Shown here: positions 1 to 45,440 of the stretch, in pieces | How the letters are laid out: each line of letters begins with the position of its first letter | How positions within the stretch are numbered: position 1 is the stretch's first letter | From: a virus | Length of the DNA: 45,440 bases | IMG/VR virus record: IMGVR_UViG_3300028610_001044 | Direction: 5' to 3' (one strand) | Program-made: the position numbers and the translations under genes | Notes under the pieces: model-generated | The model's input: the letters and a program-made list of their open reading frames with translations, nothing else | Told to the model about the DNA's origin: nothing | Database searches by the model: none

Positions 1-144
1 GTACTATAAGGTGGTTTATTGGACAGACGGGACAAAGAATAATCTGTTCCCCTCATATGACGCAGAGAAGATAGCCTGTGCGATAGAAAACAAAGGCTAC
101 CCGGTAGAAGTCGAGTTGGAACAGGATGGACTGTTCACCAACGT
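1..144. repeat. Terminal direct repeat, copy A (identical to 45297..45440)
   Basis: Base-by-base comparison of the two window ends gives 144/144 identity. The repeat lies inside a coding frame. Confidence 0.95.
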
Positions 145-433
145 AAAGAGGATTGAGCCGATTCAAGATGCAGCCAAGGTGTCTGCCTCACCAGTACCCC
201 CACAAACCCCTCAGAATAGCTCTCAGAGCGTTGTAGGGGCATCTAAAGACAAGTCCATCTGTTATTCATATGGGAAAGATGTGGTTGTAGCTTTAATCGC
301 CAAAGGGGTACTCGATTATTCACACGATCTTTCCCAAGAGATAGCGAAGATAGGGGATGACTTATATGCCCGACTAACAATACCGAAAGATAGTCAGTTT
401 CCCCCAGTAGATACATCAGATATTCCAATCTAA
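1..433 (+). CDS. Hypothetical protein, 3' portion of the gene that wraps across the terminal repeat (true ATG at 45238)
   Basis: The frame of ORF 11..433 is open back to base 2 and continues the ORF begun at 45238 (...GKYYKVVYWTDG...). Stop TAA is at 431-433. Confidence 0.7.
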   Translation, partial: YYKVVYWTDGTKNNLFPSYDAEKIACAIENKGYPVEVELEQDGLFTNVKRIEPIQDAAKVSASPVPPQTPQNSSQSVVGASKDKSICYSYGKDVVVALIAKGVLDYSHDLSQEIAKIGDDLYARLTIPKDSQFPPVDTSDIPI

Positions 434-582
434 TGGAAGACCTAAAACTAACAGAGAAAGAACGTATGGCCCTTATTAGGCCAAAGATACAGTTTGCTTT
501 GGAGTATTTGGAAGAACTTGGCCTAAAGGACTCACACACATACAGGCAACTAGAAAAGGCAGAGGAGGAAACCCATGTCTGA
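433..582 (+). CDS. Hypothetical 49-aa protein
   Basis: The ATG overlaps the upstream TAA (TAATG). The frame is open to TGA 580-582 and overlaps the next start at 575. It fills an otherwise empty gap. Confidence 0.4.
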   Translation: MEDLKLTEKERMALIRPKIQFALEYLEELGLKDSHTYRQLEKAEEETHV

Positions 583-886
583 TATTGACCAGTTCAGAGA
601 AGACGCAAAGGCATACATGGAACACAAAAGATTCCTTGACCGTGACCATGCCGCTCTTGAGGGGTTAGGTAAACGTCCAGTACGGCCTAAGCCCACACCC
701 CCCAAGTGTCCCTGGTGCGCAGACACAGGGGACAAACACGAGCCGTTCATAGAGGGTGAGATGATTCCCTTAGAAGACCACGTAGCCCGCAAGGATTTTG
801 GCCGTCAGTTCTGGTCATACGACAAAGGATTTAAAGGAAGTTACGAGAAAGTCCCCTGTGATTGTGTGGAAAAGGAGAGAGCATGA
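575..886 (+). CDS. Hypothetical Cys-containing protein (CPWC...CDC)
   Basis: ATG is preceded by GAGGAGGAA. ORF of 103 aa. Confidence 0.7.
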   Translation: MSDIDQFREDAKAYMEHKRFLDRDHAALEGLGKRPVRPKPTPPKCPWCADTGDKHEPFIEGEMIPLEDHVARKDFGRQFWSYDKGFKGSYEKVPCDCVEKERA

Positions 887-1113
887 AATTACTAGGATTA
901 TTAATGATTGTTGGAGGTATTTGTCTCGGTTTATATGTAGGCGGTTACTTGATGCTGGTTGGTGGAGTCATCCAGGTTATTGAGGGAGCCAAGAACGATA
1001 TAGACGCACTCATGATAGCCTGGGGCGTTGGGAAAGTAGTTTTAGCTTCTTTTGTTGGGACAATCACAGCATTTGTTTTAGTCATCCCCGGCATGGCTTT
1101 CCTGAGCAGCTAA
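883..1113 (+). CDS. Small membrane protein (2 predicted TM segments)
   Basis: ATG 883 forms an ATGA overlap with the upstream stop, and GGAGAG lies upstream. The sequence is hydrophobic (LLGLLMIVGGICLGLYVGGYLMLVGG). The longer TTG-862 start was rejected. Confidence 0.7.
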   Translation: MKLLGLLMIVGGICLGLYVGGYLMLVGGVIQVIEGAKNDIDALMIAWGVGKVVLASFVGTITAFVLVIPGMAFLSS

Positions 1114-1898
1114 TGAGCGAAGAACTACTTGAACTAGAGCTGGAACAGGAGTCATACAAGAATGACCCGGCAACATACAAGGTGTTCCATGAAAGATATA
1201 TTTGGTGTGCTATCTGTGGAAAGCCAGAGATACAGGCGCACCACATAGTGTTCGGTATCGGCCAACGTGACACCACCATGTCGAATCTCTGCCCCTTATG
1301 TGTGGAGTGCCACATGAGAGCGCATGGGCAGGTTGTTGCGGGTAAAACCCCCATTAAGATTAAAGAGGATGAGATGGGCGCTGGGGGTGCATGGGTTTTA
1401 TATCCAAACAACCCCGAGGATGCTATGTTTCTGTCCTTAAAGCCACACCACACATCTGAGGACGACGGAAAGAAAGCACACGACCTACATACAGCAATAA
1501 TAAGGATGAAAGACCAGAGGGAAAGATTAAACCGACTACTGGGGAGTGCGTACAAGGATATGAGGGATAGTGAATTATATAAGGCGTATGCCCCAACGAT
1601 GCAGTCTTATTTTGCCACACCGGAGATAGCCGAATACGGGAGTCTAGGGTTTGACTTGATTGAAATAGCAGAACAACTAGAGAAGTTTGGGATTGATGAT
1701 ACTGACCTGGACACACATAAACTACACAAGGTGTTGATGGGGGCAAAAGACAGAGATGAAGCACTACGCTGGATAGACCAGGCACAAGGACTAAGCCACA
1801 CTGATCTTAATGATGGTCTTGCTGAAAACGGAATGATGGAAGAAACAAAGTATATGAAGAAAAAGAGGGAGAAAGACAATGAAGATAAAAACATTTAA
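1113..1898 (+). CDS. HNH endonuclease-domain protein
   Basis: Motif CAICGK...AHHIVF...NLCPLCVECHMRAH, a Cys4 plus His-Asn-His type ββα-Me signature. TAATG coupling to the upstream gene. Confidence 0.8.
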   Translation: MSEELLELELEQESYKNDPATYKVFHERYIWCAICGKPEIQAHHIVFGIGQRDTTMSNLCPLCVECHMRAHGQVVAGKTPIKIKEDEMGAGGAWVLYPNNPEDAMFLSLKPHHTSEDDGKKAHDLHTAIIRMKDQRERLNRLLGSAYKDMRDSELYKAYAPTMQSYFATPEIAEYGSLGFDLIEIAEQLEKFGIDDTDLDTHKLHKVLMGAKDRDEALRWIDQAQGLSHTDLNDGLAENGMMEETKYMKKKREKDNEDKNI

Positions 1899-2058
1899 GC
1901 TGCACTGGCTTCACGGGAAGACAGAAACCGTAGAGGGCTATGACATTGCCGATGCTTGTCGCCGGGCCGGGATAGGAAATGGAGCACTGCCAGCTCTAGA
2001 CTACCACGAAGAAGTATCTGCCGAGGTTGTGAGGGATGAAGAGCAGCCGAGTCTCTAA
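1879..2058 (+). CDS. Hypothetical 59-aa protein
   Basis: ATG follows AAGAGGGAGAAAGACA. Open frame found by manual translation; it lies below the ORF-track cutoff. Confidence 0.45.
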   Translation: MKIKTFKLHWLHGKTETVEGYDIADACRRAGIGNGALPALDYHEEVSAEVVRDEEQPSL

Positions 2059-2167
2059 TGCGCTCTTCATTAGAGGACAAAGAAACATAGATCAGACCTA
2101 ATAATAGCCTTATCAGAAGCAGGACTAATAAAGGAACCCAAGTGGTTGACCAAACGTAAGGAGAATA

Positions 2168-2308
2168 ATGGATGAAATAGACGACGGCAGAGACAAAGAG
2201 CCGGTATGTAAGAAGTGTCAGGGTAGGGGCTGGTATTGGATACAAAACCCCAATGGATTCTATGCGACTGACAGGATAAGAGTCGATTGTGAATGTGAGG
2301 GAAGATGA
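2168..2308 (+). CDS. 46-aa mini-protein with DnaJ-type CxxCxGxG zinc-finger motif
   Basis: AAGGAGAATA precedes the ATG. Motifs CKKCQGRGW ... CEC. ATGA overlap with the next gene at 2305. Confidence 0.45.
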   Translation: MDEIDDGRDKEPVCKKCQGRGWYWIQNPNGFYATDRIRVDCECEGR

Positions 2309-2496
2309 GTGATAAATGTTGCTTCATTGGTTGCAAGAAGTTAGCGGATTTTGAGGTTTATTCTAAAAGTGGAGATACCCTGGCCTGCTCAGGACACTTA
2401 GTTGAGCTTCTTTGTGATGACGAAGAACACACTATTTGCCGTGTGCCAGAGTTTTTAGATGAGGAAGACGCAGAAACAGTAGTGGAGGATGAGTAA
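2305..2496 (+). CDS. Hypothetical Cys-rich protein with acidic tail
   Basis: 63-aa ORF coupled to both neighbours. C-terminal DDEEH...LDEEDAETVVEDE. Confidence 0.6.
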   Translation: MSDKCCFIGCKKLADFEVYSKSGDTLACSGHLVELLCDDEEHTICRVPEFLDEEDAETVVEDE

Positions 2497-3111
2497 ATGA
2501 CAACCGTTAAAGATGAATTAGAAAAGCGAGAAGTCCTCATGCACCATCGACCACCGACAATTTGTGAGATTTGCAGCGAGAATTATAAAGACAGTCCTTG
2601 TGAGTGGCAGATATTCGAGAAGATTCATGCCTGCGCTCATCAAAAGGCTGACTCAAAGATGCAACTTGCACGCCTCCGAAGCTGGCTGAACGACATACAG
2701 CATGGCTTATTGGTAGGCGAAGAAGCTGACGATCAATTAGAGAACCCATTTACAACAATATTTGAAGCACTAGACCGCAAAGATGAACTGGAAGAATTTG
2801 AAGAAGTCGCTGGCCGTCTAAGTGATGTTAATGCCAATCTTTTAGAAGAACTCACAACCGCCAAACAACGCATAGCGGAGCTGGAGCCAGCTTTATTCGC
2901 AGCAAAAGAGGCTCGGGATACCTGGAATCGAATCGCAGAAGAAAGAGAACAAGACCTCACCAAATCACGCCAACAAGTAGAGCTCAATGAACGAATACTG
3001 GCTAAAGTCGAGCCTATTATTGAGAGTCGCGGCCGTACTTTAGTTGATATTGAAGCTGAGGTTCTTGGCGAATGGCTAGACAAACAATCCGACGACCAAG
3101 AGGGGGCATGA
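2497..3111 (+). CDS. Hypothetical coiled-coil protein
   Basis: 204-aa ORF starting 1 nt after the upstream TAA. The C-terminal half is rich in heptad-like charged residues. Confidence 0.7.
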   Translation: MTTVKDELEKREVLMHHRPPTICEICSENYKDSPCEWQIFEKIHACAHQKADSKMQLARLRSWLNDIQHGLLVGEEADDQLENPFTTIFEALDRKDELEEFEEVAGRLSDVNANLLEELTTAKQRIAELEPALFAAKEARDTWNRIAEEREQDLTKSRQQVELNERILAKVEPIIESRGRTLVDIEAEVLGEWLDKQSDDQEGA

Positions 3112-3212
3112 TGGAGTATTCATCAACAGGTTTTTGTTGGCATTGTGGCTGCTTCTTAACAGAGGCTGCGATTAAATCACATAAATGTAACCGTTGTGGA
3201 GCCCCTGTATGA
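3108..3212 (+). CDS. 34-aa zinc-ribbon mini-protein
   Basis: ATGATG overlaps the upstream TGA. Motif CWHC...CNRC. Confidence 0.4.
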   Translation: MMEYSSTGFCWHCGCFLTEAAIKSHKCNRCGAPV

Positions 3213-3253
3213 CAACCCTAACCAGAGCAATCACTAGAGCGATAGAGGAGTAA

Positions 3254-3508
3254 TTGAAAAGATATAAAGCACACCCAGCAAGCGATCTCCTGAAAGGAGA
3301 TGAACAAAGACAAAGGGATATTATAATACCAGATGGATATGTACCAGAGGTAAAGTGGCCCGGTCATCTTTTATGTATAACACCAGGCTGTAACAACATT
3401 AAAAGACAAAACAGAGCAGGATGGAAAAATACCTGTGAGGATTGTTCAGAAGACCCAGAGAAAAGAATAGCCGCTAAAGCGATAAGGGAAGCGAGGAGGA
3501 AGAAATGA
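3254..3508 (+). CDS. Hypothetical basic protein
   Basis: TTG start 3 nt after GAGGAG. 84-aa ORF coupled to the next gene (ATGA). Confidence 0.6.
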   Translation: MKRYKAHPASDLLKGDEQRQRDIIIPDGYVPEVKWPGHLLCITPGCNNIKRQNRAGWKNTCEDCSEDPEKRIAAKAIREARRKK

Positions 3509-3840
3509 AGGGAAACGCTCAAATCAAAAGAACTACATTGGGGTATGAAGACCACGGAATACTCACCTGTTGGTTGTACCTAGAACAAAGCGGGAGCGGT
3601 CAGGGGTTTGGTGGGTATCGGTTAGATGCACCAAAGGGTAATAGTATTTATACGGATATGTGGGTGAAGCGAATATTAGAAGTTGTCGGGGTGAGAGAGT
3701 GGGAGTCTTTACCGGGTAAGTATGTGCGGGTTGAGGGTGAGGAGTTCGGCAAGATTGAGGGGATAGGCAACATTCTTGAAGATAAGTGGTTTTACCCCGC
3801 AAAAGAACTGAAAGAGAAAGAAGAAAACGATGAGAGTTAA
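3505..3840 (+). CDS. Hypothetical protein
   Basis: 111-aa ORF, ATGA-coupled. Confidence 0.7.
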   Translation: MKGNAQIKRTTLGYEDHGILTCWLYLEQSGSGQGFGGYRLDAPKGNSIYTDMWVKRILEVVGVREWESLPGKYVRVEGEEFGKIEGIGNILEDKWFYPAKELKEKEENDES

Positions 3841-3909
3841 ATCACAAACGAAGTTTGTGGACAACAATAAATACCACGCCACCCCAACAACAGTAGACGG
3901 CATAAGGTT

Positions 3910-4215
3910 ATGAATGAAAAAGACATACAAAAACAGATAGTAGACTACCTGCGCCTAAGGGGTTGGTTTGTGGCTATCACTTCCCAAAAAGGAATGAGCT
4001 TTGCCACGCCAGGATTGCCGGACTTGATAGCAGTTAAAAGCATTAAGTGGCCAGATGACCCCGATGATGAGGTGCGTACTCTTTGGATAGAGGTAAAAGG
4101 CCCAAGAGGCACACACCGTCCAGCGCAAATAGATTTCCAAGAGGGGCTAGAAGCCGCAGGAGGGGAATACCTACTAGCCAACTCACTAGACGTTGTAATG
4201 GAGTATTTAAAGTAA
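3910..4215 (+). CDS. VRR-NUC (PD-(D/E)xK) nuclease
   Basis: IVDYLRLRGW...GLPDLIAV...WIEVKGPRG...Q matches the VRR-NUC D...ExK core layout. Confidence 0.8.
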   Translation: MNEKDIQKQIVDYLRLRGWFVAITSQKGMSFATPGLPDLIAVKSIKWPDDPDDEVRTLWIEVKGPRGTHRPAQIDFQEGLEAAGGEYLLANSLDVVMEYLK

Positions 4216-4217
4216 TG

Positions 4218-4234
4218 GTCAAACGTAGTTTGAC
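4218..4234. repeat. Palindrome family member P1: GTCAAAC-GTA-GTTTGAC
   Basis: Perfect 7+7 inverted repeat with a 3-nt spacer, 17 nt upstream of ATG 4252. It shares 23 of 26 nt with P4 (41664..41689, reverse complement). Confidence 0.9.
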
Positions 4235-4251
4235 GACCAAAAGGAGGACAG

Positions 4252-4578
4252 ATGCTTAACAAACAAATAGAACGGATAAAGAACAACGGACACATATTTT
4301 GGACGTTCTGGGGGATATGCGCTCTTGGCTGGTTAGTCTATGCGTGGTCAGTAATCCTCCCCTTGGCGGCTGAGTTGCAATCTGAACCAACGGTTCAGGA
4401 CAACCTCTCAATCATTGAAGCTATCACTACAGACGAAGTAAAGTGGAAAACAATAACAGTAGAGACATTCAATCCAAAAGAAGCATCAGACGACTTCACC
4501 GACAGTGGATTAACCAAGAAAGTAACAACAGAGTTTTATTTCGATCAGAGAGTCCCGGCTAAAAAGGAGAGAAAATGA
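4252..4578 (+). CDS. Membrane protein (1 TM)
   Basis: AAGGAGGACAG precedes the ATG. TM segment FWTFWGICALGWLVYAWSVILPL. Confidence 0.7.
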   Translation: MLNKQIERIKNNGHIFWTFWGICALGWLVYAWSVILPLAAELQSEPTVQDNLSIIEAITTDEVKWKTITVETFNPKEASDDFTDSGLTKKVTTEFYFDQRVPAKKERK

Positions 4579-4715
4579 GGAAAATAAGTAGCGACGAACA
4601 CCTCGCCAAGCTTTCCCTTGTGCGAGAACGAATAGGCGTTGATGTGTGGGCCTCGATGACTAATGATGAGCGAGAGCGGGCGCTTGAGAAGATTAAGCCA
4701 AAGGAGAAGAAATGA
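4575..4715 (+). CDS. Hypothetical 46-aa protein
   Basis: ATGA overlaps at both ends and AAGGAGAG lies upstream. Manual translation shows no internal stop. Confidence 0.45.
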   Translation: MRKISSDEHLAKLSLVRERIGVDVWASMTNDERERALEKIKPKEKK

Positions 4716-5035
4716 GCAGGATTAAAGAGCTGGCGAGAGAGATACGGATGAATGCTTGTAGACACCGTGACCGAAACGGCGATAGGTGGGACTATTACGA
4801 GGTTGAACGCACCAACAAACTTTTAGACCTTATCGACGGAGCAGAGGAACACCAGTTAGCCCCGCTGTGTTCTAGCGGGCGAGAAGGAATGTGGTTATTC
4901 TTCCCAGACCCACAACCTACGCTAAAGGATGCTGCACAAGCGGTTGTGGAGGAGAGGATGGCGGCGCTAAGAAGTAATAGCATATTGGACAAAAGGATAG
5001 ACAACCTAGCCGCAGCACTAAAGAGAGAGGATTAA
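4712..5035 (+). CDS. Hypothetical protein
   Basis: 107-aa ORF with AAGGAGAAGAA upstream. Confidence 0.7.
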   Translation: MSRIKELAREIRMNACRHRDRNGDRWDYYEVERTNKLLDLIDGAEEHQLAPLCSSGREGMWLFFPDPQPTLKDAAQAVVEERMAALRSNSILDKRIDNLAAALKRED

Positions 5036-5398
5036 ATGACAACACACAACAAAAGAAGAACAGAAACCATAACCGCTCAGAAGATTTCTAAGGTATATCA
5101 TGGGGTTGGGGGTAGGGATAGGTACTCCAATGAGGCTGAAAGTGCCTTAGACAACGTTACAGCGCGTGTCATAGCACTTGTGGGTAGACTTATTGTGGTG
5201 GATGGTGACATAAAGGGCAAATCAGATATGCCGTTAGTTCAACAGTCCGGTCACGCCGATGGGATTTCTATGTACGAAGACGCATTTATCGCCAAAGAAC
5301 TACTGGCGATGACCAAAGCATTAAGCTTAGTGGTGAGTGATAGTTTTATTAGAGAGAACAGAGAAAAGAGATTACAGGAAGCGAGGGAGGGCAAATAA
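5036..5398 (+). CDS. Hypothetical protein
   Basis: 120-aa ORF starting directly after the upstream TAA. Confidence 0.7.
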   Translation: MTTHNKRRTETITAQKISKVYHGVGGRDRYSNEAESALDNVTARVIALVGRLIVVDGDIKGKSDMPLVQQSGHADGISMYEDAFIAKELLAMTKALSLVVSDSFIRENREKRLQEAREGK

Positions 5399-5422
5399 TG
5401 GGTAATTCTCCAGATTGACCAG

Positions 5423-5439
5423 CCGTAACGCAGTTACGG
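5423..5439. terminator. Hairpin CCGTAAC-GCA-GTTACGG between convergent transcription units (possible bidirectional terminator or processing site)
   Basis: Perfect 7-bp stem with a 3-nt loop, 25 nt after the stop at 5398. No U-tract follows, and it is followed by GGACAAAAG as in the P1/P4 flank. Confidence 0.35.
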
Positions 5440-5497
5440 GGACAAAAGAAGACCCCCGGACTAATCCAGAGGCTTTCTTAGTTGATATAGGTTAGGT

Positions 5498-5641
5498 TTA
5501 TTGTTTGTCCTTGCATGTGTTCCTGGCCGGACGTATGGAGCCAACCTCTTTGTGCCTACGGAAACAACTTGGGGTCGTTTGGCGAAAATCTCCTTTTGTC
5601 CGTGGCTTGCCGTGGTAGCAAGCATCACAACCTTTGTCCAT
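5498..5641 (-). CDS. Possible 47-aa basic Cys-containing mini-protein
   Basis: Manual minus-strand translation gives MDKGCDACYHGK...C...C, with GGTGA 5 nt upstream. Support is weak. Confidence 0.3.
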   Translation of the reverse strand: MDKGCDACYHGKPRTKGDFRQTTPSCFRRHKEVGSIRPARNTCKDKQ

Positions 5642-5850
5642 GTTAATCACCGCCCTTCTCTCTCTTAACCGCCAGGTTAAGGACTAAGGTAAATGTCTAT
5701 CAACAGCATCCTTTAAGAACTGCGTCTGTGTTAGGTGGTCTTTAATGTTGTGTTCAATATCTTCTGTTTTTCTTTTGGACAAGAACAACCTTAACCGATC
5801 TAACCGCTTAGACCCCAGTTCACAATGTATCTGGCCATCATATTTACGCA

Positions 5851-6261
5851 TTACCCCTCCCTTACATGCTTTGAATGCAGAGCAGCAAGTGTTCCTGTTT
5901 CTGTTTCGTCAGGAGAGTGGATATTGTTGATGCGTACCATAATCACGTTATCCTCTGGCCATATCTGGTAATAATATTCTATGTCTTCGTGCAGTGGGCC
6001 GGAATCAATATAAACATCGCCGGGGCCATCTTTGTTAGCCAACACATAGAACGCCGCTAGATCGTACATGTCTGGTTCGTTTACTCGGTAGCCATATCCT
6101 CCACTCGCATCATACCCTTTGTTTGCGAGGTCACGCATGGCCTTGATATTCTTCATGCGCCAGGACGGGTAGCCGTCACTGTGATGATACAGGCGGGCTA
6201 CAAATGGTGTGCCTCCGTCCGGCTTGTGCTCGTAAAAGTCTATGTTGCTTCTCGTACTCAT
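5851..6261 (-). CDS. Hypothetical protein
   Basis: 136-aa ORF with GGGAGGTA upstream on the minus strand. Confidence 0.75.
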   Translation of the reverse strand: MSTRSNIDFYEHKPDGGTPFVARLYHHSDGYPSWRMKNIKAMRDLANKGYDASGGYGYRVNEPDMYDLAAFYVLANKDGPGDVYIDSGPLHEDIEYYYQIWPEDNVIMVRINNIHSPDETETGTLAALHSKHVREG

Positions 6262-6285
6262 GTTAAATACCTCCCAGTATTTGGT

Positions 6286-6459
6286 TTAATTAAGTTCCCG
6301 TCGTTCGATCATGCGGGTTGATGTGTTCGGCTCGTTCTCGCGGTAGTCCTTGAGATACCCTCTTGCTTCAAAGTAGGTTTCTGCGGCGGTCAAATCCTCC
6401 CAACCATACCCGTAGTTCCCTTGTATCACATGCAGATATGTATATTTGTTCTTTTTCAT
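6286..6459 (-). CDS. Hypothetical 57-aa protein (YLHVIQGNYGYGWEDL motif)
   Basis: ATG 6459 is preferred over GTG 6468. It is coupled to the stop of the upstream mini-ORF (TAGAATG). Confidence 0.7.
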   Translation of the reverse strand: MKKNKYTYLHVIQGNYGYGWEDLTAAETYFEARGYLKDYRENEPNTSTRMIERRELN

Positions 6460-6460
6460 T

Positions 6461-6586
6461 CTATACACCCCCTAAGATTTGGTTAACAGTCAGCATTTTT
6501 GACTGGACTAAACTAACGGCAGAGCTGGCTATTAACAGGCCAATAACAACAAAGTAGATGATTAGTGCTCCTCTAACGATAGTCAT
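6461..6586 (-). CDS. 41-aa membrane mini-protein
   Basis: Manual translation gives MTIVRGALIIYFVVIGLLIASSAVSLV.... GGAGTG lies 10 nt upstream. Confidence 0.5.
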   Translation of the reverse strand: MTIVRGALIIYFVVIGLLIASSAVSLVQSKMLTVNQILGGV

Positions 6587-6588
6587 TG

Positions 6589-6705
6589 TTATTCACACTC
6601 CAAGACTCTAGCGTCCTCGCCACAGTTCGCAGCGTAGGCGTCTGCCACCAGTTGATCGTCGGTTACATAGAGAAGAACCCCGTTAGCGATTACTTCGTAC
6701 CACAT
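6589..6705 (-). CDS. 38-aa acidic mini-protein
   Basis: GGGAGGTAAAG precedes the ATG. It is the first gene of the minus-strand island. Confidence 0.45.
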   Translation of the reverse strand: MWYEVIANGVLLYVTDDQLVADAYAANCGEDARVLECE

Positions 6706-6901
6706 CTTTACCTCCCGTTGGTTGCCTACCCCATAGTGTACACATGGTAGGAGTAGAAGTCAATAAAACAAGGTTTAAGGGGTTGAGCAGGGAGAACACC
6801 ACAGAGGGAGAGGGCAGTCGCAACCACGGGTTGCGGGGTAACCCTTAAATATGGTATACAGCGTAGGTAGTATTTACACTTATCCCCAGGAGACAAAGCC
6901 C

Positions 6902-7444
6902 ATGACAGTCAAGGACAAGGTCGCAGTCTATGACAAGGCAGAAGAGATAGAAAAGAAGTATTGCGGGGCCAAAACCAAGAGCGGGAAGACCTGTGAAAGA
7001 CCTCAAGGATGGGGGACATGGCATCCGGGTCAAGGGAAATGCAAGTTACATGGTGGGGCAAGTCCGTCAGGGCCACGGAGTATGTATGTACAGCATGACC
7101 AGGACTTATTAGAGAGAGTTAAGGAATTAAAGGAAGACCCAAACCTAACCAGCATCCCTGAACAGATAGCCTTATCAATAGCTATGATGGAAAGAGCAGT
7201 TAATAACCTAGAGAGTGATGAGAGCAGTAAGTTAGAACAGGCTAAATCGGTGGGTGTAATAAGCACCAACCTAGCAAAGATGATCGAGACCAACCACAAG
7301 ATACAGGTAGGACACTATCTTTCACCTGACCACGTACAAGACCAGATAAGGAAAGCAGCAGGCCACATACAGCGATCATGTAAAGGGTGTGACAAGCTGG
7401 AGACACTAGCCCAAGAGCTACAGGCCATGACCTCTCAAGAGTAG
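6902..7444 (+). CDS. Hypothetical protein with Cys cluster and HGG motif (CKLHGGASPSGP) plus helical C-terminus
   Basis: ATG 6902 lies 9 nt after AGGAG; the alternative start at 6851 has no SD. The motif resembles HGGxSTG-type proteins of unknown function. Confidence 0.65.
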   Translation: MTVKDKVAVYDKAEEIEKKYCGAKTKSGKTCERPQGWGTWHPGQGKCKLHGGASPSGPRSMYVQHDQDLLERVKELKEDPNLTSIPEQIALSIAMMERAVNNLESDESSKLEQAKSVGVISTNLAKMIETNHKIQVGHYLSPDHVQDQIRKAAGHIQRSCKGCDKLETLAQELQAMTSQE

Positions 7445-7734
7445 GGTACTCTAGGTACTCAACCAGTACATATCCCCCCTTAGAATGGCTTACAGTGCGT
7501 TGACAGTGGTAGATTGGGTGATTAAGCCAGTGTTAACACGTGTTAGAGGACCAAAGTGCCAAGAGTTAGCAGCGTGATACCGGGTATAGGGGTATGATAG
7601 GGGCCGGGGTATGACCCCTGCCGGTGGGTTCGGTATATATGACTATTACCAGCTCAGTCAACATATTATTTTATTAAGTACCACCTCTGACAAGATAATA
7701 TTTTTTAGTAATAACACTACTACCAGGAGGAACT

Positions 7735-7995
7735 ATGAAAAAGTACTTCACCTACAAGAGAGATGTACGTACCTATTGGTTGTGTCTTGCTTTTGAGAAG
7801 CCTTTTTGGTTCTACTTGTCTTTAAATATCCCTAAGATAAGGTTCTGGTCTTCTTTTGGTCTACTAAGACATGAAGGTCGTCTTTGTTTCCGCAGGCCAC
7901 TGCTACGGTTCCCTGAAAAGGTTGTCTGTACGCTTGAGGGAGAATATATCCCGGCTAAAGACTACAGCCTGGAAGTACACGGACAGATACATTAG
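7735..7995 (+). CDS. Hypothetical protein
   Basis: Strong SD (AGGAGGAACT before the ATG). 86 aa. Confidence 0.6.
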   Translation: MKKYFTYKRDVRTYWLCLAFEKPFWFYLSLNIPKIRFWSSFGLLRHEGRLCFRRPLLRFPEKVVCTLEGEYIPAKDYSLEVHGQIH

Positions 7996-8000
7996 TATAC

Positions 8001-8028
8001 TTGCCACGTATACGTATATGTGTATAAT
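8001..8028 (+). promoter_or_regulatory. Sigma70-like promoter TTGCCA-16 nt-TATAAT
   Basis: Hexamers read directly from the sequence. The predicted TSS near 8035 coincides with ATG 8035, so the mRNA may be leaderless. Confidence 0.45.
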
Positions 8029-8034
8029 AAGGAT

Positions 8035-8205
8035 ATGAACGTTGGTCAACTCATATGGGTGTTAAGGAAGCATCCATCAGACATGGAAGTTGTCTTCGCT
8101 GATTGTGAGTACGGAGATTTACAAATTAGTGACGCAGAGATTACCGACAACTATCGTGGCTTCGACCAGACTGAGACTCGCAGAGAAGTGTTGCGCCTAT
8201 CATGA
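8035..8205 (+). CDS. Hypothetical 56-aa protein
   Basis: ATG 8035 is in frame with the track ORF (GTG 8020). Start choice is based on the adjacent promoter. Confidence 0.6.
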   Translation: MNVGQLIWVLRKHPSDMEVVFADCEYGDLQISDAEITDNYRGFDQTETRREVLRLS

Positions 8206-8537
8206 ATAAGACCATCTACTTAACCGACGAAGAACATGCTTATGTTGAGAAACAAGGTAAAGGCTATGTCCGTACATTAGTCCAGGCCGACATGGCTCTC
8301 ACTGAACCTGAAAAGGTAAAGAGGGTTAAGAAGAAGATCGGGGCCGTGGCAGATGACCCGTTGGTCGAGGTTACCCCAACGCAAATGATTGTTCAGGTTC
8401 CGCATACACCCAAAGAACCTATTAAGAAGATATACAACACTGGCTCACCTAAACAGACAGATAATACGAACACCTGTAAGAAGTGTGGTCATATCTTGTC
8501 TGTGGGTAAATGTGTTAATCCTGAGTGTAAGAAATGA
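8202..8537 (+). CDS. Putative ribbon-helix-helix DNA-binding protein with C-terminal zinc ribbon
   Basis: N-terminal IYLTDEEHAYVEKQGKGYVRTLV has the Arc/CopG-like pattern. C-terminal CKKCGH...CVNPEC. Confidence 0.6.
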   Translation: MNKTIYLTDEEHAYVEKQGKGYVRTLVQADMALTEPEKVKRVKKKIGAVADDPLVEVTPTQMIVQVPHTPKEPIKKIYNTGSPKQTDNTNTCKKCGHILSVGKCVNPECKK

Positions 8538-8809
8538 AAGAATCTTTAGGAAAACAATACAATCGGGTACAAGCCGCTGCTCTTGGTCTTACAGGGATAG
8601 CCAAACCATCAAAACTCATAACCATCTCCCCTTGTTGCTGGGTATGTGAGTCCTTGTATTTGTGTCCTGGGCATGATGGAGAAGTCTTTGTGGGCCGGAC
8701 TGAGGTTTGGTGTAAGAGCGAAGAGGCGGGTACCAATAAAGAAATAGAAGACCCACTAACTCATAACTGCCCATCATTCAATCTCAAGAAGGAGCTGTGT
8801 AATGATTAG
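8534..8809 (+). CDS. Hypothetical Cys-rich protein
   Basis: 91-aa ORF, ATGA-coupled. Confidence 0.65.
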   Translation: MKESLGKQYNRVQAAALGLTGIAKPSKLITISPCCWVCESLYLCPGHDGEVFVGRTEVWCKSEEAGTNKEIEDPLTHNCPSFNLKKELCND

Positions 8810-8972
8810 TCCTCAAGCTGCGCTTGAGAAGAGCATGGATTCGTTCTATGAATATCTGACCACTAAACGGCCAGAGTTTATGCTTGAGATGGCATTAACC
8901 GGGCGTGTTGTGTTCAGCCCACAAGAGTTACTGGACGACTACTTAGCTGACGGAGAGGGTGGCGACTTATGA
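8802..8972 (+). CDS. Hypothetical 56-aa protein
   Basis: AAGGAG lies 7 nt upstream. Manual translation is open to TGA 8970-72. Confidence 0.5.
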   Translation: MISPQAALEKSMDSFYEYLTTKRPEFMLEMALTGRVVFSPQELLDDYLADGEGGDL

Positions 8973-8981
8973 GAGATATAG

Positions 8982-9152
8982 ATGGATGACAACACAACCA
9001 TAACCTCAACCGATCTACTGGAACAAGAACAGACTTGTAGGGATTGTGATTGGGAAGATGACTTTTGGTGCGAGGCTTTGCCTGCCCCGGTGTTTATAGG
9101 CAAAAGAACAACCACCTGTAGCCTATTCAGATTGCCGGTTCCCCGTGGCTGA
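8982..9152 (+). CDS. Hypothetical 56-aa Cys-containing protein
   Basis: Manual translation (CRDC...C...C). It overlaps the next start (GTG 9145) by 8 nt. Confidence 0.45.
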   Translation: MDDNTTITSTDLLEQEQTCRDCDWEDDFWCEALPAPVFIGKRTTTCSLFRLPVPRG

Positions 9153-9327
9153 ACTACTTAAACCACCATTCAACGACAAGAAGACCATAGACCCACAAGA
9201 ACTACTAGAGGCTATGGTGGACACCATCACTAACCTAGAGGGGGCGGTGATAGGCTTAGAACTTCAAGTACAAGGTATTCTCAAAGAGATAGAAACAATA
9301 AAGAAAGGCACAAAGACATATAAATAA
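9145..9327 (+). CDS. Hypothetical protein
   Basis: 60-aa ORF with a GTG start. Confidence 0.6.
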   Translation: MAELLKPPFNDKKTIDPQELLEAMVDTITNLEGAVIGLELQVQGILKEIETIKKGTKTYK

Positions 9328-9345
9328 CTATTACAGGAGGTAGTT

Positions 9346-9531
9346 ATGGAAACGGCAGAAATAATCACCAAAGAGGGGTTTTTTGAACGCTTTGCTGATG
9401 GGGTGGTTCATATATCTGTGCATAGCCCCGGCAAAGACGATTATCGTTTCTTTCTTGATTTAACCGCAGACGAATGGAACGAAGTCATTTTTGGTCTAGA
9501 TACTTTGATCGAGGTTGCTCCACATGAATAG
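9346..9531 (+). CDS. Hypothetical protein
   Basis: AGGAGGTAGTT precedes the ATG. Confidence 0.65.
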   Translation: METAEIITKEGFFERFADGVVHISVHSPGKDDYRFFLDLTADEWNEVIFGLDTLIEVAPHE

Positions 9532-9745
9532 GCGTACATTCCTTAAATGGTTAGGAGCCACTGGTGTTGTAGCCGCTACTACTGACCCTTTAGAGCTGTT
9601 GGCTGGTAGTCCTGAAACAGAAGACGTTTCAGAAGAACCCGCCTACTATGAACGCTTTGCGGGTATGCCTGTCACGGGCGATACGGGGGTGATGGGGATG
9701 ATAACTGTTCCCTACACTGTTGGCCGTAGCGAGTACAAAGCATGA
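9524..9745 (+). CDS. 73-aa protein with consensus twin-arginine (Tat) signal peptide
   Basis: MNRRTFLKWLGATGVVAATT matches S/T-R-R-x-F-L-K followed by an h-region. ATG 9524 lies 9 nt after GAGG and is coupled to both neighbours. Confidence 0.65.
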   Translation: MNRRTFLKWLGATGVVAATTDPLELLAGSPETEDVSEEPAYYERFAGMPVTGDTGVMGMITVPYTVGRSEYKA

Positions 9746-10209
9746 AGTTAGACGTAGGCTGTGGATTCAATAAAGAAGATGGATATATAGGAATAGATAT
9801 ACAAGACCGTGATGGTGTTGATATTGTCCATGATTTGGAGGTGTTCCCGTGGCCGATCAAGGATGAAGAGTGCGAACAAGTACACTGTAGTCATATAGCC
9901 GAACACATTAAACCGTGGCTACAGATGGATTTCTTTAATGAGATATGGCGCATCATGAAGCCAGGCGGGGTAATGCAACTCAACGTCCCTTACGCCGGTT
10001 GTCATGGCGATATACAAGACCCAACCCACTGTACGTCATGGAACGAACTAACCTGGTATTACTACGACCCAGAGTTTCCGTGGTATGAGATGTATCAACC
10101 TAAACCTTGGAAGTGTACGGAACAGACCACACTAAGAGCTATGGTGGCAGGACGACCAACAGGGGCCATACAAGCCCTTAATCATGTTATGACGAAGATA
10201 GCCCCATGA
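9742..10209 (+). CDS. Class I SAM-dependent methyltransferase
   Basis: Motif I LDVGCGFNKEDGYIGIDI and post-I DIVHDL, followed by ...MKPGGVM. ATGA coupling. Confidence 0.8.
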   Translation: MKLDVGCGFNKEDGYIGIDIQDRDGVDIVHDLEVFPWPIKDEECEQVHCSHIAEHIKPWLQMDFFNEIWRIMKPGGVMQLNVPYAGCHGDIQDPTHCTSWNELTWYYYDPEFPWYEMYQPKPWKCTEQTTLRAMVAGRPTGAIQALNHVMTKIAP

Positions 10210-10532
10210 AGTACGGCCTGAACGACATCTTTTCAATAAAAAAGTATAGCCTTGGTAAATACATAGTCGATGAACCAAAACGTACCAGTATCGTTTCATT
10301 TTGGTCTTCTGAGTTGATTGAAGATGATGGCAAAGAAGTACCGCCAATCAACCAAATATATTATCGAATAACAACACCCGAAGACGACCCGATACCCTCC
10401 AGGGAGTTGCTGGACAAACATATGGAGGAAATGTTGTCAGGCCCAGTTGAAATGCCAGAGGGTGTTCGTAAATTCTCGAACGCAAAGGATTTATTTAGAG
10501 GGGCTACAGATATAACAGAGCGCGATGTATGA
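10206..10532 (+). CDS. Hypothetical protein
   Basis: 108-aa ORF, ATGA-coupled on both sides. Confidence 0.7.
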   Translation: MKYGLNDIFSIKKYSLGKYIVDEPKRTSIVSFWSSELIEDDGKEVPPINQIYYRITTPEDDPIPSRELLDKHMEEMLSGPVEMPEGVRKFSNAKDLFRGATDITERDV

Positions 10533-11470
10533 GAATACTATTCTACGCCGATTGGCCTCTGAGTTGGCCGTATCTGACACCGATGTTTAATTATATGAAA
10601 GCACTAAACGAGAAATACGACCGACATTGGGAATTAGGGCGTTGGGATTCAACCAATATGGGGAGTAGTGGGGATTTAGATTATGACTACGTATTTGTAA
10701 CCGATGAAGAATCGAACTGTCCCGCCAAAGGCACATACGTCAACCTAACCCACGGTCTAGCCTCAAAAGGTCAATCATGGTCAACGAGCCGTAAAGATAC
10801 ATACCTGAACTACCCAGGCTTTATTGTATGTCCATCTGAATACTATAAGGACTTATTGACGAACATGGGGGTTAGTGAAGACAAACTGATTGTAGCGGGG
10901 TTGACCAAGTTCGATGGAATCAAGAAGATACCGCCACTAAGAGAGAAGCCAAGAGTATTATTTGCACCCACCTGGAACCCGGAACTCTCTGCTATATCGG
11001 TATTGAAAGATTCAATCTATGAGATAGAGGGTGTTAAGGTACACCTCCATGAACGGAGCCGGTCACACTCAGACGCACCACAATTATATCCAAGGTATTC
11101 GTCTGGCGATGTGACCCAAGCCATTTTAGATAGTGACATAGTAATTGCTGATTTCGGTTCTACTGTACTAGAGGCCATGGCTTTAGGTAAATATGTGATA
11201 CAGGTGGCAAACCCTGAACATGAAGAGTGGTACTTAAAGAAAAAGAGCATTCCGTCATTTGATTTGCCGAAACTACCCGAGTTTTTCTACACATACAAAT
11301 ACGCACGAAGAGCAGTAGAAATAGATGGGGTCAAGCACTCCATACAAGATTACATGAGGTATGACAAGGGATATGCAAGCTGCCCAGACTGGCTGGATAC
11401 CATAGTAGAAAACATCGGCAACGCCAGTGAGGTGATATATGAATCACTCTTTGGTGGAAAAGCTGATTAA
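10529..11470 (+). CDS. TagB/TagF-like (CDP-glycerol glycerophosphotransferase family) GT-B transferase
   Basis: VLFAPTWNPE resembles the (L)YAPT(W/F)R motif, followed by a VHLHE..SH block. C-terminal IADFGSTVLEAMALGKYVI resembles the GT-B donor-binding end. Confidence 0.6.
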   Translation: MRILFYADWPLSWPYLTPMFNYMKALNEKYDRHWELGRWDSTNMGSSGDLDYDYVFVTDEESNCPAKGTYVNLTHGLASKGQSWSTSRKDTYLNYPGFIVCPSEYYKDLLTNMGVSEDKLIVAGLTKFDGIKKIPPLREKPRVLFAPTWNPELSAISVLKDSIYEIEGVKVHLHERSRSHSDAPQLYPRYSSGDVTQAILDSDIVIADFGSTVLEAMALGKYVIQVANPEHEEWYLKKKSIPSFDLPKLPEFFYTYKYARRAVEIDGVKHSIQDYMRYDKGYASCPDWLDTIVENIGNASEVIYESLFGGKAD

Positions 11471-11987
11471 AGATTGTGTCATCAAACAAACCCGCTGGGA
11501 TAATGCCGTACCGCTGCCGCAGAAGGTAGAAGCTAAGAGATACGGATACGAACAAATATCAGAATATGTCACTAGAGGTCGGATATTAGACTTAGGTGGA
11601 GAGGAGTTCTACCACGATCTTTACAAAGACTACGACCTGGTAACGATTAACTTACCCCACGACATGCACCAGGGGATAGTACAAGACGGTATGGGGTTTG
11701 ACGCAGTATTAGCCATGCACGTACTGGAACACTCACCCTTTCCGCTTTATGTGTTGGCGCTCATCAACGATGCACTAAACAGCTATGGTTATCTCTATGT
11801 AGCGCTCCCAACCCACACAACAGATGCCTTTTGTGAGATAGAAGAACACTTTACGATTATGCCGACAAAGATGTGGGAGAGACTGTTTAAAGAGGCAGGG
11901 TTTACGATAATCAGCCACGACATAGGAAAGTTTGGGAATACTCCCGATTGGGTAGAGGAGCGTTTCTTGTGTCGAAAGTCTACATAG
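11439..11987 (+). CDS. SAM-dependent methyltransferase (Methyltransf_11-like)
   Basis: ILDLGGEE (motif I) ... FDAVLAMHVLEHSPFP ... GYLYVALP. GAGGTGATAT precedes the ATG. Confidence 0.65.
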   Translation: MNHSLVEKLIKDCVIKQTRWDNAVPLPQKVEAKRYGYEQISEYVTRGRILDLGGEEFYHDLYKDYDLVTINLPHDMHQGIVQDGMGFDAVLAMHVLEHSPFPLYVLALINDALNSYGYLYVALPTHTTDAFCEIEEHFTIMPTKMWERLFKEAGFTIISHDIGKFGNTPDWVEERFLCRKST

Positions 11988-12385
11988 CTGGGGTGTGGGA
12001 TACGTTTCACATCGGACACCTCAATATCCTCCAAAGAGCGAAAGCCTTGGGGGATTTTCTAGTTGTAGGGGTCTTAACCGATGAGGCTACCGAGAGATAC
12101 AAACCAAGAACGATAATCAGACAGAAAGATCGCCTAGAGATAGTCAAGGCCATCAAGTACGTTGATATGGCGTTCTTCCAGAAAGACACAGACCCAACGA
12201 AGAACGGAGAGCTACAGTACTTCAATCCCGACATTCTGATTCATGCAGACGATTGGGATTATGTCCCTGGACAAGATTGGATGCTAGAAAAACAGAAGAC
12301 CGTCATGCTGTTGCCATACACGCCAAATATATCCAGCACCCTCATAAGAGAGAGGATTATAGATTGCCAGCCAAAGGAGCACTGA
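11969..12385 (+). CDS. Cytidylyltransferase-family protein, glycerol-3-phosphate cytidylyltransferase (TagD)-like
   Basis: KVYIAGVWDTFHIGHLNILQRAKALGDFLVVGVLTDE matches the GxFDxxHxGH plus LVV..xxD pattern. GTG 11969 lies 8 nt after GAGGAG; TTG 11948 was rejected. Confidence 0.8.
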   Translation: MSKVYIAGVWDTFHIGHLNILQRAKALGDFLVVGVLTDEATERYKPRTIIRQKDRLEIVKAIKYVDMAFFQKDTDPTKNGELQYFNPDILIHADDWDYVPGQDWMLEKQKTVMLLPYTPNISSTLIRERIIDCQPKEH

Positions 12386-12828
12386 TTCCCGGAAAAGTAT
12401 GTAAAGGGTGTAACACATACATGCCACGGGATGCGTTTCTTGGCACGAAAAGAAAAAAAGGAGGCTCTCTTTCTCACATGTGTGCGCCCTGCATGGCGGA
12501 ATACAGAAAATCATGGCGGCTAAAGCACCCTGAAAAAGCTGCGGAGGCAAAGAGAAAACACAATCTTAAAAAAAATTATGGGCTGACTATAAGTGAATAT
12601 GATGCTCTCTTTGCCAGGCAAGGTTACAAGTGTGCGATTTGCGACAGAAAACCAGAGACTCGGACAAGACAGGGGAGAAAGCTAAGACTAGCCGTAGATC
12701 ATTGTCATGAGACAGGCCAAATAAGAGGGCTGCTGTGTGCTGACTGTAACCGGGCTATTGGACAGTTGGGAGACTCGGCAGAGAGAATCGAAAAGGCACT
12801 AGCATATTTGTCGAAAACGACTACGTAA
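12364..12828 (+). CDS. Recombination endonuclease VII family protein
   Basis: AVDHCHETGQIRGLLCADCNRAIG is the Endonuclease_7 signature. The start is uncertain: TTG 12364 follows GAGG with an 8-nt spacer, and ATG 12421 is the alternative. The track start at 12253 overlaps the upstream gene by 133 nt. Confidence 0.8.
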   Translation: MPAKGALIPGKVCKGCNTYMPRDAFLGTKRKKGGSLSHMCAPCMAEYRKSWRLKHPEKAAEAKRKHNLKKNYGLTISEYDALFARQGYKCAICDRKPETRTRQGRKLRLAVDHCHETGQIRGLLCADCNRAIGQLGDSAERIEKALAYLSKTTT

Positions 12829-12838
12829 TTAATTTAGT

Positions 12839-12858
12839 TTTCTGTGGCCCGGAGTAGT
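12839..12858. repeat. Left arm of 20-bp imperfect inverted repeat flanking ORF 12874..13260
   Basis: TTTCTGTGGCCCGGAGTAGT compared with the reverse complement of 13264..13283 (TTTCTGTGGCCCGAAGAAGT). There is a 13-nt perfect core and 18/20 identity overall. Confidence 0.85.
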
Positions 12859-12873
12859 GGAAACGGAGTCACG

Positions 12874-13260
12874 ATGACGAAGAAGGATGATTTGATATGG
12901 AGACTAAAAGAGCCTCCGACAGCCGATGAGGTCGCCCGCCTTGTCGGACAAAGTATTATTACGGAGAAGCAGGCGTTTGGCTTACTTTTCCGAGAGGGCA
13001 ACATTAACACCAACGAGTTAAAAGACATTAAGAAAGAAGTCGAACTACTCAGAGCGTTGGTGTTGGAGCTTTCTAACAAAGAGCCCACAACGATATTCCC
13101 GATTGTCGAGCGATACCGAGATAGGTATCCGTGGTATCAGCCTTACCAGGTATGGTGTTCTAGTACGGCATCAACCAATGCAGATATTACACTTACAGGA
13201 ACCAGCTTAGACTCGACTAGCGCAACACTGACAGTCCAAGACACTAATATTGTCGAATAA
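12874..13260 (+). CDS. Hypothetical protein enclosed by the inverted repeat
   Basis: ATG 12874 lies 6 nt after GGAG. 128 aa, with a Ser/Thr-rich C-terminus. Confidence 0.6.
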   Translation: MTKKDDLIWRLKEPPTADEVARLVGQSIITEKQAFGLLFREGNINTNELKDIKKEVELLRALVLELSNKEPTTIFPIVERYRDRYPWYQPYQVWCSSTASTNADITLTGTSLDSTSATLTVQDTNIVE

Positions 13261-13263
13261 CTA

Positions 13264-13283
13264 ACTTCTTCGGGCCACAGAAA
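13264..13283. repeat. Right arm of 20-bp imperfect inverted repeat
   Basis: Reverse complement of the left arm. It begins 4 nt after the stop at 13260. Confidence 0.85.
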
Positions 13284-13314
13284 TTTGTTAAGTCCACAGA
13301 GATCAGGAGGCTTT

Positions 13315-13923
13315 GTGCAGAGCATTAAGGTGTTAACAGACAAACACGCAGGAGAAACAGGATATGTGGTGGGTAAAGGCCCATCACTACTCAAACTAAG
13401 CGCAGACCACTTTGGAGAGGGGCCGATAATAGCGATAAACCAGGCTGTTCAACACGTAGAGGCTCTAGGACTAGAGAACACAGTCTATGCGTTACAGAAG
13501 AACCCTTGTGATGAAGTGATAGCAGGAGAAGACATTTGTGGTGGGTGTGAGAGCGGCCCTCCGGGGTATCCAGAACCAGAAAAAGCAGCGTTGTTGTTGT
13601 CGTACCCAGAGACACACAACTGTTACAGCCATTATCCTGACAGATTTATGTTTATCGACACACATGACTTAGGGTTCAAAGACCGAATGATGCCGTCACT
13701 CCCAAACGCCTGTAGGTTATTAGAGTTGATGGGGATAAAAGATATTAAGATACTTTGTTGTGATGCTATAGACGGAGAGGGGTTATCGGTAGACCACACA
13801 GGAGAGCCGTATTACGCCTCTCACTTCAAGTCTCCGACCCATGCCATAGCCTACTACCGTAGCAGCGCTCAGAGGGCGCAGGAGAGCATGTCCGTACCGT
13901 TTAAGTGGGTGAGTGTATGTTAG
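13315..13923 (+). CDS. Hypothetical protein with GxGPSL motif (DUF115/MptE-like or sialyltransferase-like fold suspected)
   Basis: YVVGKGPSLL...IIAINQA resembles the GNGPSL nucleotide-sugar transferase motif. GTG 13315 follows AGGAGG. The functional call is tentative. Confidence 0.55.
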   Translation: MQSIKVLTDKHAGETGYVVGKGPSLLKLSADHFGEGPIIAINQAVQHVEALGLENTVYALQKNPCDEVIAGEDICGGCESGPPGYPEPEKAALLLSYPETHNCYSHYPDRFMFIDTHDLGFKDRMMPSLPNACRLLELMGIKDIKILCCDAIDGEGLSVDHTGEPYYASHFKSPTHAIAYYRSSAQRAQESMSVPFKWVSVC

Positions 13924-14126
13924 AGATGATTGTTCCATCAATACTTATGTTATTGGCAGTAGGGGTAGGGTTTTACATAGGAAGAATGCCCATAGATGCG
14001 AACATACGTGCGCCTAAGAGAAAACAGAAACCTCAACCGATGACAGTGACGAGCCGACAAGGGGAAAGACAGACCGTAGAAGAACCAGAAGTAAACCCGA
14101 TACTCAGCTACCAGGAGCCAGAATGA
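13917..14126 (+). CDS. Small membrane protein
   Basis: TM segment IVPSILMLLAVGVGFYIG. The ATG overlaps the upstream stop. ATGA coupling to the next gene. Confidence 0.55.
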   Translation: MLEMIVPSILMLLAVGVGFYIGRMPIDANIRAPKRKQKPQPMTVTSRQGERQTVEEPEVNPILSYQEPE

Positions 14127-14539
14127 GAGCATCAAAGGATATGTTCGCCCAGAAGATACACGATAACCACGTTAATCGTGTGGGGCCGGTCTTAACCAGA
14201 GTAAAGAATCTTATTTACAACGGAGTAAGAGTAGAGATTAGAAGCCAACTCAACAAAGAGATGATACGAGAATACAAGGCGGTCGTGTATCTTCAACGTA
14301 ATTCACGAACATTAGAGGCTGTTATAGACCGTGATGAAATGGCAATGATGATTGGCTTAGCCGAGAAGCCTACAGTAAAGAAAGATGTAACAGTTCCCGC
14401 TTATGGGATTACAGCCAAGATAAAGTTACGCAAAGCGCCTCATGACAAATTAATGATAATCATGGAAGACGGCAGAGGAACACTAAGAGCGGTGGTTGAC
14501 CCCAAAGATTTAACAGCGGCACTAAAGGACGAGGGCTAA
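14123..14539 (+). CDS. Hypothetical protein (positional candidate for small terminase subunit)
   Basis: 138-aa ORF immediately upstream of the large terminase. No motif was recognised. Confidence 0.6.
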   Translation: MRASKDMFAQKIHDNHVNRVGPVLTRVKNLIYNGVRVEIRSQLNKEMIREYKAVVYLQRNSRTLEAVIDRDEMAMMIGLAEKPTVKKDVTVPAYGITAKIKLRKAPHDKLMIIMEDGRGTLRAVVDPKDLTAALKDEG

Positions 14540-14540
14540 T

Positions 14541-16211
14541 GTGGTCAAGAAAGAACAGAAAGCTCCCGATATTCTCAAGTCCATCGGGACAATACTTGCA
14601 CCTGTTAAGACTCCACCTAAAGTTTCTGATTGGATAGTAGAACAAGGGCTAATTACCCCTGACGGTGTTCCTTATGAGTTTGTTCACCGGAAGTTTCTGG
14701 CAGACCTGGCGAATGACTGGAACCCAAACCAAGCATCACCTAAAGGCGCTCAGATGGGCCTTACAGAGATATATAGCATCAAGACTATCTTTGCTGCCAA
14801 GTATCGCAAGTGGAATATCATCTATACATTACCGAGTGATGACGATGTTTCCGGTTATGTTAATTCTAAGTTCAACAGGATACTGGAAGAAAACAAAGTC
14901 CTTGACGAGTTTGTTCAAACCAATCGTTCTATCGGGTTAAAGAGAATTGGCAACAGGTTTATCTATTTCAGAGGGACTAGAGGGGCAACAGAAGCTCTTA
15001 CCATTTCCTCTGACCTTAACGTATACGATGAGTGCGACCAGGCTGACCAGGAGACTCTTAGAAAGTATGAGTCACGGCTAGGCAACTCCCAATACCAAGG
15101 CCAGTGGTGGCTGTCTAACCTATCAGCGCCTGGTATGGGTGTCCACGCCCAGTATGAAATGTCAGACCAAAGACATTGGCACATCAAGTGCTCTCACTGT
15201 AATCATGAACAATATTTGTCTTGGCCTGATTCAATCGAATACGAATTAGACCACAAAGAAAAGGTGGTTTACGCCCAATACATCTGTAAGAAGTGTAAGC
15301 GAAGCATAGCCGACCACGAACGCTCTGACGGTATCTGGGTTCCATATGAGAACTCTAATATGTCGGGGTATTGGTTGAACCATCTGATGTGTAGCTGGCA
15401 TAGCGCAGAATACGTTGTGAAGAAAGCACACACGGTTGGAGGGCAATCATACTTCCATAACTTTGTCTTAGGACTTCCATATAAAGGTTCAGACACAACA
15501 GTAGACAGAGACACGTTGATGAGGGCAAGAATAGACGTTCCCCCCGATGAGTACGCACACCTGCCCGTGGCAATGGGGATTGATACCGGAGCCGAGTGGC
15601 ATGTGGTCTTAGGGAACGCTAAAGGAATATTTTTACAGCTAGTATGTGACGAGGCTAAGGCTAAATCGTTAATAGCCAAACATAATCCAGTAACAGTCAT
15701 TGACCTTAAAGGCGACCCAACTGCTACACGCAAACTAATGAAAGAGTATCGGGGTCGTCTTTTTGGTTGTGACTATCAGATAGACAAAGCAGATAGAGAG
15801 ACTATCCGCTGGGCGACCAAAGAGAAGTACGGAGTTGTTTATGTAGACCGCACAAGAATCATTGACGAAGCAATAGATGATTTAACCAGTGGCCGTATGA
15901 ACATCATCAAGACCGACAACACAACAGCAGAGAGACTAGAGAAGTTCATTCGTCATTGGGAAGCTCTCTACAAGACGAAGATATACGACAAGAGATTAAA
16001 CGTAGAGCGTGACAAATGGGAGAACCACGGAGCTGACCACTTCTCTCACGCAACGTGTTATTTCAAAGTCGCATTAACGAAACTAGTTCATGACCCGATA
16101 TCGGTGACAACAGACAAACAAGAGAAGCCCACGGGCAAGTTTTACGAGGCCAGTTTAGAGTACGTTCTTAGTGGTCAGAACAAAAGGGGTAAAGATTGGC
16201 GACTAATCTAA
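14541..16211 (+). CDS. terL: Terminase large subunit, GpA-like
   Basis: Walker-A-like PKGAQMGLTE and Walker-B-like LNVYDECD. Zinc-ribbon insert CSHCNHEQ...CKKCKRS as in lambda gpA-type terminases. Its size and position before the portal gene fit. Confidence 0.9.
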   Translation: MVKKEQKAPDILKSIGTILAPVKTPPKVSDWIVEQGLITPDGVPYEFVHRKFLADLANDWNPNQASPKGAQMGLTEIYSIKTIFAAKYRKWNIIYTLPSDDDVSGYVNSKFNRILEENKVLDEFVQTNRSIGLKRIGNRFIYFRGTRGATEALTISSDLNVYDECDQADQETLRKYESRLGNSQYQGQWWLSNLSAPGMGVHAQYEMSDQRHWHIKCSHCNHEQYLSWPDSIEYELDHKEKVVYAQYICKKCKRSIADHERSDGIWVPYENSNMSGYWLNHLMCSWHSAEYVVKKAHTVGGQSYFHNFVLGLPYKGSDTTVDRDTLMRARIDVPPDEYAHLPVAMGIDTGAEWHVVLGNAKGIFLQLVCDEAKAKSLIAKHNPVTVIDLKGDPTATRKLMKEYRGRLFGCDYQIDKADRETIRWATKEKYGVVYVDRTRIIDEAIDDLTSGRMNIIKTDNTTAERLEKFIRHWEALYKTKIYDKRLNVERDKWENHGADHFSHATCYFKVALTKLVHDPISVTTDKQEKPTGKFYEASLEYVLSGQNKRGKDWRLI

Positions 16212-18229
16212 CAGAAGACGAAAGAAAGAATCTGCTACTTGACCTGGACTTTAAGGTTACTGATACAGATGAAATGATAAACACAAAGATTGACACGGCT
16301 ATCAATCTTGCCCGCAAACATGGGTACAACAAGAAGCGCAAAGAGTGGGATACGGCCGATAAGTTGTTTGCCGGGGATACAGAGTCGTTGATTCGTAGCG
16401 ACCACGACCAAAGCCCTGCCTACAAGAGCGATACTGTGTTGAATTTGGTGTATCCGTTTGTCCGTAATCAGGCAGGGTTAATGACCGACCAGCGCCCTCA
16501 ACCTGTGGCTATTCCTAGTTCGTCTAATGACCAAGAGGAATATGAGGCTAAACTAGAGAGAGCGAGACTTGTCGATAAGACCCTTGGTGCGAAGTGGGAA
16601 GAAAAAGGGATGCAAGAGAAGCTTCCAGAGGCCGCTATTCAACAGACTAAGTACGCGGATACGTTCTTTCATCCGTTCTGGAACTTCCATGAAGACGATG
16701 TGGACTGCGTAATAGTCCCGCCACACAACCTATTTATCGAACCTAACGCGAAATCATTAGACGAAGCGGATTGGTTAATTCATCGGGAGACTCGTACAGC
16801 GGCATGGCTAACGAAACAGTTTGACCTCAAAGACAACTTCTTTGACACCAAAGACCTTGGCGCCCCAGAGGTAGCCGCAGAACAAATCACAGACACAGAT
16901 GTTCAGGTTAATACTGGGACTGTGAACGAGCCAATGCCAGAGAACGCGATTACGGTAGACCATGTCTGGACAGACGATGTAATGATTATCCGTGGTGGCA
17001 AAAAGATTATTAAGAAAGAACAGAACCCTCTTTGGGAGTGGCGAGAGCCAGAGGAACAACTAGAAGAGTTCATGGACGAACAGATACAACTTATAGAAAG
17101 CGAAGGAGTTGAGGTAACAGAAGAAATACAGGCACAAATACAAGACGCCCATCAACCTATTCTCAACTTCTTTGACAGACCAATGAAACCTTATGTGCAC
17201 CTCAAGTCTGTTAATGATGGAAAGCAACTCTATTCGAGCGGAGTGATGAAACAACTTCTGCCTGTTATCCAGACCATTAACCAGCGCAAACAGCAGATAG
17301 ACGACAACGCTAACGACATGGCTAATGCCCAGATATGGTATGACGGCAGAGAAATTGATTCAACTACCGTAGAAGCCCAGATAGTCAACATGCCCGGTGC
17401 GGTATCTAACTTCCCCGGTATGTCACAAAATGCTGGTTCGGTTCAACGAGTTAGTGGAGTTGGTCTACCACAGTATGTTATTGAAGATATGTTTCATTCA
17501 CAGAGAATCTTTGATGACATATCAGGCCAACACGAAGTTAGCCGTGGGGCTAAGGCCGTAGGGAAACAGACAGCTACCCAAGTATCGAGACAGGCAGAGG
17601 CAGACCAGGTGGTTGTGCGGCTCTTGGTACGTCAACTGGAAACCGCTACTGTCGATGTGTTCAAGTGGTGGATTCAGATGTTTAAGTTGTTCTACACCGA
17701 ACCTAAACTTATCCAGATTCACGGTATTAACGATGCAAGAGACTTCTTTGAGTTCTCACGCACAGACATAGACGATGGTATGGATATTAGGGTTAAGCCC
17801 GGTTCGACCTTGCCGGTCAACAAAGAGACACGTAGACAAGAGGCGCTAATGTTGATGCAGCAAGGGTTTATGGCCCCTGTAGACGGCTATGAAGCCTTAG
17901 ACTTCCAAAACCCTGAAAAAATGGCTGAGAACTTAGCTCTGTGGCAGACAGGACAAGCACCAGGACAGGTTCCACAAGAAGTAGTAGGCCACGACCCACA
18001 ACAGGAAAATATCTTACTATTAGACGGCCAGCAAGTTCCTGTGAGCGAACTAGATAATCACGACCTCCACATGGAAGCACACCAAGATATGTTTATGGAA
18101 ATAGCCAATAAGATACCACCTGAAATACAGCAGATAATCATAGACCACATCAATGAACACTTAGTATTGATTGAAGGACAAGGCGGCGATCAGCAAGGAG
18201 GTGCAGAATCGCCGCCAGCACAACAATAG
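16196..18229 (+). CDS. Portal protein
   Basis: 677-aa ORF directly after terL and before the scaffold and capsid genes. Called from synteny and size, with an acidic C-terminus. Confidence 0.75.
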   Translation: MATNLTEDERKNLLLDLDFKVTDTDEMINTKIDTAINLARKHGYNKKRKEWDTADKLFAGDTESLIRSDHDQSPAYKSDTVLNLVYPFVRNQAGLMTDQRPQPVAIPSSSNDQEEYEAKLERARLVDKTLGAKWEEKGMQEKLPEAAIQQTKYADTFFHPFWNFHEDDVDCVIVPPHNLFIEPNAKSLDEADWLIHRETRTAAWLTKQFDLKDNFFDTKDLGAPEVAAEQITDTDVQVNTGTVNEPMPENAITVDHVWTDDVMIIRGGKKIIKKEQNPLWEWREPEEQLEEFMDEQIQLIESEGVEVTEEIQAQIQDAHQPILNFFDRPMKPYVHLKSVNDGKQLYSSGVMKQLLPVIQTINQRKQQIDDNANDMANAQIWYDGREIDSTTVEAQIVNMPGAVSNFPGMSQNAGSVQRVSGVGLPQYVIEDMFHSQRIFDDISGQHEVSRGAKAVGKQTATQVSRQAEADQVVVRLLVRQLETATVDVFKWWIQMFKLFYTEPKLIQIHGINDARDFFEFSRTDIDDGMDIRVKPGSTLPVNKETRRQEALMLMQQGFMAPVDGYEALDFQNPEKMAENLALWQTGQAPGQVPQEVVGHDPQQENILLLDGQQVPVSELDNHDLHMEAHQDMFMEIANKIPPEIQQIIIDHINEHLVLIEGQGGDQQGGAESPPAQQ

Positions 18230-18242
18230 ACATATTGGAATC

Positions 18243-18264
18243 AAGACCGAAAGGTCTTTTTTTA
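18243..18264 (+). terminator. Rho-independent terminator (AAGACC-GAAA-GGTCTT + T7)
   Basis: GNRA-looped hairpin followed by TTTTTTT, located between the portal and scaffold genes. Confidence 0.7.
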
Positions 18265-18281
18265 TTACCAGGAGGTAAACA

Positions 18282-19046
18282 ATGCCAGATGACCAAGCCA
18301 ACCAAGACCAAGGTGCTCCCGTCTCAAGCCCAGAAGCATTCATGAGCGCTACTGAGGCACCCGAGCAAGTGGGAGCAGAAGTCGAGGAGCAGTCAGATGT
18401 GCAAACGGATGAGAGTACGTCCGTCGAGGAAACGACCGAGGAGTCTGTAGAAGACCAACTGAGGGCGCAACTCGCAACGGCTAACGCCACAGCCGCCGAT
18501 GCTCAACGTCGCACAGATGAGTTAAACCAGAGTTACACACAAGCCAAACAAGCCGAAGCCGAACAACGCCGCCAGGAAGAACAGTCAACTGACTACACTC
18601 AGTACCCAGAGGAAAGTCGGTCGGCTATGCAGGAGCTTGACCGCAGGATTGACGAACGAGCACAACAGATCGTGGAATCAAAGTTCGGCAACCTAAATGG
18701 TCAAGTGGAACAGCTTACGGAAAGCCAGCAAAGAGCTGTGGAAATGGCTGCGATAAAGGTGAAGTACCCAGGAGTGTCCGAGGCAGCGATAGACGAGGCG
18801 TTTAATTCGTCTGTCAGCACCAGAGAGTTTATTGCCAGAGGACTATCGGGTAATTCGGCGGCAGCCGTAGCAACAGCAAAGACAAAAGCGGATTTAACTC
18901 GCAAGAAGAAAGCCAACACAGGCGGTGGCACAGGTGGAACAGCCCAGCAGGGATTAGGGTGGGTTTATGACACCAAAAACCCTGACCACCAAAAGATGAC
19001 CGCTATGGAAATCATGCGGAAGTCGAGGGAGAATTACCATGAGTAA
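18282..19046 (+). CDS. Scaffolding protein (putative)
   Basis: Acidic, Ala/Glu/Gln-rich helical 254-aa protein between the portal and capsid genes. Strong SD (AGGAGGTAAACA). Confidence 0.65.
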   Translation: MPDDQANQDQGAPVSSPEAFMSATEAPEQVGAEVEEQSDVQTDESTSVEETTEESVEDQLRAQLATANATAADAQRRTDELNQSYTQAKQAEAEQRRQEEQSTDYTQYPEESRSAMQELDRRIDERAQQIVESKFGNLNGQVEQLTESQQRAVEMAAIKVKYPGVSEAAIDEAFNSSVSTREFIARGLSGNSAAAVATAKTKADLTRKKKANTGGGTGGTAQQGLGWVYDTKNPDHQKMTAMEIMRKSRENYHE

Positions 19047-19064
19047 TACTTAGGAGGAATTACT

Positions 19065-19553
19065 ATGGCGGTAGCCGATTTCGGTCGCCTGACCGCAATA
19101 ACGCGGTCAAATATTCTTCCCAACGTATCTGATGCAATCGTACAGAACTCGCCAGGACTTAATCGTTTCTTGAACAAAGCGAAACGAGAAGACGGCGGCA
19201 CGACACTCAATAAGATCGTAAGGTTCAAGAACAGTACTCAGGGCGGCGGTTACGCTGGCCTTGAAACGCTTTCTGCGGCCCTACAGACGACTCGTACCCA
19301 AGCCCAGTTTGATTGGCGGCAGGTATACGAGCCGATTGCGGTGTCTAACATTGAGGTTGCAAAGAACGGTGGGATTCAAAAGGTCGAGGACTTAGTTGCC
19401 CTCGACATGGAGGACGCTAAATTGTCCTTGGAAGAAAAGTTCGGTGGCTATCTTTACAGTGATGGTTCAGGGGACTCTAACAAAGTTCCCGAAGGACTTG
19501 TAAATGTAGCGGATAAAAAGTTGTCCCTATTGGGCTTACGACTTGCGGCTTAA
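19065..19553 (+). CDS. Major capsid protein, N-terminal part (exon 1 plus read-through into the insertion; proposed exon end 19514)
   Basis: Strong SD (TAGGAGGAATTACT). It lies after the scaffold gene. The ORF stops 39 nt into the HNH-bearing insertion, and its C-terminal partner lies at 20512..21051. Confidence 0.7.
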   Translation: MAVADFGRLTAITRSNILPNVSDAIVQNSPGLNRFLNKAKREDGGTTLNKIVRFKNSTQGGGYAGLETLSAALQTTRTQAQFDWRQVYEPIAVSNIEVAKNGGIQKVEDLVALDMEDAKLSLEEKFGGYLYSDGSGDSNKVPEGLVNVADKKLSLLGLRLAA

Positions 19554-20535
19554 GGCAAATTGCTGGTAATATGTTTTTATTGTGGCAAAACGCCTGACTA
19601 GAAAAGACGAGGCATTTAAGCATAGCGCTGCTTACATCGAGTGGCGACACAATGTTTATGCCCGAGATGGCTGGGCATGTAAGATATGTAGTCATAAAGG
19701 TCAGGACATAGAGGCGCATCACATATATCCATTTCGTGACTATCCTGAGTTAAGGGTAGATGTTGGAAATGGAATTACGCTATGTGTGGCCTGTCACAGA
19801 ACATTATTTGGCAAAGAACGACGAGTCGCAGAAGAATTGTTAGGCTTAATAGACAATGGCGTGAATTCGGTGGAACTCCTACCAGGTAGTGCTGGGGACA
19901 ATACCGAGCCAAGCCAGGTTGGAAACGACTTGGAAGGTGTAACGACTAGAGGTCGAGTCTTCGACATAGAAAGGTTCAGGAAAAAAGCAGTTCGTTGTAA
20001 GGGTTGCGGGAAAACCATACATAGATATTTTTATGAATGGGAGAAAGCTAAGAAAGGGTTTGTCTGTAGTCCCGCTTGTAAGTCCAAGTGGTTTAGGTCA
20101 AAGGACTTCAAGGGGAAGAACAGTGGGAACTACAAATCAAGAGAAAGACAGAAATGCCTTTATTGTGGTAAGTTCACAAGCACGCCCTCAGATCGCAACC
20201 GAGACAAGAAGTATTGCAACAATTCATGTCAGCTCAAATACGAGTTAAAGCATGGATTAAGGGTGAACGAGATTACTAAGAAAGCTGGTATGACGCATTG
20301 CCAGAAAGGACACCCGTTCGATGAGAAAAATACCTATAACACAGTAGATCGTTATGGGAAAAAACATCGTCAGTGCAAGGCTTGTAAGAAACAACGAGAG
20401 GCTAAATACCGAGCCAAGAAACGTAAAGACAGTAACACCTCCACGAGCGCGCTACCCGTAAAGGGATGATATAGTCTGGACAACGTAGTAATACGTTGAA
20501 GTAGAGGATAAAGAGCCTACTACGGTAACAGTACG
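19515..20535 (+). mobile_element. Putative self-splicing (group I-like) intron carrying an HNH homing endonuclease; boundaries are proposed, not proven
   Basis: It interrupts the capsid reading frame. U19514 can pair with G19523 in a GGAU/GUCC P1-like helix, and G20535 precedes the in-frame resumption. A CAACGTA-GTAA-TACGTTG GNRA hairpin lies at 20481..20498. Confidence 0.5.
19582..20469 (+). CDS. HNH homing endonuclease with C-terminal multi-CxxC DNA-binding region
   Basis: EWRHNVYARDGWACKICSH...IEAHHIYPF...GNGITLCVACHRTLF, followed by five CxxC/CxxxC pairs. Confidence 0.85.
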   Translation: MAKRLTRKDEAFKHSAAYIEWRHNVYARDGWACKICSHKGQDIEAHHIYPFRDYPELRVDVGNGITLCVACHRTLFGKERRVAEELLGLIDNGVNSVELLPGSAGDNTEPSQVGNDLEGVTTRGRVFDIERFRKKAVRCKGCGKTIHRYFYEWEKAKKGFVCSPACKSKWFRSKDFKGKNSGNYKSRERQKCLYCGKFTSTPSDRNRDKKYCNNSCQLKYELKHGLRVNEITKKAGMTHCQKGHPFDEKNTYNTVDRYGKKHRQCKACKKQREAKYRAKKRKDSNTSTSALPVKG

Positions 20536-20553
20536 GACGGTACAAATGACAAT

Positions 20554-21051
20554 GTGTACGGTGGGATTAACCGTACCAACAACACTTGGTGGAAGGGAAG
20601 TTACGTTGCCTCTGTAGGCGCGTTTGCGGTATCCATTCTCTCAACTCGTCTTGACGATATTGAGGACAATGGTAAAGCGGTAGACCTCCACCTTACAACT
20701 CTGGCTATGTGGACAGCTTACGAGCAGACACTTCACCCACAGGCGAGATTTGAGTTTAGTTCAGGTGGCTTCCCGAAAGCGGATGGCGGCTTTGATAAGT
20801 TGACCTACCGTGGAGCGGAAGTTCTGAAAGACCCAAGATGTACGGCTGGTTTCTGGTATATGCTCAATATGAACACCATTGATTATTACTACCTCAACCA
20901 CCCGACATTTAAGACCGACAACAGGGGCTTTACTTTATGGCCGCTGCATGAACCGACTTCCCAGGACGGCAAGATTGGATTCTTGCTCTGGTATGGCGCG
21001 TTCATCACTACTAATCCTCGCCACAATGGGGTTATTAGGGGGTTGACGTAA
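20554..21051 (+). CDS. Major capsid protein, C-terminal part (frame open from 20512; proposed exon start 20536)
   Basis: No SD lies before the first possible start (GTG 20554). The sequence YGGINRTNNTWWKG... continues a capsid-like protein, and the decoration genes follow immediately. Confidence 0.7.
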   Translation: MYGGINRTNNTWWKGSYVASVGAFAVSILSTRLDDIEDNGKAVDLHLTTLAMWTAYEQTLHPQARFEFSSGGFPKADGGFDKLTYRGAEVLKDPRCTAGFWYMLNMNTIDYYYLNHPTFKTDNRGFTLWPLHEPTSQDGKIGFLLWYGAFITTNPRHNGVIRGLT

Positions 21052-21052
21052 A

Positions 21053-21511
21053 ATGGCAGAAGCAGATATTTTTGATGAAAACAAAGGCCGGTTTACTGAT
21101 TCGGCTGGTAGTGAGTTCGTCAACGCTCGCGCTGGAAGCGGGGGATTGGCAGCAGGGGACGTTGTTACTTTTAATTCAACCCTCTCTACAGCCTCTATCT
21201 ACCAAGTCTTGAATACGTCTACAACCGCCGAAGACCAAAGCGTAGTTGGCGTGTGTACGGAGACTATTGCCAGCGGTTCCTATGGCAAGATTCAAACTTT
21301 CGGCCACAACACTACGGTCAAGATTGATGGAACTACGACCTCTGTAGCCATTGGCGACAACATTTGTCAAAGCGTGACAGCCGCGAAAGCCCAGAAGTTT
21401 GAAGCAATCACGGTTAGCCCAGCTAATGGTGGGGCAAGACTCGGCATTTGTATGGCAACGGTAGCGAGTGGTAGCGATACCACGTTCGCCTGTTTCATTG
21501 ACCCAAGGTAA
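21053..21511 (+). CDS. Head decoration-like protein (DUF2190-like), paralog 1
   Basis: The pattern GDVV.F....VVGVC.E.IASG..G.IQ..G...VK.DG....AIGD resembles DUF2190 decoration proteins. It sits directly after the capsid gene. Confidence 0.55.
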   Translation: MAEADIFDENKGRFTDSAGSEFVNARAGSGGLAAGDVVTFNSTLSTASIYQVLNTSTTAEDQSVVGVCTETIASGSYGKIQTFGHNTTVKIDGTTTSVAIGDNICQSVTAAKAQKFEAITVSPANGGARLGICMATVASGSDTTFACFIDPR

Positions 21512-21520
21512 GGGGGAGCT

Positions 21521-22165
21521 ATGGCTAGAGGAACAAGAGTTACGGCCTGCCCTCTTTACAAATTGGGACTTGATGATGACGGAACCGCAGACGTAACTGG
21601 AGCCAGGACTGTTTCTGGCATTCAGACGTTTACCGGAGCCAACACCCATGCAGGGATTGAAACCCATGCAGGAGCGGAAACGCACGCTGGCGACGAAAGC
21701 CACACCGGCAAGGAAACCTTTGTGGAGTATTCACAGGGGGCCGCAGCCGGTGGGGATGGGTACAAGGAGTTCAAGACAGCTATGGCCTCTGGTGGGGCTT
21801 TGGCTAATGGAGATTTGGTCATGTTTGACCCGACCCTCTCCACAGCGACTTCATATCGTGTCTTGGCTTCCTCGACCACGGCTCAAGATGCCAGAATCAT
21901 AGGTGTTGCTACGGAAACAATCGCTAGTGCCGCCTTTGGTGAGATTCAGATTTACGGTCATCACACGGCAGTTAAGGTTGATGGTACAACTACTTCGGTA
22001 GCTATCGGCGATCAGATTGCTGGTGGGATAGTGGCGAAAAAGGCTTCTAAGCTGGAGTACGCCAATCGGTCGGCTACGCTAGGCGGGATTAGTCTAGGAA
22101 CGTGCATGGCGACAGTTGCCAGCGGTTCTGACACTACCTTTGCCTGCTTCATCGACCCCAGGTAA
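21521..22165 (+). CDS. Head decoration-like protein, paralog 2, with N-terminal hexapeptide repeats
   Basis: About 60 percent identical to paralog 1 over the last ~120 aa, with an identical final 20 aa. Hexapeptide repeats NTHAGI/ETHAGA/ETHAGD/ESHTGK lie at 21626..21721. Confidence 0.55.
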   Translation: MARGTRVTACPLYKLGLDDDGTADVTGARTVSGIQTFTGANTHAGIETHAGAETHAGDESHTGKETFVEYSQGAAAGGDGYKEFKTAMASGGALANGDLVMFDPTLSTATSYRVLASSTTAQDARIIGVATETIASAAFGEIQIYGHHTAVKVDGTTTSVAIGDQIAGGIVAKKASKLEYANRSATLGGISLGTCMATVASGSDTTFACFIDPR

Positions 22166-22173
22166 CTAAATTT

Positions 22174-22210
22174 GATAGGGGTGGGTATTTCCTGGTACTC
22201 CACCCCTATC
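22174..22210 (+). terminator. Strong hairpin (11-bp perfect stem GATAGGGGTGG/CCACCCCTATC, 15-nt loop); attenuator or mRNA stabiliser
   Basis: Read directly from the sequence. It lies 9 nt after the stop at 22165 and has no clear U-tract. Confidence 0.5.
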
Positions 22211-22238
22211 ATTACCTATGTGCCAGGAGGCATAGCTA

Positions 22239-23621
22239 ATGATTGATATTATTATGGTTAATTACAATTCAGACGATGAACTCAAGAAGTTAATACCAAC
22301 GCTTGAGAAGCACACCAAGGACTACAGACTCACGATAGTAGACAACGCATCCAAGGACACAACATACCTCAAGACACTGGACGACAAAGCCCAAGTAATC
22401 TACAACGATGAGAACCTTGGGTATGCGGCTGGTGTCAATATAGGCATGAGAGCCACAGAGAACCCGTATGCGGTGTTTGTGAACCCTGACTGTAGGGTAA
22501 CAGTCGGATGGCTTGAGGGGCTTGTAGGAGTCCTTAAAAGTGACGCTAAGATAGCGGCTACTGGCCCCATGCTTTACGACGACAAGAACTCTGAGTATGC
22601 GGGCAACCCAACCTATGTGCCGTTGTCATTGACTGTGGACATGGAAGTTAATTGGGTGTCGGGTGCAGTCTTTTGTGTAAATCGCAAAGCCTGGGAAGAA
22701 ATCGGAGAGTTCCGAGAAGAATACTTCTTCATGTGGGAGGAAACAGACTGGTGTCAGATAGCCGTCAATAAGGGCTATAAGATACGTCAAGCCGCAGATT
22801 CTATAGTGATTCATGCAGGAGGCGAGAGCTGTAAGGGTGAGACAGCGTTCTTCGTAAAGCATTACCAGTTCGGGAAGAACCTGTTTTACAAGAGACACCC
22901 GAAGTCAGGCAAAAAACGTGTTCTGATCGCAACACCCAGTTATGGTGATGTAAAAGCGCAGTACCACATCAACTACATGAACCTGTTGGTGCGGTTAATG
23001 AAACTACAGTTTACAGAGGAAGAATATGAGTTCTTCCCTTTAACCATCTACAACCAGTTTGTCTATGACGCTAGAAACAAGGCGGTAGAGACAGCACAGA
23101 GCGCCGGTTGTGACTACATCTTCTTTATTGATGCAGACATGATTGTGCCCCCCGATACATTTGAGCGATTGGTGGCGCACGACAAGGAGTGTGTTGGGTG
23201 TCTTGCCTTTAAGAGAGCCGCCCCATATTTGCCTCTAGTGTATCGACTTGAAGAAACAACTGAGGATGGGCGCTATAGGTTCGGTATCCGTGATGACTGG
23301 CCTAAAAACGAACTGACTAAAGTAGATGCAATCGGAGGGGCGTGTTTCCTGGTCAAGACTTCGGTGTTTGATAAATTAGAAAGACCGTATTTCTACATCA
23401 AAGAAAACACTGGTGAGGACATATGGTTTTCAATACTCATGATAGAAAAAGAGATTCCAATGTACGTGGATACAGGAGCGCCGGTCGGACACCTGGGAGA
23501 GATAATCGTAGGTGAAGATACCTACCGAGGCTATAAAGCACAGATGGAAGCACATAGAGCGAGCATATTAGGAGAGAGAGAAGAAGACAAGGAAAGCTTA
23601 ATAGGAAAGGAAGTTAAATGA
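22239..23621 (+). CDS. Two-domain family-2 (GT-A) glycosyltransferase
   Basis: Domain 1: IMVNYNS...TIVDNASKDTT...NLGYAAGVN...FVNPDC...WEETDWC. Domain 2: VLIATPSYG...IFFIDADMIV (DxD). Confidence 0.8.
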   Translation: MIDIIMVNYNSDDELKKLIPTLEKHTKDYRLTIVDNASKDTTYLKTLDDKAQVIYNDENLGYAAGVNIGMRATENPYAVFVNPDCRVTVGWLEGLVGVLKSDAKIAATGPMLYDDKNSEYAGNPTYVPLSLTVDMEVNWVSGAVFCVNRKAWEEIGEFREEYFFMWEETDWCQIAVNKGYKIRQAADSIVIHAGGESCKGETAFFVKHYQFGKNLFYKRHPKSGKKRVLIATPSYGDVKAQYHINYMNLLVRLMKLQFTEEEYEFFPLTIYNQFVYDARNKAVETAQSAGCDYIFFIDADMIVPPDTFERLVAHDKECVGCLAFKRAAPYLPLVYRLEETTEDGRYRFGIRDDWPKNELTKVDAIGGACFLVKTSVFDKLERPYFYIKENTGEDIWFSILMIEKEIPMYVDTGAPVGHLGEIIVGEDTYRGYKAQMEAHRASILGEREEDKESLIGKEVK

Positions 23622-23956
23622 GTAATCGACCACCGAAAATTCTAGGAACGGCCACTGTTGCTAATGGGGCAACCCTGTCTAACGAGGTTAACCTAAGAGA
23701 ATCAGGAAAACTCGTAGGGATAGAATGCCCGGCACTCACAAACAACGGGACAGTCAACATACACATAGCGAATACATCAGGAGGAACATACCGGCCACTT
23801 TTGCTCTCAGACCTTAGTGGTAATTGGGAGATTGCCAGCGGTACGGAAAACCTCTTTGTATTCGTCCCCGACCTCGCACCATTTCAATTTGTGAAGATAA
23901 AGCTAGGCACAGACCCCGGCGCAGATTCTCTGTTTGTCTTCATTGGGATTCAGTAA
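23618..23956 (+). CDS. Hypothetical protein (β-rich)
   Basis: 112-aa ORF, ATGA-coupled to the GT2 gene. Confidence 0.7.
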   Translation: MSNRPPKILGTATVANGATLSNEVNLRESGKLVGIECPALTNNGTVNIHIANTSGGTYRPLLLSDLSGNWEIASGTENLFVFVPDLAPFQFVKIKLGTDPGADSLFVFIGIQ

Positions 23957-24477
23957 TGGGCCAAAATCTCCTAACGGATAACCAGGCATCAGTTGAAACC
24001 GACACTACCGGCTTGTTTGCCAATGGTTCGTCAACAATAAGTAGAGATGCGACTGTGAACAAGCATGGCGTAGCGAGTCTTAAAACAATTACGGATAATG
24101 CCGCAGGAGGTGAAGGGTGGGGGTCTTTGAGTAGAGATGTTTCCGCTTCTCTCGCTTATACGGCAAGTGCGTGGGTCACTGGGAGTGGAACCGTAGTAAT
24201 ACAGATAAATGAAAGGAACTCTGGGGATGGTGATATTGGCAGTACATCGTCGGCCCAAATTACATTAACCGGCACGTTGACACGTTGTTCTGTCTCTCGG
24301 ACGTTTGGAGCGACAGGAGTTAAGGCGAGGACTCGGATAATCACAGACTCCCAGCAAGGTATCACCTTCCACAGCGACAACATGCAATTAGAACAATCAG
24401 CAAGTGCAACACCGTGGCGCTTACCGTCCAGATGGAGTGCAAGAAACGCAGGTAGAGATTTGGTGGTTCATTTCTAG
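23956..24477 (+). CDS. Hypothetical protein, possible carbohydrate-binding jelly-roll (CBM4/9-like)
   Basis: ATG 23956 forms a TAATG overlap; the track start at 23824 was rejected because of a 133-nt overlap. The N..ASVETDTTG...GW...AWV pattern is only suggestive. Confidence 0.55.
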   Translation: MGQNLLTDNQASVETDTTGLFANGSSTISRDATVNKHGVASLKTITDNAAGGEGWGSLSRDVSASLAYTASAWVTGSGTVVIQINERNSGDGDIGSTSSAQITLTGTLTRCSVSRTFGATGVKARTRIITDSQQGITFHSDNMQLEQSASATPWRLPSRWSARNAGRDLVVHF

Positions 24478-24519
24478 CCACTAAGTAATCAATGACCGCA
24501 ATCAACCAGGAGGAAGAAA

Positions 24520-24906
24520 ATGGGAGAAAAGTTTATTCCAATCGCAGATGTAATACCGACCTATGACCCAACCAAGATCGTCAAGCTCTACAATCCGTTC
24601 ACTAAGATTTTCAAACATGCTTTTGATGGCAAAGAGGTCCAGGTTAAAGCAGGTCTATCAGACCATACCGAGCCATTGGCACATTTTCTGGCGAAGCATA
24701 TTGCCACCGAAGAACTTGTACCGCCAGCAGTAAAGGCCGAGCTTGAGGAAAGACACAAACCTATGAACGAACGCAGTTGGGAGCATGTCCAAGAACTCTC
24801 TAAAGGAGTAGCCCCAGCCGTCATCAACAAACGTGCGGCAGAACTGGTGTTAGACCCGACAAACAAGAAGGACGCAAAGAAAATCAAAGAGCTGGAAGCA
24901 GCTTAA
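24520..24906 (+). CDS. Hypothetical protein
   Basis: AGGAGGAAGAAA precedes the ATG. 128 aa. Confidence 0.7.
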   Translation: MGEKFIPIADVIPTYDPTKIVKLYNPFTKIFKHAFDGKEVQVKAGLSDHTEPLAHFLAKHIATEELVPPAVKAELEERHKPMNERSWEHVQELSKGVAPAVINKRAAELVLDPTNKKDAKKIKELEAA

Positions 24907-24918
24907 AGATTGAACATT

Positions 24919-24950
24919 AGGGAACCGTCAATTCCCTTTTGTTGAGTTTT
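24919..24950 (+). terminator. Rho-independent terminator (AGGGAA-7 nt-TTCCCT + TTTGTTGAGTTTTT)
   Basis: Hairpin plus T-rich tail, 13 nt after the stop at 24906. Confidence 0.65.
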
Positions 24951-24968
24951 TAAGAGAAAGGAACACGC

Positions 24969-25868
24969 ATGGCTAACGACAAAGTTGAAATAACCGCTGG
25001 TAGTGGAACTAATGTTGATGTTGAAATAGAGGCTGGCGGGGACGCAAGACAAAATATATGTATTGCTGACAAGACAACAACGGCAGGAGTAGCCCCTGTT
25101 GATGGCACGGCTGGGCTAAAGGTTAATTTAGGTTCAGATAATGATGTTACCAACGGAGGAACGTTTGCCACCCAGGCCACACTACAAGCAGGTACGGCAG
25201 AAGTTGGGAAGCTGGCAGCGGGTGTTGCCGAGATAGGCAATGTTAAGAACTCGGGGGCATTTGCGGTTCAGTCCACACTCCAAACCGGCTCAGCCGCCAT
25301 AGGAAAACTAGCCGCCAACGACGGGGTAGACATTGGTGATGTTGATGTAGCCTCTGTTGCTGGGTTGACCATGAGTAATGCCGCAGCCCAGACAACAGGT
25401 GATGAGGCCAATGATGCGATTGATGCCGGTAACCCAATAAAGATCGGCTTTAAAGCGCAAGACCCTTGGGCGCAACCAGAAGAAGTTGCTGACAATGACC
25501 GGGTGAATGCACTTGCTGATGAGAATGGTTATCAGCGTGTGCGGGGCGATCTCGACCCCAAGTCGGCAATTATTAACGACAACACAAGCGGAGACAATGA
25601 AATTATCGCAGCAGTAGCGACTAAGAGAATTGCTATATGGTCGGTAATAGCCATCTCTGACGGGACAACCGATGTTCGTTTTGAAGATGGCGCAGGGGGG
25701 ACGGCTTTTACTGGTCAGATGCCATTACAGGCTAGAGAAGGTTTTACCTACTCAGCGGGTGGATTGATTCCATTGTGGGTTGGAGCCGTTAACACAGCTT
25801 TTAGCATGGAGCTTACCGCCGCTGTCTTCGTACATGGGTCAGTAACTTATTCGGTCATGGACGACTAG
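24969..25868 (+). CDS. Virion-associated repeat protein (fiber or decoration-like)
   Basis: Gly/Ala/Thr-rich with an internal duplication (FATQATLQAGTAEVGKLAAG / FAVQSTLQTGSAAIGKLAAN). Located in the structural module. Confidence 0.65.
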   Translation: MANDKVEITAGSGTNVDVEIEAGGDARQNICIADKTTTAGVAPVDGTAGLKVNLGSDNDVTNGGTFATQATLQAGTAEVGKLAAGVAEIGNVKNSGAFAVQSTLQTGSAAIGKLAANDGVDIGDVDVASVAGLTMSNAAAQTTGDEANDAIDAGNPIKIGFKAQDPWAQPEEVADNDRVNALADENGYQRVRGDLDPKSAIINDNTSGDNEIIAAVATKRIAIWSVIAISDGTTDVRFEDGAGGTAFTGQMPLQAREGFTYSAGGLIPLWVGAVNTAFSMELTAAVFVHGSVTYSVMDD

Positions 25869-25876
25869 GAGGATAT

Positions 25877-26128
25877 ATGGCACTTAAAACATATTCGTCA
25901 AACCAAAAGAAGAAAACACCAAAAGAAGATGATAGAGAGCCATCAGGAGTGGCTTGTACCGAGAAACACCTTATTGATAAAAGGTGGCGTAACTGTAAGG
26001 GAGAAATGATGATTGTTCAGCCAATCGAGGAACACTATGCAAAAGGCAGAGCAGGAGAGCCAGGGGCAGTTAAGACCAGCCTTAAAAGAGCTGTCTGTAG
26101 TGAATGTAATTGGAAGGGTTGGGTGTAA
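25877..26128 (+). CDS. Hypothetical protein with Cys4 pattern
   Basis: TAGGAGGATAT precedes the ATG. Cys pattern C...C...CSEC. Confidence 0.65.
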   Translation: MALKTYSSNQKKKTPKEDDREPSGVACTEKHLIDKRWRNCKGEMMIVQPIEEHYAKGRAGEPGAVKTSLKRAVCSECNWKGWV

Positions 26129-26131
26129 GGG

Positions 26132-26632
26132 ATGGCTACCGCCTCAATAATCCTACCTATCCATTCAGCAAAACTAGTTGGAGGAATCGTCACAAGTGGC
26201 TCTCCTGCACAAGGGGCAGGGATAGACGGAGGTAGTGACCTCTGGAAACTTCTGTTCGACGCTACCACAGCGGAAGCGGCAGTATGGCAGTTCCGTATGC
26301 CGTCTAACTTCGCATCTACTCTTGTCTCAAAGATTCAATACGCTATGGCATCAGCCACGGCCGATACAGTTGCTTTTGATATAGCGATTATGGCGGTGGC
26401 AGACGGAGAAGATATTGATACCCCTAGCCTTGATACCGTTAACTCCACAGGAGCTATCACAGTCCCAGGTACGGCAGGGTTCTTAGATAGTCTCTCAACT
26501 GACCTAGCCAACGAAGACAGCGTAGCCGCAGGAGAACTCTGTGTTGTTCAGCTTTCAAGAGATGTGGCTTTAGATTCTGCCACCGGGGATGCAGAAGTGA
26601 CCTCGTTTGGCCTCGACTACACAACCTCGTGA
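26132..26632 (+). CDS. Hypothetical structural-module protein
   Basis: 166-aa ORF. Confidence 0.7.
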   Translation: MATASIILPIHSAKLVGGIVTSGSPAQGAGIDGGSDLWKLLFDATTAEAAVWQFRMPSNFASTLVSKIQYAMASATADTVAFDIAIMAVADGEDIDTPSLDTVNSTGAITVPGTAGFLDSLSTDLANEDSVAAGELCVVQLSRDVALDSATGDAEVTSFGLDYTTS

Positions 26633-26644
26633 TAAGGAGTAAGC

Positions 26645-26917
26645 ATGGCACTTCATAAGAACAAAATAGCTCAGGCTCTTGTCCAGGGAGCAATAGAAGT
26701 CATTGACTTAATTCAAGAAGCGGATACGAAATTGGATGATTTTGTAACTAAGTTTGACGCTAAAGGGATTGATTTAACAGACACAAACATTACGGCCGGT
26801 CAACTAGCGGCTCTAAGGACGTTTAAGACCGACCTAAACGCTTTAGCTAACGGAGTAGTGTCTACTACCCTAAAAAGTAAAGATCACCCCTCACATGGCA
26901 CAGGAGCACTTGGTTAG
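26645..26917 (+). CDS. Hypothetical protein
   Basis: AAGGAGTAAGC precedes the ATG. 90 aa. Confidence 0.7.
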   Translation: MALHKNKIAQALVQGAIEVIDLIQEADTKLDDFVTKFDAKGIDLTDTNITAGQLAALRTFKTDLNALANGVVSTTLKSKDHPSHGTGALG

Positions 26918-27745
26918 ATGTCGATACTTTTTGTAGATAGTGCTGACCAAGTAAATATTGCCGATAGTACCGACTTTGATGATACAACCCAATTAGCGGT
27001 ATCTATTTGGTTTAATCAAGCGGCGCTAACAGCTAATAAGGCTCTATGTTCTAAGTGGGCACAAGCATCCCAAGCGGCCTGGGCAATACAGACAGATGGT
27101 AGCAACGCGGGTGATTTAGAGTTTTGGGCAACGGCGACAGTTGGTGGAGCCGGGGCAGACAGGCTAGACTCTATAACTTTTGATAACTCTGGTGGTCTGT
27201 TCAGTGCTAACACCTGGAACCATGTTTTATTTGCCTATGACGGCACTCAAGGGACAGATGCAGGGAAAATACGGTGCTGGCTTAACGGTTCCGAAACCAC
27301 CAACACCTACACGGGGACAATACCTACCTCTCTGCCTAACGCTTCATCAGCAATGACCATTGCCGACATGACCTCTGGTCTTGACCGAAACTGGAATGGC
27401 TCGCTTACAGAACTAGCAATATGGAAAGGCACGGTCATAACAGCCGCCGAGATTGCCTTACTTTGTGATTCAAGAGTAAAGCGGATACCCTTACAGGTTC
27501 AGGCTGCTAATCTTGTTGGGTTCTGGCCTATGGATGATGGGGCCGCAGGGACAAGCGCAAGCGGAGATAGTGTCTTTGATTTATCGGGCAACGCCCATAC
27601 TGGTACTGGTGCAGGTGGAGCTTCTGTTGTCTGGGAGGCAGAGGAAGTATTAAGTTATCCGTCTGGAATTATCACCCCAAGCGCCATTGACGCGCCAGGG
27701 GTAGGGATTGCCTCTCAAAGACTTTTAGTGGGACACGGAGCATAA
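26918..27745 (+). CDS. LamG/concanavalin-A-like lectin domain protein
   Basis: ISIWFN...WNHVLFAYDG...KIRCWLNGSE...WNGSLTELAIWKG is the typical Laminin_G_3 strand pattern. Confidence 0.65.
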   Translation: MSILFVDSADQVNIADSTDFDDTTQLAVSIWFNQAALTANKALCSKWAQASQAAWAIQTDGSNAGDLEFWATATVGGAGADRLDSITFDNSGGLFSANTWNHVLFAYDGTQGTDAGKIRCWLNGSETTNTYTGTIPTSLPNASSAMTIADMTSGLDRNWNGSLTELAIWKGTVITAAEIALLCDSRVKRIPLQVQAANLVGFWPMDDGAAGTSASGDSVFDLSGNAHTGTGAGGASVVWEAEEVLSYPSGIITPSAIDAPGVGIASQRLLVGHGA

Positions 27746-27746
27746 G

Positions 27747-27917
27747 ATGACGCTTTTGTTTTTACTTAGAAACTCAGATGTAACTGTTCCGTTTCCAACT
27801 AAGGCCAAGCTTAACGTCAAACCGGATTCAGCAGACAATACGTTTAGGGCAAAGATAAGTACTGTCGTTTTGCCTAAAACCAAAGTAAGTTCACCTCCCA
27901 GCCTCAAGGAGAGATAA
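27747..27917 (+). CDS. Possible 56-aa protein
   Basis: Manual translation is open. GGAG lies 7 nt upstream, and there is a TAATG overlap with the next gene. Confidence 0.4.
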   Translation: MTLLFLLRNSDVTVPFPTKAKLNVKPDSADNTFRAKISTVVLPKTKVSSPPSLKER

Positions 27918-29077
27918 TGCCAATATTAAGAATACCGCCACCCGATATATCGAGCAATCAAACCACTAAACTTACTGCGGCCTTAGCGGCGGCGGGAACG
28001 GCTGTCACGGCTGAAAATACCGCCGGTATTGTTGCGGGGGACTATGTTGTGTTCGGTAATGTCGGGGAAGAAAAGACAGAAGTTAAGTTGATTTCAGCAG
28101 TTGCAGACGTAAACTCCATGACTACGGCAGCGGTAGACTTTGCTCACAGCATTGGCGCACCTATCACCAAGACAGACTTCAACCAGATACGGATTCAAAG
28201 CGCCACCTCTGAAACAGGTACGTTCACAACTATTGTTACAGTCAACATTCAGTACGATCATCCTGAGACAATATACCAGGACACTTCTGGGGCAAGCACG
28301 ACCTGGTATAAGTTTGCTTACTTTGATTCTGATGATTCCATTGTCACAGACTTCTCGGATGCAATACAAGCTACGGGATACAAGGCAAGGTCTTTAGGGC
28401 GTATGATTATTGATATTCGCAGGGAGCTACGGATACAGGACGACCAGAGCGTAATCACTGACGACGAGTTGATAAGTATGATAAACAACTCACACACTGA
28501 ATTAGCCGATGAAAGAAGCTGGCCTTTTCTGGAAACTACATCATCGGCTAGCACAACCGACAGCACACAGACAGTGGCTTTGCCGACCAACATAAAACCC
28601 GGAACACTAACTGCTATCAATATTCTTGTTTCAGGAGTCAACTACCAACCTAAGTACATTCCCTACAACGAGTTCCTAAGACTCGACAGGAGTGATGGCC
28701 TTGAAGCAACACAGTCGGCAATCACCAGGTACACTATCTGGGATGACGATGTGTTTCTGTGGCCTATCCCTGAGAGTACGGGTTCTTCCGATGTGACTTT
28801 TTATCACCACAAAATACCTGATGTTCTCTCGGACATTAACGCCCAGTCTGATTTCCCTAATGTTGATTATTTTATCTACGATGTTTGTCACCATCTGTCA
28901 GCGGCATTAGAGAGGTCGGCTAGACAGATAGATAACTTTGAGAGATTAAGGGGTAGAGCGTTTGTGCGTATGTCCAGGTATGGAGCAAAACAATCAGAGC
29001 GCCCGACAAGAGTGCGCCGCATTCACACAGATACAGTCCTTGACCCGAACTTCTTTACCGAGATTACATCAGACTAA
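27917..29077 (+). CDS. Virion structural protein (adaptor or tail-tubular-A position)
   Basis: 386-aa ORF called from synteny only. Confidence 0.6.
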   Translation: MPILRIPPPDISSNQTTKLTAALAAAGTAVTAENTAGIVAGDYVVFGNVGEEKTEVKLISAVADVNSMTTAAVDFAHSIGAPITKTDFNQIRIQSATSETGTFTTIVTVNIQYDHPETIYQDTSGASTTWYKFAYFDSDDSIVTDFSDAIQATGYKARSLGRMIIDIRRELRIQDDQSVITDDELISMINNSHTELADERSWPFLETTSSASTTDSTQTVALPTNIKPGTLTAINILVSGVNYQPKYIPYNEFLRLDRSDGLEATQSAITRYTIWDDDVFLWPIPESTGSSDVTFYHHKIPDVLSDINAQSDFPNVDYFIYDVCHHLSAALERSARQIDNFERLRGRAFVRMSRYGAKQSERPTRVRRIHTDTVLDPNFFTEITSD

Positions 29078-31266
29078 TGCCCAAGTACACGATTGATAAT
29101 TTCAGTGGAGGGCAGGTCAACAACCGTGGGCCTTTCAATGTAGAGATAAATGAGGCTCGTTTAGCGCTGAACACTGATTTATCTAAAAGAGATGGGTCGC
29201 TAAAGAGGCGAGATGGTTACACCCAACTGGGGGCGGCTATATCCTCTAGCGCCATAAACGGCATGGGGGTCTTTAGCTTTCACTCAGGCAGTAATGCCAC
29301 CGTTAACTACACAGCAGCGGCAAAGCCAGATGATTCAGACCCTGCCTGGGATTTGAACGATGTTGGAACGGTAGTGCCTGCGGTAAGTGGTGGAATACTA
29401 ACGCTTGCAGACACTAACGGGGATTCACAGGCCAACTATGACATAGACACCATCAGCGCCTTTGACAACAGCGTAGGAATAACAGCAGAAATACGATTAA
29501 ACCCCACGGTTCTACCCGGCTTTACTGGCCCCGGGATGATTCTTGAGGACGGGACAAAAAGAGTCCAGGTGGTCATAGGGAATACCGGGGTTAGGGTGTT
29601 TGGAACATCGGGGTCTAACGTAGCGAACTTTACCACAACGACTACCGATGGCTTCCATATATATCGGGCTACCCTTAAAGGGTCTGTAGCTAATATCTAT
29701 ATGGATGGGTCGTTGATTTTAGAATACACAACCCCAACCGGCACTTCCAATAAACAGATAACTTTCGGGGACATTATCGGAGCAAACTCTATCCATACCT
29801 CTAAGTGGGATTACGTTAAGTATTGGAGTGATGGTGCGTGGGCTCCTGACGTACAAGAGATTATGATTGTCGCCAACGGGGTTGACCTTTACCGCTGGGA
29901 CAACAACACCTTTAATGCCCTATCACAGACGCTCACAGCAGGCCATGTATTCATGGTGGACTTCTTGGGGAAACTCTTTGTCAGTAATGGTTTTGAGGCC
30001 TTACGGACGACCACGGGGACAGCAGCAACCACGCTAACGACAGGGGATGCCGCTAATGCTCCTGTATTCAGATACATCGAGAGGTTCTTTGACCGCATCT
30101 ACGGGGCTTACGAAGACTCTAATCCTGACCGGGTATGGTTTTCTTCCCCTCCAATAGATTTAGTTGCTCATGTGCGAGGAACACACACAGCAGCAACCAC
30201 GGTTGAGGTGACAAGCACTAAATATATTAAGGCCGGGGACGTTGTTGATGTGTTCACCCATGCAACTAGCAGCAAGACCACCGGGGGAGACTCTAACACC
30301 GTGGCGAGCATCACAGATGAAGATACGATGGTCTTAAACTCTGCTCTAACGGCGGTAGACAATGACGACATATTCATAGAAGACACCAGGGGTACGTTAG
30401 GGTTGAAGTGGGATACATCAGGTGTTCCAGCAGAAGACTTCATGGACTTTCCGGGGGAGATAATCACTGGACTTAAACGATTTGGTGATTTCCTAATGGT
30501 TCCCTGTAAGCTCTCCATGTGGGCGATTGATAAGTTCCAGAACCAAGTTCCGGTATCACGCAAACAAGGGAGTACGTCTGGTCGGTCATTAGGCGTAGTA
30601 AACCAAGCTCTTTACTACCTTAATCAACAAGGCATATGGGAATGGACAGGAACAGGTGAACCACTCCTTATCAGCCAAGACATACAGGACTTCATAGATG
30701 CTATCTCTACTTCGTTTTTAGCAACAACTGTTGCCTGGGATGACAACGATTCTTATCTGGTTTATGTGGACGACCTTGTTGTAGATGGAAGAACCTATCA
30801 AAATGTAGTCATTGAATACAACACACGGTTTAAGAACTGGCAGATACATTCCTTACCAGATGTTCTTCACTCAACCGCCAGATTCGCTCCCGCACCAGGA
30901 GACACGACCTTTGCCTATATCGGTACAGGAGATGGAGAGATTCATAGGTGGCGTGATGGTACAAGTGATGACGGTACGGTTATTCCTCTTGAGTTGGAAA
31001 CAGTTGACCACTACATCGGAGAAGACCACCACCTTAAACAAATCAACAGGATATGGGTCTTTGCCAAAGATGCGCTGGATGCAACCTTAGAAATTTCTGT
31101 AGACGGCAATCGCTATCAGTCGGTCGGTGGAATCACAGACATACTCAACAAGTTCAACAAAACATTTATGGGTCACTACTTTCGTTTCAGGATTAGACAC
31201 AACAACACCAATAGCCCACAGGTGGATTCAATTATCATAGATTACACGGATAAAGGAGTGAAGTAA
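29077..31266 (+). CDS. Tail protein (tail-tubular-B or nozzle position) with inserted LamG-like domain
   Basis: 729 aa. The segment GFHIYRATLKGSVANIYMDGSLILEY is LamG-like. Called from synteny. Confidence 0.6.
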   Translation: MPKYTIDNFSGGQVNNRGPFNVEINEARLALNTDLSKRDGSLKRRDGYTQLGAAISSSAINGMGVFSFHSGSNATVNYTAAAKPDDSDPAWDLNDVGTVVPAVSGGILTLADTNGDSQANYDIDTISAFDNSVGITAEIRLNPTVLPGFTGPGMILEDGTKRVQVVIGNTGVRVFGTSGSNVANFTTTTTDGFHIYRATLKGSVANIYMDGSLILEYTTPTGTSNKQITFGDIIGANSIHTSKWDYVKYWSDGAWAPDVQEIMIVANGVDLYRWDNNTFNALSQTLTAGHVFMVDFLGKLFVSNGFEALRTTTGTAATTLTTGDAANAPVFRYIERFFDRIYGAYEDSNPDRVWFSSPPIDLVAHVRGTHTAATTVEVTSTKYIKAGDVVDVFTHATSSKTTGGDSNTVASITDEDTMVLNSALTAVDNDDIFIEDTRGTLGLKWDTSGVPAEDFMDFPGEIITGLKRFGDFLMVPCKLSMWAIDKFQNQVPVSRKQGSTSGRSLGVVNQALYYLNQQGIWEWTGTGEPLLISQDIQDFIDAISTSFLATTVAWDDNDSYLVYVDDLVVDGRTYQNVVIEYNTRFKNWQIHSLPDVLHSTARFAPAPGDTTFAYIGTGDGEIHRWRDGTSDDGTVIPLELETVDHYIGEDHHLKQINRIWVFAKDALDATLEISVDGNRYQSVGGITDILNKFNKTFMGHYFRFRIRHNNTNSPQVDSIIIDYTDKGVK

Positions 31267-32483
31267 TGGCTACGATTCAAGAGAAACAGGCCACAACCAG
31301 AAAGAAAGTAACTGACCTTAAAAAGCTCAGAGACAGACGGCGCAAAGAGGGCGCAGGCGGCAAGGAGATCGCCAAGCTAACAACAGAGATAAACCAGCGC
31401 AACAGAAACCTTGTGACGTTTAGGAATCAGTTGGCAGGGACGACCAGAGGAGGCCGTCAGGCCGACCTTGGAGGGGTTGCTACCGGGGGGGTAGGGGCAA
31501 GAGCAGCAGGGCCACAACAGCCCGCAGCCGCCGCTACTACGCCTGGGCAAACTCCAGCACCAACAGGACAAAAATTTCAGGTGAACACTGGGAATGCAGC
31601 TATTGACCAGTTGGTAAATACACTCTTTTCAACAGAGGGGCCACAGCAGGGGCCGCTTAGTGACTTCTTTGACCAAGAGGCAGCGAAGAAAGCAGCCCGT
31701 GAAACCACCGCCCCGCAATTTAACAGAGAGTTTCAAAGAGATTTGTCCGACCGAGACAGAACGCTTGGGCGAATTAGTACGGACTTGCGGTTGGGGACAG
31801 AGGACAGAGAGACATTGCGGAGACAAGGCAGAGAAAACCTAGCAACTAGCCTGGAAGATATTGGCATCCAAAGGTCGCAAGGGGTAAGAGATAGAGATGT
31901 TAGTTTTGGGCAACTGGGAGAGAACCGGGCGACGACGCTAGGGCGACTTGGTGAAGACCGGAGCACGGAGCGGTTAGCTCAAGACCGTGGGTTCAATATA
32001 GCCCAAGAACAAGCTCTTGACGATATAGCCTTAGCGGGGCAAACCTTTAGTGGGCGCAGAGGAAAGACCCTAAACCTCATAGAAGACCAAAGGGGTGCTG
32101 ACATAGGTGGAACCCAACGACGCTTTAGAGAGGGTTCAGAGGACGCTCAACGGAGGTTCCAAAGGGGAACACAGGCTACTCAGACAGAGTTCGATGACCT
32201 TGTTAGTAATTTGACTCAACAAGAGGCTGGTGCAAGGAGGTCGTTCAGGCGAGGAAATGCAGCCAGCACAAGAGCATTTAGAGACTTACGCTTAGGACTC
32301 AACCGACAAAGAGGCAATATCAGCACCGCCTTTGATAGAAGAATAGAAGACCGACAAGACCGCAGGAAAGTGGCTCGCCTTGGTGAGTTCCAAAGACTAC
32401 AGGGCGAGGCAATCGGTAAACGCAACAGAGACTTTGATAGACGTTCACGCAACTTCAACCCCTTTAATACAGGAGGGCAATAA
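31266..32483 (+). CDS. Arg-rich low-complexity internal virion or ejection protein (putative)
   Basis: 405 aa with recurring RR.F(R/Q)RG and DR.. motifs. It occupies the position of podovirus internal core proteins. Confidence 0.6.
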   Translation: MATIQEKQATTRKKVTDLKKLRDRRRKEGAGGKEIAKLTTEINQRNRNLVTFRNQLAGTTRGGRQADLGGVATGGVGARAAGPQQPAAAATTPGQTPAPTGQKFQVNTGNAAIDQLVNTLFSTEGPQQGPLSDFFDQEAAKKAARETTAPQFNREFQRDLSDRDRTLGRISTDLRLGTEDRETLRRQGRENLATSLEDIGIQRSQGVRDRDVSFGQLGENRATTLGRLGEDRSTERLAQDRGFNIAQEQALDDIALAGQTFSGRRGKTLNLIEDQRGADIGGTQRRFREGSEDAQRRFQRGTQATQTEFDDLVSNLTQQEAGARRSFRRGNAASTRAFRDLRLGLNRQRGNISTAFDRRIEDRQDRRKVARLGEFQRLQGEAIGKRNRDFDRRSRNFNPFNTGGQ

Positions 32484-33280
32484 TGGCTAACGGGTCAGCA
32501 CTAGAACAAGATTTTATAGGACAACTATTAAGAGCGTTGGGACAAAAGACCAACTTCAACAAAGACCTCACCGATGCTCTGAGTGGGGCAGAAGCACAGT
32601 TCGATAACCCAAATCAATTTTCGGGTGTGTTCGATCTGGATGAGAGAAATAGGCTAAGGGAACAACAGCGAGATATTTCCCTGGACTCAATCAATGCCAT
32701 ACAAAACCGTTTAGACCAACGAAATCAATCTTTTGGGGACTTTGCGGAGAGTGTGTCTAGAGGTCGACAGGCAACTTTTGACCAAGCAAACCTAGATAGA
32801 CAGTTTGGTTTAGATGAACGGCGTGTTTCTTTGGCTGAAAGACAAGGGGCAGCGGACATAGCTGGAGGTGTGGACGGCCTCACCCTTGACCAAGCTCTTG
32901 ACAACCAGAGGGCAGACCTTGGTTTGTCTTTGGATATTGAAAAATTCACAGCGGGCCAAGCAGAGTCGGCCCGCAAAGTTAAAAGCCAGCTTATTGCTGA
33001 TGCACAAAACGCAAGAGTGGCTGGGGTTCCAGAACGACAAATAGTCCAAGGGCTAAAAGCTCAGGGGGTTACACAGAAAGATTTTAAGTCGGGTGTTACT
33101 TTTATGACAAGAGAGATTAAGCGGATGAAACGAACAGGAAGCAGCCTGGAAGAAATACAAGACTTTATTATCGACAACGAATACTCCCCGAGCAGGTTTG
33201 GACTTCCCAACCCAAAAGCTCCTAGCTTTCCTTTTGGGATTGAGAGCCTGCCTTTTTTTGGTAAGCCGGGGCCGGGGTAA
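32483..33280 (+). CDS. Internal virion protein (putative)
   Basis: 265 aa, TAATG-coupled. Called from synteny. Confidence 0.6.
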   Translation: MANGSALEQDFIGQLLRALGQKTNFNKDLTDALSGAEAQFDNPNQFSGVFDLDERNRLREQQRDISLDSINAIQNRLDQRNQSFGDFAESVSRGRQATFDQANLDRQFGLDERRVSLAERQGAADIAGGVDGLTLDQALDNQRADLGLSLDIEKFTAGQAESARKVKSQLIADAQNARVAGVPERQIVQGLKAQGVTQKDFKSGVTFMTREIKRMKRTGSSLEEIQDFIIDNEYSPSRFGLPNPKAPSFPFGIESLPFFGKPGPG

Positions 33281-33292
33281 TAGGAGTTTAGA

Positions 33293-36160
33293 ATGGCAGA
33301 AGATTGGCGAAAAATCATAGACTCATTAGATGCACAAGGCAACGTGCCTGGCCGAAAGAAAGCTAAGAAGCCTGCTACAGAACCACGGCAACAACTAGGT
33401 TTAGCTGATGCTTTCGCTCGTGCGATTAGACCGTCCTCGTTGGCCGCTTTGGAGTTTAGCCAAGACCGAATCAGGGAGATACCAGAAATCATATCAGGTA
33501 TTGGTCGCGGCTTTGCAGCCCAAGGCCGTTCGACTTTAAGAAATCTTGACCCGCGTGAAATTGGGGGTGGTCCCAAAGAAGATGAGGTTATTAGAAAGTT
33601 CCGAACGGGGGAAATAACCAGAGAAGACATGAAGGCCCAGTTGGTCAATATAAGTAAAGAGAATTTAGCGGAGACTACCGAGGGGGCACTGACCACTCTT
33701 GGGTTTATCCCCGGTGTTGGCTTTAGCCGAGTGGGTCTTGGTTTGGCTGGAATTGGTGGTCTTCAAACCGGCCAAGCAGTAGCGGAAAAGGGAGTAGGCA
33801 GAGCGCTCAAAGAGGACACCCTAAAGATAGCTCTAGCTACCCTTGGAGCAAGGTCAGAGGTTGGAGCGTTCCGTAATCGCGTGGGAGCAGGCAGCAAGAT
33901 TCAGTTAAGCAAGTCTGTAAACGCAACCAAACAAGCAGTTCCAGAACCAACTCCCGCAGGCACACGGGCTAAGGGTGCAAAGATTCCAGTTCCTGAGTCA
34001 CCCTCTCGACCAGGCGGGCTAAGTCGTGCCGCCGAAGCGGGCAGACTAGACAGCAGCACTAGGGCGTTTGTTGAGAACCTGCCTGAGAACGAGGGGCTGT
34101 CTGCTCCTGACGCAATAAACCGTGGCGTTGCCATAAAGCCTAACGGCAAACCCTATACCCGAAAGAGCGGCAATTCGACTAGCCAGTTATATCTTGACGA
34201 GGTTAAACAGTATGGCCGAGAAACCAAGCCTACTGACAGAGAACTATTGAATCCACGCCTCTGGGCGCTCACGGCAGACGGTAGGGCTGTGCGCCCTGAC
34301 GGCTATGGTGGCGCGAACTACAGAGAGGTTATAGTCCCCACCAGAGAGGCAACTCTCGTCAGAGATAACGCTATCGGCGCAGACAAGGGTCGTGTGGCAC
34401 AGATTCACAGAAAGCACCGCATAACTGATGAGAAAAAAGCGTCAACGATTTTAGAAAAGGTGGGAGAAGAAGAACTAAATATTCCCCCCGAAGAACTAAT
34501 AACTACCCCATCATTTAAGGGCCACACCCAAAACGAGATAGCCTGGGCGCAAGAGATTCGTGGTGTTCTTAATGGGCTTCATGAAGACGCAAACATAGGT
34601 CGAGCTAAGGCGGGTCGTCCACAGATAGGGTTTATCAACAAGTACATGAGCCACATGAGGGAAAGAAACACGATTTGGGATGATTTTGTTGCGAAGAAAA
34701 ACGAGGACGTAGGCGCTGGCGCTGCTCCACTGCCAGATTTTATCAATCCCAACCAGCCGGTCAACCCTCACGCAAAACCCCGCTTGGCAAGAGGAAACAA
34801 GTACAACCGGAATGCTTTTGATGTGATTGATAACTACATAGACAACATGCACAAAGACACATACAACACACCCATAATTGAGAACGGCAAGATTCACGCA
34901 CAAGCACTAAGAGATGCGGGGCAACCAATAAATGCACGTTGGTTGGAAAGTTGGCTGTCTGAGACTTACGCGGGTGTGCCGGGCGCAGTAGATAGGGCAA
35001 TTAGCCTAACCCCCAAAAACGCTAGGGTGCTCGATAGTGTTAGGGGGAAGCTCCAAGGAGCCATCTTTAGCTGGAACGCATCGTGGACTACGTTTATCCA
35101 AACATCAAGCGCGGCCCTTACTTTTGGTCGGTTTGGTAGACATATGATTCCAGGGGCGATAGATTGGTTTGGAAGCCAGAAGTACCGCTCCCAACTAAGG
35201 TCAGACTCATACACTTTGCAAACAAAGGGCCGTCAGCGCGGGTCTTTTGTTAGTCAGGATATGGATAAACCCATAAAGGTTGATAGGTTCACCAATTTTG
35301 AAAAGGTGGACAATGTTGGGACATATCTAGGGCGTGTTGTAGAACACCACCTAACAGGCATGAGTGAGGCGGCGGGAAGACGAAAGGGACAGGCCCGTGG
35401 GCTTAAGGGCAAAGACCTTGACAACTTTGGTGCTGATGCAGGGGCAAACACACAGTCCATGTATAACCTAGAAGACCTGCCGGGGATACTTAGAAACAAG
35501 TCTGTCAAAACAGGCCTCCCCCTGCAAACTTTTTCAATGGAACTCTTTTCTATGTTCCGCGAAATCAAGGGAACCGTTGGAGAGATTACTCCCCTCAATC
35601 AGCGCATGGCAATGGGCTTACGTCTTGTTGGGGCGATGTATGCGGTTAATGCTGTTAACGAAGAACTTATTGGCCGCAAACCATTTACCTTACAGTCAGG
35701 CATTCCTTTTGTTGGGCCGCTCATAGGGGCTGCGAGAGGAAAGGCAGAGAAGGGCTTTTCAAACCAAAACCCCATAGTCCTAGCGGGGATTGCAGAGGAG
35801 TTTTATTTAGGATACAACGATCTCCTGAGAACAGGGAACACCAAAAGATTAAAAAGGGCTTTGATTACATGGGGTTCGGCAGCAGCAGGAGTTAAGGGCG
35901 GCGTACAGTTGAATAGAGTGTACGATACCGTAGAGGCCATAGCCAATGGCGGCGATGTTCTTAACAACCAAGGGGAACCCAAGTTTAATATCCAGGGGGA
36001 GGAGCTTCGTTCCCTTTTCTCTGGGCCATCAAGAACACAGGCCGGTATTGAGTTCTCTAGGAGCAATAAACGACCCTCCGCTATTGAGGCGTTCCAAAAA
36101 AGAACGGGTGGCGGAGGACAAGAACAGCCTAAAAGCTCATTTAAGTTCAGAGGGAGATAA
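33293..36160 (+). CDS. Large internal virion or DNA-ejection protein (putative)
   Basis: The largest ORF (955 aa), sitting before a virion-type peptidase and the fiber gene. Confidence 0.65.
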   Translation: MAEDWRKIIDSLDAQGNVPGRKKAKKPATEPRQQLGLADAFARAIRPSSLAALEFSQDRIREIPEIISGIGRGFAAQGRSTLRNLDPREIGGGPKEDEVIRKFRTGEITREDMKAQLVNISKENLAETTEGALTTLGFIPGVGFSRVGLGLAGIGGLQTGQAVAEKGVGRALKEDTLKIALATLGARSEVGAFRNRVGAGSKIQLSKSVNATKQAVPEPTPAGTRAKGAKIPVPESPSRPGGLSRAAEAGRLDSSTRAFVENLPENEGLSAPDAINRGVAIKPNGKPYTRKSGNSTSQLYLDEVKQYGRETKPTDRELLNPRLWALTADGRAVRPDGYGGANYREVIVPTREATLVRDNAIGADKGRVAQIHRKHRITDEKKASTILEKVGEEELNIPPEELITTPSFKGHTQNEIAWAQEIRGVLNGLHEDANIGRAKAGRPQIGFINKYMSHMRERNTIWDDFVAKKNEDVGAGAAPLPDFINPNQPVNPHAKPRLARGNKYNRNAFDVIDNYIDNMHKDTYNTPIIENGKIHAQALRDAGQPINARWLESWLSETYAGVPGAVDRAISLTPKNARVLDSVRGKLQGAIFSWNASWTTFIQTSSAALTFGRFGRHMIPGAIDWFGSQKYRSQLRSDSYTLQTKGRQRGSFVSQDMDKPIKVDRFTNFEKVDNVGTYLGRVVEHHLTGMSEAAGRRKGQARGLKGKDLDNFGADAGANTQSMYNLEDLPGILRNKSVKTGLPLQTFSMELFSMFREIKGTVGEITPLNQRMAMGLRLVGAMYAVNAVNEELIGRKPFTLQSGIPFVGPLIGAARGKAEKGFSNQNPIVLAGIAEEFYLGYNDLLRTGNTKRLKRALITWGSAAAGVKGGVQLNRVYDTVEAIANGGDVLNNQGEPKFNIQGEELRSLFSGPSRTQAGIEFSRSNKRPSAIEAFQKRTGGGGQEQPKSSFKFRGR

Positions 36161-36670
36161 ATGCCGCCACTTGATTTCATAGCGAAACGTAATTTAATAG
36201 CTGGTGTCGCATTAGGGATACAAAGAGAGAACCAAAGAGCCCAACAAGCTCCTCCGCAGCCGACACAACCCACTCAAAGTCAGGGGCAAGGCAAAAGCTC
36301 TCCCGCTGACCCCGGCGTTCCTTTAGGGCCACAACCAGTGGGTTCTCCCGTAGAGAGATGGAAAAGGTTTATGAGTGCTGTTGGTGGCGGGGTCACTGTC
36401 ACCTCCGGCTTTAGGTCTGTCGCTGAACAACAGGCTATATGGGATGCAACCCCAGTAGAGCGTAGGGGGAAGTGGGTGGCCCGTCCTGGTTCGTCGTTCC
36501 ACAACAAACGGATTGGTGGATTATCAGGAGCACAGGATTTAGCATGGTCATCCCCGGAAGTCAGAAATAGATTCCGTGAATTGGCTCCCAAGTATGGGTT
36601 CTGGCAACCACTAAGTTACGAGGACTGGCACTGGGAACCAATAGAGACTAGAGGTCAGCGGGGTAGATAA
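36161..36670 (+). CDS. Peptidase M15 (VanY / L-Ala-D-Glu peptidase-like) cell-wall hydrolase
   Basis: SGFRSVAEQQ...ARPGSSFH...GAQDL...YGFWQPLSYEDWHWE matches the SxHxxGxAxD ... WH zinc-peptidase layout. Confidence 0.75.
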   Translation: MPPLDFIAKRNLIAGVALGIQRENQRAQQAPPQPTQPTQSQGQGKSSPADPGVPLGPQPVGSPVERWKRFMSAVGGGVTVTSGFRSVAEQQAIWDATPVERRGKWVARPGSSFHNKRIGGLSGAQDLAWSSPEVRNRFRELAPKYGFWQPLSYEDWHWEPIETRGQRGR

Positions 36671-36716
36671 TGTTATAATGCCAATGCCCTTAAACAAGAA
36701 ACCTAAGAGGTAGATA

Positions 36717-37772
36717 ATGCCTACAGAAGAAGACGTAGTAAGACAGATAGTTCGGGATGAACTAGAAAAGAATAGACGATATCTCCGAGTTGATGGAGGG
36801 AACCGTCTAGACGAAGACATTGACTTTAACCGCCAGGAAGTCAAAGGTCTTCGTTTTCATAATATGACATCGACCGAGCGCAGGGCATTATTCGATGTCA
36901 AGATAGGGATGGTTGTTTCTGAAACCGATACTGGCGATGCCCTAATCTACATCGCAGACAACAGTGGCATAAGAGGATGGAGAAGTATCGTGAGTAGTGA
37001 CTTTCTATTAGAGGTAGCCAAAGGCAATGTCCCTGGTCATAGTTCTGACAATAAGTTTGGCAGGAATATCGAGGTTGATTCTGGGGTTACTGCTGACGTT
37101 TGGGATGGGGGCCATACCGTAGCGAGTGGGGGTACTTCACTTATCTGGCTGGCTCCTACGGCCGCTAGGATACACACCATAGCCTCTACAAGCGCCAACG
37201 ACGACACAGGAGGCACGGGAGCAAACTCTGTAAAGATAAACTATCTCCCCGATTGGGATACGGGGGAAGCAACCGAGACTGTTACAGGAGACTTAAACGC
37301 AGGCATAGCTATGAGCAATGCAGCCGTTATGATAAACAGAATGGAAGTTATCATTCAATCAACGTCTACAACGATAAACGCTGGTGAGATAACAGCTACG
37401 GCGGCTACGGACTCTACGGTAACAGCGCGAATAAGAATAGGACAAGGCCAGACGCAGACGGCTATATACGGAATCCCCTCAACTCAGAAATTAAAGATTG
37501 GTAGGTTCTATGCAAACGTAAATAAGGCCGGGGGTGCAGCGGGGCTTCTTGACGTTACCATGCTTGCCAATACGGCCCCAGACACAAATACAACAGAATT
37601 TATAACCAAGCACACATTTGGACTTCAAACAGTAGGAACGTCTGCATTTACAATCCCCTACTATGTACCCAAGAAAATAGATGGCCCGGCAATCGTTAAA
37701 GTCCAAGTAGCCAGCAATACGAACGATATGGACGTCTCCGCAGGATTTGATTTTGTAGTAGTAGATAACTAG
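36717..37772 (+). CDS. Tail fiber or receptor-binding protein (putative)
   Basis: 351 aa at the end of the structural module, with a β-rich Thr/Ala/Gly C-terminal region. Confidence 0.5.
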   Translation: MPTEEDVVRQIVRDELEKNRRYLRVDGGNRLDEDIDFNRQEVKGLRFHNMTSTERRALFDVKIGMVVSETDTGDALIYIADNSGIRGWRSIVSSDFLLEVAKGNVPGHSSDNKFGRNIEVDSGVTADVWDGGHTVASGGTSLIWLAPTAARIHTIASTSANDDTGGTGANSVKINYLPDWDTGEATETVTGDLNAGIAMSNAAVMINRMEVIIQSTSTTINAGEITATAATDSTVTARIRIGQGQTQTAIYGIPSTQKLKIGRFYANVNKAGGAAGLLDVTMLANTAPDTNTTEFITKHTFGLQTVGTSAFTIPYYVPKKIDGPAIVKVQVASNTNDMDVSAGFDFVVVDN

Positions 37773-37782
37773 AAGGGGTAAT

Positions 37783-38169
37783 ATGGCATTAGTAAAGACA
37801 CTAAAAGGAACGACCCAAGACTTTACCGCTTCATGGGTAGACTATGGACCAGAAGTAAGCACTGATGGATTTGATTGTATGTCAATATGGCTGAACATAG
37901 CCATAAATGATACTCAAAATGCCCGCCTGAGAATATTGTCTAAACATACTAGCGGAGGAAATGAATATGTCCACTCAATAGAAGCAATAACCGCCTCAGT
38001 GGTAAACACAGAAGATGAATATTTTGAGTTCACAACTGACGAGGATGCAAAAAGAGTTATTGAAGTTATCCTTGATGTTGTTATCCCATATGTTCAGGTT
38101 CAGATACAGGCAGGGACGGTAGGAGCTACGGCTGGGCGGATATTAGCTTCTAAATATATATTGCAATGA
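37783..38169 (+). CDS. Hypothetical protein
   Basis: 128-aa ORF with AAGGGGTAAT before the ATG. Confidence 0.7.
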   Translation: MALVKTLKGTTQDFTASWVDYGPEVSTDGFDCMSIWLNIAINDTQNARLRILSKHTSGGNEYVHSIEAITASVVNTEDEYFEFTTDEDAKRVIEVILDVVIPYVQVQIQAGTVGATAGRILASKYILQ

Positions 38170-38190
38170 ATCGACGACTAAAGGAGAGGC

Positions 38191-38496
38191 ATGGAATCAC
38201 TGATTGTTAAGATAATAGAAACCAGCATCATTGGTGGTCTATTTTTGTTTGGTATGAAAGAGTTTTTTGGCTACCTAAAAAATAGAAACAACAGGGCAGA
38301 CCAAAGAGAAGCAGACATGATCGACCTACAAAGAGAAAACCAAAAGATTCAATCAAACCACATGGTTCACTCCACCCAAGCGATAAACGACTTAACCCAA
38401 GTGGTGGGGAAAAGCACAAAAGCATCGGAAGCATTGGTAGATATAGCTGAATCCTGTGCTTTAGTCCAGAACCAGAAGAAGAATAGGGCCAAGTAG
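38191..38496 (+). CDS. Lysis-associated membrane protein (holin candidate)
   Basis: N-terminal TM segment IIETSIIGGLFLFGMKEFF. It lies directly upstream of the endolysin, with a strong SD. Confidence 0.5.
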   Translation: MESLIVKIIETSIIGGLFLFGMKEFFGYLKNRNNRADQREADMIDLQRENQKIQSNHMVHSTQAINDLTQVVGKSTKASEALVDIAESCALVQNQKKNRAK

Positions 38497-38564
38497 CTTG
38501 TGTAACGCGCTGAGAGCGACGCTAAGAGGTTTCCAGACACCTTTGAGGGGTAGACTATGCGAAA

Positions 38565-39200
38565 GTGGGACAAATGAGGAGAATAACTAAGGCGATTGTC
38601 CATTATAGCGCATCTAAGGACGTTCCCGCCTCCACCATCAGAAGATGGCATTTAAACCGAGGCTTTAAAGATTGCGGATATCACAAAGTCATCAGAAGAG
38701 ATGGTTCTGTTGAATTAGGTAGACCCGAATCAGAGATCGGCGCACACACTAAAGGATTTAACAAAGAATCTCTAGGAGTTGTCCTAACCGGAAGTAATGA
38801 CGAACCCTGGTATGCCACGGACGCTCAATACCGTAGTCTTAATAGGGTGTTGGAAGATTGGATAGCCAAGTACGGGATTATGACGACACAGATATTCTTT
38901 CATAAGGAACTTAACGCTACTTCATGTCCGGGTAGATTAGATAAGAAAAGAATACTGGCCGCATTAGAAAGGGAGCCGATGTATCAAAGAGGACGAAGTA
39001 TTAGATGGCCCAACGTACCAAGTGGAGACAAAATAGTAGTTGGTAATCCACACCCAAGCAAGCGCATCAAGGTTAAGATAAGAAATGGTGGAGTAACAGA
39101 TACTCAGTATCTACGACCAGAAACCTCCACTACGATCACAGCTAAGGGTGGGTACTTAAAGTGTCGCTCCCTGGCTGTTATGGATTCTGTTTATAGTTAA
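38565..39200 (+). CDS. N-acetylmuramoyl-L-alanine amidase (Amidase_2/PGRP, T7-lysozyme-like) endolysin with C-terminal extension
   Basis: AIVHYSAS...WH...RGF.DCGYH.VIRRDG.VE.GRP...GAH.KGFN..SLGV...ATSCPG. The start may instead be ATG 38574. Confidence 0.9.
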   Translation: MGQMRRITKAIVHYSASKDVPASTIRRWHLNRGFKDCGYHKVIRRDGSVELGRPESEIGAHTKGFNKESLGVVLTGSNDEPWYATDAQYRSLNRVLEDWIAKYGIMTTQIFFHKELNATSCPGRLDKKRILAALEREPMYQRGRSIRWPNVPSGDKIVVGNPHPSKRIKVKIRNGGVTDTQYLRPETSTTITAKGGYLKCRSLAVMDSVYS

Positions 39201-39391
39201 TCCTCAAACGCAGTTTGAGAAGAACGTCTACACATTGCTCCGTCACATATTGTTGGTGGCCCCTGTTCACCGCTACATTCTGCCGTATGTGGATGAGGGT
39301 TACGATGAGAACAGTCGTTGACCTCCCATCCACAAATAGGGCTTGCCTCGTTACACTTTACTATAGCCCCTAGCTCTACTGCGGAAATCAT
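39197..39391 (-). CDS. Cys-rich 64-aa protein
   Basis: ATGA-coupled to the upstream gene, with 7 Cys. The last codons (SSQTAFED) are encoded by palindrome P2. Confidence 0.6.
   Translation of the reverse strand: MISAVELGAIVKCNEASPICGWEVNDCSHRNPHPHTAECSGEQGPPTICDGAMCRRSSQTAFED
39203..39219. repeat. Palindrome family member P2: CTCAAAC-GCA-GTTTGAG
   Basis: Perfect 7+7 arms. It lies at the convergence point of the endolysin (+) and the minus-strand operon. Confidence 0.9.
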
Positions 39392-39627
39392 TTGTCCTCC
39401 TTAATATACCAAGTTGCTCCGCCATCACATACCGACACCATGCAACTATCACAATCTTTAGGCTTATCGCATAGATGCTTGTACCCTGGCCTGCATTCAC
39501 CAGACATTTCGTCACAAGGCTCAAGGTCTTCTAGCTCACAGCCACACTCTCCATGAGGATTGAGTAAACCACCGTAGTTGTTCTCAATTAGATGTGTTCG
39601 GACAATCTCGTAGACAGTAGCGTTCAT
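39388..39627 (-). CDS. Cys-rich 79-aa protein (GECGCELEDLEPC...C.PGY motif)
   Basis: GAGGAG SD and ATGA coupling. 9 Cys. Confidence 0.7.
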   Translation of the reverse strand: MNATVYEIVRTHLIENNYGGLLNPHGECGCELEDLEPCDEMSGECRPGYKHLCDKPKDCDSCMVSVCDGGATWYIKEDK

Positions 39628-39860
39628 GTTAGCTCCTCTCTTAGTTGGAAGTCTGATTTGCAGTTAAGGGTATATTCCTCAACCCAATCGTTAGTTGCAG
39701 TACAACCAGTTATAAGCGCCCCTTCATGTACCGCTGTTATCTCTAGGTGTTTACAAACAAAACAACACTTCTTTATGGTTACGGTGTCAGCCTGTTTTTT
39801 GGGTAGCTTCCTTAGTTCTTCTATTCCCAGCGTACTACCTATGCGTTTTTCTTCACTCAT
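39624..39860 (-). CDS. Hypothetical 78-aa protein (CCFVC...C...C)
   Basis: ATG 39860 lies 5 nt after GGGAGGAG and overlaps the upstream stop by 8 nt. Confidence 0.65.
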   Translation of the reverse strand: MSEEKRIGSTLGIEELRKLPKKQADTVTIKKCCFVCKHLEITAVHEGALITGCTATNDWVEEYTLNCKSDFQLREELT

Positions 39861-40116
39861 TCGCTCTCCTCCCAAAGTATTCCCTATACCGTTTATTGTT
39901 GTCCTTCTTCTGCTTATCAGTTAGGGTTGGGCCTCTTTCTTCCCTTTTCTCTTTTGCTCTGATATTGCGTTGGGTCTTAGCCCTCTCGTGTGATTCGGGG
40001 TCTACTATCCTACGGATATATGATCTACTCTTACCGTACTTCTCTGATACTTTAGATAGAGAGCCTAGTTCTATGTAGCTTTTCTTTATGTCCTCAAACT
40101 CCGTTTGAGAGGTCAT
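39853..40116 (-). CDS. Small basic helix-turn-helix protein
   Basis: LSKVSEKYGKSRSYIRRIV is HTH-like, with a Lys/Arg-rich tail. ATGA-coupled to the rtcB stop. Confidence 0.65.
   Translation of the reverse strand: MTSQTEFEDIKKSYIELGSLSKVSEKYGKSRSYIRRIVDPESHERAKTQRNIRAKEKREERGPTLTDKQKKDNNKRYREYFGRRANE
40093..40109. repeat. Palindrome family member P3: CTCAAAC-TCC-GTTTGAG
   Basis: Perfect 7+7 arms and the same extended flanks as P2 (TCCTCAAAC...GTTTGAGA). It covers codons 3-8 of the gene just downstream of rtcB. Confidence 0.9.
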
Positions 40117-41258
40117 CCTTTAATCACCGCTAGTGGGGTCAATTCATACTCAACATCAACAAGGTCTGTTTGGTTGTCCATCACTGTCTCAATTTTCTTG
40201 TATGCCCCCGGCGCTTCGTCTAAGTCTTGAACACCCCTCACCGAATGAATTACCCCTAAGTCATCCAACCTCTTTGTTTCGTCCTCTAAGTTAAGTTCCC
40301 GTTGTGCTTGTTTTCTCCCCATCCTACGCCCAGCCCCATGAGAACATGACTTGAACGCCTCTGGATGCCCCTTCCCTTTGACAATATAACTAGAGCTACC
40401 CTGTGACCCAGGGATAATCCCAAGTTGACCCTCGTAGGCTTTCGTAGCGCCTTTGCGGTGAACCATTACGTTTCTACCATAGTGGTTCTCCATAGCAGCG
40501 TAGTTGTGGGCTATATTGATTAGTTCGTTTAGCGGGGTAGTAGCCATAATGTCTAGAACCTTGTCCATCATGTGTCTGCGGCTGGCTAAGGCGAAGTCCA
40601 CACAGTATTGCATCTCTGCCATGTAGAGCTTCCCTTCTTTGCTGTCCATCGGCAGGAACGCTAGCTGCCAGTTCTTCGGGACTTGAGAATAGTATTGTGC
40701 GTTTACCTCGATAGCCAGCTTGTTATAAGTATCAGCAACTTGTTTCCCTAAGTTCCTAGAACCGGAATGAATCATCACCCATATATGATTGTCTTGGTCT
40801 TTCTGTATTTCGATAAAGTGGTTGCCGCCACCTAAAGTTCCTAAAGACTTCTGTGCGTTAGAATATTCTCTGTGGACTATAGGCAAATCAAAACCAGCTC
40901 CACCACTCGGCATCCCAACCTGATTCTTGCTGTGCTTATTAAACCCCACCGGGACTGCTTGTCGTATCTCGCTCATTATCTTCTTGAGCTTTTCTGTCGG
41001 TAGTTCCATCTCACCTAAATCAACCGCACACATACCACAGCCTATGTCTACGCCTACTGCGTTAGGCACGACCACCCCCTGAGTCGCCATCACCCCACCG
41101 ATGGGCATACCGTAGCCCTGGTGGGCGTCAGGCATGATGGCTATGTGTTTGAAAATGAATGGTAAGTTGGCAAGGTGGTTCGCTTGGTCTAACGCCCCAT
41201 CCTCAATGTCCTCCAACCACATCTTAATCGGCAACTTCTCTGTAGCTACTACTTTCAT
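40113..41258 (-). CDS. rtcB: RNA 3'-phosphate/5'-OH ligase RtcB
   Basis: Full-length RtcB signatures are present: MPDAHQGYGMPIGGV, GVDIGCGM, GGGNHFIE, HSGSRNLG, NIAHNY and SCSHGAGR. Confidence 0.95.
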   Translation of the reverse strand: MKVVATEKLPIKMWLEDIEDGALDQANHLANLPFIFKHIAIMPDAHQGYGMPIGGVMATQGVVVPNAVGVDIGCGMCAVDLGEMELPTEKLKKIMSEIRQAVPVGFNKHSKNQVGMPSGGAGFDLPIVHREYSNAQKSLGTLGGGNHFIEIQKDQDNHIWVMIHSGSRNLGKQVADTYNKLAIEVNAQYYSQVPKNWQLAFLPMDSKEGKLYMAEMQYCVDFALASRRHMMDKVLDIMATTPLNELINIAHNYAAMENHYGRNVMVHRKGATKAYEGQLGIIPGSQGSSSYIVKGKGHPEAFKSCSHGAGRRMGRKQAQRELNLEDETKRLDDLGVIHSVRGVQDLDEAPGAYKKIETVMDNQTDLVDVEYELTPLAVIKG

Positions 41259-41290
41259 GTTCTTCCTCCTTAAATCGGTTGCCTAATCAT

Positions 41291-41319
41291 ATGGTAGCAG
41301 GTATAGGATTGCTTGTCAA
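41291..41319 (-). promoter_or_regulatory. Sigma70-like promoter for rtcB: TTGACA-17 nt-TACCAT (minus strand)
   Basis: Hexamers were read on the reverse complement, about 30 nt upstream of the rtcB SD (AAGGAGGAAGAAC). Confidence 0.5.
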
Positions 41320-41371
41320 GTAGTTCTATTAAAGAGATGCGGCTAAGGGGATCGTTATGTTTATCTTGTAA

Positions 41372-41638
41372 TTATTCTTTACTAATGACAATGGTCTGGG
41401 CTCTAGCTTCCCAATCAGTGTCGCAACAGCTTGAGTAGAGGTATCCCCCACCACAGTCTCTATCGTCAGACCACTCAAGGAACTCTTTACACTCGGGACA
41501 ACGGGTACTAAAAAGTATTGTGTCATAAGTAGCCATCAACCCCTTAGCATCCATCTCTTCTCGCTTCTGAGCTATATTAATAGCAATACCATCAAAGATT
41601 GTTATGTGTGTGTCTTTATCATATTTCCAATTACTCAT
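41372..41638 (-). CDS. Hypothetical 88-aa Cys-containing protein
   Basis: ATG 41638 lies 5 nt after GAGAGGAG; the track TTG start at 41677 was rejected. Motif CPEC...C...CC. Confidence 0.65.
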   Translation of the reverse strand: MSNWKYDKDTHITIFDGIAINIAQKREEMDAKGLMATYDTILFSTRCPECKEFLEWSDDRDCGGGYLYSSCCDTDWEARAQTIVISKE

Positions 41639-41672
41639 CTCTACTCCTCTCAAGTGTAGGTTTCTTTTGGTC

Positions 41673-41689
41673 GTCAAACAAAGTTTGAC
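41673..41689. repeat. Palindrome family member P4: GTCAAAC-AAA-GTTTGAC
   Basis: Perfect 7+7 arms. It sits in the divergent region between the minus-strand operon and the ORF-free plus-strand unit. The flank 41664..41679 is the reverse complement of 4228..4243. Confidence 0.9.
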
Positions 41690-41729
41690 TATATGATTGA
41701 TTAATTATGATATTCATTTGATATTATGG

Positions 41730-42104
41730 TTAGACTAGCAACCCCAATGGTTTGATGGGCAGGGGAATCCCTCCCATGTAGGAAAGGACACAACCCCGTA
41801 CGGATGACGGTTGGGTTGGTTATTGCACTTGGATGGACTCACGGCCTAGCTTTACGTCCCAGATTACAAGTCTTTTGTGCGCACCCTCTTGCCGAAGCAA
41901 CTAGAACTGTTTTTTATCATCGTGAATTGTCTCTGGCTCTAACCCAGTTATACCGCTTGTTAAACGGGCAAGTCGTGTTCTTGCAACGGTACAGCATGGC
42001 TGCTATACTATCCTCACGATATTAAGCTAGGGTCATTGTAGAGTACCTCCCAGTGTTTTGCAAGCCCGCCAGAAACTCCCCGGCCCTCGCTGGGGTTTTT
42101 CTTT
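41730..42104 (+). ncRNA. Candidate ~375-nt non-coding RNA (class unknown)
   Basis: This stretch has no SD-preceded ORF in a genome that is otherwise densely coding. AT-rich promoter-like hexamers lie at 41685..41727, an intrinsic terminator lies at 42078..42104, and there are several local hairpins. Confidence 0.3.
42078..42104 (+). terminator. Rho-independent terminator CCCCGGC-CCTC-GCTGGGG + TTTTTCTTT
   Basis: 7-bp GC-rich stem (one G-U pair), a tetraloop and a T-tract, all read directly. Confidence 0.65.
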
Positions 42105-42148
42105 CCCCCACCCGCAACCAAGATTGCAACACCATAAACCATGATTAG

Positions 42149-42177
42149 TTGACAAACCAACCATACCTCCCTATGCT
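42149..42177 (+). promoter_or_regulatory. Sigma70-like promoter TTGACA-17 nt-TATGCT
   Basis: Consensus -35 hexamer, 17-nt spacer and a 4/6 match to the -10 consensus TATAAT. It sits directly after the terminator at 42078..42104. Confidence 0.55.
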
Positions 42178-42349
42178 ACGGATATGGCAACCAACGGAAG
42201 GACAACTATACCCCCGGCCCTGTCCTTACTTCTTGTTGATTGCCTGATCGTAAGAGGGTGGAGCGCAAGCGACACCAACAGGGCAGGGTCGGGACTTGAT
42301 TTAGGGTTAGGTTGTTGTCCTCAATCTACGATTGAGAGGAGAAAAGAAC

Positions 42350-42496
42350 GTGAACAGAGAACAAGAACATATAGTTGTGATTGCTTTGCTTGTTATGTTG
42401 GCGATGTGTTGGTTGGCCTGGAACTGGTCTGACTGGCAAATAAGAAAACAACAAATAATACAGAGCCAGAGTGAGTCTTCAAAGGCAGAGGACTAA
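42350..42496 (+). CDS. 48-aa membrane mini-protein
   Basis: GTG lies 8 nt after GAGGAG. TM segment IVVIALLVMLAMCWLAWNW. Confidence 0.5.
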   Translation: MNREQEHIVVIALLVMLAMCWLAWNWSDWQIRKQQIIQSQSESSKAED

Positions 42497-42508
42497 AAAA
42501 CAAGCTTT

Positions 42509-42568
42509 AGGGAGCGAATGGGTGAGCTTCATTTTGAGCAATTTGAACTGTTTTCTCATTCGCTCCCT
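42509..42568. promoter_or_regulatory. 12-bp perfect inverted repeat (AGGGAGCGAATG ... CATTCGCTCCCT) with 36-nt spacer; operator or terminator upstream of gene 42604
   Basis: The arms lie at 42509..42520 and 42557..42568. The spacer contains TTGAAC, and TATTTA follows the right arm. Confidence 0.6.
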
Positions 42569-42603
42569 ATTTAAATAGTAGACAACCGAAAGAGAGGAAG
42601 AAC

Positions 42604-43539
42604 ATGAGTAGAATACACAGAAGACGCATGACCGCAGAGGAAGTAGTAGGGGTTCGTATGTTCTGTGGAGCTAATCCCCACATGGGGGACACGAAGGTAG
42701 GGAAAGTCTTTAACATTGATAAGGCAACCGTGTGGAGGATTCGTAAAGGGCAGGGAGCTAAGACCTCGATGACTAAATCAGAAGCGGGGCGGTTAGGTCG
42801 ATTGGCGAAGCAGGCCAAGAAAGAGCAAGAGTTCCCACAGACAGCCGGAAGACCCCTGACCGATGCTCTCGTTGAGTCCCTGGAACCGGCAGCTAAAGTC
42901 TATGAGGTGCGCTGCTCTAAGCTAACTGGATTTATGTTGCGGGTACAGCCCGGAGGCGTAAAAACCTATTATGTTGAGTATAAGCGGGGTAAGCGGGAGA
43001 AGCTTGGGCGCTCTGACATTCTTGCCGCAGACGAAGCCAGAGCCAAGGCCCGTGAGACTATCAGGGTGAAAGGGAAGTACCCGGTCACGCTAGAGGCCAA
43101 GAGAGAAGCAGTAGAGACACTGGTGCGCCCCAAAGAGGAGAAAGACGATCTCTTTGCTCTCATCGGTCAGGACTACTACTCAGCCCTTGAGGATGCAGTT
43201 AAGACCAGGGACGAAGAAATCAGGCTGTTGGGTGTTGATAATACCCATCTCCTTACGGCCAATGCGGACTTGGCCCAAGAGAGCCACAAACGGGGAGATG
43301 CACTCAAGACAATAGCTACCGAGCTAAAGTTGGGTGAAGATATTATTGCTGCCCAGAAGGACGAGATACTAAAACTGGAAGAAGAGAGAGATGCGGCCCT
43401 AGCGGAGAACAAGGAACTACAGAACACCCACAACAGCATCCTTTCATCGGCTATGGACAGACTAAGAGGCAGAGCGGCCAGTGTTCTGCGTGAAGAAGAA
43501 GTAGATAAGATGATGAGGCGCCCGCAGGAAAGACCATGA
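42604..43539 (+). CDS. DNA-binding regulator: N-terminal HTH, then integrase Arm-type domain (DUF4102-like), then coiled coil; no recombinase catalytic domain
   Basis: VGKVFNIDKATVWRIRKG is HTH-like. LTDALVESLEPAAKVYEVRCSKLTGFMLRVQPGGVKTYYVEYKRGKREKLG...DEARAKA matches the P4-type integrase N-terminal pattern. The C-terminal ~130 aa are heptad-rich. Confidence 0.7.
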   Translation: MSRIHRRRMTAEEVVGVRMFCGANPHMGDTKVGKVFNIDKATVWRIRKGQGAKTSMTKSEAGRLGRLAKQAKKEQEFPQTAGRPLTDALVESLEPAAKVYEVRCSKLTGFMLRVQPGGVKTYYVEYKRGKREKLGRSDILAADEARAKARETIRVKGKYPVTLEAKREAVETLVRPKEEKDDLFALIGQDYYSALEDAVKTRDEEIRLLGVDNTHLLTANADLAQESHKRGDALKTIATELKLGEDIIAAQKDEILKLEEERDAALAENKELQNTHNSILSSAMDRLRGRAASVLREEEVDKMMRRPQERP

Positions 43540-43679
43540 ACGTAGTGGTTTATCTGGTTGTGATGGCCGCAAACCTAATTGCATGGTTGGCATGGGCTAA
43601 CCCGATAAATATGTTTGTAATGGGGTGGGCGTGGGGGTTTATGGTAAGCGCCTTTCTCAACCGCAAGGTTGAGGACTAA
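43536..43679 (+). CDS. 47-aa membrane mini-protein
   Basis: ATGA coupling. Hydrophobic sequence VVVYLVVMAANLIAWLAW... Confidence 0.5.
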   Translation: MNVVVYLVVMAANLIAWLAWANPINMFVMGWAWGFMVSAFLNRKVED

Positions 43680-43822
43680 TGCTAACTTACGAAGAAGTAA
43701 GATGGATAGTAGTCTTTGTATCCATAGGCATGTTAGCCGCAGGAACCGCCCTAGGAACAGGAATAGGAATCTGGTACAGAGAAAAGAAACATGATGAGTT
43801 AAGGGAGGACAAGGATGGTTGA
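43679..43822 (+). CDS. 47-aa membrane mini-protein
   Basis: TAATG coupling. TM segment WIVVFVSIGMLAAGTALGTGIGIW. Confidence 0.5.
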   Translation: MLTYEEVRWIVVFVSIGMLAAGTALGTGIGIWYREKKHDELREDKDG

Positions 43823-44063
43823 CGGATGGTTTCGCAAGGCAGTTAAGCAGTTCTTCACGTTTGATGAGGGGTTGGGATGGCAGGTCGTCGGAATAGCGAT
43901 AGGGGTGGCCTGGGCACGCGTGAGGCCTAATATATCCATTACAGATGCGGTTATTATAGCGTTTATTGGGTTTGGCATCCTCGTCTATTGTCGAAGCAAA
44001 AAGCTTAGAGCCACCAGCGATAACGAAGTTATCGGGACAAAACCATTTAAGGAGGAAGAATGA
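43815..44063 (+). CDS. Small membrane protein
   Basis: 82-aa ORF with GGGAGGACAAGG upstream and 2 hydrophobic segments. Confidence 0.65.
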   Translation: MVDGWFRKAVKQFFTFDEGLGWQVVGIAIGVAWARVRPNISITDAVIIAFIGFGILVYCRSKKLRATSDNEVIGTKPFKEEE

Positions 44064-44284
44064 AAGTAACAAGGTATGTGAGTGATAATGCACTAAAGGA
44101 AATCAGAGGAGATGCTGGCGGGAGCCTTGGGATACAGCGGGCCTTTACAACAAAGAAAGGCGGCTGCTGGGACAACAAAATCATCATCGAACTACCAGAC
44201 GAAAACATGATTACCATAGACGGCAAAGAGTACTCCGAAAGTACTATCCACAAAGCATTGAAAGAATACGTGGGAGGAGAATGA
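44060..44284 (+). CDS. Hypothetical protein
   Basis: 74-aa ORF, ATGA-coupled, with AAGGAGGAAGA upstream. Confidence 0.7.
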   Translation: MKVTRYVSDNALKEIRGDAGGSLGIQRAFTTKKGGCWDNKIIIELPDENMITIDGKEYSESTIHKALKEYVGGE

Positions 44285-44682
44285 TGACAGACAAGAGCGT
44301 AGAGAAAGTATTGGAGTCCCTAAAGGATGCAGGAGGGCAGGCAGTAGAGCAGATAGGTGAACTTATCCAACTAGGCTGGCCGTATTTCGTCAGACAGCAG
44401 GCTATTGTTGGTGTTACAGGGATATTGGCAACAATCACTATATTGGCGATTGCTTTTGTGTTTATGCGGGTGGCATTGGCAAGCCACAAGAAAGACGTAG
44501 AGGCCAAGCCACAGAGCATGTACCCAGCAACAGGGCCAACATTCGTTCTTACTGTGGTAGCTATTCTCGCGGGCGTTGTCGCTGCGGTATTGCTTCTCAT
44601 AACCTTTCTAGATTTTCTGCCTCGTATGCTGAATCCCAACTATTATGCTATTCAGGCGTTGTTGTCTATGGTGAGAGGATAG
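44281..44682 (+). CDS. Membrane protein (about 3 TM segments)
   Basis: 133-aa ORF with the hydrophobic stretches IVGVTGILATITILAIAFVF and TFVLTVVAILAGVVAAVLLLITF. Confidence 0.7.
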   Translation: MMTDKSVEKVLESLKDAGGQAVEQIGELIQLGWPYFVRQQAIVGVTGILATITILAIAFVFMRVALASHKKDVEAKPQSMYPATGPTFVLTVVAILAGVVAAVLLLITFLDFLPRMLNPNYYAIQALLSMVRG

Positions 44683-44692
44683 GAGAATAAAC

Positions 44693-44929
44693 ATGGAAAA
44701 GCCCTTGTCAACGGAGTTGACGACCAAAAAAGACATGACTGTAAGTGAAGCAGGCCGTAAGGGAGGTAACACCACTAAAGAGAAGTATGGTTCTGATTAC
44801 TACAAGGAGATAGGAAAGAAAGGCGGGGACAAAACCAACAAAGTACATGGAACACCCCACTACGAGAAGATAGGACGTATAGGCGGTCAATCGAAAGGAA
44901 GAAATGAATTATCCAAAGCTAACGATTAA
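44693..44929 (+). CDS. KGG-repeat general-stress-protein homolog (GsiB/YciG-like hydrophilin)
   Basis: Three repeats: SEAGRKGGNTT / YYKEIGKKGGDKT / HYEKIGRIGGQSKG. They match the (F)Y.EIG.KGG stress-induced repeat. Confidence 0.75.
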   Translation: MEKPLSTELTTKKDMTVSEAGRKGGNTTKEKYGSDYYKEIGKKGGDKTNKVHGTPHYEKIGRIGGQSKGRNELSKAND

Positions 44930-45143
44930 GAAGACAGAGAAAGAGAACGAGATAGACGAGAGCCGGATGATGGAGGTTAAAGATGATGGGGGCTTTACGA
45001 TTGGTGGTTACCGCCGCTACATACAAGTGAAAGACGGGTCAAGTGCTTTTGGAGACAAGGCACTCTACCTGTGTGAATCTTTTGAGTGGGTGCTTGGAGC
45101 AGATGAACAAGGCCGACCCATCTTAGTCCCACTAAAGAAATGA
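44904..45143 (+). CDS. Hypothetical protein
   Basis: 79-aa ORF overlapping the upstream gene by 26 nt. Confidence 0.65.
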   Translation: MNYPKLTIKKTEKENEIDESRMMEVKDDGGFTIGGYRRYIQVKDGSSAFGDKALYLCESFEWVLGADEQGRPILVPLKK

Positions 45144-45238
45144 TTACCCTAGAGGCGATCATAGCAACAGAGACAAGACTACTGGAAGACCAACTTCTAG
45201 CTGAGAGCTGGATAGCAGAAGCATTAGAGGAGGACTAA
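45140..45238 (+). CDS. Possible 32-aa acidic mini-protein
   Basis: ATGA and TAATG coupling at its two ends. Based on manual translation. Confidence 0.4.
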   Translation: MITLEAIIATETRLLEDQLLAESWIAEALEED

Positions 45239-45440
45239 TGGAAACAAAAGTAATACAGGACGTAAAGGATTCAGATAAGCCAGATAAATCAGGGAAGTAC
45301 TATAAGGTGGTTTATTGGACAGACGGGACAAAGAATAATCTGTTCCCCTCATATGACGCAGAGAAGATAGCCTGTGCGATAGAAAACAAAGGCTACCCGG
45401 TAGAAGTCGAGTTGGAACAGGATGGACTGTTCACCAACGT
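45238..45440 (+). CDS. 5' portion of the wrap-around gene (continues at bases 145..433 of the unique sequence)
   Basis: ATG follows GAGGAGGACTA. The frame is open to the window end and reads into the terminal repeat. Confidence 0.7.
   Translation, partial: METKVIQDVKDSDKPDKSGKYYKVVYWTDGTKNNLFPSYDAEKIACAIENKGYPVEVELEQDGLFTN
45297..45440. repeat. Terminal direct repeat, copy B (identical to 1..144)
   Basis: 144/144 identity with the window start. Confidence 0.95.

Follow-up and report, generated by a model that had tools for sequence, protein, structure and literature searches.

[quoted passage not shown] Mitochondrial group I introns may contain ORFs fused in frame to the upstream exon, in which case core helices are translated within a longer precursor, from which proteolysis removes the part made from the core. 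The ORF of I-PfoP3I spans P6a-P7.2 (PMC3428280), and the extension of endonuclease ORFs into the ribozyme core has been termed 'core creep' (Edgell et al. 2011, PMC3073962; Hausner et al. 2014, PMC3984707, Fig. 2b), with tabulated overlaps of 9-81 nt at one end of the ORF. Capsid genes are also known to harbour group I introns, in mycobacteriophage LittleE, where the intron was shown to splice, and in lactococcal phage Tuc2009 (as cited in PMC3706429).

The window (the whole stretch of 45,440 nucleotides of DNA from an uncultivated phage that was analysed) very probably contains, judging from its sequence, a single major capsid gene with a mobile group I intron inserted at 19515-20535, which is a known kind of element with an unusual arrangement of ORF and ribozyme. 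With the IA-type HNH introns it has in common the core sequences of J3/4-P4, P4'-P6, J6/7-P7 and J8/7-P7', as well as the U-G pair, omega-G, P10, an extra pairing after P7 and the HNH ORF, but it differs from them in having protein domains on both sides of the core and in having a capsid gene as its host. In pVa5 td also, the HNH ORF reads through the core, and in the same frame (...VNSGEP...NPEPS...DDIV). As in core creep, protein and RNA constraints act on a single stretch of RNA, and ribosomes would disrupt folding, so that control of expression is needed; however, the overlap in the window is about 146 nt, in two blocks, and the 5' one is central in the ORF. A protein domain on each side of the core is not accounted for by the simple loss of a terminal stop codon. 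Unlike the mitochondrial ORFs, the ORF of the window starts inside the intron, in another frame, and no processing is implied. As far as they are described in the source cited, the LittleE and Tuc2009 introns resemble that of the window in splitting a major capsid gene, bearing an endonuclease, and lying between an exon-final U and an intron-final G, whereas capsid family, intron sequence and endonuclease are all unrelated to those of the window; in LittleE the nuclease gene is LAGLIDADG-related and on the opposite strand, and the available account describes no overlap of ORF and core.

The interrupted major capsid gene

19065..19514, + strand: exon 1 of the major capsid protein gene, 150 codons; its last base, U19514, forms the U-G pair of the 5' splice site
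20536..21051, + strand: exon 2 of the major capsid protein gene, 171 codons and a stop codon

Exon 1 begins with an ATG at 19065, preceded by AGGAGG 7 nt upstream, and its ORF runs on to a stop codon at 19551-19553; a second capsid frame reopens at 20512 and ends at 21051, with neither a Shine-Dalgarno (SD) sequence nor an ATG ahead of the conserved residues, all as the initial annotation had described. With intron-less capsid proteins as tblastn queries, the alignment split precisely between residues 150 and 151, at 19514|20536 in the window: residues 1-150 of the intron-less protein P0001 aligned to 19065-19514 and residues 151-321 to 20536-21048. The joined exons encode 321 aa, the same length as P0001, and the two proteins align without gaps at 83% identity. 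A split at exactly this residue together with a gap-free alignment over 321 aa makes the observation more than chance. The junction U19514|G20536 proposed earlier is thereby borne out, and the two halves, for which an alignment to intron-less capsid homologues had been suggested, prove to be contiguous parts of one major capsid protein. The sizes of 162 and 165 aa originally given for these halves are mechanical ORF lengths and do not hold as exon sizes, the true exons encoding 150 and 171 aa. Around the junction, the predicted spliced product reads ...VNVAD|DGTND... (RNA GCGGAU|GACGGU), the predicted ligated-exon sequence being ...GUAGCGGAU joined to GACGGUACA... and the predicted junction peptide of the spliced capsid mRNA ...GLVNVADDGTNDNVYGGINR.

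The joined protein matches the major head protein family phrog_9953 of PHROG over residues 10-317 (E 1.9e-49), and annotated phage capsid genes are matched in a single aligned piece. The gene order of the head module in the window is portal, scaffold-like gene, capsid and cement-like gene, the same as around P0001 in locus L004. Full-length homology and position in the head module would place the joined protein among the HK97-like major capsid proteins. In the window and in all related contigs, gene callers split the capsid gene into two hypothetical proteins and an HNH gene, and Rfam misses the intron (see below), so that capsid-based classification of phages and counts of phage introns overlook such cases.

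A free-standing HNH gene might instead have fractured the capsid gene, the two polypeptides assembling non-covalently and without RNA splicing, as exon 1 with its own SD sequence and in-frame stop (19551-53), a GTG at 20554 in the frame of exon 2, and the absence of an Rfam intron call at the gathering threshold might suggest. This is extremely improbable: the GTG at 20554 lacks an SD sequence, a start there would lose the conserved DGTNDNVYGG (20536-20565), the junction restores the exact length of the intron-less homologue, and the insertion has a complete group I structure, backed by covariation, in which the guide sequence changes along with the exon at three sites.

Structure and class of the intron

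19515..20535, + strand: group I intron, 1,021 nt, with G20535 (omega-G) as its last base, placed by the exon junction, the Rfam pieces and the comparative model
19509..19528, + strand: P1 and guide sequence, exon GCGGAU (19509-14) pairing with GUCCCU (19523-28)
19529..19538, + strand: 5' strand of P2, AUUGGGCUUA, with its partner strand at 19841-19850
19841..19953, + strand: 5' block of the ribozyme core, translated as endonuclease residues 87-124, comprising P2' (19841-50), P3 (19857-63), J3/4 (19864-66), P4 (19867-72), P5/P5a (19877-98), P4' (19902-07), P6/P6a (19908-38, with a GAAA loop at 19922-25), J6/7 (19939-43), P7 (19944-48) and P7.1 (19949-53)
20437..20535, + strand: 3' block of the ribozyme core, matched by an Rfam piece and with covariation in P3, P8, P9, P9.1 and P7.1, comprising P7.1' (20437-41), P3' (20448-54), P8 (20455-65, loop GUAAA), J8/7 (20466-71), P7' (20472-76), P9 (20481-98, GUAA loop), P9.1 (20501-23) and a 3' tail (20524-35) with omega-G last

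A structure model from P1 to P10 was built on nine sequences, those of the window and of eight homologous metagenome introns. The structural alignment was made by hand, padded with N and fitted to the model, and replaced automatic MAFFT alignments of whole or trimmed introns in which P1, P2 and P5 were out of register. In this model 94.7% of cells are paired and 41 of 74 pairs are changed on both sides, counts that lean towards the model owing to the manner of alignment, chiefly in the P5, P9 and P9.1 hairpins. The covariation score was 0.493, compared to 0.189 for shuffled alignments, none of 500 shuffles scoring as high, and slid controls were only 36-43% paired. Pairs changed on both sides are found in P2 (8 of 10), P6a (7 of 8), P8 (two) and P3 (three, in a helix whose strands are 590 nt apart), and P4 and P7 are invariant; P7.1 is paired in all nine sequences, with compensatory changes in four of its five pairs. 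The helices occur in the correct order and make up the topology of a group I core, with a P4-P6 domain, a P3-P8 domain and a P3/P7 pseudoknot, and the joining segments with the G-binding P7 (AAU-UCGGUG, GUAAC-GACUA and GAUGAUA-UAGUC) agree with the Rfam consensus in the two partial Rfam alignments and are invariant in the family. A hairpin CAACGUA-GUAA-UACGUUG at 20481-20498, noticed in the initial annotation, is P9 of the intron. A long-range P8 (UUGCGGG at about 20005 with CCCGUAA at 20456-62), with an insertion in P8, was considered and dropped because P3' (20448-54), a local P8 hairpin and P7.1 were found to co-vary.

On the evidence of its sequence, the intron is of the phage IA type, its P7 being followed by P7.1. 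P7.2, the other extra helix of subgroup IA2, was not identified between P7 and P3', where the spacer between P7.1' and P3' is only 6 nt (CACGAG), so the assignment does not extend to that subgroup.

The ends of the intron are also conserved. The core of P1 consists of GGAU (19511-19514) paired with GUCC (19523-19526), including U19514-G19523, and the P1 loop occupies 19515-22, of which the final three nucleotides, GUU (19520-22), form P10 with GAC at 20536-38. All nine sequences (the window and the eight related introns) have omega-G and the U-G pair of the 5' splice site, G20535 directly preceding G20536 in the window, so that the P1 pairing and the terminal G proposed at the outset are confirmed in homologous introns. 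The guide sequence co-varies with the exon across three insertion sites (GGAU/GUCC, GGGU/GCCC and GACU/GGUC), and P10 of L018 has a compensatory change (UAG/UUA versus GAU/AUU). P1 and P10 are each 88.9% paired in the nine-sequence model; the P1 core of the window has only four Watson-Crick or wobble pairs, and P10 has only three pairs, imperfect in three of the nine sequences.

Rfam called no family on the whole window at gathering threshold. Two sub-threshold pieces of Intron_gpI (RF00028) were found, scoring 17.5 and 16.9 bits where the gathering score is 50, one aligning model positions 57-150 to 19864-19950 (P4-P6-P7) and the other aligning positions 220-251 to 20465-20496 (J8/7-P7'-P9), both colinear with the structure model. 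The low scores are likely due to the loops of 302 and 483 nt that interrupt the core. Other members of the intron family score at most 38.7 bits, and a neighbouring-site intron in L001 scores 44.5 bits. By blastn, the core of the window intron is 75-80% identical to introns that pass the Rfam threshold, those of pVa5 td (99 bits) and of a Twort-like phage (80 bits). The group I class suggested by the initial annotation is thus upheld by the P1-P10 model and the homologous introns but not by the curated Rfam threshold, and the Infernal search recommended there yielded colinear Intron_gpI pieces that fall short of the gathering score. The ORF-less relatives L183 and L187 had no Rfam hit at E <= 0.01 and could therefore not be used as a bridge to the curated family, and a megablast search with 20 kb of the window found no match among known phages, so that no annotated relative was usable. 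A search of viral and metagenome contigs with an 18-base pattern of the core returned many chance matches in ordinary genes, and only the 78 matches that also had the P7 motif were retained.

For an intein, a group II intron or a translational bypass element the probability is virtually nil, even though the insertion interrupts the capsid gene at a conserved site, as inteins do; all three are excluded by the sequence itself. The frame of exon 1 meets a stop codon after 12 codons of the insertion, and the frame of the HNH ORF is not that of exon 1, which leaves no intein; a group II intron had no Rfam match even at E up to 10, and there is neither a domain V nor a reverse transcriptase; and 1,021 nt far exceeds any known bypass. 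It is also very improbable that the group I intron is a decayed, non-splicing remnant on the contig of a defective or mis-assembled phage. Its P8 loop does have a 1-nt insertion (GUAAA, versus GAAA in eight of eight relatives), P1 is short, and the zinc-finger region of the endonuclease has a low-confidence segment specific to the window, but all pairs of the core helices are intact in the window (P2 10/10, P3 7/7, P4 6/6, P7 5/5 and P7.1 5/5), the ORF has its full length and keeps every catalytic and Cys residue, and the capsid gene is essential, with the surrounding module intact.

The endonuclease gene

19582..20469, + strand: HNH homing-endonuclease ORF, 295 aa, with a GTG start and a UGA (20467-69) inside J8/7
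19539..19840, + strand: P2 loop, 302 nt, containing the -10-like motif TGGTAATAT (19563-71), the ORF start GTG at 19582 and the HNH domain (aa 1-86)
19954..20436, + strand: P7.1 loop, 483 nt, encoding the Cys-rich zinc-finger (DNA-binding) part (aa 125-285)

The 295-aa ORF reported at 19582-20469, in a frame other than that of the exons, is present and matches PF01844 (Pfam HNH) at aa 33-74 with 26.1 bits, above the cut-off of 21.4. Several PHROG HNH families also match (best E 1e-14), as does PDB 5h0m (E 6e-7); the HNH domain resembles in sequence those of phage GVE2 and IscB, and no I-HmuI chain was among the PDB matches of the endonuclease. Residues D29, H46, H47, N63 and H72 are invariant among homologues, whose N-termini align to the GTG start at 19582. 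The zinc-finger part has invariant Cys pairs in the homologue alignment and matches MYM/FCS zinc fingers in PDB.

The predicted endonuclease gene reads straight through the catalytic core, which is an unusual layout of an otherwise ordinary element. The initial annotation had cautioned that a group I core would have to overlap the ORF, and indeed P2', P3-P7, P7.1, P3' and P8 all lie within the HNH frame. With the P2 loop coding for the HNH domain and the P7.1 loop for the zinc fingers, the core sits within the ORF instead of being overlapped by one end. The ORF starts in the P2 loop, continues through P2'-P7.1 as a predicted disordered linker (aa 87-124) and through the P7.1 loop, and then crosses P7.1', P3' and P8 to end at the UGA inside J8/7. 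About 146 nt of dual-use RNA are translated, in two blocks, from P2' to P7.1 and from P7.1' to J8/7.

The most conserved part of the endonuclease is the core-encoded segment (aa 87-124), which is predicted to be disordered; its invariant stretch NGVNSV..DNTEPS..GN..EGVTTR is the translation of P3-P7. AlphaFold gave pLDDT below 50 and no secondary structure for aa 94-127, compared to pLDDT of 72-91 for the HNH domain and 71-84 for the zinc-finger part (aa 128-230). At third codon positions, identity reaches 0.67 for the core block and 0.79 for the 3' tail, compared to 0.39 and 0.44 for the two loops, so that conservation at these positions tracks RNA helices rather than protein. Translated core and zinc fingers occur together in about 23 representative clusters of 1.84 billion. 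The family offers a clean natural example of about 146 nt that are both catalytic RNA and protein, with which core creep and the separation of translation from folding become directly testable.

Proposed splicing, expression and mobility

From the structure model we infer splicing and catalysis by the RNA of 19515-20535. The guide GUUGUCC (19520-26) would align both exons, through P1 with GGAU and through P10 with GAC (20536-38), and P3 and P7 would form the usual pseudoknotted core in the pre-mRNA. Exogenous guanosine would attack after U19514, and the freed exon 1 would then attack after omega-G20535, yielding the mRNA for the 321-aa capsid protein. Splicing might conversely depend on protein, either on the translated core and endonuclease acting as a maturase or on a host factor, considering that loops of 302 and 483 nt in the core could hinder folding and that some organellar group I introns need their own proteins, according to literature cited in PMC3073962. 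This is unlikely, as the phage group I introns studied to date self-splice in vitro (PMC3984707), and the strong conserved closing helices P2 and P7.1 should hold the loops outside the core.

The core would be unfolded by ribosomes translating the ORF, and translation must therefore be kept separate from splicing. A two-transcript model of endonuclease expression, less certain than the splicing scheme, would accomplish this. The endonuclease would be made from a separate short-leader or leaderless transcript, starting at an extended -10 element inside the intron (TGGTAATAT, 19563-71); such a transcript would lack P1 and the 5' strand of P2 and so could not splice, and the ORF on the full pre-mRNA, having no SD sequence, is proposed to go untranslated. 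The -10-like motif and the missing SD sequence are hints of this separate, nearly leaderless mRNA. Of 11 intron HNH ORFs, 9, representing three independent intron types, have a TGnTAnnnT motif whose end lies 6-10 nt upstream of the start codon, and the TG motif is absent in the other two introns; none of 30 ordinary genes of the window has TGnTAnnnT at that spacing (base rate of the motif 0.0008 per nt). Related introns with the ORF wholly after P7 have normal SD sequences and lack TGnTAnnnT. A promoter-like motif at the start codon also recurs in two unrelated capsid-gene introns of the same phage group. A sigma-70 scan called no promoter at 19563 or near the ORF start, because a -35 element is absent; the extended -10 idea comes from comparison only. 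The start codon in the window is GUG, 10 nt from the -10-like hexamer, which is a poor leaderless start. A broader reading is tentatively put forward, as possible rather than probable: the core would serve as an interdomain linker of the endonuclease in at least nine diverged introns (about 23 clusters), and folding and translation would be reconciled through two RNAs, a late pre-mRNA that splices and has no ribosome-binding site for the ORF, and a transcript with a short leader or none, made from the extended -10 promoter inside the intron, that cannot fold P1/P2 and is translated.

Close relatives both with and without the intron were found, so that related genomes are polymorphic for its presence at one site. 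The intron-less allele in L004, at 83% protein identity, has the site sequence GGTCAACGCGGTAGAC|GACGGAACAAACGA. Homing would begin with a cut or nick made by the predicted endonuclease near the D|DGT site of an intron-less capsid allele, and repair from an intron-bearing allele would copy the intron in. Introns of this family are found at this site in capsid genes with only 30-40% identity, and at two further sites as well. In the conserved capsid motif GL..AVDDGT, three or more different introns are inserted within about 25 nt, which makes it a useful system for the study of target choice by homing endonucleases.

The capsid gene and its predicted splice junction

The initial annotation described a capsid frame split in two, with a 295-aa frame in another phase between the halves, and this layout matches the sequence of the window.

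Open reading frames of the capsid region
19065 (start) to 19551-19553 (stop), + strand: capsid ORF, 5' half, with a strong AGGAGG ribosome-binding site
19582-20469, + strand: HNH ORF, 295 aa, in a frame that differs from that of the capsid ORF
20512-21051, + strand: capsid frame, 3' half, reopening at 20512 and ending at 21051

The region 19065-21051 occupies the capsid position of a head module: a portal gene of the SU10 type and a scaffold-like gene lie upstream, and two cement-like genes lie downstream. The window appears to span most of the genome of an uncultivated phage or the whole of it, since the encoding contig is recorded as 45,437 nt long, and no close relative of it was found among 50,697 deposited phage records.

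The joined protein (...PEGLVNVAD^DGTNDNVYGG..., the caret marking the junction) aligns as a single piece with genes annotated as major capsid genes in several phages, and matches the PHROG major head protein (E 1.9e-49). Its best match in a large protein collection is P0001 (83% identity, both proteins being 321 aa), the gene for which is uninterrupted in the related contig L004 and has the same gene order as in the window. An alignment of homologues, proposed earlier as a check that the halves are parts of one capsid protein, is gap-free at the junction for ten homologues, and the tblastn matches of intron-less homologues are interrupted at residue 150/151, equivalent to 19514/20536; both agree with the junction U19514/G20536 first put forward. 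Few junctions yield this joined protein, and only this one has U at the exon end and G at the intron end. From the homologue alignment, the tblastn break and these terminal bases, the intron is therefore placed at 19515-20535 (1,021 nt), exon 1 encoding 150 residues and exon 2 encoding 171.

Two adjacent paralogues (21053-21511 and 21521-22165) lie 3' of the capsid gene and share ...TLSTA..Y.VL..STTA.D....GV.TETIAS...G.IQ..GH.T.VK.DGTTTSVAIGD... as well as the C-terminus CMATVASGSDTTFACFIDPR; the first has a weak match to Phage_cement_2 and the second contains a short internal repeat (THAGIETHAGAETHAGDESHTG). Also within the head module is a 460-aa ORF (22239-23621), the counterpart of which (5994-7382) in L001 (contig ERZ27251120 k141_2266430, from a phage closely related to that of the window) has Pfam glycosyltransferase family 2 matches. 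A gene of glycosyltransferase type, identified by Pfam in the L001 counterpart only, is an unusual neighbour of capsid and cement genes.

Group I structure of the intron

At the curated Rfam threshold, the window insertion gave no match. A permissive Rfam scan (an Rfam scan being a check named in the initial annotation) returned two pieces of the Intron_gpI model in the correct order.

Intron_gpI matches in the window
19864-19950: model positions 57-150 (J3/4, P4, P5, P6, J6/7, P7)
20465-20496: model positions 220-251 (J8/7, P7', P9)

DNA of Vibrio phage pVa5 and of Twort-like staphylococcal phages matches the first piece at 75-80% identity. The pVa5 match falls within the td gene, annotated as a join of two pieces enclosing an HNH gene, and the match in Staphylococcus phage JS1 adjoins an annotated 'intron encoded nuclease' gene; Rfam scores at these places are 99 bits (pVa5) and 80 bits (JS1).

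Nine homologous introns (that of the window and eight from metagenome relatives) were placed in a hand-built structural alignment, in which each field was compared with the real sequences and MAFFT held the register, and P1, P10, P2, P3, P4, P5/5a, P6/6a, P7, P8, P9 and P9.1 were scored. Paired cells amounted to 94.7%, against 36-43% when 3' partners were slid by 1-3 columns, and 41 of 74 pairs had changed on both sides (a number reached by 0 of 500 shuffles), although these pair counts lean towards the model because the alignment was fitted to it. The covariation score was 0.493, against 0.189 ± 0.015 for shuffles, none of 500 being as high. The long-range helices P1, P2, P3, P7.1 and P10, which are fixed-length strings beside invariant anchors, are less exposed to this bias. 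Directly 3' of P7, P7.1 (19949-19953 with 20437-20441) is paired in all nine introns, with compensatory changes in four of its five pairs. All nine introns have the U-G pair of the 5' splice site and end in G, and exon end and guide sequence change together: GGAU/GUCC at the common site, GGGU/GCCC in the related contig L018, and GACU/GGUC in L016. A group I P1 helix would be expected to track the exon in this way.

Judged from sequence, the capsid gene is split by a mobile group I intron, and the initial annotation was correct in its overall interpretation of a capsid gene with an intron carrying an HNH endonuclease. As a basic finding this is ordinary: a group I intron with an endonuclease interrupts the capsid gene of LittleE, where splicing has been proven experimentally (PMC3706429), and that of Tuc2009 (as cited in PMC3706429).

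Insertion sites in related capsid genes

Homologues of the window HNH protein were found at 45-56% identity, and all of those with readable contigs, except P0020 of L016, are encoded between two capsid-gene halves in a conserved gene order. The capsid genes of L007, L011, L012, L014, L021 and L025 are only 30-40% identical to the window clade, and their introns are at the window's codon boundary, D^D(G/S)T. The L016 intron interrupts another capsid-like gene, at ...ISPT^DTPF.... The capsid motif GL..AVDDGT.N.YGGI.R contains three different insertions within approximately 25 nt: the window type (D^DGT), that of L018 (17 nt upstream of the common site) and that of L001 (6 nt downstream). Intron-less alleles of the capsid gene exist alongside intron-bearing ones. 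Together, the three insertions and the intron-less alleles form the pattern usually left by homing to a conserved target, here by endonucleases of predicted cleavage activity.

At L001:3250-3991, the capsid gene is split at DDG^TND by a group I intron unlike that of the window (44.5 bits in Rfam over the full model, 3652-3961), which carries a different HNH protein of 197 aa with zinc fingers first and HNH last; the 3' half of this protein overlaps the intron core. L012 (also L013) has a second capsid-gene insertion at residue 208/209 (L012:3947-4771), with an HNH ORF (4085-4621) and a J8/7-like motif, GAAGATATAGTC, at 4731-4742; it is probably a second group I intron within one capsid gene. 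In three relatives, a LAGLIDADG-type ORF lies in the 5' part of the capsid gene or immediately ahead of it (L014:467-916, L015:1745-2194, L018:201-620), and the capsid HSP begins only at residue 23-49 in these contigs, which suggests a third intron or an intein.

The HNH frame through the ribozyme core

The HNH protein passes the Pfam HNH cut-off (26.1 versus 21.4 bits) and matches many PHROG HNH families. Only 67 nt of the intron precede its ORF and 66 nt follow it; the initial annotation had cautioned that a group I core would have to overlap the ORF, and the core indeed sits inside it.

Intron RNA elements and the corresponding parts of the HNH ORF
19539-19840: P2 loop; ORF start (GTG, 19582) and HNH domain
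19841-19953: P2', J2/3, P3, J3/4, P4, P5, P6, J6/7, P7, P7.1; residues 87-124
19954-20436: P7.1 loop; zinc-finger modules
20437-20469: P7.1', P3', P8, start of J8/7; last ten residues, stop UGA at 20467-20469

Conservation in the protein alignment peaks, above most of the catalytic domain, at NGVNSV..L..DNTEPS..GN..EGVTTR, of which the GN codons (GGAAAC) are the P6a GAAA tetraloop and closing pair. In a shallow AlphaFold model (10 sequences, mean pLDDT 65), residues 94-127 have pLDDT below 50 and no secondary structure, compared with 72-91 for the HNH domain and 71-84 for the zinc-finger part. Third codon positions have a mean pairwise identity of 0.39 and 0.44 for the two loops, values to be expected of coding sequence, but of 0.67 for the 5' block of the core and 0.79 for the 3' tail; length variation of the protein linker coincides with that of the P5 hairpin. 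Thus, by conservation, pLDDT, third positions and linker length, the translated core is constrained by RNA and not by protein.

The P8 loop of the window (within 20455-20469) is GUAAA, versus GAAA in all eight relatives, and the extra U brings the UGA of J8/7 into frame; in several relatives the ORF continues through J8/7 and P7' as ...ER(D/E)DIV.

When 1.84 billion representative proteins were searched with residues 86-230, about 23 clusters had the translated core plus zinc fingers, the other ~70 matches being to zinc fingers only. The core signature UCGGUG...GGACAAUACCGA plus GUAACGACUA occurs at 78 or more distinct places in phage-like contigs (L103-L342). Most of these are compact, lack an ORF and have 50-70 nt between P7 and J8/7; uncultivated phages therefore commonly carry introns of this subclass. 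Among 78 related cores from the pattern search, read-through is confined to the window's intron family; the others either lack an ORF or carry one that lies entirely 3' of P7 and has a normal ribosome-binding site.

In mitochondrial introns whose ORFs are fused to the exon, core helices are translated as well, so translation of core RNA is not new in itself. ORFs that reach into the ribozyme core are a recognised class, termed 'core creep' (PMC3073962; PMC3984707), and the ORF of I-PfoP3I spans P6a-P7.2 (PMC3428280). Whereas the overlaps tabulated in reviews are of 9-81 nt at one ORF end (PMC3073962; PMC3984707), the core of the window family is mid-ORF with domains on both sides; no description of a core placed mid-ORF between two folded domains, and conserved family-wide, was found. 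In pVa5 (NC_049379), the annotated HNH gene (L005:2012-2668) covers the whole Rfam-scored core (2438-2678), and the last ~70 residues of its product (...VNSGEP...NPEPS...DDIV) come from core RNA read in the frame that the window family uses.

The exon 1 frame terminates 12 codons inside the intron, and no Shine-Dalgarno sequence precedes the window HNH ORF. The sequence TGnTAnnnT, which has the shape of an extended -10 element, ends 6-10 nt upstream of the start codon in seven of the nine family members, which are not independent observations because of shared ancestry, and exactly 6 nt before the start in two unrelated capsid-gene introns (the second of L012 and that of L001), or 9 of 11 intron HNH ORFs lacking Shine-Dalgarno sequences. 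It is found at 19563-19571 in the window and at the equivalent position in L007, L012 (both introns), L014, L016, L018, L021 and L001, but at that position in none of 30 ordinary window genes (motif rate 0.0008 per nt). A simple sigma-70 scan called no promoter at this site in the window because a -35 element is absent, and the GUG start codon of the window, 10 nt from the hexamer, argues against a separate transcript. Nevertheless, the endonuclease may have its own transcript from this element, which would be leaderless or nearly so and, since P1 and the 5' strand of P2 would be absent, could be translated without competing with splicing, while the pre-mRNA could splice without ribosomes reading through its core.

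Follow-up and report, generated by a model that had tools for sequence, protein, structure and literature searches.

An RtcB ligase gene in a leftward accessory block of an uncultivated tailed phage, and a phage-wide hairpin family that punctuates it

Phage RtcB ligases are known from Proteus phage Privateer, C. difficile phiCD211-like phages and Erythrobacter phage vB_EliS-L02, and the location of rtcB near tRNA genes in phages has already been described (PMC7881722). The ligase gene reported here is like these in family, motifs and accessory status (PMC7881722). In other phages rtcB often stands directly beside tRNA genes, and a tRNA gene lies 0-4 nt past the rtcB stop at three of 11 other phage loci that we compared; the present genome has no tRNA gene, and a hairpin lies directly past its rtcB stop instead. 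No repair partner (RtcA, Pnkp/Hen1 or Rsr/Y RNA) was seen in this phage.

The intercistronic C(UUCG)G hairpins of T4 and REP-type palindromes are small hairpins just past stop codons in polycistronic units, where they stabilise upstream mRNA. The hairpins described here are alike in their position just past stops, but their loops are GNA triloops, stable in DNA and not notably in RNA, and their stems are AT-rich, weak as RNA and followed by a conserved 3' GAC tail. The early-promoter hairpins of phage N4 extrude from supercoiled DNA and have a 5-7 bp stem with a 3-nt GGA or GAA loop (PMC4496689, PMC13037366). In LUZ7 nine early promoters are of this type, and hairpins also occur at the middle promoters, which are ascribed to the heterodimeric RNAPII of the phage (PMC9163698). 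With these promoters our hairpins share the 5-7 bp stem, a GNA-type loop of 3 nt with a C-G closing pair, several early copies, and conserved bases beside a variable, always paired stem (PMC4496689, PMC9163698, PMC13037366). They differ in their opposite strand geometry, with GNA loop and 3' flank on the sense strand, in that this phage yielded no virion or T7-like RNA polymerase, and in that many copies lie 2-3 nt past stops or inside ORFs. The PeSL cassettes of T4-type phages, which may act as recombination joints (PMC2839356, PMC4122927), similarly place short repeated stem-loop motifs between the small variable early genes of hyperplastic regions. In contrast to PeSLs, the present elements lack an attached sigma-70-type promoter and are much shorter (17 + ~9 nt), and recombination at them is putative.

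The window analysed, 45,440 nt in length, represents a circular assembly: 144 nt are duplicated at its end, which leaves 45,296 bp. Its source is an uncultivated tailed phage of ~45.3 kb with an SU10-type adaptor and without a close cultured relative. The plus strand carries almost all genes other than the rtcB block, and there are only two minus-strand blocks, the second at 5684-6705. The rtcB region is a leftward-transcribed accessory block in which rtcB is the single gene of known kind. Its order, 5' to 3' on the minus strand, is cys88, rtcB, hth87, cys78, cys79 and cys64 (Table 1), with a GGAG-type ribosome-binding site before each start codon. At the downstream end a plus-strand amidase gene converges on cys64. 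Hairpin P2 lies at this junction, 2 nt past the amidase stop, and is the sole structure there, no canonical terminator having been found. Near the 5423 hairpin the second minus-strand block comes to its end, where a terminator-like site is located at 5473-5452. A scan of the larger ORFs, several of which have no match of any kind, yielded no RNA polymerase, primase, helicase or DNA polymerase. Nor did the searches turn up a transposase, a RAYT or an integrase catalytic domain. For comparison there is one related early region, that of phage L014 (terminase 77% amino acid identity), and the early regions of the two phages differ strongly.

Upstream of the block is a gene-free region of 0.9 kb. 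On the same strand as cys88 and rtcB, and upstream of both, this large gene-free region holds a full-length match to the EGFOA small RNA (Rfam RF02955), which is alike in its conserved GUAAAGCUAG and CUAGU blocks and in its gene-free setting (bioRxiv 10.64898/2026.07.01.735769). The match scores 33.5 bits (E 4e-4 to 2e-3), below the gathering score of 37.7, and differs from EGFOA in lying in a phage, beside rtcB.

Table 1. Coordinates of the rtcB block and of the hairpin copies in the window (stem arms in capitals, loops in lower case, followed by the 3' tail).
Feature	Coordinates	Strand	Description
EGFOA-like small RNA (RF02955)	41822..41927	-	full-length match, below family cut-off
cys88	41372..41638	-	88-aa ORF with CPEC...C...CC; ATG, GAGGAG ribosome-binding site
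Promoter candidate	41291..41319	-	sigma-70-like match TTGACA-17-TACCAT, TG extension; consensus scan, 10/12 positions
rtcB	40113..41258	-	381-aa RNA 3'-phosphate/5'-OH ligase; PF01139, phrog_1075, 1uc2 alignment
hth87	39853..40116	-	87-aa HTH-like protein, basic helical tail; ATGA overlap with rtcB stop
cys78	39624..39860	-	78-aa ORF with CCxxC...C...C; 8-nt ATGAGTGA overlap with hth87
cys79	39388..39627	-	ECGCxxxDLxPCx6CxPGYK; ATGA overlap with cys78; large uncurated phage small-protein family
cys64	39197..39391	-	64-aa ORF; ATGA overlap with cys79; hairpin P2 encodes last codons
Hairpin CTCAATC-gta-GATTGAG + GACAAC	42320..42336	-	0.9-kb gene-free region upstream of block
Hairpin P4 GTCAAAC-ttt-GTTTGAC + GACCAAAAG	41673..41689	-	34 nt upstream of cys88 ATG
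Hairpin P3 CTCAAAC-gga-GTTTGAG + GAC	40093..40109	-	
Hairpin P2 CTCAAAC-tgc-GTTTGAG + GAT	39203..39219	-	in cys64 C-terminus
Hairpin CGATAAC-gaa-GTTATCG + GGACAAAAC	44018..44034	+	25 nt upstream of ATG
Hairpin (T)GTCAAC-gga-GTTGAC(G) + ACCAAAAAAG	44706..44722	+	P1/P4-like
Hairpin ATCTCCT-gaa-AGGAGAT + GAACAAAG	3285..3301	+	most divergent copy; membership uncertain
Hairpin CACAAAC-gaa-GTTTGTG + GACAAC	3843..3859	+	2 nt past stop codon
Hairpin P1 GTCAAAC-gta-GTTTGAC + GACCAAAAG	4218..4234	+	
Hairpin CTGAACC-aac-GGTTCAG + GACAAC	4382..4398	+	within ORF 4252-4578
Hairpin CCGTAAC-gca-GTTACGG + GGACAAAAG	5423..5439	+	second convergent junction
Hairpin CGCAACC-acg-GGTTGCG	6819..6835	.	without GAC tail; divergent intergenic region
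Hairpin CTCAAGC-gca-GCTTGAG + GAC	8812..8828	-	tail on minus strand

The phage RtcB is a full-length, catalytically intact-looking ligase, in agreement with the initial annotation. It matches Pfam PF01139 at 1e-107 and phrog_1075 at 2e-124, and the motifs MPDAHQGYG, DIGCG, GGGNHF, MIHSGSR, AHNY and SHGAGR are kept in an alignment to P. horikoshii RtcB (PDB 1uc2). In RtcB ligases these motifs hold the metal ligands and the GMP-histidine. The promoter assigned to rtcB is present as a string, with its TG extension, at 41319-41291, but as a consensus match only it is a candidate. The RNA or tRNA repair role that had been proposed for the ligase is reasonable, given the tRNA genes just past rtcB at three of the other loci.

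Coordinates and strong ribosome-binding sites bear out the annotated run of ATGA and 8-nt overlaps downstream of rtcB, by which the small ORFs there are translationally chained to the ligase gene. The Cys-rich minus-strand ORFs are likewise as annotated, with 5, 5, 8 and 6 cysteines in the translations of cys88, cys78, cys79 and cys64, respectively. The cys88 gene was called in two independent assemblies and has no family match in Pfam, PHROGs, PADLOC or NCBIfam. The single-sequence AF2 model of hth87 (pLDDT 85) has helices at 4-17, 20-27 and 31-38, and its best Foldseek match is the HTH of the IstA transposase (39 aligned columns, rmsd 1.5, prob 0.97, E 0.64); a match to Pfam Sigma70_r4 (E 0.017) falls short of the family cut-off. 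A homologue of cys78 lies on the main gene strand (plus) in the early region of L014 (4542-4814; phmmer E 2e-5), and the two share CC-x2-C and DFQL+EL motifs. The cys79 family comprises at least 1,512 cluster representatives at E<=1e-3, with G20, C28, C30, C38 and C45 invariant, and was not found in Pfam or PHROGs. The AF2 model of cys79 (pLDDT 81) has no fold match in the PDB. For cys64 there was no homologue in any of the phage loci compared, and none of the small proteins has a PADLOC or NCBIfam match.

The initial annotation had also placed palindromes at three points of the block. All three (P2, P3 and P4) are present, but they belong to a phage-wide family of 13 copies with a 7-bp stem and a 3-nt loop; since nine copies lie outside the minus-strand block, they are not operon-specific cis elements. 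Perfect 7-3-7 palindromes number 12 in the genome, against a mean of ~2.6 and a maximum of 9 in 300 Markov shuffles, and the thirteenth copy (44706) has a T-G outermost pair and lacks one A-T pair from both arms relative to P1 and P4. The loop is usually GNA with a C-G closing pair, and a GAC(A/C)A-rich sequence follows the stem on one strand. Nine of the 12 perfect copies have a 3' GAC tail (0.10 expected), nine have a GNA loop (0.27 expected), and in seven the two occur together on one strand (0.003 expected). The sequence TCAAAC-N3-GTTTGA occurs at exactly four sites (4219, 39204, 40094 and 41674), against 0.13 expected.

All copies are in the early third of the genome, from 39.2 kb to 8.8 kb across the junction, with none in the structural region at 9-39 kb. 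Most are at gene junctions, and five begin just past a stop codon: 2 nt at 3843, 4218, 8812 and 39203, and 3 nt at 40093. P1, at 4218, ends 17 nt before the next ATG, and P3, at 40093, follows the rtcB stop and begins 7 nt past the hth87 ATG. Of the 12 oriented copies, 11 have the tail running in the direction of the local genes, and the tail reaches ribosome-binding sites at 4218, 41673 and 44018. The copy at 8812, past a plus-strand stop and 10 nt past the next ATG, alone runs against the local genes. At least three copies lie within ORFs. The L014 early region lacks the element, which was not found elsewhere either; under much looser criteria, 227 kb of other phage loci yielded just ~7 matches.

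Double substitutions are seen at all seven stem positions. Copies occur as sister pairs with shared flanks (P1/P4, P2/8812, P3/42320, 5423/44018 and 3843/4382), and sister copies differ by compensated changes, as in CCGTAAC/GTTACGG at 5423 and CGATAAC/GTTATCG at 44018. The figure of 100% pairing is circular because the copies were found as palindromes. Stem length is invariably 7 bp, and the single G-T pair among 91 stem pairs is the outermost of 44706. As RNA, the hairpins are weak (about -6 to -8 kcal/mol) and persist in folds of 60-nt contexts; that of P3 is kept at -12.2 kcal/mol in a 60-nt window (z -2.4). The view that a nucleic-acid-level palindrome has been imposed on coding sequence holds. 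P2 and P3 are indeed translated in the same frame, as SSQTAFED and TSQTEFED, but this carries little weight because TGA falls in one of three frames, with a chance of ~1 in 2. Observations in the direction of RNA-level action are the tail orientation, the post-stop positions, the tails reaching ribosome-binding sites, the RNA folds and the lack of a terminator at P2; in the other direction are the one G-T pair in 91, the fixed 7 bp, the weak RNA folds, the orientation at 8812 and the copies inside ORFs.

A single RNA-repair counter-defence module made up of rtcB, the HTH protein and the Cys-rich proteins, with the palindromes as its private cis signals, is very improbable. The genes are tightly coupled in translation, the block is one of only two on the minus strand, and the Cys patterns may be compatible with zinc binding. 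However, the small genes are beside rtcB at none of 11 other loci (nine IMG/VR loci at 50-65% identity and homologues at 84% and 71%, searched up to 5-10 kb each side, with several contigs shorter), including the 84%-identical one. In four of four other contexts, cys79 relatives lie in runs of small phage ORFs that lack rtcB, the small proteins lack PADLOC and NCBIfam matches, and the hairpins lie largely outside the block. The initial annotation had itself named absence of the small ORFs beside rtcB in related phages as refuting its proposal, and the reading of these proteins as RtcB accessories fails by that test because they are absent there. This absence, together with the cys79 and cys78 relatives elsewhere, shows at the level of gene content that the small ORFs are without evolutionary linkage to rtcB. 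They are probably ordinary shuffled early-region genes and not RtcB cofactors; missing co-conservation does not prove the small proteins functionally independent of RtcB in this phage.

For the hairpins, a serious rival to an RNA role, although an unlikely one, is that they work as DNA, as extruded or single-stranded mini-hairpins marking polymerase or primase start sites. N4-type hairpin promoters or G4/RSF1010-type single-strand initiation signals would be the models, and RNA or primer synthesis would begin in or beside the GAC tail. The copies fit the size and loop rules of hairpins extruding at N4 early promoters (7-bp stem, 3-nt loop, C-GNA-G in 9/12), with perfect Watson-Crick stems of fixed length and a conserved asymmetric flank. 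The tail complement is 5'-(T/G)GTC, the T7-type primase recognition core, and bidirectional replication from the divergent region at ~42.5 kb would make the tail strands lagging-strand templates, except at 8812. C-GNA-G triloops are a hallmark of mini-hairpins that are unusually stable as DNA, and do not mark stable RNA hairpins (PMC13037366); they therefore favour a DNA-level structure. In N4, however, it is the template strand that carries the GNA hairpin, and the start site lies 5' of it (PMC4496689), whereas here the sense strand carries both the GNA loop and the conserved flank, which is 3' of the hairpin. The lack of a detected polymerase, primase or helicase among the larger ORFs scanned also speaks against this reading, as does the placement of copies: the first gene of the main early operon has no plus-oriented copy ahead of it, the second minus-strand block is not preceded by any copy, and P3, 44706 and 8812 are downstream of start codons. 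A reading of the elements chiefly as evolutionary joints or as selfish palindromic repeats, PeSL-like or REP-like, with little regulatory role of their own, is distinctly unlikely; at gene borders they would let small cassettes, including rtcB, swap by recombination. Copies do bracket gene sets (41673/cys88-rtcB/40093/hth87...cys64/39203, 3843/VRR-NUC gene/4218 and 44018/two genes/44706), and the sister pairs have common flanks, P2 and 8812 with inverted loops as arm-to-arm exchange would give. The early region is highly variable relative to L014, rtcB and cys79 are clearly mobile among phages, and PeSLs do likewise in T4-type phages (PMC2839356, PMC4122927). Against joints stand the missing transposase, RAYT and integrase catalytic domain and the 17-26 nt length, short for homologous recombination, and GNA loops and the strict 7-bp stem would go unexplained. 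A role as joints is compatible with an RNA role and does not exclude it. Still less probable are duplex operators for a dimeric phage DNA-binding protein that tunes or shuts off early transcription, comparable to mycobacteriophage stoperators, with hth87 or the 311-aa HTH/Arm-domain protein at 42604-43539 as candidate binder. The classic size of lambdoid operators is 17 bp (7-3-7), as here; half-site positions A5 and C7 are nearly invariant, an HTH-like gene is directly at P3, and copies are confined to the early region. Yet operator half-sites normally drift independently, whereas in the present copies a change in one arm is always matched in the other, and variation is free at the remaining five stem positions. 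A symmetric dimer site would not predict the GNA loop bias or the asymmetric GAC tail, and copies are not clustered at promoter-like sites.

The reading we favour, with a probability of about 0.45, is of an accessory early block with an RNA-repair gene of known kind, punctuated by a phage-wide element most likely acting on early transcripts. The element would be transcribed into polycistronic early mRNAs, and at cistron junctions its stem-loop would shield the upstream cistron at its 3' end or set a processing point in the A-rich tail. At P3 and 8812, just past overlapping stop and start codons, it may make downstream initiation dependent on ribosomes terminating upstream, and the two converging transcripts would both be closed by P2. 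Being repeated, the copies could also serve as joints for cassette exchange. RtcB itself would reseal RNAs, most plausibly tRNAs, with 2',3'-cyclic-phosphate/5'-OH ends, and host or competitor ribonucleases may be the source of the cuts.

The RNA-repair part of this phage is ordinary, and the hairpin family that accompanies it is statistically striking. Hairpins are designated here by their start coordinates, with P2, P3 and P4 denoting those at 39203, 40093 and 41673. Since the two ends of the window have 144 nt in common, the window represents a circular assembly, of 45,296 bp. The same genome is carried at 99.9-100% identity by three public assemblies (ENA ERZ27251120, JGI 3300009788 and Logan SRR5210996). 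The assemblies show 11 differences in all, and no SNP between the three lies inside a hairpin. Among these differences is a C-to-A change at window position 39638 in the JGI copy, which shortens cys78, a small gene of the rtcB block, from 78 to 74 aa. The genome encodes a large terminase, a portal, a split major head protein, an SU10-type adaptor and an Amidase_2 endolysin. There is no tRNA gene in the window, and an Rfam scan of it gave no match above threshold. No cultured phage is close by terminase, where the best identity is only 26%, and a DNA search for close cultured relatives returned only short rtcB matches. The plus strand carries nearly all genes, the exceptions being two minus-strand blocks that run from 41638 to 39197 and from 6705 to 5684. 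GC skew simply tracks gene orientation and gives no basis for choosing between replication and transcription models.

Several further features of the genome are listed in the table. The parts of the major head gene are separated by an HNH endonuclease gene, and in the related phage L015 the head gene is contiguous, with window position 19514 joined to 20536. The interruption of the capsid gene is an intron-like or homing insertion of about 1 kb, and no group I intron was called by Rfam in the split gene. The main early operon opens with the gene for a 311-aa protein, in which an HTH-like segment at the N-terminus is accompanied by an integrase Arm-type DNA-binding domain (PF13356) and a long coiled coil; a recombinase catalytic domain is absent. 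When relatives of this divergent region were sought among 5.8 billion proteins, no close homologue was recovered, only the protein itself. Five small ORFs make up the second minus-strand block, and their ribosome-binding sites are strong. The divergent region ahead of this block contains hairpin 6819. The block ends at a terminator-like site, a canonical hairpin with a T-run that is complementary to the GGACAAAAG tail of hairpin 5423.

Coordinates of window features, and of rtcB-associated features at other phage loci
Feature	Coordinates	Strand	Remarks
cys88	41372-41638	minus	GGAG-type ribosome-binding site
rtcB	40113-41258	minus	GGAG-type ribosome-binding site; ATGA overlap with hth87
hth87	39853-40116	minus	GGAG-type ribosome-binding site; 8-nt overlap with cys78
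cys78	39624-39860	minus	GGAG-type ribosome-binding site; ATGA overlap with cys79
cys79	39388-39627	minus	GGAG-type ribosome-binding site; ATGA overlap with cys64
cys64	39197-39391	minus	GGAG-type ribosome-binding site
EGFOA-like match (RF02955)	41822-41927	minus	sub-threshold
Promoter-like TTGCAA-17-TACAAT	42063-42035		directly upstream of EGFOA-like match
Promoter-like TTGCAA-17-TATACT with TG, to terminator-like site	41981-42105	plus	
Terminator-like hairpin and T-run	42078-42105	plus	
Gene for 311-aa protein	42604-43539	plus	first gene of main early operon
Second minus-strand block	5684-6705	minus	five small ORFs
Terminator-like site of second block	5473-5452		
Variant hairpin copy	2054-2074	plus	possible 14th copy
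Split major head gene	19065-21051		
Major head gene, N-terminal part	19065-19553		
HNH endonuclease gene	19582-20469		between the head gene parts
Major head gene, C-terminal part	20554-21051		
L001 tRNA Met	6155-6230		after rtcB stop
L009 tRNA Pro	1607-1680		after rtcB stop
L017 tRNA Pro	3425-3500		after rtcB stop
L008 rtcB	997-3140		interrupted

The initial annotation described the first minus-strand block as a chain of overlapping genes punctuated by palindromes, and the genes, overlaps, ribosome-binding sites and palindromes were all confirmed. The block is ordered as hairpin 42320, an EGFOA-like RNA, P4, cys88 and rtcB, P3, hth87-cys78-cys79-cys64, and P2. The TTGACA-17-TACCAT promoter proposed upstream of rtcB is real as a consensus match. 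Upstream of cys88 and rtcB is a gene-free region of 0.9 kb, which contains the EGFOA-like match; the match is full-length but sub-threshold, scoring 33.5 bits where the gathering score is 37.7 (E 4e-4 in 1 kb). EGFOA is an orphan small-RNA family, and recent work showed its RNAs assembling into trimers and dimers. On the opposite strand, a promoter-like site is followed about 70 nt later by a hairpin with a T-run, the only clean terminator-like site of the region, and this stretch may specify a plus-strand small RNA of about 90 nt, antisense to the minus-strand promoter. No canonical terminator is present for either transcript at the P2 convergent junction.

The claim that rtcB encodes a full-length ligase is borne out at the level of sequence. 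The predicted protein matches the PF01139 profile over the whole domain at 361.5 bits against a curated cut-off of 27 (1e-107), and matches phrog_1075 over residues 5-381 (2e-124). Alignment to P. horikoshii RtcB (1uc2) shows that MPDAH (D-x-H), DIGCG, GNHF, HSGSR, AHN and SHGAGR are kept, motifs that we take to hold the metal ligands (Asp/Cys/His) and the guanylylated (GMP-accepting) His. Neither the family of rtcB nor its setting is new, and the gene is one more probable case of a phage RNA-repair ligase. DNA matches include annotated rtcB genes in C. difficile, Erythrobacter and Proteus phages (see also PMC7881722). We compared rtcB loci from nine IMG/VR sequences (50-65% identical), from L017 (84%), which is the closest homologue in the 5.8-billion-protein collection and whose protein recurs on a second contig of 1.2 kb (L018), and from L019 (71%). 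A tRNA gene starts 0-4 nt past the rtcB stop in three of these 11 loci, once on the opposite strand; in the window, hairpin P3 occupies the corresponding place. On the IMG/VR contig L008, rtcB residues 1-113 and 125-381 are encoded about 1 kb apart. This gap suggests an intein or intron, and NCBIfam includes intein-containing RtcB models.

The small proteins had been proposed to act with RtcB as a dedicated accessory set, and this proposal fails the refuting condition stated with it, conservation next to rtcB in related phages, when the neighbours of rtcB are compared. In the DNA examined around rtcB, relatives of hth87, cys78, cys79, cys64 or cys88 occur at 0 of the 11 other loci, and rtcB occurs in 0 of four contigs carrying cys79-family members. 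Those contigs bear strings of small phage ORFs near RusA, helicase, DUF5131 or cytidylyltransferase genes. A cys78 homologue is found in the plus-strand early region of the related phage L014 (terminase 77% aa identity); in that phage a different minus-strand block is made up of small zinc-ribbon-like ORFs. Because co-occurrence with rtcB is lacking, cys79 relatives live in contexts without it and cys78 has a homologue in L014, we conclude that the small genes are real but belong to a shuffled early-gene pool. Annotating neighbouring small genes as RtcB cofactors is unwarranted.

An exhaustive HMMER/phmmer search places cys79 in a family with at least 1,512 cluster representatives at E<=1e-3 (clusters at 50% identity). 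Its members share the pattern ECGCxxxDLxPCx6CxPGYK and a conserved N-terminal helix, and G20, C28, C30, C38 and C45, including four Cys, are invariant across 34 sequences. The AlphaFold model of cys79 is confident (pLDDT 81); it has no fold match among solved structures in the PDB, and in BFVD matches only one uncharacterised phage protein. There is no Pfam entry or PHROG model for this family, which with more than 1,500 clusters and no known fold is a widespread phage family still without description. PADLOC and NCBIfam gave no match for the small proteins. hth87 is plausibly an HTH protein, on weak evidence: a single-sequence AF2 model (pLDDT 85) has helices at 4-17, 20-27 and 31-38, its best Foldseek match is the IstA HTH (probability 0.97 but E 0.64), and the match to Pfam Sigma70_r4 (E 0.017) is below cut-off.

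The palindromes, initially attributed to the rtcB operon, are real but not specific to it, and belong to a genome-wide family. Four occurrences of the core palindrome TCAAAC-N3-GTTTGA were counted, where 0.13 would be expected. When copies were sought as perfect 7-bp stems with a 3-nt loop, 12 were found (3285, 3843, 4218, 4382, 5423, 6819, 8812, 39203, 40093, 41673, 42320 and 44018). In an extra copy, at 44706, one A-T pair has disappeared from both arms. The copies are all confined to the stretch that runs from 39.2 kb over the junction to 8.8 kb, and none is present in the 30-kb structural and late region. The aligned copies have a conserved flank on one side only, a GAC(A/C)A-rich tail such as GACCAAAAG. 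Compared with 300 first-order Markov shuffles, the window contains 12 perfect 7-3-7 palindromes (mean expected 2.6, maximum 9), nine with a GAC tail (0.10), nine with a GNA loop (0.27) and seven with both on the same strand (0.003). As a control, other phage loci totalling 227 kb were searched with much looser criteria and yielded only about seven hits. A possible 14th, variant copy has a 7-bp stem and a 7-nt loop (TCTAATG c gctct t CATTAGA), and overlaps a stop codon followed by GGACAAAGAAAC. The common reading frame of P2 and P3, offered earlier as evidence of a nucleic-acid-level element, is a weak argument since TGA forbids one frame.

The copies are ordered with respect to genes. If the tail marks the 3' side, the orientation agrees with local gene direction in 11 of the 12 copies that can be oriented, the exception being 8812; hairpins 5423 and 39203 lie at convergent junctions. 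Five copies (3843, 4218, 8812, 39203 and 40093) start 2-3 nt past a stop codon, that of the plus-strand amidase gene at 39203 and that of rtcB at 40093. By our own estimate, fewer than 0.1 such cases would arise by chance, given about 50 genes in about 15 kb. At 4218, 41673 and 44018 the tail merges into a ribosome-binding site. P3 and 8812 share an arrangement in which an overlapping stop and start are followed by the hairpin, which therefore encodes the first codons of the downstream protein.

Between copies the stems vary at all seven positions and always in both arms, which is a circular count, since being palindromic was the condition for finding them. Compensated changes also separate sister copies with both flanks in common, as in CCGTAAC/GTTACGG at 5423 vs CGATAAC/GTTATCG at 44018; further pairs are P2/8812, P3/42320 and 3843/4382. 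A one-mismatch palindrome search found no tailed copy with an uncompensated change. G-T wobble members were sought as a test of selection on RNA: one-mismatch palindromes are not enriched, and no tailed copy contains a wobble except in the outer pair of 44706. Searches elsewhere gave no hits for the pattern CAAACNNNGTTTGNNGACMAAAAG in IMG/VR, and 14 chance-like single-copy hits for TCAAACGNAGTTTGASGAC in JGI metagenomes, with no multi-copy carrier. The element is absent from the available parts of the related phages L013-L015 (terminase 77-84% aa identity). Among the data searched it occurs in this phage alone, which limits the confidence and reach of any interpretation.

We tentatively favour RNA-level punctuation, with a probability of about 0.45. 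Each copy would act as a stem-loop, ending the upstream cistron or protecting it, and would mark an RNA processing point; at P3 and 8812, initiation of the downstream gene would be tied to upstream termination. This is consistent with position at cistron borders, agreement with transcription direction, restriction to early genes and an A-rich tail leading into ribosome-binding sites. The hairpins persist in RNA folds of their context, yet are weak (-6 to -8 kcal/mol). Intrinsic terminators, which have a G+C-rich stem ahead of a T-run, were rejected because the A-rich tails contain no T-run, and a terminator scan reports none of the family in the sense orientation. In placement they resemble both T4 intercistronic hairpins and PeSL cassettes. 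PeSLs may act as recombination joints (PMC2839356, PMC4122927), and a similar role here, compatible with RNA punctuation, would fit the cassette-like bracketing and the sister pairs; it seems quite unlikely. The PeSL stem-loop is joined to an early sigma-70-type promoter, whereas no promoter-like site adjoins the window hairpins. A sigma-70 promoter role for the hairpins was also rejected: the 3' arm resembles TTGAC, but there is no -10 element 16-18 nt downstream. The transposase expected of REP/RAYT or IS200-type elements is lacking too, with no HUH/Y1 domain in the ORFs scanned.

An initiation signal acting as a DNA hairpin is an unlikely reading, although the C-GNA-G loop chemistry, the stem of exactly 7 bp in every copy and the near-absence of G-T pairs among 91 stem pairs all count against RNA-level punctuation and favour a role in DNA. 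C-GNA-G triloops form unusually stable DNA mini-hairpins and typify both the hairpin promoters of N4 and the priming signals of G4/RSF1010 (PMC13037366, PMC4496689). In LUZ7, nine early promoters are of this kind, and there are hairpin-type middle promoters as well (PMC9163698). The N4-type likeness lies in a 5-7 bp stem with a 3-nt GNA loop closed by C-G, and of the 12 window copies, all with a 7-bp stem, nine carry GNA on one strand and eight of these nine are closed by C-G. In N4, however, the GNA hairpin is on the template strand and the start site is on its 5' side (PMC4496689), whereas in the window the loop bias and flank are on the sense strand, with the flank 3' of the hairpin. Nor was any RNA polymerase, including the phage vRNAP/RNAPII type, or primase found among the larger ORFs scanned, several of which have no match. 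It is doubtful that the 13 hairpins make up a second, independent hairpin promoter or priming system of DNA mini-hairpins in a small phage without an N4-like virion RNA polymerase, where their reader would be an unrecognised polymerase or primase, or an enzyme recruited from the host. Still more speculatively, a hairpin-specific endoribonuclease might cut the hairpin RNA to cyclic-phosphate/5'-OH ends that RtcB would rejoin. Binding of a dimeric repressor is very unlikely: an operator predicts conserved half-sites that drift independently, whereas here five of the seven stem positions vary but the arms always change together, and its symmetry leaves the arm-to-arm covariation, loop bias and asymmetric tail unexplained.

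Since it fails some defining features of N4 promoters, of PeSLs and of T4 hairpins, we treat the family as a variant of repeated stem-loop punctuation in phage early regions. It is compact, sharply defined and far beyond chance, and lies mostly at gene boundaries of the early region. If the hairpins act in RNA, they would show cleanly, in a natural case, how a small phage partitions its polycistronic early messages; if they act in DNA, N4-style hairpin recognition would be known from an unrelated phage lineage as well.
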